Below, one piece after another: positions 1 to 34,070 of a stretch of DNA of 34,070 nt. A program made the position numbers and the translations under genes. Every line of letters begins with the position of its first letter. Position 1 is the first letter of the stretch. Under the pieces are notes generated by a model. It was not told the origin of the DNA, ran no database searches, and saw nothing but the letters and a program-made list of their open reading frames with translations. The DNA comes from a virus. The DNA lies in the IMG/VR virus record IMGVR_UViG_3300021471_000162; one strand, written 5' to 3'.

Positions 1-127
1 GGAATCTGCTCAAAGAGAATCCGTCAGCAGCGATACGATGGTATGGGGGGTATATCGATTGAGCACCACAACAGGGCATCCTCCAGGTTCGAAAAGAATG
101 TCCGGCGAATGCCTGCCGCCTCCAGAT
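1..127. repeat. Terminal direct repeat, copy 1 (circular assembly overlap)
   Basis: 1-127 is identical to 33944-34070 (ggaatctgctc...gcctccagat); 127 bp matches a common assembler k-mer. Confidence 0.95.
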
Positions 128-769
128 CCAGATAGTCTCGTTGAAAGAGATCGCATCATAATGCAAGCGATATGTGATCACAAACATCCTACAATGTCGC
201 TCAACGATCTCGGTTTTAGTGGGGTGATATGGGCAAAAGCGTTCACCCGCGTCCGAAAAAGATTTGCCATCGAAAGAGCACCAATCGGACGAAAAAGATA
301 CTGCACTCCTGATGAAAAAACAAAAGAGCGGATGCGAGACGCAATATCAGAAGACACTATTCGGATCACCAGCAGACAGCATGGTTTTCTGCTTGCACTT
401 TCGGGTGGGCATCTCTCTTGTAAGGATGTTGCAAATGCGATTGGGGTATCGTATGCGACTGCGGCACTCATGTTGCGAAGGTTGCGAGATGCGGGAGTGG
501 TGCGCATGCGACATATATCAGGGAAACTGTATGTATACGAACTCACTGCACCGTATTCAGAACTCGAAAAAAGAATCTATATCAGCGATGCACACACAGG
601 TCCCCCGGTGTCGGACATGGAAGCTCGCTACTATGCGATCCTCCGGAATTCTGGATTGACGGGGCTAACTCTGTCGGATCAATACCGGAAGATATTCCCA
701 CATCGGTCGGAGAAGAGTGTTGCTTCTAACGTGCGCAGGATAGCCACGAAAAAAAGGTGGTGCAGATAA
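98..769 (+). CDS. Winged-helix DNA-binding protein
   Basis: LSCKDVANAIGVSYATAALMLRRLRDAGVV is wHTH-like; start moved to ATG 98 (track starts at 38). Confidence 0.65.
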   Translation: MSGECLPPPDPDSLVERDRIIMQAICDHKHPTMSLNDLGFSGVIWAKAFTRVRKRFAIERAPIGRKRYCTPDEKTKERMRDAISEDTIRITSRQHGFLLALSGGHLSCKDVANAIGVSYATAALMLRRLRDAGVVRMRHISGKLYVYELTAPYSELEKRIYISDAHTGPPVSDMEARYYAILRNSGLTGLTLSDQYRKIFPHRSEKSVASNVRRIATKKRWCR

Positions 770-894
770 GATCATATATACTTATAAATCACTCGACTAT
801 TAATAATGCTGCGCATCGGAAAACAAAGCATCTCGTACCGTCTTTCTGATATTCATATAGACTATGTGAATGAAACCGATAGCAGTAGCCACAT

Positions 895-920
895 CGAAAC
901 GTATATATACGTTGCGCACA
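895..920 (+). promoter_or_regulatory. Promoter/operator with 16-bp palindrome AACGTATATATACGTT
   Basis: 26 bp identical to 31710-31735; TATA-like core upstream of ORF 960. Confidence 0.65.
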
Positions 921-959
921 TAGATTACATTGCGCAATATGCGCAGGAGATGAAACAAC

Positions 960-1160
960 ATGGCAACGTACACAAAACAAGCAAATGGCATCACTACCGC
1001 AATCTCAATCGGGAGGGCAGCAGAGGATAGCTATATTTCAGTCCAGATCAGATCGCACAAGGGGCTTGAGATCATTGAAGGAGCGCATATCTGGATTCCA
1101 GTAACGGAATTTCAGAAACTCTGTGAGGCAGCAATCAAAGAGGCGGGGCAATCCGCCTGA
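960..1160 (+). CDS. Small hypothetical early protein
   Basis: RBS GGAGA upstream; ORF ends inside hairpin repeat 1 (EAGQSA*). Confidence 0.7.
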   Translation: MATYTKQANGITTAISIGRAAEDSYISVQIRSHKGLEIIEGAHIWIPVTEFQKLCEAAIKEAGQSA

Positions 1161-1183
1161 TATTTTTCGAGGTGAGATAAATG
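1142..1183 (+). repeat. Hairpin-T tract-RBS repeat, copy 1
   Basis: GGCGGG-GCAA-TCCGCC tgatatttttc GAGGTGA gataa ATG. Confidence 0.9.
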
Positions 1184-1396
1184 AGTTCCGAGAAATACAT
1201 CAACTACCGCTGCGCAGCTGATCGGCGCATTATGACAATCTCGATCTTGGCATCGAGCAAAGCTAAGTTCGTCATGTTCCAGTTGTGGCTCAAAGAACAT
1301 CGCCCCGGACGAGAGTGGTACCAGGGCGAGGTGATGGATGAGATCATCAGCGACTCCACATTATGGAGAGAATTCCTCGCACAGGAGGTACGATAA
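1181..1396 (+). CDS. Small hypothetical protein
   Basis: 71 aa; starts at the ATG of repeat 1. Confidence 0.75.
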   Translation: MSSEKYINYRCAADRRIMTISILASSKAKFVMFQLWLKEHRPGREWYQGEVMDEIISDSTLWREFLAQEVR

Positions 1397-1524
1397 TGGC
1401 ACGCATCTTGGTCATCAAGAACCTGCCAGACGGCGCAGATGCCGAATGGGTGCAGGACGGATTGCGGCGGATGCTCGGTGATGACATCGAGATACAACAG
1501 ATCGCGATCGAGGAGACAGCGTAG
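1396..1524 (+). CDS. 42-aa hypothetical protein (not in track)
   Basis: MARILVIKNLPDGADAEWVQDGLRRMLGDDIEIQQIAIEETA; GGAGG RBS; stop overlaps hairpin 2. Confidence 0.65.
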   Translation: MARILVIKNLPDGADAEWVQDGLRRMLGDDIEIQQIAIEETA

Positions 1525-1565
1525 GCGGGATCACCCGTCTACACTTTTCAGAGGTGAGAGAAATG
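1524..1565 (+). repeat. Hairpin-T tract-RBS repeat, copy 2 (diverged)
   Basis: GGCGGG-ATCA-CCCGTC tacacttttca GAGGTGA gagaa ATG. Confidence 0.75.
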
Positions 1566-1799
1566 ACCATAAGAACAATATGCGAAATATGTGGCAAAGT
1601 GGTCGCATACACGGACCCGAATCAGCAAGCGTTCGAGGCTATCAACAACCCTGATCAGTTCTGCGAATGCATGATCGATGCAGAGCACATCAAATCGTTG
1701 ATGGAGGAAGGGTACACGATCAACGAGGTAGCCGAGACAATGAACCACTCGAGAGATTGGGTTCAAAAGAGAATTGATCTGGCGGAGCAATCCGCCTGA
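1563..1799 (+). CDS. Small Zn-finger plus HTH protein
   Basis: CEIC...CEC, then GYTINEVAETMNHSRDWVQKRI HTH-like; ends AEQSA* in hairpin 3. Confidence 0.7.
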   Translation: MTIRTICEICGKVVAYTDPNQQAFEAINNPDQFCECMIDAEHIKSLMEEGYTINEVAETMNHSRDWVQKRIDLAEQSA

Positions 1800-1823
1800 A
1801 TTTTTCAAGAGGTGAGAAAAATG
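1781..1823 (+). repeat. Hairpin-T tract-RBS repeat, copy 3
   Basis: GGCGGA-GCAA-TCCGCC tgaatttttcaa GAGGTGA gaaaa ATG. Confidence 0.9.
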
Positions 1824-2090
1824 AGATGCAAAGTATGTGGACACGAGGCGGAGGAGTGTGTTGATTGCAGCTCACTGCTCTGTCAGAATCCAGATTGTGA
1901 TGCAGTCGGAACAGTGGTCGTTTTGGCGGCAGATCCTTGCGAAAACTGCAAGAAAAACGTTCTTCCTGCACAGATCGCAGTTGATCACATATACACAGAC
2001 TTCAACGATGTCGTTAATGACGCTGACGAAGTATCGATGATAATCAAGCACCCTGTGACCATCTGCTCGGCGGAGCAATCCGCCGATTAA
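1821..2090 (+). CDS. Cys-rich Zn-binding protein
   Basis: CKVC, CVDC, CQNPDC, CENC motifs; ends SAEQSAD* in hairpin 4. Confidence 0.75.
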   Translation: MRCKVCGHEAEECVDCSSLLCQNPDCDAVGTVVVLAADPCENCKKNVLPAQIAVDHIYTDFNDVVNDADEVSMIIKHPVTICSAEQSAD

Positions 2091-2109
2091 TTTCAGAGGT
2101 AAGATAATG
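2069..2109 (+). repeat. Hairpin-T tract-RBS repeat, copy 4
   Basis: GGCGGA-GCAA-TCCGCC gattaatttca GAGGTAA gata ATG. Confidence 0.9.
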
Positions 2110-2343
2110 AATATTGAAACAGCAAGAATTGATGGTGGGATGAATATCCCACAGATTCGAGACGAAATAAAAATCTGTGAACGGATTAAGCGAGAAGAGA
2201 TAAACCGAGTTCACAGACTTAAAGCGGAAATGGAAAAAGCATTTCGTATTATTTCAACTATGGATCAAGAAATTAAAGAATTCAATAATGAGATAAGAAA
2301 AATTGAATCACAGGAGACTAACAGAACGAATGACGCACAGTAA
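2107..2343 (+). CDS. Small coiled-coil protein
   Basis: 78 aa, charged heptad-like pattern. Confidence 0.7.
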   Translation: MNIETARIDGGMNIPQIRDEIKICERIKREEINRVHRLKAEMEKAFRIISTMDQEIKEFNNEIRKIESQETNRTNDAQ

Positions 2344-2348
2344 CACAA

Positions 2349-2390
2349 GGCGGAGCAATCCGCCTAATATTTTCCGAGGTGAGATCAATG
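2349..2390 (+). repeat. Hairpin-T tract-RBS repeat, copy 5
   Basis: GGCGGA-GCAA-TCCGCC taatattttcc GAGGTGA gatca ATG. Confidence 0.9.
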
Positions 2391-2546
2391 ACGACAATAA
2401 TCTGCTGTAAGTGCGGCAAAGAAGCGCAGATCAGCCAGGACAAACGATTGGCTGTCTGCATGAACATTGAGTGTGGAAATTGGAAGAAATTCGCTAAGAT
2501 CGGCAGCGCATTTTTCCATGTAAATTACATGGAGGTGGCGGGGTGA
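2388..2546 (+). CDS. 52-aa Zn-ribbon protein (not in track)
   Basis: MTTIICCKCGKEAQISQDKRLAVCMNIECGNW...; starts at the ATG of repeat 5. Confidence 0.7.
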   Translation: MTTIICCKCGKEAQISQDKRLAVCMNIECGNWKKFAKIGSAFFHVNYMEVAG

Positions 2547-2776
2547 TTAGAATGGACATAAAAACGAACTGCGCAGCGATTTGCACCAAGTTGCGAAACA
2601 TGGGGTTTGATGAACATGGTATACTCTCCATCATCCCAGATTCTATACTACTCGATGTGGTGCGGCGATGGAACTTCAACACACAAGAAAAACACCTCTC
2701 GAAACACCTTCTCGATTACAACTACCTCGAGAGGGCAGAGGGAGGCTACCGACTAACTGGAGCTGATCTAGGATGA
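2543..2776 (+). CDS. Hypothetical protein, possibly wHTH
   Basis: GGAGGTG RBS; GTGA overlap with upstream stop; C-terminal YLERAEGGYRLT is wing-like. Confidence 0.6.
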   Translation: MIRMDIKTNCAAICTKLRNMGFDEHGILSIIPDSILLDVVRRWNFNTQEKHLSKHLLDYNYLERAEGGYRLTGADLG

Positions 2777-2916
2777 ATACAAAAGAATGTTTACGTTGTT
2801 TAGAACGGAATCACCCACTACGCGTACATCATCCGCACACAAACCGGATATGTGTGAGGTACGGTTTCATGTCTACGAGATTGATCGTATCCGTCGGGAG
2901 GGGTCACGATGTGTGA
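2773..2916 (+). CDS. 47-aa hypothetical protein (not in track)
   Basis: ATGA overlap; MNTKECLRCLERNHP... Confidence 0.4.
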   Translation: MNTKECLRCLERNHPLRVHHPHTNRICVRYGFMSTRLIVSVGRGHDV

Positions 2917-3232
2917 TCAATCTCTTCCACACACACATGTAGTGCCTGCCGGTCTTGTCGGCGGGACAGTTCTCGAGACAGTTGTCAGCGATGCTGACAT
3001 AGAGCGCACAATCGCTGTAGAGGACACGCTGGACACACCCCCTACGCAACCAAGTTACAGCAAGGCAGTGATGAACGCATTCCGACGCGCTAAACGAGTT
3101 AGTGAAAAGAACAACGAGCGATGCCGCGCAATTGTCGAATCATTGCGCAAAGAACGCGAAAACACCGCCTCTATAGAGCAAGGCGAACCCCATAAGGTAT
3201 CTAAACAAAAAACGATCTCAGATTTTTGGTGA
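2909..3232 (+). CDS. Hypothetical protein with C-terminal PCNA-interacting (PIP) motif
   Basis: Ends KQKTISDFW, matching Q-x-x-[ILM]-x-x-F-aromatic. Confidence 0.65.
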   Translation: MCDQSLPHTHVVPAGLVGGTVLETVVSDADIERTIAVEDTLDTPPTQPSYSKAVMNAFRRAKRVSEKNNERCRAIVESLRKERENTASIEQGEPHKVSKQKTISDFW

Positions 3233-3246
3233 AATGATTGCGCAGG

Positions 3247-3753
3247 TTACCCCGTAACATACTCCTGTACATAAATATCAAAAAGCAGATCGATCCATCG
3301 CGCGTACTCTTCATCCTTCGGTCGGATCGGATCATCTGCCTGGAGCCACTCGAGGTTCAACGGCATCCGGATCACTCTGTCGTACGTGGGCATCCATCGG
3401 ATTGCCTCACTGTACAAATCTTTCCATCTGCACAGGATTTGATCACAATCTTCCGTCTCTTCGATCGACGCGACAGCGATATCAAGATAGTACATGAGAT
3501 TGTCCATCACGGTTCGATCACAGATCACCACGTCCACATCGAGGCTCATGGCGTGTTTTTCGGCTGCCATCTGATGTTCCCATATCCACTCCTGACAAGG
3601 GATCGTACCGAGACGGAGAGGACACGATCTGGCGATCTCCTCAACTACGTACACCGTGCTGCCGACATCGATGTACTGATCTTTCAGTTCGTGTGTTTTT
3701 GTCGTTTTGCCGACGCCGTGCACTCCATACACACCGATTTTTATCTGTTTCAT
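3247..3753 (-). CDS. P-loop nucleotide kinase-like protein (AAA_28/NadR-type)
   Basis: Walker A GVHGVGKT, VEEIAR, VVICDRTVMD. Confidence 0.75.
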   Translation of the reverse strand: MKQIKIGVYGVHGVGKTTKTHELKDQYIDVGSTVYVVEEIARSCPLRLGTIPCQEWIWEHQMAAEKHAMSLDVDVVICDRTVMDNLMYYLDIAVASIEETEDCDQILCRWKDLYSEAIRWMPTYDRVIRMPLNLEWLQADDPIRPKDEEYARWIDLLFDIYVQEYVTG

Positions 3754-3935
3754 TGGTTCGATTCCGAATCTGATAACTCAATACCATACCATTCGTATAT
3801 ATCATCGAGAAACTCTTCTGACAGAGTTTCACTCCGATTTTCTATTGTAGTCTGTAAACGCGTACGATATCCAAAATCCCCCTCGTATCGCTCTATACGC
3901 AATCGCAACTCTATAAATTCATTATTCGATTTCAT
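3750..3935 (-). CDS. Small acidic hypothetical protein
   Basis: 61 aa, tightly overlapped in operon. Confidence 0.55.
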   Translation of the reverse strand: MKSNNEFIELRLRIERYEGDFGYRTRLQTTIENRSETLSEEFLDDIYEWYGIELSDSESNQ

Positions 3936-4221
3936 AAAATCCCTTCTTACCCCAATTTCTGTATTCTATTCGATCAATAGATATATCTATATAACTGGTA
4001 GCAGAAGTGCATACTCTTACTAGATATGCGATTCTGTCACGCTCTACCTGCAACTTAAAGACTTTTTCCACCTCACCGACCACTGTTTTTTCTGATAAAG
4101 TCACCGTTACAGTGTCGCCTTTTTTGATAGTTTTGTTGCCCACTTTCAACGAGTCCAGTTCTTCAGATTTGTGGTAAGTATACCACCTGTCAAACAAAAA
4201 AAACCTCTCTCCTTCTTTCAT
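3922..4221 (-). CDS. Hypothetical beta-rich protein
   Basis: 99 aa; IKKGDTVTV is SH3/KOW-like. Confidence 0.6.
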   Translation of the reverse strand: MKEGERFFLFDRWYTYHKSEELDSLKVGNKTIKKGDTVTVTLSEKTVVGEVEKVFKLQVERDRIAYLVRVCTSATSYIDISIDRIEYRNWGKKGFYEIE

Positions 4222-4239
4222 ATTTTCATACCTCGTTTA

Positions 4240-4347
4240 CTATCTATCATGCGAACCTACCATCATGCAATGGTCTTTCACTTCATGTACTTTCGCGGTT
4301 TTGCCACTGCCATGTACTCCGCATATTCCAATCTTTGTTTGTTTCAT
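4240..4347 (-). pseudogene. Truncated paralog of the P-loop kinase N-terminus
   Basis: MKQTKIGICGVHGSGKTAKVHEVKDHCMMVGSHDR* versus MKQIKIGVYGVHGVGKTTKTHELKDQYIDVGS (20/32 identical by eye). Confidence 0.8.
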
Positions 4348-4353
4348 TTATAT

Positions 4354-4521
4354 TCACTTGAACTGATCATAATCTCTGATCTTCCGATCGAGCCAGATAA
4401 AAAACGGTCGCGGGTACTGTTCCCACGCATGCTCAAGCACATACTGAATTACTGCCGCATCATTGGTTGGATTCTCTTCCAATACTTTCTGCAGCCCATC
4501 TCTAAATTCCATGTCTAACAT
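4354..4521 (-). CDS. Small hypothetical protein
   Basis: Operon position; start uncertain (4521 or 4512). Confidence 0.5.
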   Translation of the reverse strand: MLDMEFRDGLQKVLEENPTNDAAVIQYVLEHAWEQYPRPFFIWLDRKIRDYDQFK

Positions 4522-5095
4522 AATAATCCTCAAAAAGTGATTGTTGCCCACTTGGACGAAGATTGCAATAACGCCATAATATTATATCGATTACTCCGAT
4601 ACGCATAGATGTCTTTTTTTGTATTGCTCTGCACATTTCCATCGGCGTTTTATATCCAAACCGTCCCGCTAATCTAACGAGATGCCGATCAGGTTTTACG
4701 GTATCAATGCCGAGGTTCCGGGCTAAATGATGTTTGGTAACATGCCCGATCCATGGCAGCGTAACAAACCATTCTACCTTATTATCTGCATTTAACAATT
4801 GATCGTAATACATCTCACAGTGTTTGAGAACGTGTTCAATTGCCTTCCTTTTACCTGCATGACGTATCATGTTTGTATCCATTGTTTCCATATATCTCAC
4901 GAATACTGTTCTCGCTGCTTGTTCTCGCATTCCAGAATTAAGCACTACCCAAACATACTCTCTAAAAAAATCGTTGATTGTAACATCTTTAAATTCTGTT
5001 TCGTCACACCACGTAATCTCATGTTCATATCCCGCTTCAATCACATGAGTGTATGCTGTGTAAAAAAATTGCATTAATTCATCCGATGTGTCCAT
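4502..5095 (-). CDS. HhH-superfamily DNA glycosylase-like protein
   Basis: HhH motif LPWIGHVTKHHLARNLG followed by KPDRHLVRL (cf. PVDTHVxR); RBS GAGGA before ATG 5095. Confidence 0.65.
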   Translation of the reverse strand: MDTSDELMQFFYTAYTHVIEAGYEHEITWCDETEFKDVTINDFFREYVWVVLNSGMREQAARTVFVRYMETMDTNMIRHAGKRKAIEHVLKHCEMYYDQLLNADNKVEWFVTLPWIGHVTKHHLARNLGIDTVKPDRHLVRLAGRFGYKTPMEMCRAIQKKTSMRIGVIDIILWRYCNLRPSGQQSLFEDYYVRHGI

Positions 5096-5099
5096 TGTT

Positions 5100-5645
5100 T
5101 TATCCTCTGATCTTGTCATCTGGCTCAAAATACCTCTCCAACCATTCATCCCATCGGATCACGTACCACGTACGATCCATCCAGTCATCTCCGTAACGAG
5201 ACCTGAACCATGTGTCTGCGAGTTCGAGAGGGGTGAATCCCAAATTAGCCGAGTCCTCGAACCCGTCTGCCTTCGCCCATGCTTCCAGCTCACGGTTAGA
5301 CATCTCGATGGGACAGATGTCATAAACCTCCGTGATCTTCACTTTACCGAGGAAATGCGCGTAATACACATGTTGAAACATCAAATCATTCGACACCATT
5401 TCCGGCGGATCTGGATAAATTGGGTATGGATCGCTGCATAGCTTAGATTGAACCACTCTTACTCCCATCGGTGTAAGTTGTCGAATCGGCTTCTCAATAA
5501 TCCGCTTGCGCTGTTGATTATAAATGCTACAAATATTGCCGACCTCGATTCGATCATTTGCCCGCGTGGTCTGCCTCTTGCGTCCTGATAGCAGAGCATC
5601 GAGCCACATCCCTTGAAAGCTTAGTGCTGGCATGTTAGAACCCAT
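5100..5645 (-). CDS. ASCH domain protein
   Basis: LSFQGMWLDALLSGRKRQTTR, LGKVKITEV, AKADGF, YVIRW. Confidence 0.8.
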   Translation of the reverse strand: MGSNMPALSFQGMWLDALLSGRKRQTTRANDRIEVGNICSIYNQQRKRIIEKPIRQLTPMGVRVVQSKLCSDPYPIYPDPPEMVSNDLMFQHVYYAHFLGKVKITEVYDICPIEMSNRELEAWAKADGFEDSANLGFTPLELADTWFRSRYGDDWMDRTWYVIRWDEWLERYFEPDDKIRG

Positions 5646-5868
5646 CTCCTTCTGGCTGCTGGTCTGGTCTGATCCAAATTAAATCGCCACCACAATCAAG
5701 ACACCCTTGACGCATTATCGGATCTGCGTGATAACGATCCGCATACATAATCAGTCCGCATCGTTCGCAGAATATTCCCTGACGTAGGTTTTTGTCGTGT
5801 TGTGGATATCGTTCTGTTTTTGTTTGCTCAAGTTGTTCAACAATGACATCAATGATAGTTTTAGTCAT
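5635..5868 (-). CDS. Zn-ribbon protein
   Basis: CERC...CLDC; start moved to MTKTII. Confidence 0.65.
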   Translation of the reverse strand: MTKTIIDVIVEQLEQTKTERYPQHDKNLRQGIFCERCGLIMYADRYHADPIMRQGCLDCGGDLIWIRPDQQPEGDGF

Positions 5869-6032
5869 CAGATCACTTCCTTGATTCGAGTCCAGGTGCA
5901 TCCACCGCACGCGCAATCGAACGATGGACGGAGAACCCGCCCGTCTTTCCGGTGTGAATCTACAACAACCGCGTGCACCGCGTGGCAATTGTTACATCGA
6001 AACAGAGCAACCGTGATTGGTGTTGAAGACAT
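5868..6032 (-). CDS. Zn-ribbon protein
   Basis: CNNC...CACGGC; start moved to MSSTPI. Confidence 0.6.
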   Translation of the reverse strand: MSSTPITVALFRCNNCHAVHAVVVDSHRKDGRVLRPSFDCACGGCTWTRIKEVI

Positions 6033-6220
6033 CAGTCCACCGCCTTCAAATTGCATCTGGTTTTGTAATGACGCCGCCCATCTCTGGTGAAGTACCATGT
6101 TTGCCAGTTTGTCCTTGCGCTCCGTTCGCTCCGCAGATCGTTCCCACATACAGGGCAATACCATGGATACCCCAGCGAAAATTCACCTGCGAACGGAAGA
6201 GATAGATGTTCTTTGCTCAT
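6032..6220 (-). CDS. Small Cys-containing protein
   Basis: CPVC motif; GGAGG RBS. Confidence 0.55.
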   Translation of the reverse strand: MSKEHLSLPFAGEFSLGYPWYCPVCGNDLRSERSARTNWQTWYFTRDGRRHYKTRCNLKAVD

Positions 6221-6313
6221 GATTCAACGCCCTCCTATGGCATCTGTGCCAGATCCCATCCAATCCATCCGTCCGTGTTCCAACTGTGTGATTCTGTGTA
6301 CATGGTCATTCAA

Positions 6314-6499
6314 TCAATCCTCCTCGTTTTCGTCATGTATTTCAATCCAGTTCTTCCGAAACCGTTTATAGTGGCAATAATAGAGCTCAGGATTTCCTTC
6401 ATAGACATATTGAATATTGAAAAAAATTTTTTTTCGCACTCTACAAATATATCCCGTGTGTACATTCCTGTACTTCTTCCCGATTTCAATTGACGACAT
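6314..6499 (-). CDS. Small hypothetical protein
   Basis: IEIGKKYRN...YICRV beta-rich pattern. Confidence 0.6.
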   Translation of the reverse strand: MSSIEIGKKYRNVHTGYICRVRKKIFFNIQYVYEGNPELYYCHYKRFRKNWIEIHDENEED

Positions 6500-6502
6500 G
6501 AT

Positions 6503-6658
6503 TCAATCTTCCTCGATTTCTGCCATCATAGCGATCACATATCGATACGCCGATAACTGTCCTTCGAGATACTCTCTATGCGGGGGATCTGTGTCGATCG
6601 CATTCTCAAGACTCCGTATTCTCACTTCGATATCTTCACTGAACGTTTTCTTCAACAT
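6503..6658 (-). CDS. Small helical hypothetical protein
   Basis: GGAGGAG RBS before ATG 6658; first ORF after the tRNA-like element. Confidence 0.55.
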   Translation of the reverse strand: MLKKTFSEDIEVRIRSLENAIDTDPPHREYLEGQLSAYRYVIAMMAEIEED

Positions 6659-6675
6659 GGTTTTCTCCTCCATGA

Positions 6676-6728
6676 TACTCCCGGGCGGATTTGAACCGCC
6701 GTCACAGGGTCCAAAGCCCAACGGGAGT
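6676..6728 (-). tRNA. tRNA-Gln(UUG)-like element lacking the D-arm (truncated tRNA or attP candidate)
   Basis: ACTCCCG TT GGG CTTTGGA CCC TGTGAC GGCGG TTCAAAT CCGCC CGGGAGT A: 7-bp acceptor stem, TTG anticodon loop, complete T-arm, no D-arm. Confidence 0.75.
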
Positions 6729-6736
6729 GTGGCAGA

Positions 6737-6889
6737 CGCCGCGATCATGAGGCAATGTGACCGCGGCGACCTCTATGTTGCCCGGCGCAGGAGGGGAGTC
6801 TCAAAGAGGAGAACGGTAGGTGTGTGGGTGGGTGTAACCTGCGCCGAACAATGTACAGCCATCCTGCTGCAAGTGTATGTTTGGCAGCA
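6737..6889 (-). ncRNA. Structured leader upstream of the tRNA-like element
   Basis: Stems 6737-6743/6762-6768, 6783-6791/6838-6846 and 6865-6870/6884-6889; TATA-like TTTATATA just upstream on the minus strand. Confidence 0.4.
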
Positions 6890-6947
6890 CTCCTATATAA
6901 ATGTTGTGGCAGTAACCTATAAGTGTGATGAGAACCAATCATCCAAC

Positions 6948-7079
6948 ATGGTACAAATAAGTGTACGTCCGAAAACGAAGCAAAAGCTCCTGGAAATCCA
7001 GGAGCGTGATGAGCAGACATCGATGGATGGAGTGATACGGTATCTTCTGTTCAAGGCAGGAGAGGAGCGAGACTCATGA
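6948..7079 (+). CDS. Small ribbon-helix-helix-like regulator
   Basis: MVQISVRPKTKQKLLEIQERDEQTSMDGVIRYLL has the RHH pattern; sits at a divergent promoter. Confidence 0.65.
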   Translation: MVQISVRPKTKQKLLEIQERDEQTSMDGVIRYLLFKAGEERDS

Positions 7080-7261
7080 GAATCACCACAGGCGAGGGGC
7101 TCTCTCTCATAACTGGTGTATCTGACAATGATAAACTCGAAACCGTCCGAACTGCCGCGGTGTGTTTTGAACCGGAGTGCGACGAAGACGCGCGAGAGCT
7201 GATAGCGTTCATCAAACGATGTAGGGGCGATCGTGACATGGGAAGAGCAGATCACACATAA
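7076..7261 (+). CDS. Small hypothetical protein
   Basis: ATGA overlap with upstream gene. Confidence 0.5.
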   Translation: MRITTGEGLSLITGVSDNDKLETVRTAAVCFEPECDEDARELIAFIKRCRGDRDMGRADHT

Positions 7262-7301
7262 TCGATATCTGCTAGAAAAATGAGGTGCCGGAGGTTAATC
7301 A

Positions 7302-8525
7302 ATGCCCGTTTCAACACAAACATGGAAGATCGGTGATTGTATCGAGTTGATGCAGGAACTCGATGATGAGTATGTCGACATGATTATCACAAGTCCACCT
7401 TACTGGGGCTTGCGTGATTATGGAGTCGATGGGCAGATAGGACTTGAACCGACATTAGAAGAGTATCATGCCCGGCTGCTGGATGTCACGGCTGAATGTA
7501 TGCGGGTACTGAAGCCAAGCGGTGTGATGTTTTGGAATCATGGAGATAGTTATGGTGGAAGTTGGCAGAACTACGGCGCCCGAGAAGGCGGGCAGAGGGA
7601 CAAATTCACTGACAGTTTTGAGCGGCATGGAAATCCAACAGATACGTATCCTCCAAGCGCAAGGATGCCAGCAAAGTCTATGATGCTCCAGAATGAGCGT
7701 CTTATCCTCCGAATGATTGATGAGCAGGGTTGGATACTGCGCAACCGCATTATTTGGCACAAGCCGAATGGGATGCCGTCAAGTGTGACGGATCGATTCT
7801 CAAACAAGTATGAGCCCGTGTACATGCTCACAAAAAACAGTCGATATTGGTTCGATCTGGCTGCGGTACGAGTTCCACATACCGCGGCTGATAGGAAACG
7901 TGGCAATGGTGGCAAAAACGCTTTTCCGGGTGACGTGAACTCAACAACCCCGCATCCGCTCGGAAAGAACCCGGGTGATGTGGTTGAGATGACTCAAGTA
8001 GAGTGGATGAATTACTGCCATGATATATGGGATACGTTTGCAGATGAGCGCGGAGATGTCATGAAGATTCCTACCCACCCGTACAAAGGGAGTCACTTCG
8101 CTACATTTCCCCCATCTCTGATAGAACCCTTGATAAAAGCAGCGTGCCCCGCGGAGATATGTCCTGTATGCGGGATGGCAAGGGAGCGCATCACTGAACC
8201 AAATAAAGAATACGCTAAATATCTGGGTCGTGGGGTGAATAACCATATAGATGATGGCAAGCGTGGGATGCGTTATGACAAAAAAACAAACGCAGAATAT
8301 CATACTATCGGATGGACGTCATGCAATTGTGACGCAGGATGGGTCGCTGGCACTGTGCTCGATCCGTTCTGTGGTTCTGGCACTGTGCTGGAAGTTTGCC
8401 GCAAACTAAACCGGAATGCCATTGGGTTCGAGTTGAATCCCGAATATGAGCAGCTGATCCGGAAACGGTGTATGGCAGACATACCGCCACTCACAACATA
8501 CTTCGAGAATGGCGGCTCTGATTAA
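7302..8525 (+). CDS. Beta-class amino-DNA methyltransferase (N4-C/N6-A)
   Basis: TSPPY catalytic motif near N-terminus, HFATFP, DPFCGSGT SAM-binding motif near C-terminus; inserted CPVC...CNC. Confidence 0.93.
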   Translation: MPVSTQTWKIGDCIELMQELDDEYVDMIITSPPYWGLRDYGVDGQIGLEPTLEEYHARLLDVTAECMRVLKPSGVMFWNHGDSYGGSWQNYGAREGGQRDKFTDSFERHGNPTDTYPPSARMPAKSMMLQNERLILRMIDEQGWILRNRIIWHKPNGMPSSVTDRFSNKYEPVYMLTKNSRYWFDLAAVRVPHTAADRKRGNGGKNAFPGDVNSTTPHPLGKNPGDVVEMTQVEWMNYCHDIWDTFADERGDVMKIPTHPYKGSHFATFPPSLIEPLIKAACPAEICPVCGMARERITEPNKEYAKYLGRGVNNHIDDGKRGMRYDKKTNAEYHTIGWTSCNCDAGWVAGTVLDPFCGSGTVLEVCRKLNRNAIGFELNPEYEQLIRKRCMADIPPLTTYFENGGSD

Positions 8526-9222
8526 AATGGCAAAACGAAAGACTGAATCCGATTATGCCGCTGCGATTACCGAGCTGCATCAGCAGCGCATCGAATGTCC
8601 GGACTCTGAAGCGATCCTCAAGAAGATCGACACACAAGTCCGCGGCTGGATGCGCCGCGTTGATATCGTGGTGCAGGTTGCGCAGAACGAGCAGACACCC
8701 TGGACATCGGAGATGATCGGCTACCAAACCGAACCGATGCCACCCAAGACGGACTCAGGATTTGCGCAGACCGGTGATTATGCAGGCGTGGTGAGGACTT
8801 CGGATGGTGACAGGTATGTTCCTGTACTGTGCGAACGAAAGTCCATACAGGACGCCTACGGTACGCTCATCGTGGAGGAGAACCGAGCCAGATTCTACCG
8901 CGAGATCGAACGATTCCACGCAGATCCGCGATTCGACCAGATGGTCGTGATCGTGGAGGGCACACTCTCGGACTTCTTGTTGCATCAGCCAGAATTCAGC
9001 GGCGGGAAGTTCGACTACAAGCGCAGGTTTGCCACGAAAAAAAATGACTCAGTGAACGAGAAAAAAATGACCACACTCGCCGATCTGTTCATGATGGATG
9101 TGTCCGTCCTGTTCTGCGACAACGCGACACTGGCGGCACGAATGTACGGCAGGTTGATCCGCGAGGCAGTCAGAAAAAAGTATTGGAGAGTGCTGGAGTT
9201 AGAGCCGCCAGCATCACTCTAG
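8509..9222 (+). CDS. ERCC4/XPF-family nuclease
   Basis: GDY...ERKSIQD signature, VIVEG. Confidence 0.85.
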   Translation: MAALIKMAKRKTESDYAAAITELHQQRIECPDSEAILKKIDTQVRGWMRRVDIVVQVAQNEQTPWTSEMIGYQTEPMPPKTDSGFAQTGDYAGVVRTSDGDRYVPVLCERKSIQDAYGTLIVEENRARFYREIERFHADPRFDQMVVIVEGTLSDFLLHQPEFSGGKFDYKRRFATKKNDSVNEKKMTTLADLFMMDVSVLFCDNATLAARMYGRLIREAVRKKYWRVLELEPPASL

Positions 9223-9279
9223 TATCACTCTGAATCAATATTGTCGCTCCATTGCTCCGCCATGGCTTCCGCGATACCC

Positions 9280-9636
9280 TCAAAGGTTCGACTCCATATC
9301 GTGTATTCGATATTCCTTCTCGGCGCAACATGAACACAACACACGCCCATAGCAGCAAATCACATTCCGTTCTTTCCCGCATTCATCACATGGGTAATCC
9401 GTGATACCGCCATACAATCCCCTGATCAGCGCGTCTCTGTCATCTGTGACAACCCCGATCGGCAGATCGTCCACTTTCGCATCACGCATCCAACGAACCC
9501 TTATATCGATCCAATCACCGATAGACAGTTCGCCAGAATCATGCATAATCTTCTTCGCTTCCTTTGCAGACGTCGCCACGACTGCAAAACCCCACCATTC
9601 GTCGCTATTATGTACGAAATATCCTCTTTTATTCAT
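9280..9636 (-). CDS. Hypothetical protein with C-terminal Zn finger
   Basis: CDEC...CSCC; GAGGTGA RBS before ATG 9636. Confidence 0.65.
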   Translation of the reverse strand: MNKRGYFVHNSDEWWGFAVVATSAKEAKKIMHDSGELSIGDWIDIRVRWMRDAKVDDLPIGVVTDDRDALIRGLYGGITDYPCDECGKERNVICCYGRVLCSCCAEKEYRIHDMESNL

Positions 9637-9660
9637 TTCTCTCACCTCTTTTGACTGATC

Positions 9661-9894
9661 TCACCACGACAACCTTCCGGTTTTGATACATTTGCCACAA
9701 TACGATCCATCCTCTTCCGTGCAGGACTGGTCTTTCCATTCGCCATGCCAGAATGTCTCTTTGAAAGATCGATACCCCATCGCCCACATAGCGAGGTTTG
9801 CCCAGCAGGCTTCAGGATGGGTATCATCTATGTAGTCTGCGATTCTAAACCGGATACGTTCTGCTAATTTCATTTGAGCACCTCGATCATACAA
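9661..9894 (-). CDS. Small Cys-containing hypothetical protein
   Basis: YCGKC motif; operon position. Confidence 0.55.
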   Translation of the reverse strand: MYDRGAQMKLAERIRFRIADYIDDTHPEACWANLAMWAMGYRSFKETFWHGEWKDQSCTEEDGSYCGKCIKTGRLSW

Positions 9895-10069
9895 ACAACT
9901 CTTCTCTGTCTTCGAGTGTTGTGTTTAGATCTTCACAGTATTCTGTTGGGTTTGCTTCAAAGGGATAAGGAATCTCTATCACGATTGAGCTCCCAGCATT
10001 GACGTATATTACAGCTTTGAGTCCACATATCCTGTGAACGGTTTTTTCGGTTATTGTTCCTATTTCCAT
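9887..10069 (-). CDS. Small hypothetical protein
   Basis: GGAGGA RBS. Confidence 0.55.
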   Translation of the reverse strand: MEIGTITEKTVHRICGLKAVIYVNAGSSIVIEIPYPFEANPTEYCEDLNTTLEDREELFV

Positions 10070-10099
10070 ATATCCTCCTACAAATAAATTGGAGAGAGG

Positions 10100-10276
10100 C
10101 TACAGAAACCTCTCTCTCAACATCTCATCGATGTGTTGCAGTTCATCAACAACAGATAACGCATCTGCATCGTTACGATCCCAGTACAGTTTCACATCCC
10201 ACGCATACTCACCCTTCGCATTGCGTTTTAGGGTGACGCTGTCCCGTTTCTCGTATTGTAGTTGTGCTTCTTCCAT
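10100..10276 (-). CDS. 58-aa hypothetical protein (not in track)
   Basis: MEEAQLQYEKRDSVTLKRNAKGEYAWDVKLY...; overlaps upstream stop; followed by GAGAGAGG/CCTCTCTC hairpin. Confidence 0.65.
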   Translation of the reverse strand: MEEAQLQYEKRDSVTLKRNAKGEYAWDVKLYWDRNDADALSVVDELQHIDEMLRERFL

Positions 10277-11193
10277 CACGCCACCACCTTAATCTTCGGA
10301 TACTTCGTTTTCACGAGCTCGCTCCCGAATTCTTTGATCAGCGCCACGATCATCACCGGAGCGCATATCGGCTTCAGGAAGCACGATGCGTCGCTGTAGA
10401 CGTATTCGCCGTCCGGCGTGCACCATACGTTGTATTGGTTCACTCTGTAGTGCGTACCGCTCTTGTCCATCGTCTCAACTTCGTATTCGTTGAGCCCCAG
10501 TTCATCCCACGCAGGATCGTCTTTCGTCGGCACCTGTGTTCCAACCAACGCCTTTCCTTCCGGAAGCTCGTGGATGTTGTCGGCGGTTGGAGATGATTCC
10601 CCCTTCGCAGGCGGTTTCGTGTTTTGTGGAGGCGCAGGGGCATCATCTGCCCCGCCTTCCATGCTTGTCTCGATCTCCTCTGCCGACACATCACCTGATC
10701 CGAGAAGATCACTGATGCCGCGGTTGATGGCTACGGTCTGTGCCTTGAGCATGATGTTCGCCTCATCCGCCATAACCTTGCCACCCTTCGTGAAGAACTT
10801 ATCCCGTGATGTACAGACTCCTTCCGATGTCACCGATGCGCCGCACGGATGCGACACGGTGACGAGATATGTCCAGATGTAGTACGCTCCTTTTGCATCC
10901 TCCACCCAGATTTTTTCTCGATGCAGTACATTCACGGACAGTCCGAAGAATCGTGCCATCTTGCGCCATCCCGACTTCTTGATGTATGGCGTGGCGCTAG
11001 GTGATGTTTTCTCCGTCGGCAGTCCATTTGCCCCGATGTACAACACATCGGCATTTGTCAGTAGCCTCGCCTTCGCTTTTTCATAGAGCTCGAAAGCGTG
11101 GACTGCCTCATCGATCGATACAGCGGCATCCAGGAATCCTGGCTGAACCGCGGTATCTTCCTTTTTCATGATGTTTGTGTTTTCTTGTGTCAT
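10276..11193 (-). CDS. Putative single-strand annealing protein (Rad52/Sak/ERF-like)
   Basis: YIKKSGWRKMARFFGLS...SEGVC...KAQTVAINRGISDLLG followed by a low-complexity linker. Confidence 0.55.
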   Translation of the reverse strand: MTQENTNIMKKEDTAVQPGFLDAAVSIDEAVHAFELYEKAKARLLTNADVLYIGANGLPTEKTSPSATPYIKKSGWRKMARFFGLSVNVLHREKIWVEDAKGAYYIWTYLVTVSHPCGASVTSEGVCTSRDKFFTKGGKVMADEANIMLKAQTVAINRGISDLLGSGDVSAEEIETSMEGGADDAPAPPQNTKPPAKGESSPTADNIHELPEGKALVGTQVPTKDDPAWDELGLNEYEVETMDKSGTHYRVNQYNVWCTPDGEYVYSDASCFLKPICAPVMIVALIKEFGSELVKTKYPKIKVVA

Positions 11194-11196
11194 GAT

Positions 11197-11361
11197 TCAA
11201 TCCTCTTTCTGTGCGTTTTCGTTGGCGATATCCCACGCGTCAGCGAGTAAGGAGAATTTTACACTCTCCAATACGCCAATTGCTTCTATAGACGAGATGC
11301 CTCTGTTTGTCAACAAGAGTCTTATCTGCGCAGATAAGTCGCCCAATGATGTTGCGGTCAT
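11197..11361 (-). CDS. Small hypothetical protein
   Basis: Start moved to MTATSL (overlaps upstream stop). Confidence 0.55.
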   Translation of the reverse strand: MTATSLGDLSAQIRLLLTNRGISSIEAIGVLESVKFSLLADAWDIANENAQKED

Positions 11362-11489
11362 TACTTCCGCCTCCGATTCCGTTCCATATCTCGTATCCAC
11401 AACTCGAACCGCGCATCCTCGCCCCAGATAATGTCGAGGGACAGCGCTTGTAACTCCTCATCGCTCATGTGCTCGATGTCTGGTCTCAT
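11361..11489 (-). CDS. 42-aa hypothetical protein (not in track)
   Basis: MRPDIEHMSDEELQALSLDIIWG...; overlapping start/stop on both sides. Confidence 0.55.
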   Translation of the reverse strand: MRPDIEHMSDEELQALSLDIIWGEDARFELWIRDMERNRRRK

Positions 11490-11629
11490 GCTGTTTCCTC
11501 TTGATCCTGTTGTAGGATCACAACTTTTGCTCTGCATCCGATATACCGCGACAATCCAGATATCGTTCCGAATCGGTTCACGGTTTTTTCGATCACGTCT
11601 TCCACGTTGTCGATTTCTATTCTGCTCAT
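11486..11629 (-). CDS. DUF2080/AbrB-like small protein (not in track)
   Basis: EKTVNRFGTISGLSRYIGCRAKVVIL; GAGGTGA RBS. Confidence 0.6.
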   Translation of the reverse strand: MSRIEIDNVEDVIEKTVNRFGTISGLSRYIGCRAKVVILQQDQEETA

Positions 11630-11737
11630 GTGTCTTTCACCTCTTATCAGCATACATATACTGATAGTATATACTTCTTACATTAATCGTATATATACCT
11701 TGTGGTGATAGGCATGTCTACCACGTTTTTTAATTAT

Positions 11738-11757
11738 AACTTAAAAACAAAAAAGAG
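11738..11757 (-). terminator. T-rich terminator at the end of the late block
   Basis: CTCTTTTTTGTTTTTAA directly after stop codon 11758. Confidence 0.5.
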
Positions 11758-11910
11758 TTAACCGCTCTCGTCGGAGAGGCTGGTTTCGACACACCACTCT
11801 TTGAGCCGCTCGCAATGCAACATGACTATGTATGAGCACGGAGCGATCACACAATTGTCACAGGGCGAGATCGATTCTGTGTCGGAGGTCACCTTACGAA
11901 GACATACCAT
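11758..11910 (-). CDS. 50-aa Cys-rich protein (not in track)
   Basis: MVCLRK...PCDNCVIAPCSY...HCERLKEWC. Confidence 0.45.
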   Translation of the reverse strand: MVCLRKVTSDTESISPCDNCVIAPCSYIVMLHCERLKEWCVETSLSDESG

Positions 11911-12056
11911 ATCACAATCGCCGCAATGATATTTGTTAATCCTATCATGATATCGTTGTCATGTTTTATTGACAATAGTTTGTCAACTATTCGATTTGCC
12001 CCAATAAAGGCAAATGCAAGACTCATGATTTCGGCATAACTTAAATCGTATATCAT
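11889..12056 (-). CDS. 55-aa membrane protein (not in track)
   Basis: Two hydrophobic segments; ATGA overlap. Confidence 0.55.
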   Translation of the reverse strand: MIYDLSYAEIMSLAFAFIGANRIVDKLLSIKHDNDIMIGLTNIIAAIVIWYVFVR

Positions 12057-12298
12057 ATTCCTATACCTCTGCTGTTCACGGGAGTGGGTGGTACCTGAAG
12101 TGCGGTCAAGTTGGTGGTTGTATTCACTGGTGATTGCGATACTTCTTCAACCTTGTATAAGTGCCCTCCCATCGCGATCGACATCCCGTCATCTGCACGG
12201 TCAGACAAGAACGCAGAGAAATAAACATGGGACATGGCACAACCGATCGCGATGCCAAGCAACACAAGAGCTGCTGCTTGTCGAATATCAATGTTCAT
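12053..12298 (-). CDS. Small membrane protein
   Basis: N-terminal TM AAALVLLGIAIGCAM. Confidence 0.65.
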   Translation of the reverse strand: MNIDIRQAAALVLLGIAIGCAMSHVYFSAFLSDRADDGMSIAMGGHLYKVEEVSQSPVNTTTNLTALQVPPTPVNSRGIGI

Positions 12299-12450
12299 AC
12301 CACATCCTCCTTATCTTTAAGTATCACCGCCACCTCTCGCCCAACCCATGACTTCGGTACGTATACCCGCCCAGATGACGAGGCATCTCCCACCTTTCGG
12401 GTTATCGGCGCTTCATCTGAGTCGATTATCGTTTTGAATGTCATAGTCAT
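12295..12450 (-). CDS. DUF2080/AbrB-like small protein (not in track)
   Basis: RKVGDASSSGRVYVPKSWVGREVAVIL. Confidence 0.75.
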   Translation of the reverse strand: MTMTFKTIIDSDEAPITRKVGDASSSGRVYVPKSWVGREVAVILKDKEDVV

Positions 12451-12737
12451 CTGTTCCCCCACACGTTCAACCATCGAACGTACAATGTTCTTTCCTCTCC
12501 CGCGTCATTCCGCACTGTGACTTCTGCTGTGAATATGTTTGGGTTCTTTGATACTATATACCCACTGAACGAATCCCCAAAGGTTTGGTTATATTCATCA
12601 GTAGTTGTCACGTACTTCCCCAGAGGGTAGTTCAGTGCGCTATCTGCAACTATCCCACACACCATTGCTGCAACTATCGCAACTACGACAATAAGCGGGC
12701 GCCAATAGTTGTAATTAATATCTACGGTTCTGTTCAT
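12447..12737 (-). CDS. Membrane-anchored protein
   Basis: N-terminal TM; GGAGGA RBS. Confidence 0.7.
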   Translation of the reverse strand: MNRTVDINYNYWRPLIVVVAIVAAMVCGIVADSALNYPLGKYVTTTDEYNQTFGDSFSGYIVSKNPNIFTAEVTVRNDAGEERTLYVRWLNVWGNR

Positions 12738-12814
12738 GTCTAATTCCTCCTTGTATCGCAGTTATCTTACTGCAATATAATAGTTGTTTTACAACCACTT
12801 AAAGGTTTCGTTAG

Positions 12815-13078
12815 TCATGGCAACCGTTGTCTCGCTGTAACCAAACATGCTTGGTGAATCTTCATCCCCTCATATATCATCCCATCCCCTTTTTTGATAG
12901 TTCTCCCACAAACGCGACATTTATTAACGTTCTTGTTTATATCTACCACTTTTAGCGGAATTCCAAGCTTCGCGTTCACAAAACTGCTTAAATGATGCAT
13001 TCCCTTCTGCAAGTCAGCCTTATTCACGCTGAATATCTTCTTATATCGCTCATCGTACACTGTTATGCTTATTTTCAT
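12815..13078 (-). CDS. Protein with C-terminal CxxC...HxxC Zn finger
   Basis: CRVCGRTIKKGD...KIHQAC; start moved to MKISIT. Confidence 0.65.
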   Translation of the reverse strand: MKISITVYDERYKKIFSVNKADLQKGMHHLSSFVNAKLGIPLKVVDINKNVNKCRVCGRTIKKGDGMIYEGMKIHQACLVTARQRLP

Positions 13079-13080
13079 TT

Positions 13081-13461
13081 TTAATTTCTCCTCATAAATA
13101 TATGCCACAATAACCCTGCGACTCCGATCGCAAGCAGCATCTTGATTGGCATGTCGAACTCTGGAGGTATCAGCGTCATCAGTAGCCCACCACTTATCAG
13201 CGCAACAACAGCCGCAATCGCAACTGATTGCTGTTTTATCCACATGCTGAAAAACGGCATCGTCACTACTAACACCCAAAACACCGCCGTACCGACCATC
13301 GCCTCGTAAGTGTTTGTGATAGCCCGTAACATACCCCATCCGGTCGTCTCGTTGTACAGAGTGTCGAAGTATTGTGTATAGTTCGTTGCAACTGCAACTC
13401 CGCTCATAAGTGCGCTGATGGATACTGCTGCGAGCCATTTTAAAACTGTTTTTGGAGTCAT
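13081..13461 (-). CDS. Multi-pass membrane/virion protein
   Basis: Signal-like N-terminus plus 3 TMs; start moved to MTPKTV. Confidence 0.75.
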   Translation of the reverse strand: MTPKTVLKWLAAVSISALMSGVAVATNYTQYFDTLYNETTGWGMLRAITNTYEAMVGTAVFWVLVVTMPFFSMWIKQQSVAIAAVVALISGGLLMTLIPPEFDMPIKMLLAIGVAGLLWHIFMRRN

Positions 13462-13874
13462 TGCATGTATGTTATCGGTGTTTTCCTGATCAGCTGTAGT
13501 ATCCCTACTCCGTATATCATCCAGATGCCGATCTGGATTATGCCAGCCACACTGCGCACTGCAACCCAATTAGCGCTCCCCGCAGGCAATCCGGCAGAGA
13601 ACACATCCACAATCACATCCCATACCCAGAGTACCCTATACATCGCTGTAATCATGATCAAGACGATGTTCCACCCAGCCCATGCGGATGCAACCACACC
13701 CCCTGGGTCGCCTGTGTCGGACCCCCCCACTGATCGCATCTGCCCGATTTCAGATTCGGTAAGTCCTGTTTGATTGATAGGAATCTCGCCACCTGGAAAC
13801 CAGCCTGACCCGTCCATCACGCCAAGAACCGCTCCAAAGATGGCTAGCATCATCGCAATGTCAAATAATCGCAT
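13458..13874 (-). CDS. Multi-pass membrane/virion protein
   Basis: Three hydrophobic segments; NQT sequon. Confidence 0.75.
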   Translation of the reverse strand: MRLFDIAMMLAIFGAVLGVMDGSGWFPGGEIPINQTGLTESEIGQMRSVGGSDTGDPGGVVASAWAGWNIVLIMITAMYRVLWVWDVIVDVFSAGLPAGSANWVAVRSVAGIIQIGIWMIYGVGILQLIRKTPITYMQ

Positions 13875-14266
13875 TGTGTATCACTTTCTTTTCCTTTGCT
13901 GTGTTTTTTAGGTCTTTTCTTTTGTGGTGATCTCTTCACCGCCACTTCCTTCCATCCCTTTCCCTTCTTAACGACCAGTCTTTTCTGGAGCAGCTCTCCT
14001 AAACCGGTTGTCCATGCGAGTGGTGCCATCCGCACGTTCTCACCGCGTATCCTGTGAAGAGCCATCCTTGCCTCGATCGAGAGATGTTGTTCTGCTTTCT
14101 TTGTTTTCCTCCCAAGTAATGTATCTGCAACCCCTATCAACCGATCGAGTTCAGCACTGTATTGTTTCGCCGCTTCAAGCTCATAATCTGACGCAGCTTC
14201 CATAGCTCGCCAAACCATCGTCTCCCCAGGCTTCCATTTCCGCGGATCAGTAGTTGCTGATATCAT
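13850..14266 (-). CDS. Hypothetical basic protein
   Basis: 138 aa; Lys-rich C-terminus. Confidence 0.65.
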   Translation of the reverse strand: MISATTDPRKWKPGETMVWRAMEAASDYELEAAKQYSAELDRLIGVADTLLGRKTKKAEQHLSIEARMALHRIRGENVRMAPLAWTTGLGELLQKRLVVKKGKGWKEVAVKRSPQKKRPKKHSKGKESDTQCDYLTLR

Positions 14267-14484
14267 CTCGAACCCCGTTTTCTTTTCGTTTTCTTCGGCG
14301 GTTCTGGGACACGGGTCGACATCTCGTGGTATCGTTCTGCCGCAATCATCGCACGTTCAACCGCACCTATGGCAGTCCGTTTTGCCCGTTTAGCAATCTT
14401 TCGTGCACGTGCGCTTTTTCGTATCTTGTCCGCCTTCTTTTTTATCGCTTTCAAACGATTTTTCGCAGATTTAGCTTTACTCAT
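14263..14484 (-). CDS. Highly basic small protein (possible genome-condensing protein)
   Basis: K/R/A-rich sequence. Confidence 0.6.
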   Translation of the reverse strand: MSKAKSAKNRLKAIKKKADKIRKSARARKIAKRAKRTAIGAVERAMIAAERYHEMSTRVPEPPKKTKRKRGSR

Positions 14485-14684
14485 ATTGACCTCCGGTCAA
14501 AACCATCGAGTTTCTTCCGTTTCTGTTCCGCAAAGCTCTTCAGTGCAGAATCCATCTGCTCTGGTTGGTTTGCTTGCGCCTCGTGATATCTCCGTGACGC
14601 TTCCATCATAGCGCTGCCGAATTGTTTTATGCCCTTCCACAGCGCTTTCGATATTCTTCTTATCCGATCTTCGAGTTTAGTCAT
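14481..14684 (-). CDS. Small hypothetical protein
   Basis: ATGA overlaps on both sides. Confidence 0.6.
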   Translation of the reverse strand: MTKLEDRIRRISKALWKGIKQFGSAMMEASRRYHEAQANQPEQMDSALKSFAEQKRKKLDGFDRRSI

Positions 14685-16471
14685 GCTTTTAGCACCTCTC
14701 CTTTTCTCATTGCGAAGCCCACCGCAACGATTGTAGCGAGTACCATCATCCCATAATTCACTGTACTATCGGATAACCACCCCATCCACATGAACATCCA
14801 TCCGGACAATGCGCACATCACCGCCCCGACATTCACGCTTGTGGCACTAAATAGCAGCCCTATGAAGATTATTGCGCACACCGCAACCGTGTCGTACATC
14901 CACTGCTCGCCCCAACCAAACGATATCCGCAAGCCATGAAATGAGATCGTGTGTCGCACACTTCCCACCAGGGACTCGAATCTGGGATGCTCCGCGGAGA
15001 AATGTACGATGTACGTGGTGTTGTTTGCCGGAACGATCTGGTTCACCGACCACGATGTCGGGAATGTCGTGTTGAAACTGTACAGGTTCGCATCGGTACT
15101 ATTGTTGATCCAGTACCGGATTGCAGTGGTCTCGTTGGCAGAATCCGTGTACGTGAAGTTGATCCATCCGTACGTTGTGTTGATACGATCAGACGTCCAG
15201 CCCCAGTTGATCGTATCTCGGATCGTCTGGTTCTCTGGTGGCGTCCATGAGTGGGAGTCTATGTAGATATAATACTCGGTATCTTTTGGGTATATTGTGA
15301 CCGTTTTGCTGATGCCCTGCGTTGCATTGGAAAAGGTGATTGTGTACTGGGTGCTCGGCACCATCAGGAACGTGACCGATCCCTCTGTGCCAGTTGTGCC
15401 GGACATACTTGAGTTATCTCCGCTCGCTGCAACATAACTCACATTCACATCGATGTTTTTGTACGGTGCTCCGAACACAGACACGACTTTGAATTTCACA
15501 TAATGCGGCGGTGTGTATGGGGAGTATCGAAGCAGGTACACCGTCTCGTTGACATAACTGTTCGCCATGTAGATCGTGCTGGTACTGGTTTGGTAGTTAT
15601 CCGCCTCAACTACGATCGTGTGCGCTCCGTTCGTCACATTCGTGTATATCACCTTTCCATCGCTGCTGTCTTTTGTGATATCCATCATGGTTGCTGTGAA
15701 CTTCATGATGTACTCATTCGTTTCTGCATCCTTCGCGGTGACCTCCACCACATTCGACACCGGAACCACTGCTTTCACGATGTGAATGTCCAGCACTTCA
15801 CCGTTGTATGCTCGCAGAACCGCGGCATAATACCGCCCCAGTGTGTAATTGTACGACTGTACCCAGTTGGTCTCGTTTGCGCTCGTGTTGATTATATCCA
15901 GGATCGTGTATGTGCCTCCGGCGCTATATGACCACAATGCATCGAACTCCCAGAGCTCGACCGAATGCGACTCACTGATACTGTCTGTAGTCCATGTGAC
16001 CGCCCTTCCGCTATTTGGCTCGATGAACGATACGGAGGGTACACTGTCAGCATCTTTGAACCGGACAGACCCATGCAACGCCTCGAAGTTTGCGCTTGTG
16101 TTGTCTCTCACTGCGATCCAGTAACAGCACAGTTTCTCGTTGCTGGTGTCGTACATCGCTGCCCGATACCACCCCACAGTGCTGAAATTACTGTTTGTGA
16201 TGTTGAATTGTGATGTCTGGTTGGTTGCGAACTCTCCGAAGTCATGCACTACATCTGTACTGTTGTCGGTTGTGTTGTACCGCTCAAACTTGATCGTGAC
16301 GTTCGCGGATTCCTGATTCGTGAAATTGCAGGTGATATAAGTCGAATTGTTGTAAAAACTGATGTGGTCTGGATATGGATCAAGTCGGATGTTTGTATCC
16401 GGTTCGATTGCAGCAGCCATGCTCATAAGTATGATGAATACAAATCCGACTGCCGCTATTGTTTTTTTCAT
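14681..16471 (-). CDS. Large secreted, membrane-anchored virion surface protein
   Basis: Signal peptide, many N-x-S/T sequons, Ig/carboxypeptidase-regulatory-like beta domains (AHTIVVEADNY), C-terminal TMs. Confidence 0.75.
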   Translation of the reverse strand: MKKTIAAVGFVFIILMSMAAAIEPDTNIRLDPYPDHISFYNNSTYITCNFTNQESANVTIKFERYNTTDNSTDVVHDFGEFATNQTSQFNITNSNFSTVGWYRAAMYDTSNEKLCCYWIAVRDNTSANFEALHGSVRFKDADSVPSVSFIEPNSGRAVTWTTDSISESHSVELWEFDALWSYSAGGTYTILDIINTSANETNWVQSYNYTLGRYYAAVLRAYNGEVLDIHIVKAVVPVSNVVEVTAKDAETNEYIMKFTATMMDITKDSSDGKVIYTNVTNGAHTIVVEADNYQTSTSTIYMANSYVNETVYLLRYSPYTPPHYVKFKVVSVFGAPYKNIDVNVSYVAASGDNSSMSGTTGTEGSVTFLMVPSTQYTITFSNATQGISKTVTIYPKDTEYYIYIDSHSWTPPENQTIRDTINWGWTSDRINTTYGWINFTYTDSANETTAIRYWINNSTDANLYSFNTTFPTSWSVNQIVPANNTTYIVHFSAEHPRFESLVGSVRHTISFHGLRISFGWGEQWMYDTVAVCAIIFIGLLFSATSVNVGAVMCALSGWMFMWMGWLSDSTVNYGMMVLATIVAVGFAMRKGEVLKA

Positions 16472-17913
16472 GATTCTCTTGCCAATACAATATCCTGCTT
16501 GTAGTCTTTAATCAATGCGCTTTTTGTAGTCCAGTTAAGTCCAGTTACATTATAATCACGATACCCTTCTTTTTCAGCCACGATGTCGCATCTACTGAAG
16601 CCAGAGCAGTTTGTAACGGGGATACAGCCCCAATATGTGTCATAACCAAAGAATGCGAGCGGATCAAACGGAGCATATTCATACATGCTCACAAAAACAT
16701 GATGCAACGGCATATTCGACTGATCAATTGGATGGATTTTAAGATTGTACATAATTGGAATCGTCCAGTTTGTCCATGTAACGTTCTCATCCGTGCCGAA
16801 CGCAGGATCAACAGTTTCAAGCGTGAATATACCATCAAATGTCCGACACATTACGATCACATCATCGTTAGAATCGTTGTTCGCAGCGAGTAATATGTAA
16901 GGGTCTGGGGTGTTTGTCCATTTCTGCGTGTAATTACCGGTGTTTTTGTTGTAAACTGCTATTTGAGCATTCTCTATGAAATTACCGTGACTGTCTCGCA
17001 TAAACACGATGTTATTATCGTATCCAAGATACCAGGGGATTATCTCTGGCGGTTGCCACAGGCTAGGTGGGTATGCCCACACGCACCTGTCCCAATCATA
17101 TTCGATGTCACTGCCGCTACAAGTAAACTCGTGTTCATGCCCGTCCGAGAAATTGACTTTATAATCGTATCCGGGGTCGATCTGCAATGCATAAGTATTG
17201 AGGCCATGATTTGGTTGAGATTCCATATCTACGTACGTCCATGACCCAGCATCGTTTCTCCAGAGCTTTACCCAGTTAATGTTACATGTATAGCCATATA
17301 TATAGGTACATCCATAATCATATTCAATATCACTACCAGTGCATATAAACTCATATTCATAGCCATCATCAAATACTAATTTATATTCTGAATTATTCCA
17401 TATAGAAAAAGAATATGATGAGTCTTCTTCAGTTTCAATAAGGCTATATGAACCATTTACTAGTTTAATATATAATTTAACTTCCATCCCACAAGTATCT
17501 CCAAAAATATGATATGTTTCAAACTGGTATGGAGATATTGTAATAAAAAATATCCAAGCGTATGGTTCATACCCCCATGTATACCATGATCGCATTTCTC
17601 TGCCACAGCCAGTCCCAATAAGTGATGTAAAATGTGAGTGAGTTTTTCCTTCATTAATTCTTGGAGATGTATATATTACATCACTACCTAAAGTTAGTTC
17701 TATATATTTAATGCTTCCACCAGTACAATGAGCAGTCATAATAGCATACATGGGTTCACCAGCATCAGCATAAATATACCAATTAACATGTCCACTACCA
17801 GCACATGCATAAGAACCATATCCATTCGATGCATATACATTATCACAAGATGCTGCATACGACAATTGAATTGAACATATTAAAAAAATTATTAATAATA
17901 TTTTTTTCATCAT
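16468..17913 (-). CDS. Secreted virion/adhesin-like protein with internal repeat
   Basis: Signal peptide MMKKILLIIFLIC; repeat YKLVFDDGYEYEFICTGSDIEYD / YKVNFSDGHEHEFTCSGSDIEYD. Confidence 0.7.
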   Translation of the reverse strand: MMKKILLIIFLICSIQLSYAASCDNVYASNGYGSYACAGSGHVNWYIYADAGEPMYAIMTAHCTGGSIKYIELTLGSDVIYTSPRINEGKTHSHFTSLIGTGCGREMRSWYTWGYEPYAWIFFITISPYQFETYHIFGDTCGMEVKLYIKLVNGSYSLIETEEDSSYSFSIWNNSEYKLVFDDGYEYEFICTGSDIEYDYGCTYIYGYTCNINWVKLWRNDAGSWTYVDMESQPNHGLNTYALQIDPGYDYKVNFSDGHEHEFTCSGSDIEYDWDRCVWAYPPSLWQPPEIIPWYLGYDNNIVFMRDSHGNFIENAQIAVYNKNTGNYTQKWTNTPDPYILLAANNDSNDDVIVMCRTFDGIFTLETVDPAFGTDENVTWTNWTIPIMYNLKIHPIDQSNMPLHHVFVSMYEYAPFDPLAFFGYDTYWGCIPVTNCSGFSRCDIVAEKEGYRDYNVTGLNWTTKSALIKDYKQDIVLARES

Positions 17914-18245
17914 ATTTCCATCACCGCCAGATTGTTCACCAGTACCGCCCAGTACAGTCCACACAGCGCACCCACGCTAACCCATGATGTGTACGTGTCT
18001 CGCAGCCGCCACATCATCCACAGTGCCCCCGCAGACACAACGATCTTCAGTAACACGAAGCCCCACCATCCCATCAAATAATAGAGGGGATTCCATTCTG
18101 TTACGTCAAACCATGTGATGCCAACATAACTCACCACCACATCAGCTGCAACCAATGTTGCAAGCGTCCAGATGAGAAGATGCAGCACAGACGCTCTATG
18201 GAATCCCATATACCGCCTGTGTGCCATGATCTCAAACTGATACAT
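17910..18245 (-). CDS. Small membrane protein (DUF5658-like)
   Basis: ADVVVSYVGI...TEWNP motif, 3 TMs; start uncertain. Confidence 0.6.
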   Translation of the reverse strand: MYQFEIMAHRRYMGFHRASVLHLLIWTLATLVAADVVVSYVGITWFDVTEWNPLYYLMGWWGFVLLKIVVSAGALWMMWRLRDTYTSWVSVGALCGLYWAVLVNNLAVMEI

Positions 18246-18495
18246 ACTGTAACACCCCCTGTTTTGCTGCACGCCTTCGCTTTTTCGCTTCCGCGACGAT
18301 CTGTCTGGTACGTGCCTGTGCATCGCCATATAGGTTGGTCTGCTGTCGGATGTCGTACTCGATCTTACCGCAGACGCCTTTCGTCTGGATGGTGCTCGCA
18401 CGCATCATCGCTTTCTTGCATTCTTTTTCATTGCCATATAGAGGACATCGGAAGCAGATGATATCTGGAATGCGATATGCAGCCATCCCACTCAC
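18232..18495 (-). CDS. Small hypothetical protein
   Basis: CFRC...C...C; ATGA overlap. Confidence 0.55.
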   Translation of the reverse strand: MSGMAAYRIPDIICFRCPLYGNEKECKKAMMRASTIQTKGVCGKIEYDIRQQTNLYGDAQARTRQIVAEAKKRRRAAKQGVLQYVSV

Positions 18496-18731
18496 CTCTT
18501 GTGGTGCGTCTTCTTCAGTGTGATCGCAAGCACGGCTCTCTTCTTGAGAAGACGTGTAACCTTGAAAGTGCGTTTTCCGGATTTCGTTGGGTTAGAAATA
18601 GTATCTCCGATCTTCGCAGTCCGGATCGCGTTCAACAGTTTCATAGGAATGTCCTCGCTGATGGGAATGCCCAGCTGCCGCGATAGTGCGCCATGCTTCA
18701 ATCCGACTTTTTGCATCCATCTTTTTGCCAT
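18492..18731 (-). CDS. SSV1 VP2-like basic DNA-binding virion protein
   Basis: KRWMQKVGLKHGALSRQLG...RAVLAITLKK resembles the VP2 pattern KWVQKAIKRPG...ALLLAKRLK (recalled from memory). Confidence 0.65.
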   Translation of the reverse strand: MAKRWMQKVGLKHGALSRQLGIPISEDIPMKLLNAIRTAKIGDTISNPTKSGKRTFKVTRLLKKRAVLAITLKKTHHKR

Positions 18732-18776
18732 TTATGTCACCCCTTGATATGTGTCTGTTTGTGATGTTATTTAAGA

Positions 18777-20942
18777 TTATCTATTCTTTTTTTTGTTTGC
18801 TACCGGTGGTTTCTGCGCTACCCGACCGAACATCATTTGCTGTAGGTTTGCGATCGGATTCCGGATTTGCCAGTACTCTGGCTTATGTTTGCGGCGTTTG
18901 CGGAGTAGACGCTTACTTTCTTTAGCCGTTGGTGGAGGGTGTTTGTATCCAGGCTCTACCGGTGCCGGAATCCGGTAACTCCGCGTTGTGATCGGCGGAG
19001 TAGTAGAAACGGAAGGGAGTGGGTAAGTATATGTTGCGGGTGTCGGTACTTGGTAGCTCCGTGCTGGAACTGATGGGGTTTTGTACTTGCGCTCTATTGG
19101 AGATACCGTATGGTCTCGCGATGTGATCGGCGGAGATGGATATCTACGTTCCGCTGGTGATAGTGGATGGTGTCTTTGTGTAGGTATTCCCGATTGCCCG
19201 TAATCAGCCTCATATAGCATACGATTACGCTCTCTTTCAAGTGTAGGAGAGGCAAGATAAGGTTTGGTAAGGTGTGTGGCATGATTAGCCCCGCGATAGG
19301 GGATCGCATAAGAGGATGGTCGTATGATCGGTCGCTGTGCATCCCGATAATAGTACTCTTCCATTGCCTTTTCGTGTTTTCGTGTAACCTCTGCTACATT
19401 GAGCCCCCGCTTGGGAAATCGCTCTCCGCGCAGAGCCTCGTATTCATAGATAGGTATCTTTTTACCTTGAACTTTAGTATAATATCTGAAATGTCTGCGT
19501 GCCAATGGAGTACCTGGTGCAACAATCGACTCGATTTCAGTTTTTCCAGCTTCCATTGCAGGGCTGATATGTGCTTTCGGGATGCCTTTTTGTTCATAGA
19601 TGTACCGTACTCGTGCGGCTCCACCGGCTTCGCGGACTTGTTGCGGCATCCGCTCGAATGCTTCAACCCCCACACGGAGTAATCCAGGATGTGACCGTGT
19701 GAGGGGGGGAATGTCAAAGAACGTTAGTTGCGAGCTTGTTTTGGGTAGTCTTAAAAAATGCAATGATGCAGATGGCGCAAGATGTAATCCAGGTGCTGTT
19801 TTCGGGCGTGCGCCCACCGCTGCTTCTGCTGTTTTTGAGAATTTGGCGGATGTGGCGTGCCACCCCGCCGCTCCGGGTGTTTCATGTGGTAGTTTATAAG
19901 GAGATTCCCTAAACATCTTCAACGCAACTTCAGGTCTCTCCGCGGCGGGTATACTCGAAGATAGTGTAGGGAACTCTTTTTTTCCAGCAACCAATTCTCT
20001 CTCCGCAATCGATTCCACTGGCACATATTCTTTCCCCCTGAACCGTATGGTTTCATGAATCTTCCCGATTGTTTCAGGTGCTCCTTTTGCTATTGCCCCC
20101 ATGGCTACAAATTCACCTGCCGTTCTGATGGGGTGTTCTGTGATGCCTTTCCACATTCCACGCCCCATCTCGTACGTTCCGTATGCTGCTGCTGCCGGAA
20201 GCACACGCGGATGTTTGGCGAGGGTCTCCACACCCCCGGGTACCATGCCAGCCATCTCGACCATCGTAGCTGGTGCGCCGAACGCCACCCCTGCTGCGAA
20301 CTCTTTCACCGGAGTGGGTATCCGGACGCCCGCGCTCTCTTCCACATGAGAAACACGCTCCATAACAGGGCGCTCAAAACCTCGAATAACACGCGCCACC
20401 CGCGATGTTGCTGTATGCATACGCATCGACAGATCAGACATCCGCCGAGTTTGTGCCTGATGGGTTGCAAGGAATTGCTTCGCGCCCTCCGCAACACGTT
20501 CCCGGCGTACGGTGGCTGGCAGCGCAACATATTCTCTAACTTCATGTATCCGAGATGTAACCGGTCTTGCTGCCCGCGTGATTTCTCTACGTACGGATTC
20601 TCTCCGCCTCGCTGCGCGTTCCCACGAGGGATGTATCGGTGCCCTGTGTATAACTGACCTCGCTGTGCGAGTGACACGTCTTATAGATGGAGTTACCGCC
20701 CGCCTAACTGCTGCACGTCTCTGCGCCGCACGCGATTGCGATGGATGGATCGGTGCCCTATGTATGGCGGCTCTTGCTGCACTTGTAACGCGCCGGAACA
20801 CATCACCAAAGAAGCCGTCCCGTGTGGGGTCGAAAGGATCACAGTCGAACGCGTCAGGTATCCCGTCATGATCAGTATCACGTAATTGCATCAGTCTTTC
20901 GACCCGTATCTTGTCGAATCTTTCTTTTGCTTTTTGAGTCAT
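18777..20942 (-). CDS. Large basic multidomain protein; possible ADP-ribosyltransferase-like domain
   Basis: DTDHDGIPDAFDCDP Ca-binding-like motif, Arg-rich repeats (IHRAPIHPS x2), hydrophobic Ala/Gly centre, GWHAT...GLHLAP...EIE, Pro-rich tail. Confidence 0.6.
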   Translation of the reverse strand: MTQKAKERFDKIRVERLMQLRDTDHDGIPDAFDCDPFDPTRDGFFGDVFRRVTSAARAAIHRAPIHPSQSRAAQRRAAVRRAVTPSIRRVTRTARSVIHRAPIHPSWERAARRRESVRREITRAARPVTSRIHEVREYVALPATVRRERVAEGAKQFLATHQAQTRRMSDLSMRMHTATSRVARVIRGFERPVMERVSHVEESAGVRIPTPVKEFAAGVAFGAPATMVEMAGMVPGGVETLAKHPRVLPAAAAYGTYEMGRGMWKGITEHPIRTAGEFVAMGAIAKGAPETIGKIHETIRFRGKEYVPVESIAERELVAGKKEFPTLSSSIPAAERPEVALKMFRESPYKLPHETPGAAGWHATSAKFSKTAEAAVGARPKTAPGLHLAPSASLHFLRLPKTSSQLTFFDIPPLTRSHPGLLRVGVEAFERMPQQVREAGGAARVRYIYEQKGIPKAHISPAMEAGKTEIESIVAPGTPLARRHFRYYTKVQGKKIPIYEYEALRGERFPKRGLNVAEVTRKHEKAMEEYYYRDAQRPIIRPSSYAIPYRGANHATHLTKPYLASPTLERERNRMLYEADYGQSGIPTQRHHPLSPAERRYPSPPITSRDHTVSPIERKYKTPSVPARSYQVPTPATYTYPLPSVSTTPPITTRSYRIPAPVEPGYKHPPPTAKESKRLLRKRRKHKPEYWQIRNPIANLQQMMFGRVAQKPPVANKKKNR

Positions 20943-20954
20943 TATGATGCTTCC

Positions 20955-21236
20955 TTAATCGCTGTATGCTTGCCTGCGGATTGCTCTTACGATTGCAAAC
21001 ACGAAGGGAACTGCAACGAACAGAAACGTGATATAGTGCCAGATGTTCGTACAGTCATTTGTTTTCGTGACGAGCTGATCAGTGAACATGTCAGGATCAT
21101 GCACATGCAGATCGGTAACGAGAGCATGGAACTCATCCACAACCGGAGCCATGGATATCCATGCGATGCCGAGAATGATTATCGTGACGACAGCCAGAGA
21201 GACGCCATACGCAATTCCAGAGTTATCATCGATCAT
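20955..21236 (-). CDS. Small two-TM capsid-like protein
   Basis: Two hydrophobic helices; ends RAIRRQAYSD; paralogous to neighbour. Confidence 0.7.
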   Translation of the reverse strand: MIDDNSGIAYGVSLAVVTIIILGIAWISMAPVVDEFHALVTDLHVHDPDMFTDQLVTKTNDCTNIWHYITFLFVAVPFVFAIVRAIRRQAYSD

Positions 21237-21543
21237 ATTCCGAGTACCCCTGTTTTTTGATTGCACGCATGATGAAGTATATTGCTGCGATTGCTATGCT
21301 TATAATCGGTAAAAGAGCGAACAGTGTTATGCTTGTGTCGGTACGGTCTCCCAGCGTTGCGAAACGGGCAGTAGCTGCGGGATCGATCGCTTTAAGTTGA
21401 TCCGGAATCACCGCCAAGAGCGGTAAAAAAACGAGATAGATGACCATCGCTAACAATACAGTGATGATGAGATACATTCCGCCTTCGATGATGGCGCGGT
21501 CATCATGGATTATACCAAGCATTAGAGATGTTTTGGAGGACAT
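21226..21543 (-). CDS. Small two-TM capsid-like protein
   Basis: DDRA-II pilin-like N-terminus, two hydrophobic helices; ends RAIKKQGYSEYD; start may be 21522. Confidence 0.7.
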   Translation of the reverse strand: MSSKTSLMLGIIHDDRAIIEGGMYLIITVLLAMVIYLVFLPLLAVIPDQLKAIDPAATARFATLGDRTDTSITLFALLPIISIAIAAIYFIMRAIKKQGYSEYDR

Positions 21544-21584
21544 CGTATAAAAATCTATTCACAAAAAAGTAAATACGCTGTCCA

Positions 21585-22604
21585 TCATAGCGGCTCTCGC
21601 AACACAAACTTAATCCCGCGTTCGAGTAGCCATATTTTAGCTCCGCCGCGCGGTTGCTTCCAGTACCTTGCAAACTCCGCCCCGTACCATTTCTGGATGA
21701 CTCGCATAACACCGGTGCGGTGATCGATGAGAAACACTTCTGCAATCTTCGCGCGGACTTCTTCATGCGGAATTGCCGTGTCTTTACTGACAGCTCCCTG
21801 GTCATACATCCACTTCAACACTTCGCGGTATTTCGCAATGTCGGCAGAACGGGTGTGAAGCGCAGCAACGTACTCCTTTTCTGCTATCTTGATGCCTTTA
21901 GTAGTTGTTTGTTTGGCTTCTTCATCCTTATGCATTTTTTTCACCCGCTGGAGGAACTCCGTGCGCATGGCGATGTAGTCCCTCCACAGTGCTGCGGGGG
22001 GATGGCTTATATCGATCGCAACGATGCGCCCCCCTGTCGCATACCGCCAGTACTGCCAGCGGGTAGTGCCATCGAACACATCTGTACGTTTTTTTCGCAG
22101 TATGATCCGAGATGCCAGACCGTGCCCGCGAGTATCTTCATCCGATAATTTATTTCCGGGATCCGCCAGCAGTCCGAAACCAGCCCGCAGTCGTTTCTCG
22201 CCGCGCTCGAGCTCGAGTGATGTGGCGATGGTAATGATGCCGTCCGTGCGGTTTAGTTGCATGATGTCGGCGAGATCATGCGCTTCTTTCTTCTGCCACC
22301 TTCGAGAAGAGCCGCCTTCTTGTGTTCCCAGATCGTCAAAAACAAGCACAGTGCCAGGCGGTAAACGAGAGGTGAGCAGCCCGATGAACTTGTCGACCGT
22401 GAAGCACACATGGTCGAGCGTGAAATGTGGGTCAAGCAGTCGCGCAAGGCTTATCGCAACAGTGGATTTGCCTGCCCCGCGTTTTTGTGCTATGAAGATG
22501 TCCCATGATTCATTCCGCAGTACAACATCGTTCCGTATCTGCGCAAACAGATTAAGGGTTTTCTTGATGCCGAAATCGGATGCAAAAGTAGGGTTGTAAG
22601 ACAT
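21585..22604 (-). CDS. P-loop ATPase (morphogenesis/packaging-type)
   Basis: Walker A KRGAGKS, Walker B LVFDD; located in the morphogenesis block. Confidence 0.8.
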   Translation of the reverse strand: MSYNPTFASDFGIKKTLNLFAQIRNDVVLRNESWDIFIAQKRGAGKSTVAISLARLLDPHFTLDHVCFTVDKFIGLLTSRLPPGTVLVFDDLGTQEGGSSRRWQKKEAHDLADIMQLNRTDGIITIATSLELERGEKRLRAGFGLLADPGNKLSDEDTRGHGLASRIILRKKRTDVFDGTTRWQYWRYATGGRIVAIDISHPPAALWRDYIAMRTEFLQRVKKMHKDEEAKQTTTKGIKIAEKEYVAALHTRSADIAKYREVLKWMYDQGAVSKDTAIPHEEVRAKIAEVFLIDHRTGVMRVIQKWYGAEFARYWKQPRGGAKIWLLERGIKFVLREPL

Positions 22605-22622
22605 TATTTAACACCTCCGGTG

Positions 22623-23048
22623 TTATTCATCATCCGATTCGTCATCCATCGCTGTATCCTGGCGTAGTTCTTCAATAGAGTGTGGAGCATCATCTGAATA
22701 TACTTTGACCACGACATCCGGACGCGGCATGACACCTGCCCGTGTTAGTAGCCTGATCAGTTCCGAGTGATGGAGCTGATACATCTTGACAATATCATCT
22801 TTATATTCTTTCTGAATCTTGATGTACTGCTCCCGAAACTCCCGATCTTCTAAAATAAGGAAGGGGGGAAGCATGTTGTAGAAATATTCGATTGCATGAG
22901 TGGTTGATGCTGTACGGAACAGTGCAGAAATGTTGGCGTAGAACTGGTGGTACAGTTGGGCGAGATTCACAGTGTTTGCGAACTTCACAGCATCCTGACT
23001 GATGTCCAGCCCTGCATCGAGATCGTTTTGGGATTCGTCCGGATTCAT
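22623..23048 (-). CDS. Hypothetical acidic protein
   Basis: 141 aa, in operon. Confidence 0.7.
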   Translation of the reverse strand: MNPDESQNDLDAGLDISQDAVKFANTVNLAQLYHQFYANISALFRTASTTHAIEYFYNMLPPFLILEDREFREQYIKIQKEYKDDIVKMYQLHHSELIRLLTRAGVMPRPDVVVKVYSDDAPHSIEELRQDTAMDDESDDE

Positions 23049-23052
23049 GATG

Positions 23053-23562
23053 CTAACCAGAGTTTCCTTCCATCAACGCCTCTGTGTTTCTGACCGAGAA
23101 ATCGCATACTTCATCCTCATAGAACTGCTCTCTGTCAAATGATGCGTATTCTTTTTCGTGGAATTCCATCGGGAATACAATTGGTTGACGGAGATTCGTG
23201 TCTTTGATGCCGAGTGCATACAGTTCGGCATCGATCAAGCGCTTATAGTGTGTGATGTCAGCCATAAACTTGTCGATACCCTGTGCCAATGGCTTCGGGT
23301 TGTCGAGCCACTTTTCTGCGTGTTCAACAAGATTATGGGAAAGAAGTTCTCGCGCCAATCCGAACAACCGATCAAAGTGCTCATAAGCAGCCATATACAC
23401 CAGCGCAGAAGATGGTTTTGTGTTGTGCTGGAATCTCTGCGATGCCCTTGCTTTACTGATTGCATCGTTGAGATTCATGAGCTGCCCTTTGATCTCACTG
23501 AGTAAATCAGAGCGAGTTAATTTGAAATCTGGCTGTGATTGTGCTTCGTCTGCCATGTTCAT
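23053..23562 (-). CDS. Hypothetical helical protein
   Basis: 169 aa, in operon. Confidence 0.7.
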   Translation of the reverse strand: MNMADEAQSQPDFKLTRSDLLSEIKGQLMNLNDAISKARASQRFQHNTKPSSALVYMAAYEHFDRLFGLARELLSHNLVEHAEKWLDNPKPLAQGIDKFMADITHYKRLIDAELYALGIKDTNLRQPIVFPMEFHEKEYASFDREQFYEDEVCDFSVRNTEALMEGNSG

Positions 23563-24380
23563 CCCGCTAGAATCTTATACGCAATTGCAAATCCGATGAT
23601 CAAGAATACGAACAGGAATACTGTCATCGTGTAGTCCTTCTTCTCGACCAATCCAGCCGCCTCTACGGCTCTTTCGTTTGCAATCCCGCAGTACTCATCA
23701 AGCCCTCGAGCGGTCTCCGCCTGCGCTGCAAAGATGAAGTCCTGCACAGTCTGGAATACAAACTGCCCGTCACGGATCACCATGTTTCGCAACTCATCCC
23801 GGATCCTGCGGATCGTGTTGTAACCATCCGACATCCGGAAGAGCGTGCCATCAACTTCAAATGTTTCATCATCCTCTGAACACGGATCGTCTTCCTGCAC
23901 TTCCACCGGTGGATATCGCTCAAGCAACTCCTGGTCATCTGCAACAAGAATCGAATCTATGATGGATTCAGTCGGCTCGATGCCATGTTTTTTGAGCACA
24001 TAATTAAAATCCCTGCAAGCCGCCGCTACTTTTGCCAGTACTGCTGTGCCTGCTTTGGAATAGTAGTGGATGTGTCGGCGAGTTCCCAGATGCTCTACGA
24101 GATGGGGATCTGGGAGCAGTTTCACACCCATGTTTTTGATCTCGTACATATTTCCATCATGGTCTTTTCCTTCTCGGTCCGGAGCGTACAACCGCGTCTG
24201 CCCAAGCGTTGTGTGTAACTGCACGACCGGTCGGTTCAATATTGACGCTTTCAGCAGTGTCGGAGCCTCCGGTATCTTTGCCTTGATCGCCACGATGAGC
24301 CCAACCAGGAGGAAGATCAGTACGACCACTGCTATCACTAATCCCTGGAACCAGTATGCCGGAATTGTTACCATTGCCAT
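23559..24380 (-). CDS. Membrane protein with N- and C-terminal TMs
   Basis: 273 aa; hydrophobic termini. Confidence 0.75.
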   Translation of the reverse strand: MAMVTIPAYWFQGLVIAVVVLIFLLVGLIVAIKAKIPEAPTLLKASILNRPVVQLHTTLGQTRLYAPDREGKDHDGNMYEIKNMGVKLLPDPHLVEHLGTRRHIHYYSKAGTAVLAKVAAACRDFNYVLKKHGIEPTESIIDSILVADDQELLERYPPVEVQEDDPCSEDDETFEVDGTLFRMSDGYNTIRRIRDELRNMVIRDGQFVFQTVQDFIFAAQAETARGLDEYCGIANERAVEAAGLVEKKDYTMTVFLFVFLIIGFAIAYKILAG

Positions 24381-24384
24381 ATTA

Positions 24385-24990
24385 TCACCGTTTTCCTATC
24401 AATCGAGAAATGCCACTCGTTGGTGCGGAGGGCTTCTTGTGTTCGTATGTAGATGTAAGTTCTGCTCGCTGGGTCTGTTGTGTGACGCGCTCAAATCCGC
24501 CATACGAACGCGTTAGTTTTGCGCCTTTAAGGTGGTTCTCCATCGCGCTTAAGAAAGATATAAATGTGCTATTATAATCGATCCTGCGCAATCCCACCTT
24601 TGCGTTTGCCGCGTCCATCCGGTAGTCGTTCAGGATTGAGCGGAACTGCCGATCATCTTTGATGTTGGTTACAACATATTCTGCCGGATTGATGTATTTA
24701 TCCGCCAAGAATTTTAGTTTTGATGCGGCAGAACGGCTTATAAGAGTGTGCTTCCCGCCCAATGGGTCGATTATAGATGGTAACTTTGATGCGCGTTCGA
24801 TTGCTGTAACGAGTTCGGGATAGAAGCTGTCCGATACAGAATGTTGCAGAAAATTGAGCATGTCCGCATCGTAAGTGGGTGCTGCGATTTCGACCGGACC
24901 CTGGTGATGATCGGGATTGGGAATGTCGTGTATCGTAGGATACACAGGCTCTTCCTCGTATTCGTAGTCTTCAGATTGTTCTAGTTCCAT
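24385..24990 (-). CDS. Hypothetical protein
   Basis: GAGGAG RBS before MELEQ at 24990. Confidence 0.7.
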   Translation of the reverse strand: MELEQSEDYEYEEEPVYPTIHDIPNPDHHQGPVEIAAPTYDADMLNFLQHSVSDSFYPELVTAIERASKLPSIIDPLGGKHTLISRSAASKLKFLADKYINPAEYVVTNIKDDRQFRSILNDYRMDAANAKVGLRRIDYNSTFISFLSAMENHLKGAKLTRSYGGFERVTQQTQRAELTSTYEHKKPSAPTSGISRLIGKR

Positions 24991-25147
24991 GTAACTCCTC
25001 GCGTTCAAGTTTTTCGTCAATTGCGTCTTTGATGAATTGCAGATGATCGCTTGTGATCGCAAAGATTCGATGCAAGCGAGCATCACTCACATATACGGTA
25101 TTCATAATAATAAGATGAACATTGATGGCATATAAGTGTGTCGGATA

Positions 25148-25173
25148 AAAGAAGTAGCGGGGGTTACCCCGCT
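25148..25173 (-). terminator. Hairpin after MCP2
   Basis: AGCGGGG-TAAC-CCCCGCT followed by ACTTCTTT. Confidence 0.5.
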
Positions 25174-25202
25174 TTTATTGATTGGTTTCTATACGTCTTT
25201 TT

Positions 25203-25499
25203 TCACTCCCTCCTTGCAAACAAGTATAACACCGAAAGCAGCCCTCCGAGTACAGCCACTGCAATCATGACGATCGGCATGATGCCAGCCATGCTGTAGC
25301 TGGATTCGGTTGTATTCAGGAGATCGCTCTGCGTATCATAGAATGTATCATTCACATTGATACCGGATGCCTCCTGCACGTTGTCAACGATGTTGATGCC
25401 CACATAGAGCACAGTGAGCAGAACCACCAGGAAGATGCCTGCATTGACCATAGCCATGTCTCCACGCGTATTAGCGAAGAGTTTGTTTTTCTTGTTCAT
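25203..25499 (-). CDS. Spindle-virus-type major capsid protein 2
   Basis: 98 aa, two hydrophobic helices flanking a polar Asn/Thr loop, basic termini; near-duplicate of the adjacent gene. Confidence 0.8.
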   Translation of the reverse strand: MNKKNKLFANTRGDMAMVNAGIFLVVLLTVLYVGINIVDNVQEASGINVNDTFYDTQSDLLNTTESSYSMAGIMPIVMIAVAVLGGLLSVLYLFARRE

Positions 25500-25531
25500 A
25501 TTGCACCTCCAATATGTGTTTTGGTTCGTTT

Positions 25532-25557
25532 AAAAAACGGTGGCTGGAGTGCCACCG
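25532..25557 (-). terminator. Hairpin plus T-tract between MCP genes
   Basis: CGGTGGC-ACTCCA-GCCACCG-TTTTTT. Confidence 0.55.
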
Positions 25558-25561
25558 CCGT

Positions 25562-25858
25562 TCAGTCCCTTCTTGCGAAGAGATACAGTACCGAAAGCAG
25601 ACCGCCCAATACCGCAACCGCGATCATGACTATCGGCATGATGCCAGCCATGCTGTAGCTGGATTCGGTCGTGTTGATTAGGTTCTGCTGCGAATCATAC
25701 AACTCGTCGCCGGAGGTCAGACTCGATGCCTCCTGTACGTTGCTGATGATGTTGAGACCAACATACAAAACCACCAACAGAACCACCAGGAAGATGCCTG
25801 CGTTGACCATAGCCATGTCTCCACGCGTATCATGCAGGAACTTGTTTGATTTAGCCAT
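25562..25858 (-). CDS. Spindle-virus-type major capsid protein 1
   Basis: Same architecture; identical C-terminal TTESSYSMAGIMPIVMIAVAVLGGLLSVLYLFARR. Confidence 0.8.
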   Translation of the reverse strand: MAKSNKFLHDTRGDMAMVNAGIFLVVLLVVLYVGLNIISNVQEASSLTSGDELYDSQQNLINTTESSYSMAGIMPIVMIAVAVLGGLLSVLYLFARRD

Positions 25859-25863
25859 TCTTC

Positions 25864-26118
25864 TTATCGCCTCCCAGAAAAAGACAGCAATATCACGAGC
25901 CCCATAATCAAGAAAGCAAGGACAAGGATATAAGGCATAACACCCGCAACCGAGTATACCGCAGTCGTGGTGTTTTGCGCTGTCTGAAAATTGCCGTAAT
26001 TGGCATCGCTCGCGGTAATGTTTGCATCGTTGATGATGCTAGTTGTTGCGCCCATCCCAAAGAACATGAGCATTATCACCGCGATCATCGCGAATAATAT
26101 GCCAACAAGGTTTGCCAT
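25864..26118 (-). CDS. Minor capsid protein, MCP paralog
   Basis: Two TMs; SVAGVMPYIL resembles SMAGIMPIVM. Confidence 0.7.
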   Translation of the reverse strand: MANLVGILFAMIAVIMLMFFGMGATTSIINDANITASDANYGNFQTAQNTTTAVYSVAGVMPYILVLAFLIMGLVILLSFSGRR

Positions 26119-26182
26119 AGTATCTTGATATGTAGAGGGAGTATATAAATGTTTCTATTGCAGATGTGATGTATAAGGTTCG

Positions 26183-27145
26183 TCATGCGTTCGCTATTGA
26201 ATTACATAACATGATCGCGATATATAGTAATGCCAATAGTACAATAACCGACACCACTGCGGTCCCTACTGCCTCAAAGTCCATGTTTGAGGTGGGAGTG
26301 AATAGCATTGTAAGCATAGAGAATGTGCCTATCACGATTGCAATAATCACGAGTATACCAGCAAGAGATACTGATGTCTCGAAACTGTTTGTGAGGAGAT
26401 TGGTGATATCACCTACTGTTATAGTCATCGTGTAAGTGTCAGTGCTGCCCCACCCATCTGACACTCCGAAATCCACATAGTACACTCCGTTCTTGGAGGG
26501 AGTCCAGTTTCCCTGCCCAGTGGACGTATTGAAATCCGTAAATAAATCAGTTCGGCTACATGAAAAGACTGGAGTGTCACCATCAACATCGGAACTACTG
26601 AAACTGACATTAATGGACTCCCCAATATCCACATTGCGATCCGTGCCACCCGTGATTGTAATAGGGTTGTTGGGGATAACACTTGTGTGGTTTACCCATG
26701 TGTTATTGATGTTTCCGTTTGTATCTACAGTATGGGTACTTATGGTACTACAGTTATGAGGAGACGTGGATAAGTTGTAATGTGTGAGAGATGTGTTGAG
26801 CACCCATACCCCATTAATATACACCATACTGTAATTAAAATCCGAGTCTGTTGGGTTTGTCCATGTCCAGTTGTGGTAAAAATTCCCAGTGTGGTTTGTG
26901 AGGGATGTTATACTATTTGGAGGTGTGTAACTATCTACATACAACAACCTGTATTCACTGCTAACGTTGTTTGCGAACGCCTGATAGATGTATTCCCCAT
27001 CCTTTAAAGAGGTCTGCGTCGTCTCAAAGTACCAGTGCGTTGTGTTGATCTGATGCAATACACCATCATTCGGGTTCGCGGCGGCGGTGCCTGTGAACAG
27101 GAGGAGGAGGAGGAGTGTTGTGAGTATGATTTTGTACATTGACAC
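26183..27145 (-). CDS. Secreted Ig/FnIII-like glycoprotein with MCP-like C-terminal helices
   Basis: Signal peptide, many sequons, cadherin/PKD-like SDVDGD...FGVSDG, C-terminal LLTNSFETSVSLAGIL. Confidence 0.7.
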   Translation of the reverse strand: MSMYKIILTTLLLLLLFTGTAAANPNDGVLHQINTTHWYFETTQTSLKDGEYIYQAFANNVSSEYRLLYVDSYTPPNSITSLTNHTGNFYHNWTWTNPTDSDFNYSMVYINGVWVLNTSLTHYNLSTSPHNCSTISTHTVDTNGNINNTWVNHTSVIPNNPITITGGTDRNVDIGESINVSFSSSDVDGDTPVFSCSRTDLFTDFNTSTGQGNWTPSKNGVYYVDFGVSDGWGSTDTYTMTITVGDITNLLTNSFETSVSLAGILVIIAIVIGTFSMLTMLFTPTSNMDFEAVGTAVVSVIVLLALLYIAIMLCNSIANA

Positions 27146-27158
27146 ATCTCCATGTTAT

Positions 27159-29321
27159 TTAGTAGGTAAGCCGACCGCCAATAATAACACCGTCATCCGA
27201 GGCAGCGCAATCCGCATGCACGCAGAACGCCCCAGCGCTCGCACCGCTACTCGCATGACCGCCCAGCCCGACAACGCGCCAACCGGTATTTTGCCAGTAA
27301 TAGTCACAGATATAAGAACTGGCGGTACCGACAGATGCTGGGAGGAATCCGCGGTCCGTATCACATAAAGTTATTTGCCAATTATTTGTGGATGCGAGGG
27401 TTACACCGATATCGGTGTACCCGACACTGGTATCATCAGCCCAAGCAGATGCATTGTTCGTGACGTAAGGGGAATGGTCGTAGATATTGATGCCGTCTAC
27501 CCATTTCCATACATTGCCATACCAGTTTTCAATACCACGATACGTCATGTACGCGTCATTCGTGTTGCCACCGACTGAGTTCGTGCCATCACCGTCGCCG
27601 TTGGACTTGCCACACTGCCCAATGTAGCTGTCCGCTGTCCATGTTCCGCCTGATAGTTGTGTTCTTCCGTATCCTATTGCGTTCTGTGAGTCGAAGTCCG
27701 CGTATTCGATGAGGTAGAGGAGTTGCACCGCGGAGTTTAAATCGAAGTCGAGCTGCCGCCATCCTGCACCGCGCTCGAATGCCATCGCGCGGAACTCTGA
27801 CCTCCGCTCATTGGTCTTAGGGTACTCTCCTGAAATTGAACAGAGTTTGTCTCCAGATGTATACATATCGTCCGTGATGTTTGTGCTCGGAACCATCGCC
27901 CCGGTTGAGGCGTCCCACATACTCCCCTCGTACGCGCCGATGTAGCGGTAATCTACCTCTGCGCCATCTTTTATAAACGCAGGGTGTACTTCAAAGCCCG
28001 TGAGGTTGAAGCGGCTGATGTTCCATGAATGTGTTGATCCGGTGAAGGTGTGATCGAAGTAAAACTTCGGTATCTCGACCATCACCTGTCCGTCTGCACC
28101 CGATAGGTCTGCGAGTGTGCCATCCGCTTTCAGTGAGGAGTTTGCAGGGTCGAGATAGTAATTTACCGTGCCGTTGTCCCATAGCGTGCAGCGGCGGATA
28201 TGAGACCACGGAAAAATGTTGTCAAAGTCGGGCTGGGTATACGAGCCGACAGTGGTTGTGCGAACATAAGAGTTCGTTGATTCGTTCCAGTCGGTGCCAC
28301 AAGTCGTGTAGGTGTAGTTTGTACCGTTCCAGTTGAATGTGAAATAGGATAGTTCGCTAGTGGATATACTCACATTGATAGTAGTATGATTGGTGTAGAT
28401 AGTTGTTGCGTTTCCAGGAGTCGGTGAGGTGAAATTAAGTTCTGACACGTAAGCCCAAGGGTCAAGAATGAAAAAATGACCGTTAGCGATAGCTTGTGGG
28501 ATGGTTTCACTATGTGGTTTTATCGCTATATCATATTTTCCATTCCCACCGTTAGTACGGATGCGGGTGCGGATGGTATACATTTGCCCGGCATTCACAT
28601 GAGCACCTAAAATATAATACCATGTATCCTTATCATCGTAATTATAATTTACCTTTTGGAACTTACCTGAAATATCATAATAATCTACAGTTTTGTTTTG
28701 CCGTGTATGCCAATACGCAGTGTAATTCATGCCATCGGTTTCATAAGAATCGAACGCTATGACTGCTGTTGCTTCAGTCCATTCATCACAATCCAAAGTT
28801 GTGTTGTTGAGTTGCGCGCATCGCTGGTAAGTGATCGTATAACGATGTGTGTTGTAGGTATTTCCATAGTCTAGTGGAGTGGCATCGGGCGTGTTTACAA
28901 TCGATGATACGTTATAAAACCATATACGGTGGGAGGTATTATAGTACACCTTATGTGGAGCAAATAATTGAGCAGCAACCGGATAGCTATAAGAAGTGTT
29001 GAAACCGTATGCAATATCAATATCTCCACTCCAGTTTTTGGATATGAATGTCGAGTAGACCCATGTGCCCCCATATATTGAAGCAGGAGTTGCAGAAATA
29101 TAATATAAAGGGGTGTCTTCATATACTGTGTAGCCATCCGGTGTAAAAATATATGCGTTTGAATCAGTTGAGAACAATGTCGACAAAAAGAATAATAGAC
29201 CAAATACAATGATTATAGCAACAATATAATGTTTTAACCCAATTTCTTTTAGAAGAGATGGCATCTGAAGTGCCTCCAGAGGTGTATCGATTTCATGAAA
29301 GGTTTTTATGATGTTGAACAT
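27159..29321 (-). CDS. Receptor-binding protein with C-terminal C-type-lectin (FGE/DGR target-like) domain
   Basis: N-terminal TM; VEIPKFY, YIGAYEG, YRGIENWYGNVWKWVDG, terminal GG...AGAF...IGGRL. Confidence 0.75.
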   Translation of the reverse strand: MFNIIKTFHEIDTPLEALQMPSLLKEIGLKHYIVAIIIVFGLLFFLSTLFSTDSNAYIFTPDGYTVYEDTPLYYISATPASIYGGTWVYSTFISKNWSGDIDIAYGFNTSYSYPVAAQLFAPHKVYYNTSHRIWFYNVSSIVNTPDATPLDYGNTYNTHRYTITYQRCAQLNNTTLDCDEWTEATAVIAFDSYETDGMNYTAYWHTRQNKTVDYYDISGKFQKVNYNYDDKDTWYYILGAHVNAGQMYTIRTRIRTNGGNGKYDIAIKPHSETIPQAIANGHFFILDPWAYVSELNFTSPTPGNATTIYTNHTTINVSISTSELSYFTFNWNGTNYTYTTCGTDWNESTNSYVRTTTVGSYTQPDFDNIFPWSHIRRCTLWDNGTVNYYLDPANSSLKADGTLADLSGADGQVMVEIPKFYFDHTFTGSTHSWNISRFNLTGFEVHPAFIKDGAEVDYRYIGAYEGSMWDASTGAMVPSTNITDDMYTSGDKLCSISGEYPKTNERRSEFRAMAFERGAGWRQLDFDLNSAVQLLYLIEYADFDSQNAIGYGRTQLSGGTWTADSYIGQCGKSNGDGDGTNSVGGNTNDAYMTYRGIENWYGNVWKWVDGINIYDHSPYVTNNASAWADDTSVGYTDIGVTLASTNNWQITLCDTDRGFLPASVGTASSYICDYYWQNTGWRVVGLGGHASSGASAGAFCVHADCAASDDGVIIGGRLTY

Positions 29322-29361
29322 TTATAAAGTTTTTGGTGTCTAAGTGTGGAGAGTGGAAACC

Positions 29362-29658
29362 TCATAGTTTTCCACTCACATCTCTAACCACATCTACCGC
29401 ATTCACGATTGAATACAGAATCATTATTCCGCCGAATATGACCAGAAATAAAGATATGGACCCTGGCGCGTACTGGACAGTCTCGATTGTGCTGGTGCTG
29501 TTATTGGTCATCACATAATCACGCGTGACACCGCCAAACATATCAAATCCGAGAATCAAGTACAGGATACCGGCTGTGAATCCGGAAAGTATGTGAGTGT
29601 AGTTCTCGTTATCCTTTGATATCCATGCATAGAAGGTCATGAGAACTGCCAGACACAT
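29362..29658 (-). CDS. Small multi-pass membrane protein
   Basis: 3 TMs; frame stays open upstream to a GGAGG RBS, so the start may be earlier and non-ATG. Confidence 0.7.
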   Translation of the reverse strand: MCLAVLMTFYAWISKDNENYTHILSGFTAGILYLILGFDMFGGVTRDYVMTNNSTSTIETVQYAPGSISLFLVIFGGIMILYSIVNAVDVVRDVSGKL

Positions 29659-29850
29659 TATGACAATAAATATATCAAGTAATATTATAACCAGCCTCCT
29701 TGTGTTTTTGTGACTGTCATCAGTATATCAATACACCCCATATTATTTAAAACTATGCCGCCGCGGTGGATGTTATTGGCGTCTGCCGCTCCAGCAGCGC
29801 ATTATTTATCTTTCTTGTGAAGAATGAAGTATGGATTAGCACGATTTTGT

Positions 29851-29898
29851 CCGGTATTACTTTCGGAGAACGGTATTACTTATGTTTCCGGTATTACT
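29851..29898. repeat. Three direct repeats CGGTATTACT
   Basis: Copies start at 29852, 29871 and 29889. Confidence 0.8.
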
Positions 29899-30049
29899 GT
29901 CTTTTTTTGTAGTACCGCCAGAAGAGTGTAAGGAACAATCGCTTGATATCTGCGAACAGAATGATTGTGTCTGCGAGCGCCCACCATAACCAGCAAGCAT
30001 CTTTACGCGGGTACCACCCGTGACGGATGCGATCAAAGTTCTCGTTCAT
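29894..30049 (-). CDS. Small hydrophobic hypothetical protein
   Basis: MNENFDRIRHGW...; downstream of mini-TFB. Confidence 0.35.
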   Translation of the reverse strand: MNENFDRIRHGWYPRKDACWLWWALADTIILFADIKRLFLTLFWRYYKKRQ

Positions 30050-30362
30050 CTGCCACACCCTGCATCCGTCTGGATGTATTCCGGATCGTTGCCTCGCATA
30101 CACCGCTCGCTTTTGCGATATCACACTGTGTCCAAGAGGGTATACCGTCTTCGCGGTATAGACTACAGACACGACTCGTACACCATACTGCCGCAGCAGC
30201 CACAGATCGGTTTGTGGCTGATCCTATCCTATGATCCGGAACGATAGACATTACGGTATCAACAATATGTCGCGCGTCATGCTCCAGGTCGTCTTCAAGT
30301 AGCGCAGTCACGATCTGGCTGACATGTTCCTCGATTGATTTTTGTGGTTTGTATGCCATCAC
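30033..30362 (-). CDS. Mini-TFB: single C-terminal cyclin repeat of TFIIB
   Basis: SVAAAAVW...WTQCDIAKASGVCEATIRN matches TFB repeat 2 (AAAAxY...TQxEIAxxxGVTEVTIRN). Confidence 0.8.
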   Translation of the reverse strand: MMAYKPQKSIEEHVSQIVTALLEDDLEHDARHIVDTVMSIVPDHRIGSATNRSVAAAAVWCTSRVCSLYREDGIPSWTQCDIAKASGVCEATIRNTSRRMQGVADEREL

Positions 30363-30904
30363 ACAACCTCTTTCTCTCTCATTACCTCGCTCATCTCTGC
30401 GCGGCTTGGGGTTGCATAATGTTCCTGGATCACACGGATCGTGTCGCCGGTGAGTTCCGCAACCTGCTCTGGTGTCCAGCCTGCGTGCTGACAGAACTTC
30501 ACACAGGTCGAGCGCAACGCGTGGAATGGTCTGCGCGGGATGCCGGCTTTGATGCAGAGACGCTGTAGTTTACGGTAGGCAGTACTCCCAGAGAAGGCAA
30601 ACAGCATCTTCTGTTTCTTTGGAAGCGTGGCGATGTACTTCCGCATCAATTGTGTCATGTTCGCTCCGAGCGGGACTGTTCTGATCCGGTTCTTCTTCTT
30701 CTCGAAGTAAGTCATGCTCGCTTCATCGAGATTGATGTCAGCGATGCGTATATTCACGATGTCTTCACGCCTCAAGCCGAACGCAACACCCATCTTCAAG
30801 AGAAGTTCATCTTCGAGTGTGCCGGTGACCTGAAGCAGCTTTCCGAATTCTTTGTGTGTCAGGGCGAACTGCCCTGTTGTGTATGAACTATTAGGGTTCT
30901 GCAT
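30359..30904 (-). CDS. int: Minimal tyrosine recombinase/integrase
   Basis: GLRREDI (R), KKKNR (K), HALR (H-x-x-R), EHY (Y); 181 aa, no N-terminal binding domain. Confidence 0.88.
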   Translation of the reverse strand: MQNPNSSYTTGQFALTHKEFGKLLQVTGTLEDELLLKMGVAFGLRREDIVNIRIADINLDEASMTYFEKKKNRIRTVPLGANMTQLMRKYIATLPKKQKMLFAFSGSTAYRKLQRLCIKAGIPRRPFHALRSTCVKFCQHAGWTPEQVAELTGDTIRVIQEHYATPSRAEMSEVMREKEVV

Positions 30905-31344
30905 AGTTCATAATCGAACAACAGGATATAAAAATCTATCTGATAGGATGGTGAATTGAACTTTAATAGCGGAAGTCGTGCAGTTACAAAAACTATAAGT
31001 AGTGTGCCGACAGATGTAAACATACCCGTTCGCGTGGGTTGATGCTACACCGGGGGTTTTTATTTTTCCCACTTACTAACCCCCCCTCCCCATCCCCCGG
31101 TGTAAGCATATATTTTAACTTACAATCGTTCTCTTTGACTGTGACCTTCACCTTTTACCCACAGGTATCCTTCTGAAAATAGTCGGTGAAAAAATATCCC
31201 AATCGGAGCAGATTAATACCACACACAAATTAGTAGAGTGCTCTCCTATCAGCAACAGGAACATCACCGGTAAAATCATCTCTATTTTAGGCAAAGAAGC
31301 ATTATGGGTGCTGGTTAGATGTGTCACCGACCATTCACCACCTG

Positions 31345-31528
31345 AAAACGCTATCAGTAGGGCTCATGGTGAATGGTGAAACAGGTGAAACCTCATAGAG
31401 ACATACACACCAAGTTGAACATATTCTAATTCTAGTGAAAGGTTGAATGTAGTCTCTAGTTACTAGTTATATATATTATATAAGAGGGAGGTTTCACCAT
31501 TCACCACGAGCCTTACTGCTATCGTTTT
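31345..31528. other. Candidate replication origin
   Basis: 38-bp inverted repeat 31345-31382/31491-31528 (34/38 match) flanking AT-rich TTATATATATTATATAA; multiple GGTGAA/TTCACC motifs; upstream of helicase operon. Confidence 0.6.
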
Positions 31529-31709
31529 TTTGAGTGAAAGATAAGGTGAAACCTTTTTGCACGTCCGACCGATAGCGTTTTACATTCACCCAATCCTTCA
31601 TCTCAAAAAAATTTTTCGTTATGCGTGTCGATTTTTAAGCCAGTCTGCCCGATTTCCAAACAGCACATACATCTATCGAATATACGTGAACTAGGCGCAG
31701 CTAACACAA

Positions 31710-31735
31710 CGAAACGTATATATACGTTGCGCACA
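31710..31735 (+). promoter_or_regulatory. Promoter/operator, second copy of the 26-bp element
   Basis: Identical to 895-920; 11 nt before the RHH ATG. Confidence 0.65.
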
Positions 31736-31746
31736 CATATACACAC

Positions 31747-31896
31747 ATGGACTCAGAAAACCCAATATATCTATCATGTCGCACGCCGGCTAATGATGCA
31801 AGGAAGATTGACAAACTTGTAAGTCAAGGAATCTACGTAAATCGCAGTGATTTCATACGCACCGCGATCCGAGAACTTCTCCAGAAACAACATTGA
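31747..31896 (+). CDS. Ribbon-helix-helix (CopG/Arc/MetJ) regulator (not in track)
   Basis: IYLSCRTPANDARKIDKLVSQGIYVNRSDFIRTAIRELL. Confidence 0.85.
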   Translation: MDSENPIYLSCRTPANDARKIDKLVSQGIYVNRSDFIRTAIRELLQKQH

Positions 31897-31908
31897 GGTG
31901 GATGCGGC

Positions 31909-33426
31909 ATGTCCTCACCACTCATTCGATTCAATGTTGTTAATTATGAGCGATTCAGAGAACTACTGAATGAATTTGAGACCGATCCTCTTTCTACACA
32001 CCACTTAACAAAAATCAAGAGCGAGGAAGAGGGGATCGGTTACGAAACCCCTGACGATATATGGATATCCTCCGCAATTAATCTCGGCATAATTGAGATT
32101 CGCAATGACAGCCCCACTATAGATCAGCGTCCGGTGATAGGAGGGCATGAAGTAATCCTCAATAGTGATGGGCTTGAGTGGGTCCGCGCACAGGACGGTA
32201 GGCTTGCGTATGGTAAGATGGGAGAGTGGGAGTGCACGGGATGTGGCACAGTCCAGGAAGGAGCACAGCCATTCACGAAAGGAAAAGTGGTGAAGCCATA
32301 CAAATGCTCTAATCCAGGATGCGGGCGCAAAGACAAATTCCGGCTAACCTCCCCACCCCATCTACAACGCCCGGTATGGCTGGTACCAGGCAAACCAAAG
32401 GAGTGTACCGCCGCAGAGATTTTTGAACACCTCCTCGAATTCTATCACCAACATCTTGTTCTAAAAGAACATGAGTATGATATCCTTGCGCTCTGGGTCA
32501 TGGCGTCATGGCTCGTGGACGACTTCCATACATGCCCATATCTCGCTCTCATCGCCCCCAAGTCGAGCGGGAAGACACAAGTACTGGAGGCTATCCGGCA
32601 GACAGCATACAGGGCGTATGCGACCTCCTCCGTTACACCTGCTGCGCTGTTCCGTAGTATTGAAATGTGGCATCTCACATTATGTATCGATGAAGCACAG
32701 GACTTGATCAACAGCAACACAGAAACAGGGCAGGCAATTTACGCTTGCTTATTAGCAGGATACAAGCGTGGCATTTCTGCACTGCGAGCGGGTGACAAAT
32801 CAGTTGATTTCGCACCAGAATCGTTCGATTTGTTTGGCTTCAAAGCATTTTCTGGCACGAAACTAGTTCTTGACACACTTGAGAGCCGCTCAATCACTTT
32901 TGACATGCAAAAATCCAAACCTAAAAAAATCATAATAAATGAAGATTATGCGATGGAATTGCGTTCAATGCTCTTATGGTATCGGTTCACACACCTTCAC
33001 AAATTAAAAATGCGGATGCCTCACGAGTGCGAGTCCGGCAGGCTCATTGAATTATTTACGCCGTTGTACACTGTGGAACATGGACTCGACTGCATAGAAT
33101 CTCTTGATTTTACCCTTGAAAAAATGCTTACCCGCGATTCAGAAGAGGAAAAGAACACGCTCGAAGCAGAGATCATGACTGCGATCAGTACGCTCCTCGA
33201 AACTCCTACAGAGGGTACTTTCACAGATCGGCACATGATTCTGATTCATGAGATCATATACGAGCTGGCATGGGAGCAAAACAGGAAAAGCAGCACTATC
33301 ATCGGAAAAAAACTGAAAGTGATGGGCATTCCCACACGGCATACTAAACACGGTAACGGTATCGATATCGGCGATCCTTCCGTTCTTGCAACTGTAAATC
33401 AATTAATTAAGAGGTATGTTCTATGA
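31909..33426 (+). CDS. Putative replicative helicase/Rep (P-loop NTPase with MCM-like Zn finger)
   Basis: CTGC...CSNPGC Zn finger; Walker A APKSSGKT; Walker B LCIDE; GAGGTG RBS. Confidence 0.7.
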   Translation: MSSPLIRFNVVNYERFRELLNEFETDPLSTHHLTKIKSEEEGIGYETPDDIWISSAINLGIIEIRNDSPTIDQRPVIGGHEVILNSDGLEWVRAQDGRLAYGKMGEWECTGCGTVQEGAQPFTKGKVVKPYKCSNPGCGRKDKFRLTSPPHLQRPVWLVPGKPKECTAAEIFEHLLEFYHQHLVLKEHEYDILALWVMASWLVDDFHTCPYLALIAPKSSGKTQVLEAIRQTAYRAYATSSVTPAALFRSIEMWHLTLCIDEAQDLINSNTETGQAIYACLLAGYKRGISALRAGDKSVDFAPESFDLFGFKAFSGTKLVLDTLESRSITFDMQKSKPKKIIINEDYAMELRSMLLWYRFTHLHKLKMRMPHECESGRLIELFTPLYTVEHGLDCIESLDFTLEKMLTRDSEEEKNTLEAEIMTAISTLLETPTEGTFTDRHMILIHEIIYELAWEQNRKSSTIIGKKLKVMGIPTRHTKHGNGIDIGDPSVLATVNQLIKRYVL

Positions 33427-33821
33427 AAAACGAAGATATAGATATAACGCCTGTTGAAGGCGTCGACTTCTACCGCGACACGGTAGTACAATATCTCGTA
33501 TCGATAGATGTAAATGTCGGTGGCTTCGGGTCAGAGGATGAATCTGCGATATGCTCTCGAGCGATCGAGAATCTACGCGATGGAACTTCAGAAGGCAACG
33601 CCATGATCGTGCACCAGGAGAAAATCAGAGATGTCGAACTCGACATGCACACAGACCTTCCATTTAATCACGTGGAATGGGTGAAAAACAAACTCGCCAA
33701 ACTCGGTCTAAACGAGGATGGTAAACCATTACGTCCTTACGAGAAAGAACGCCCGAAAAACGAAACAACGTTGTTCCGTTTCATTCATTCTCCATCAGAG
33801 GGGATCAAACATGGGGCGTAA
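33423..33821 (+). CDS. Hypothetical protein
   Basis: 132 aa; ATGA overlap with helicase. Confidence 0.7.
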   Translation: MKNEDIDITPVEGVDFYRDTVVQYLVSIDVNVGGFGSEDESAICSRAIENLRDGTSEGNAMIVHQEKIRDVELDMHTDLPFNHVEWVKNKLAKLGLNEDGKPLRPYEKERPKNETTLFRFIHSPSEGIKHGA

Positions 33822-34005
33822 ATGGAAATATCCTCGTAAGTGTTTCTGCGGAAAAATATTCGTACCAACGTATCACGCACAGAGATACTGCTGCAAACTA
33901 CATCGCCGCATCCATGACGTAGCGATGAAGAGTAAATTCGGGCGGAATCTGCTCAAAGAGAATCCGTCAGCAGCGATACGATGGTATGGGGGGTATATCG
34001 ATTGA
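33811..34005 (+). CDS. Small Zn-finger protein
   Basis: CFCGKIFVPTYHAQRYCCKLH; start moved to MGRKW. Confidence 0.65.
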   Translation: MGRKWKYPRKCFCGKIFVPTYHAQRYCCKLHRRIHDVAMKSKFGRNLLKENPSAAIRWYGGYID

Positions 34006-34070
34006 GCACCACAACAGGGCATCCTCCAGGTTCGAAAAGAATGTCCGGCGAATGCCTGCCGCCTCCAGAT
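33944..34070. repeat. Terminal direct repeat, copy 2
   Basis: Identical to 1-127. Confidence 0.95.

Follow-up and report, generated by a model that had tools for sequence, protein, structure and literature searches.

What is the role of an element that recurs between the small genes of an archaeal virus, closing one reading frame and opening the next, and does it also mark the places at which these genes are exchanged? The question is raised by the 34,070-nt genome of IMG/VR record IMGVR_UViG_3300021471_000162 (hereafter the window, meaning the whole stretch of DNA that was analysed, to which all positions refer), in which a unit of ~45 nt, composed of a 16-nt hairpin, a stop codon, a run of four to five T, the ribosome site GAGGTGA and an ATG, occurs five times in the same orientation on the plus strand, starting at 1142, 1524, 1781, 2069 and 2349. 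The genome, from hydrothermal-vent sediment, is that of a circular, non-tailed archaeal virus. Its host is probably an ANME or Syntropharchaeia-type archaeon, and membership of the family Itzamnaviridae (PMC9894754) is suggested by its habitat, its circular genome and the occurrence of two genome sizes in relatives.

Organisation of the array and its repeated unit

The units and the small ORFs that they separate are flanked by two conserved anchor genes:

38–769, plus strand: upstream conserved anchor gene c6, 243 aa, winged-helix/TrmB-like HTH protein
805–959, plus strand: conserved non-coding region before the array, with a TATA-like box at ~897–910 and four TGCGCA palindromes (810, 913, 931 and 940)
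960–1160, plus strand: ORF A, 66 aa, c47/c31 family, translated across the unit 1 hairpin to a C-terminal GQSA and stop
1141–1183, plus strand: unit 1, with hairpin 1142–1157 (G·U variant), TGA 1158–1160, T5 1163–1167, GAGGTGA 1169–1175 and ATG 1181
1181–1524, plus strand: ORFs B (1181–1396, c1) and C (1397–1524, c3), with no intervening unit
1518–1565, plus strand: unit 2 (type-2 subtype), with hairpin 1524–1539, 9-bp stem with flanks, T4, GAGGTGA and ATG 1563
1563–1799, plus strand: ORF D, 78 aa, c15, with CxxC and a weak HTH-like tail, translated across unit 3 to a C-terminal EQSA and stop
1775–1823, plus strand: unit 3, with hairpin 1781–1796, TGA, T5, GAGGTGA and ATG 1821
1821–2090, plus strand: ORF E, 89 aa, c13, Cys-rich, translated across unit 4 to a C-terminal EQSAD and stop
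2063–2109, plus strand: unit 4, with hairpin 2069–2084, GATTAA, T3, GAGGTAA and ATG 2107
2107–2343, plus strand: ORF F, 78 aa, c11, coiled-coil-like, its stop 5 nt short of unit 5
2343–2390, plus strand: unit 5, with hairpin 2349–2364 (untranslated here), TAA, T4, GAGGTGA and ATG 2388
2388–2546, plus strand: ORF G, 52 aa, c23, Zn-ribbon-like CxxC...CxxC
2552–2776, plus strand: downstream conserved anchor gene c5, 74 aa, 3' of the array in nearly all relatives

The preliminary description of this DNA had three ORFs (960–1160, 1563–1799 and 1821–2090) running into a hairpin and the stop of a fourth overlapping the stem of copy 2, and both details hold, the latter being the TAG of ORF 1397–1524 on the first stem base. 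None of the ten array ORFs had a match above threshold in Pfam or PHROGs. The TrmB and HTH matches of c6 (E 3e-5 to 6e-4) and the HTH matches of ORF D (E 0.01–0.04) all fall below the curated Pfam cut-offs, and ORF E is represented by one 90%-identity cluster only among 5.8 billion proteins. Homologues of c6 stand ahead of the array in the related contigs L013, L027, L065 and L074, and the region 805–959, which is 92–94% identical to its counterparts in L074, L084, L027 and L089, is probably the regulated promoter of the array, as predicted from its sequence. The c1–c3 pair (ORFs B and C) is present in most related arrays, and the C-terminus of ORF C resembles a deletion junction when compared with L013. 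Type-2 units follow ORFs ending in EETA and stop in L002, L013, L051, L029 and L074, with different downstream genes each time.

The five units were re-found by sequence search and by a covariance model trained on 60 such units from relatives. A search of the window with GGCGGAGCAATCCGCC, allowing up to three mismatches, returned four matches in the array and an unrelated three-mismatch match at 27201 (0.23 matches expected from shuffled sequence; 0 of 100 shuffles reached five), while copy 2 at 1524 represents a separate subtype, GGCGGGATCACCCGTC. The covariance model scored the five units at 46–62 bits (unit 1 at 62 bits) and found no further copies in the 34-kb genome, the rest of which reached at most 18 bits at 9630–9661 (minus strand) in the ribosome-site part only, in agreement with the earlier statement that the repeat does not occur elsewhere.

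The hairpin is a bulge-free near-palindrome of 16 nt (GGCGGA-N4-TCCGCC), with a core of a perfect 6-bp stem and a 4-nt GCAA loop (stem 6–7 bp overall) and a core energy of about -12 to -13 kcal/mol. In every unit it is both the minimum-energy and the centroid fold, and the Shine-Dalgarno sequence stays unpaired. Among 70 units from relatives, 54 hairpins are letter-identical, and even the low-GC, distant element L026 keeps the identical 16-mer. A single T4–T7 run follows 61 of the 70 hairpins (mode T5). Pairing is kept in 97.8% of cells across 60 distinct units, and all nine one-sided stem changes give G·U on the sense strand. However, compensatory change, from which selection on structure had been proposed, affects one pair only (A-U to G-C) in four sequences, all of the copy-2 subtype, and probably reflects one event. 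The striking feature of the hairpin is its sequence invariance rather than covariation. This exceeds the needs of a purely structural RNA element and may indicate that a particular factor binds there; recurrent crossover that homogenises the copies could be another explanation.

Distribution among related viruses

The 70 units come from ~35 related metagenomic contigs, where every one sits on the coding strand and within the equivalent array between anchors c6 and c5. About 40 of 78 metagenome matches and most viral-contig matches were left out as single-copy hairpin-plus-ribosome-site occurrences in unrelated, mostly bacterial-looking elements, where they are regarded as convergent terminators. 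A locus search by the HTH gene alone gave zero relatives, and L012, a relative recovered through the 505-aa protein, has no units. In the INPHARED phage records, the array had no DNA match and the sole protein match was a distant one (31% identity) to the 505-aa protein. A scan of GTDB genomes did not show the array in a host chromosome; the matches were single bacterial terminator-like ones and L104, a short contig binned with an ANME-2 MAG that belongs to the same virus group. Rfam searches at the gathering threshold gave no match in the window and only tRNAs in the relatives, no RNA run was found to contain the stretch, and next to none of its words were present in two metatranscriptome runs from one study.

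Gene exchange at the units

Sequence comparison indicates that genes are swapped, lost and duplicated at the unit in related viruses. For example, the order c15–unit–c13–unit–c11 of the window corresponds to c15–unit–c11 in L053, where c13 (ORF E) is missing and one unit is left, and to c15–unit–c23 in L027, which also lacks c13. The c13 cassette with both of its units occurs in three other contexts (c13 being found in L047, L051 and L036), including L051, where it is 96% identical with different neighbours, while c11 with its unit and c22 are each found in 3–5 contexts. In L089, a 282-nt duplication with 100% identity extends from the first hairpin base of one unit to just past GAGGTGAAT, the ribosome site of the next. 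Gene gain, loss and exchange at the repeat, which the preliminary description had proposed together with a comparison of cassette content and order in relatives, is thus borne out by that comparison: content differs, breakpoints lie within units, deletions leave one unit, cassettes are relocated and the duplication is perfect. Of 638 unique end-points of homology mapped in the array regions, 137 lie inside units, where 24.6 would be expected (5.6-fold enriched), and breakpoints occur at 58 of 62 unit boundaries and at 89 of 148 unit-less gene boundaries (odds ratio 9.6), with the P values inflated in both cases since the loci are related and non-independent.

The position of the crossover varies: some points lie on the 5' border of the hairpin, others in the interval that separates it from the ribosome site, and others again past the latter. 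Within the unit, the middle segment (stop codon and T-tract) assorts independently of both neighbouring genes, as in L032 versus L065, where the neighbours are the same and the middle segment differs. In other samples, co-existing variants show up as contigs that branch at positions 1144 and 1160; a single one skips 956–1144, the one skipping joint among the assembled contigs, and no circle junction, such as the element-to-element mini-circles of the T4-type phage system would give, was seen in these. Crossovers scattered over the unit in this way are better explained by short-homology recombination or gene conversion than by a site-specific reaction of the integron type.

Two genes of the window are relevant to the agent of such recombination:

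10276–11193, minus strand: predicted Rad52-like single-strand annealing protein (AlphaFold and Foldseek)
30359–30904, minus strand: tyrosine recombinase, 181 aa, Pfam Phage_integrase (E 1e-14), the only one in the genome

The first has no match in Pfam or PHROGs. Its AlphaFold model has pLDDT >90 over residues ~40–160, and nearly all Foldseek matches in the PDB at E <=0.002 are to the Rad52 N-terminal domain (best E 1.5e-5; TM by target 0.41–0.60), with Mgm101 lower (E 0.003). A feature search of the Atlas gave weak leads to Rad52_Rad22 and SSAP_Sak. On the basis of this model the protein is probably a Rad52-like annealing protein and a plausible candidate for the agent of short-homology recombination at the units; one relative encodes RecT next to its array. 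The tyrosine recombinase, previously named as a possible agent, is not implicated in the array: it is a generic Phage_integrase protein, ~5 kb from the array over the circular junction rather than adjacent, and the crossovers are not at a fixed point.

Proposed function and alternative explanations

We consider it fairly probable that the units combine two functions, acting as reiterated intercistronic punctuation with presumed roles in RNA and as preferred sites of short-homology recombination or gene conversion, which together lead to cassette-like gene turnover. Under this model, the small accessory genes would form one polycistronic block punctuated by the units, each of which closes the upstream gene and opens the next. 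Mostly the hairpin is itself translated, as ...AEQSA, and the stop codon comes directly behind it; U4–U5, a strong Shine-Dalgarno sequence and ATG follow. The U-tract may serve as a weak (leaky) archaeal termination signal or as an aCPSF1 site, the hairpin may shield and so stabilise the resulting 3' end, and the constant distance from stop to start would permit translational restart, so that any gene placed between two units would be correctly expressed. As a direct repeat of ~45 nt common to co-occurring relatives, the unit is, on the comparison above, also the preferred site for short-homology recombination and gene conversion, probably through viral annealing proteins (Rad52-like in the window, RecT in a relative), the outcome being that single genes are deleted, duplicated or exchanged like cassettes.

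Archaeal terminators are U4–7 tracts that function independently of hairpins, with an efficiency that grows with the number of tracts and is low for a single one (PMC8716108). The single T4–T7 run of 61 of the 70 units has the sequence that this requires, while the role of the hairpin is the weakest link in the model, as archaeal termination is not known to require one. No sigma-70-like promoter was found at the units. An archaeal promoter within the unit was considered and rejected, since the sole A/T-rich stretch begins ~20 nt before the ATG and, with the TATA-to-start geometry taken from PMC8707807, transcripts would start past the ATG. As the unit has no promoter, the array genes would be one operon rather than autonomous transcription units.

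It could instead be that the units are ordinary expression punctuation that does not guide recombination, the mosaics arising from illegitimate recombination anywhere and selection for whole genes. This we regard as unlikely, although part of the evidence is of the kind it predicts: 60% of the unit-less gene boundaries have breakpoints too, c1 follows other upstream genes with no hairpin at the joint and with homology beginning at the ribosome site, and some indels lie at microhomologies inside genes, including deletions at 6-nt microhomologies in L013 and in the last part of ORF C of the window. Given the unit-less boundaries and the intragenic indels, the boundary pattern may in part come from selection for intact genes rather than from guidance by homology. 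However, the odds ratio between unit and non-unit boundaries, the deletions that leave a single unit, the end-points of the perfect duplication (within two units and not at ORF ends) and the independent swapping of the middle segment in otherwise identical contexts speak against expression signals alone.

Also unlikely is that the 16-nt hairpin and U-tract form a specific recognition signal, either for 3'-end formation by aCPSF1 (a CPSF73 homologue) with a hairpin-binding factor, which would formally resemble the eukaryotic histone mRNA stem-loop, or as a site recognised by a dedicated recombination helper of the virus. If true, it would mean an actively maintained gene-cassette system in several archaeal virus lineages of one habitat.

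A quite improbable idea is that the repeat is a specific protein-binding site, either the operator of a dimeric viral HTH protein (a stoperator-like roadblock in the operon) or a hairpin in the RNA to which a viral or host factor binds and thereby controls the whole array. The letter identity of 54 of 70 copies, retention of the 16-mer in the diverged L026, the strict orientation and the HTH genes flanking the array are compatible with it, as are the changes in translated hairpins, which are mostly non-synonymous and so indicate constraint on nucleotides. In contrast, the array promoter carries no hairpin copy and has another palindrome, the fourfold TGCGCA; the G·U wobbles and the compensatory type-2 variant favour folding of the sense strand over a double-stranded operator, and homogenisation by recurrent crossover could also give the invariance.

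A dedicated site-specific cassette system, integron-like or based on a hairpin-specific nuclease or recombinase, in which the folded hairpin is the recombination site and a viral enzyme cuts out and inserts gene circles, is very unlikely. The layout does resemble cassettes, with promoter-less ORFs in one orientation and hairpins at their 3' ends, the genome encodes a tyrosine recombinase, and in L013 a GIY-YIG endonuclease gene is inserted within the array region. For the promoter-early stem-loops (PeSLs) of T4-type phages, the authors left a helper protein as a possibility (PMC2839356). Against such a system, crossovers spread over the interval that begins with the hairpin and ends with the ribosome site, the recombination genes differ between relatives, the integrase is not next to the array, and the 6-4-6 hairpin lacks every attC feature tested, with no R/L boxes and no extrahelical bases, so that the attC analogy drawn earlier is not sustained. 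The core site of a tyrosine recombinase consists of two arms of ~11–13 bp and a spacer of 6–8 bp, for which 16 nt with a 4-nt centre is too short.

A C-terminal peptide tag AEQSA(D), such as a degron or targeting tag on early proteins, is scarcely credible and was dropped on codon evidence: 43 of 64 upstream ORFs (19 unrelated families) cross the hairpin in one frame and end in AEQSA or AEQSAD, but this is the sole frame with a stop directly behind the hairpin, third codon positions are invariant, variants alter the residue (E>G, S>P, E>D) or make a stop, and eleven families stop ahead of the hairpin, with untranslated hairpins conserved equally.

Implications

Read as punctuation that also serves as a preferred recombination site, the unit would be a portable 45-nt adapter that supplies an inserted gene with a correct stop, restart and transcript punctuation together with a recombination handle. 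The array reveals accessory-gene turnover in little-known viruses of methane-cycling archaea, and its genes probably help the virus to take over the host or to counter its defences. The unit is also a simple sequence tag with which to locate hypervariable accessory-gene arrays in metagenomes, and a compact system for testing what hairpins and U-tracts contribute to translational coupling and to the formation of mRNA 3' ends in archaea.

Comparison with known systems

Conserved intercistronic hairpins punctuate polycistronic mRNA and stabilise upstream segments in the RNase III hairpins of T7 early genes and the enterobacterial REP/BIME elements. Unlike the units described here, these are neither linked to ribosome sites nor translated, and the hosts and their RNase repertoires differ; to our knowledge, they do not act as comparable points of gene exchange. 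Mycobacteriophage stoperators place the same repressor site at the regulated promoter and between genes, whereas the region 805–959 carries no copy of the hairpin. The array shares with integrons promoter-less single-gene cassettes in one orientation, a folded repeat at the cassette end, and variable order and content. However, it has no IntI, attI or Pc, its 16-nt bulge-free hairpin differs from attC (an imperfect palindrome of 57–141 nt with R''/L''-L'/R' boxes and extrahelical bases), the crossover position is not fixed, and the element carries translation signals too.

Among archaeal viruses, a conserved repeated motif stands before many genes of one genome arm in the haloarchaeal tailed virus HGTV-1, whose PeSL-like motif was proposed to take part in gene regulation and in shuffling (Sencilo & Roine 2014, PMC3950731), as well as in the halovirus HF2, whose intergenic repeats were shown to be promoters by reporter assay and are conserved in position in relatives, with swapped genes unmarked (Russ et al. 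2021, PMC8707807). Those motifs contain BRE/TATA promoters, while the unit described here is a promoter-less combination of hairpin, U-tract and Shine-Dalgarno sequence.

The closest known system is that of the PeSLs, which T4-type phages carry in their hyperplastic regions (Arbiol et al. 2010, PMC2839356; Comeau et al. 2014, PMC4122927). In both, a short stem-loop and ribosome-site element is reiterated between small ORFans of an early hyperplastic region, the indels and replacements that distinguish relatives have their limits at the element, inside which the crossovers are scattered, and the virus's own short-homology recombination is the proposed cause. The PeSL contains a consensus early promoter, which the unit lacks, and its GGGG...CCCC motif is far less invariant than the 16-mer. 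The hairpin here also usually lies inside the upstream ORF, giving unrelated proteins a common AEQSA tail, and the host is archaeal and the virus non-tailed. By functional analogy, the unit is therefore best described as the promoter-less archaeal-virus counterpart of the T4-type PeSL cassettes, by which a principle known from the PeSLs of tailed phages would extend to an archaeal virus without a tail.

A repeated hairpin unit punctuates an array of small genes

The window covers an entire circular genome, whose ends overlap by 127 bp. Its array region is laid out as follows.

38-769: winged-helix/TrmB-like gene, upstream of the array (Pfam matches, all under curated cut-offs)
805-959: non-coding region of 155 nt, putative promoter of the array
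960-2546 (+): array of seven small ORFs, with five repeats as punctuation between them

The array ORFs are ORFans, with CxxC motifs in several. Four of the five repeats have the 16-mer GGCGG(A/G)GCAATCCGCC in common, and the fifth, divergent repeat at 1524 (type-2 subtype) reads GGCGGGATCACCCGTC. Behind each hairpin come a stop triplet or GATTAA, then T3-T5, GAGGT(G/A)A and an ATG, with 21-24 nt from hairpin to ATG. When up to three mismatches were allowed, the 16-mer matched the window five times (four in the array) versus 0.23 matches expected by chance, and a covariance model trained on units from relatives gave 46-62 bits for the five units but no more than 18 bits anywhere else in the window. 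The repeat is a real and well-supported feature, and the preliminary description was right to place five copies in the array and none elsewhere in the genome. On folding, each hairpin is the centroid structure and leaves the ribosome-binding site single-stranded; no Rfam family matched the window.

The 155-nt region is 92-94% conserved among relatives and contains a TATA-like box and four TGCGCA palindromes, features that mark it as the array's probable promoter. The palindromes, at 810, 913, 931 and 940, cluster round the TATA-like box (21 such sites occur in the 34 kb in total) and are candidate operators for the adjoining helix-turn-helix protein.

Units in related loci

Scanning viral and metagenome collections for the pattern, together with a protein-based locus search, yielded about 35 related loci with 70 units. 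All 70 are on the coding strand, in the array between its upstream (c6) and downstream (c5) anchor genes; the 16-mer is letter-identical in 54/70, and a T-run of at least four follows the hairpin in 61/70 (mode T5). Of 64 upstream ORFs, 43 run on through the hairpin in a single frame, with the stop 3 or 6 nt past it, so that AEQSA(D) forms the C-terminus of 19 unrelated ORF families. Variants within translated copies are mostly non-synonymous, which places the constraint on nucleotides and not on this peptide tail. Eleven families stop before the hairpin, and their untranslated hairpins are equally conserved.

The contig L026 (Ga0164318_10029512, 5.3 kb, 41% GC), a more distant element, carries three units in which the linker is A/T-rich and the ribosome site is AGGAG. 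It has only one cassette family (c88) in common with the main group, yet its 16-mer is identical, indicating that the hairpin crosses virus lineages in this habitat.

Cassettes are exchanged at the units

Arrays were compared as strings of clustered ORFs and at the nucleotide level. The same cassettes recur in many orders, and family c22, for example, has five different upstream and three different downstream partners.

Table. Gene order in the arrays of the window and related contigs (c, ORF family; U, unit)
Window: c15-U-c13-U-c11-U-c23
L053: c15-U-c11; both flanks meet within one unit
L027: c15-U-c23
L051: c29-U-c13-U-c5; its U-c13-U is 96% identical to the window
L047: c12-U-c13-U-x
L036: c13-U-c11-U, then a different gene

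A duplication of 282 nt at 100% identity in L089 ((-) 9122-8841 and 8123-7842) begins exactly at a hairpin's first base and ends just past GAGGTGAAT in the unit that follows. Among 638 unique homology end-points within array regions, 137 fell inside units versus 24.6 expected, with a sharp peak between -20 and +60 nt relative to where the hairpin starts. Breakpoints marked 58/62 unit boundaries versus 89/148 unit-less gene boundaries (odds ratio 9.6); the P values are inflated by kinship among the loci. In other samples, contigs branch at 1144 and at 1160, one contig skips 956-1144, and single metagenomes, judged by contig names, hold several array variants together. Gene shuffling at the repeat, as originally proposed, is thus upheld.

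How exchange may occur

Sequence left of the hairpin tracks the upstream gene and the 6-8 nt before the ATG track the downstream gene, while the middle segment of stop plus T-tract assorts independently of either one (L032 and L065, with identical neighbours, have different middle segments), so crossovers fall in both the hairpin block and the ribosome-site block. Read from sequence comparison, this pattern bears the mark of short-homology recombination or gene conversion and argues against strand exchange at one fixed phosphodiester. The integron framing of the preliminary description fails because the 6-4-6 hairpin is below the size of a tyrosine-recombinase core site and lacks attC features. 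The window encodes a generic tyrosine recombinase, and also an ERCC4-type nuclease.

The protein at 10276-11193 had no family match. The confidently modelled core of the protein, however, matches the N-terminal domain of Rad52; its top Foldseek matches are Rad52 (best E 1.5e-5), with Mgm101 lower in the list, and Atlas features point weakly to Rad52 and Sak. Its counterpart in L002, encoded beside the array, is RecT fused to C2H2 zinc fingers (6308-7738; Pfam E 1e-28). No RecT homologue was found in the window, and the annealing proteins of these related viruses are non-orthologous. Both the predicted Rad52-like protein and RecT-C2H2 are plausible candidate catalysts of exchange.

Units are preferred but not exclusive exchange sites, as arrays also change by microhomology deletions within genes (L013; end of window ORF C, 1397-1524), insertion of a GIY-YIG gene, and joints that fall at hairpin-less ribosome sites. 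At L013:14440-14580, deletion scars join the first nine codons of window ORF D (1563-1799) at a GAAATA microhomology to a gene shared with L002, itself joined to the C-terminus of a second L002 gene. Within the array of the same 48-kb relative, a GIY-YIG endonuclease domain (13020-13350; Pfam E 2e-9) is fused in-frame to an N-terminally truncated c1 and resembles a homing-endonuclease-type insertion. In L002 (3262-3475) and L013 (13664-13870), the 176-aa gene c8 is preceded by a conserved non-coding leader of ~200 nt, which is GC-rich, is predicted to form several hairpins and has no Rfam match. The window lacks leader and gene alike and appears to have lost them by a deletion between short repeats of the GGAGAC type, where ORF C ends.

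Possible role of the unit in RNA

There is no promoter inside the unit, where an archaeal TATA box in the A/T stretch would put the transcription start past the ATG, and the array therefore forms a single operon. In archaea, termination relies on hairpin-free U4-U7 tracts, of which a single one is weak (PMC8716108), so the unit could be a leaky terminator or an aCPSF1 site whose hairpin shields the new 3' end. The stop directly behind the hairpin, about 20 nt ahead of the next ATG, would suit translational restart, and its placement implies that translating ribosomes melt the hairpin. Strict orientation, sense-strand G.U stem variants (9 cells) and a single compensatory change (A-U to G-C, confined to the type-2 subtype) point indirectly to a role at the RNA level. 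Structure alone does not explain the extreme invariance of the 16-mer, which is kept even in the diverged L026; this invariance could come from homogenisation by recurrent crossover or from a specific factor that binds the 16-mer.

Habitat and virus type

The habitat comprises hydrothermal-vent and marine sediment. One annealing-protein homologue is from a Ca. Syntropharchaeia MAG, and one contig of the virus group was binned with an ANME-2 MAG. Circular spindle-shaped ANME-1 viruses of two genome sizes are known from such sites, in a paper that makes no mention of intergenic hairpins or cassettes (PMC9894754), and the window virus is a candidate member of that family. The C-terminal 380 residues of a 720-aa protein (27159-29321) match PHROG 5302 'tail protein' (E 6e-92), which is unexpected in a supposedly spindle-shaped virus. 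Rfam tRNA genes (52-58 bits) at L013:4651-4723 and L074:2098-2170 lie close to the homologue of window 6.3-6.9 kb, a region in which a tRNA-like element had been noted.

Comparison with known systems

In the archaeal tailed viruses HGTV-1 (PMC3950731) and HF2 (PMC8707807), repeats bear promoters. The closest known system is the PeSL of T4-type phages (PMC2839356, PMC4122927), likewise a stem-loop and ribosome-site element that recurs between ORFans in a hyperplastic region, delimits the indels there and has crossovers scattered inside it. In contrast to PeSL, the units described here have no promoter, occur in an archaeal, non-tailed virus, contain a hairpin that is usually translated and are much more invariant in sequence.

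Follow-up and report, generated by a model that had tools for sequence, protein, structure and literature searches.

RESULTS

Organization of the locus

The DNA analysed in this study is a viral stretch of 34,070 nucleotides (IMG/VR record IMGVR_UViG_3300021471_000162), hereafter the window, whose ends overlap by 127 bp and which is therefore a complete circle. Its genes include those for a DNA methylase, an ERCC4 nuclease, a tyrosine recombinase and a tail-fibre-like protein; the best named relative of the last comes from Methanosarcina virus MetMV. The public runs that contain the window are hydrothermal-vent and marine-sediment metagenomes, with no RNA run listed among them; the RNA run X21 gave no contigs on this stretch, and tRNAs are nowhere mentioned in the paper describing vent ANME-1 viruses. 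On the minus strand of the region under study, a TATA-like box, a leader, a 53-nt element resembling tRNA-Gln(UUG), a ribosome-binding site (RBS) and a 51-aa ORF for which no Pfam family was found follow one another (Table 1).

Table 1. Position of the tRNA-Gln remnant and of the features related to it in the window
Feature	Position	Strand	Evidence and remarks
51-aa ORF, function unassigned, first gene past the tRNA	6503..6658	-	Homologues 78-100% identical; 51 aa in independent assemblies
Ribosome-binding site of the downstream ORF	6665..6671	-	Sequence; conserved with the ATG at 6658
Remnant of virus-encoded tRNA-Gln(UUG) gene, 53 nt	6676..6728	-	Sequence; Rfam RF00005; orthologous full-length genes
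Deletion junction, 20 nt missing between these bases	6718..6719	-	Alignment with L025, run X2 contig and 12 deleted contigs
Conserved 121-nt leader, between TATA-like box and tRNA	6729..6849	-	13 haplotypes, no indels, 97% mean column identity
Lineage-specific insertion of ~24 nt, first small hairpin at about 6870-6855	6850..6873	-	Alignments, fold
TATA-like box, TTTATATA	6894..6901	-	Sequence; conserved in all contigs sharing the upstream context
Divergent 43-aa ORF, far side of the intergenic region	6948..7079	+	ORF; start region conserved; no Pfam family found
Tyrosine recombinase	30359..30904	-	PF00589, E=9.6e-15; ~10 kb away around the circle

Every part that the original prediction had described in the 53-nt element, namely a perfect 7-bp acceptor stem, a CTTTGGA anticodon loop, a T-arm, and TT in the place of the D-arm, is seen in the sequence. 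Read along the minus strand from 6728 to 6676, the 7-nt 5' acceptor strand (6728-6722) and the TT (6721-6720) are followed by a 3-bp stem with the 7-nt loop CTTTGGA (anticodon TTG; 6719-6707), a 4-nt variable loop and a 5-bp T-stem with a TTCAAAT loop; the 3' acceptor strand (6683-6677) is the perfect complement of the 5' strand, and the discriminator A stands at 6676. In tRNA terms, the element retains the acceptor stem, nt 8-9, three of the five anticodon-stem pairs with their loop, the variable loop, the T-arm and the discriminator. It does not have four arms, the D-arm (with G18-G19 for the elbow) and nt 26-28 being absent.

The Rfam tRNA model (RF00005) aligns with the whole of positions 6676-6728, covering model positions 1-71, and gives 25.8 bits (E=0.0043, search of 601 nt); the D and anticodon arms are collapsed in this alignment. 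This score falls under the gathering cut-off of 29 bits, and no Rfam match at gathering threshold was obtained anywhere in the window. ARAGORN, one of the checks that the original prediction had proposed, was run and called zero tRNAs across the whole window; neither its standard nor its intron or metazoan-mitochondrial mode returned a tRNA at the position of the remnant. Searches for other Rfam families in 6400-7000, and at E<=1 in the window and the relatives L026 and L062, found only tRNA, and no DNA match to 6400-7300 was found in the phage collection.

A single 20-nt deletion separates the remnant from intact viral tRNA genes

The 20 nt that are missing at the junction (nt 10-29 of the tRNA) comprise the D-stem, the D-loop, nt 26 and the first two nucleotides of the anticodon stem; one G can be placed on either side of the boundary, and the microhomology is only 1 nt. 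At the corresponding site, ARAGORN calls a canonical 73-nt tRNA-Gln(ttg) in the relatives L025/L026 and L034. The 48-kb viral contig whose homologue of the 51-aa ORF is 76-78% identical has this canonical gene, with 57.8 bits, at the matching site, and no second tRNA was found in it. The window and the L025 locus align at 88% identity with a single clean 20-column gap. Moreover, a 511-nt contig of run X2 matches window positions 6300-6744 with 1 mismatch over ~445 aligned nt and has 20 nt inserted behind 6718; therefore, the intact gene exists on the window's own background. Runs X3 and X4 hold the deleted form. Lying at the same position and between the same flanks as the tRNA-Gln(ttg) genes of L025/L034 and run X2, and differing from them by one 20-nt gap, the remnant is more than a chance resemblance, since it corresponds, base by base, to an orthologous full-length tRNA-Gln gene of its relatives. 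The derivation from tRNA-Gln(UUG) that had been proposed is thus borne out. In Rfam scores, full copies reach 57.8 bits (L026) and 51.9 bits (L062), and deleted copies 25.8 and 25.9 bits.

The C2:G71 pair of the acceptor stem, to which the original prediction had drawn attention, is common to all 29 related viral contigs (29/29), and an acceptor stem of this type was not found in 185,579 species genomes under the pattern scanned. Among intact genes, variation falls at positions 16, 26, 44-47, 57 and 73, which are sites variable among functional tRNAs, and L040 has compensating changes in the T-stem. This pattern of variation, together with the compensation in L040, suggests that the intact gene behaves as a working tRNA. 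Two intact alleles, L054 and L064, contain stem mismatches, and in view of these the constraint on the viral tRNA may be relaxed in general. As an argument for the tRNA, the glutamine codons in 34 ORFs (111 CAA vs 127 CAG) are uninformative without the host.

Two copies of the tRNA-Gln, 3.7 kb apart, were observed in L062, a 21.8-kb relative. The intact copy (L062:2098-2170; 51.9 bits) has T instead of G at position 37 of the anticodon loop and starts 2 nt behind another tRNA-like RNA; the D-arm-deleted copy (L062:5912-5964; 25.9 bits) is at the usual site.

Both alleles circulate in the same samples

The contig set consisted of every contig with the small ORF and of the hits of a pattern scan of JGI metagenomes in which any gap length between acceptor strand and anticodon loop was accepted. 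It contains 29 distinct contigs with the viral tRNA-Gln, all from vent or sediment metagenomes, of which 17 are intact and 12 have the identical 20-nt deletion (boundaries identical in 12/12). Conservation of the D-arm loss in relatives, by which the original prediction was to be judged, is accordingly found in part: the same loss is present in 12 contigs, and the other 17 retain the arm. The deleted allele is carried by at least five haplotypes (window type, L035, L056, L062 and L069). Differences among them concern the variable loop, T-loop position 57 and the leader, and extend even to the downstream gene. At least 7 samples yielded near-identical deleted genomes on assembly, and both alleles are present in samples Ga0190315, Ga0190345, Ga0190346 and Ga0190347. 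The chance that the gap is an artefact of assembly or sequencing is practically nil, since it appears in independent assemblies (JGI, an ENA k141 contig, Logan unitigs), in at least 10 samples and in five haplotypes.

An A allele 17 nt upstream of the tRNA is found in all deleted haplotypes and in only some of the intact ones. The deleted L035 is 98.5% identical to the intact L034 over 2.5 kb, whereas its identity to the window is ~90%. The 1,648 nt upstream of its tRNA contain 6 substitutions; 4 of them are found within 68 nt of the deletion, each with the window-type base. The clustering of these bases looks like the footprint of a short conversion tract that brought the deletion into L035. 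Because of the 1-nt microhomology, the linked A allele and the window-like patch in L035, recurrent independent deletion was rejected as the main explanation, and we favour one origin of the deletion followed by spread among lineages by short-patch recombination. The single origin is suggested by linkage in a small, non-independent sample, and the spread by recombination fits a virus group that is visibly mosaic around the tRNA gene.

Predicted folding of the two alleles

Folding predictions give the 53-mer a rod as MFE structure, at -26.8 kcal/mol vs -22.3 kcal/mol for the tRNA-like form; the rod is predicted to be more stable than the tRNA-like alternative by 2.8-4.5 kcal/mol. In it, the anticodon loop pairs with the T-arm and the anticodon-stem probability is ~0. 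The predicted probability of the T-stem is 0.00-0.01 in the 53-mer vs 0.99-1.0 in the intact cloverleaf, and the acceptor stem is kept in the predicted ensemble of the 53-mer with a probability of 0.8-1.0. RNase P senses the G19-C56 elbow between D-loop and T-loop (PMC10941002), and the D-loop bases that build this elbow are absent from the remnant. Judging from these models, it is very unlikely that the remnant would decode, and its efficient processing is doubtful. Against the folding argument, it is to be noted that minihelix-like hairpins can be substrates for tRNA-processing enzymes.

These predictions bear on the view that the 53-nt RNA is active itself, either as a decoy for an anticodon nuclease or for GluRS/GatDE, or as a D-armless decoding tRNA. 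The anticodon loop and the acceptor stem are intact in all deleted haplotypes, and the virus-specific C2:G71 acceptor pair is retained. D-armless tRNAs do function in metazoan mitochondria, for example human mt-tRNA-Ser(AGY) and those of nematodes and mites (PMC9427863, PMC2797822), and the remnant is similar to them in having an acceptor stem, an anticodon arm, a T-arm and a short connector for the D-arm. However, the mitochondrial tRNAs are of long standing and fixed, and synthetases and EF-Tu have become adapted to them, whereas the remnant is without two anticodon-stem pairs, is predicted to be misfolded rather than to form stable helices, and is polymorphic with the intact gene on near-identical backgrounds. 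The co-adapted factors are needed by such tRNAs, and none is encoded in the window. The anticodon loop would moreover be buried in a helix in the predicted fold, and the intact and deleted alleles swap freely, which suggests that the difference between them matters little. We therefore regard an activity of the 53-nt RNA itself as extremely improbable.

The conserved leader and the downstream reading frame

The location of the element at the end of a structured leader, which had been proposed, agrees with the finding of a conserved 121-nt leader in 13 haplotypes. Helix 1 (6846-6838 with 6791-6783) encloses a pyrimidine-rich 46-nt loop, and helix 2 is a hairpin (6767-6758 with 6747-6738); both are kept in the 13 haplotypes, with 99.6% of cells paired. 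Covariation in the leader is not significant: only 1 pair has changed at both of its positions, and in 165 of 500 shuffles the score is as high or higher. An RNA structure of the leader is compatible with the data, the helices themselves being predicted ones. The identity of the leader, 97%, is to be set against the 88-92% found between the flanking DNA of L034/L035 and the window. Of the three further hairpins placed upstream by the original prediction, two are in the conserved leader (helix 1 and helix 2) and stand; the third belongs to the lineage-specific 24-nt insertion, which is missing from the L025/L034/L035/L056/L062 type.

The TATA-like box upstream and the RBS and ORF directly downstream, which had also been noted, were confirmed by sequence and by conservation in relatives. 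The box is likely to be the promoter of the leader-tRNA-ORF unit, as far as its sequence goes, and because it is near-palindromic its direction is one that we infer. The RBS begins 5 nt past the tRNA discriminator, which leaves no room for a separate promoter between tRNA and ORF; because of this spacing, the tRNA and the early genes would almost certainly form one transcript. No tRNA was found upstream of the homologues of the 51-aa ORF that lie in other contexts (L027-L029). An ATG at 6673 was rejected as start of the 51-aa ORF, since it is not conserved in the relatives and the ATG at 6658 is. A longer frame of 81 aa (6748-6503, minus strand) is opened by the deletion together with a window-type ATG at 6748 and spans the remnant into the 51-aa ORF. 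It was rejected as a useful N-terminal extension, since the ATG at 6748 is absent from the deleted haplotypes L035, L056 and L062; it is probably spurious, an annotation trap.

In the uncut precursor, the RBS is predicted (in silico and post hoc) to be bound by an invariant stretch of pyrimidines in the leader, and to be free after a cut at the tRNA 3' end. This RBS-complementary run lies in the loop of helix 1 (window 6783-6846, especially 6805-6811) beside a hypervariable patch of 4-6 nt, in which the window type repeats the 5' acceptor strand of the tRNA. On the modelled pairing, excision of an intact tRNA could double as mRNA maturation.

It is conceivable that the D-arm-less remnant, having lost decoding alone, still serves as an RNA processing signal, its ends being cut by RNase P and tRNase Z of the host so that the leader is parted from the early-gene mRNA. 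Precedents for such a signal are MALAT1-mascRNA and the gammaherpesvirus-68 tRNA-miRNA units, in which a tRNA-like fold forms the 3' or 5' end of an adjacent RNA. Those units are eukaryotic or from an animal virus and have conserved cloverleaf-like folds, whereas the remnant is a recent deletion derivative. Another parallel in arrangement is offered by the t-elements of Haloferax volcanii (PMC4326828), tRNA-shaped elements between two functional RNAs whose cutting would set the ends of the neighbours; they are real RNase P/tRNase Z signals that were cleaved in experiment, whereas the remnant is known from its sequence and its T-arm is predicted to be lost. The placement of the remnant is that of such a signal, between the 121-nt leader and an RBS that starts 5 nt beyond the discriminator and is predicted to be masked by the leader until the 3' end is cut; the acceptor stem is intact in the predicted ensemble, and the deleted allele is frequent with its remaining stems undamaged. 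However, the T-arm is predicted not to form, and the elbow to which RNase P responds is missing (PMC10941002). Conservation of the leader is just as high in relatives whose tRNA is not followed by an RBS (the D2 contexts), and the pairing of the RBS is a prediction made post hoc. Taken together, a retained role as processing signal appears unlikely.

Module junctions and the relation to attachment sites

The ends of the tRNA are module junctions in the relatives, where four upstream and five downstream contexts are found. Contigs of runs X2 and X3 depart from the window sequence at 6675-6680, the tRNA 3' end, into other viral contexts; in run X4, a contig jumps from one end of window 6360-6677 to the other, 316 nt being skipped with 27 other letters between, by which the 51-aa ORF is lost. 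In L057, a DpdA-family protein (7-deazapurine in DNA, PF23859; L057:2331-3188, minus strand) is encoded directly upstream of the tRNA-Gln.

In L068, a 65-aa ORF and a 211-aa tyrosine integrase (PF00589; L068:5095-5730, minus strand) lie within ~290 nt of an intact tRNA-Gln, and beyond the integrase there is an IS605-type TnpB (OrfB_IS605, Cas12f1-like TNB; L068:3167-4504, minus strand). The integrase-TnpB group looks like a mobile module parked beside the viral tRNA. In L051 and L057, an exact 22-nt repeat of the tRNA 3' end, from T-loop to discriminator (L051:3658-3679; L057:735-756, reverse strand), is present between viral genes 1.2-1.5 kb downstream of the intact tRNA; it cuts an AAA_28 P-loop gene, which is truncated after EWIWEHQ, and is followed by a small-ORF and integrase module as in L068. 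This repeat may be the scar of an att-like site, or else what remains of a second tRNA copy.

The question arises whether it is for recombination at the DNA level that the tRNA-Gln sequence has been retained, as either an attP for a host tRNA-Gln or an att-like site for module exchange between co-infecting viruses, for which the 3' half would matter and the D-arm would be dispensable. The varied contexts at the tRNA ends, the integrase ~290 nt downstream of the tRNA in L068 and the 22-nt repeats in L051 and L057 are in line with this, and haloarchaeal proviruses commonly integrate into tRNA genes (PMC8651126). As in an attP of the SSV type or of other tyrosine-integrase elements, a tRNA 3' half is present, and relatives show the repeat and a neighbouring integrase; here, by contrast, a full functional-looking tRNA is ancestral. 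The exact 25-mer of T-arm and acceptor had 0 matches in viral contigs and 0 in cellular genome contigs (185,579 species). A looser pattern (UUG loop, T-loop and acceptor 3' end) likewise had 0 matches in the 185,579 species genomes, with the proviso that these patterns fix the T-loop and the acceptor and that the host may be missing from the collection. The integrase of the window was confirmed to lie, as predicted, ~10 kb from the element by circular distance and is 26% identical to the L068 enzyme, so that an integrase adjacent to the tRNA is found only in L068 and is a different one. The flanks are viral in all loci looked at, and neither integrated copies nor virus-host junctions were found among the 31 viral-tRNA loci. 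Moreover, the intact gene varies like a working tRNA, including the compensating T-stem changes, and the 22-nt repeat could equally be the stump of a second tRNA copy left by an ordinary deletion, two copies being possible as L062 shows. The attP that had been suggested was therefore not borne out, with no identical cellular tRNA half found under these patterns, no adjacent integrase in this genome and no virus-host junction at 31 loci, and we consider it very improbable that the sequence is kept as a recombination site.

Other tRNA-like elements in relatives

Two further tRNA-like elements were observed in relatives, and neither is present in the window. The first, of ~155 nt, lies behind its own TATA-like box (L026:1525-1680, L062:1941-2096) and has a tRNA-type 7-bp acceptor stem, a T-arm, a discriminator A, a D-arm-like hairpin and a long extra hairpin, in which two pairs have changed in a compensatory way between L026 and L062. 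It was not called by ARAGORN in standard and intron modes and had no Rfam match at E<=1; only a dubious 233-nt low-threshold ARAGORN call overlaps it. Judged by its sequence, it may represent a tRNA with an intron or one of class II, or else a tRNA-like RNA that is new. The second (L026:1368-1467, L062:1758-1857, L027:about 2668-2726) has a T-arm and acceptor-like ends, and in its central hairpin L026 and L027 differ by a compensatory change; a low-threshold ARAGORN run, rich in false positives, assigned it the stop-codon-reading anticodons tca (L026) and taa (L062).

DISCUSSION

We conclude that the 53-nt element is most likely a tolerated loss-of-function deletion allele of an accessory virus-encoded tRNA-Gln(UUG), situated in a leader-tRNA-mRNA unit. 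Since an unbroken copy of the gene occupies the corresponding position in sister viruses, a tolerated broken allele is more likely than a purpose-built mimic or an integration site. The original prediction of an evolved tRNA mimic was not supported: the element is explained by one 20-bp deletion in a canonical viral tRNA gene, both alleles of which co-circulate, and what was found comes close to the decaying tRNA that the same prediction had named as its own refutation.

In the scheme that we propose, the TATA-like box, the 121-nt leader, the tRNA, the RBS 5 nt further on, the 51-aa ORF and further early genes would make up one transcription unit. From intact alleles, RNase P and tRNase Z of the host would excise the tRNA, thereby parting the leader from the mRNA and freeing the RBS. 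The deletion would have arisen once and been passed between lineages by short-patch recombination. In the window allele, the elbow between D-loop and T-loop could not form and the RNA would refold into a rod, which would neither decode nor be processed efficiently; this folding argument for the loss of function is a thermodynamic prediction. The virus would tolerate the loss as the tRNA is dispensable, and the remnant would now be part of the 5' untranslated region of the early operon. The dispensability of the tRNA is indicated by the fact that the window is a complete circle without another tRNA and that near-identical deleted genomes are present in at least 7 samples.

It is well documented that archaeal tailed viruses encode tRNAs, HGTV-1 having 36 tRNA genes (PMC8651126). 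The intact alleles of the relatives are, like the tRNA genes of HGTV-1, Hafunaviridae and Druskaviridae (PMC8651126, PMC13532342), ordinary cloverleaf accessory genes, with 57.8 bits; the differences are that there is here a single tRNA in a small (34-48 kb), non-tailed-looking virus of vent sediment, that it stands in a leader-tRNA-mRNA unit, and that the window allele is uncalled. Viral tRNAs being already well known, the locus adds to them a natural knock-out allele and not a new kind of element. The remnant also resembles the decaying tRNA pseudogenes of phages, in which a dispensable gene is inactivated by a deletion within it, some close relatives having the intact form and others the broken one; in contrast to these, the broken allele is frequent here, has moved between lineages ~10% apart and has kept its remaining stems intact.

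These latter features count against a dead allele, at least with regard to its commonness, its presence on at least five haplotypes and the perfection of all remaining stems, which a long-dead pseudogene would not guarantee. It is possible, if decidedly unlikely, that the D-arm-less allele is instead kept by selection as a balanced polymorphism beside the intact gene, being moved by short-patch recombination, for a role of the RNA or for escape from a defence. If this were so, the remnant might, for example, alter whether or where the leader is cut from the early-gene mRNA, the RBS staying masked; alternatively, the virus might thereby evade a host defence by which the viral tRNA or the D-arm DNA is sensed or targeted.

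With the loss-of-function allele as the preferred explanation, an apparently exotic tRNA mimic becomes a simpler and checkable natural knock-out, circulating alongside its intact counterpart in the same set of deep-sea samples. For annotation, the lesson is that the remnant escapes tRNA finders while a spurious 81-aa ORF crosses it. With regard to viral evolution, the locus indicates that a small deletion can travel between virus lineages by very short recombination tracts, and that a conserved 73-bp tRNA gene serves as a junction for module exchange in mosaic genomes. The allele pair is also a natural experiment on what a virus-encoded tRNA is worth to an archaeal virus, whose host is probably an uncultured methane-cycling archaeon, and it can reveal whether, in archaeal viruses, the ends of adjacent RNAs are shaped by the excision of a tRNA.
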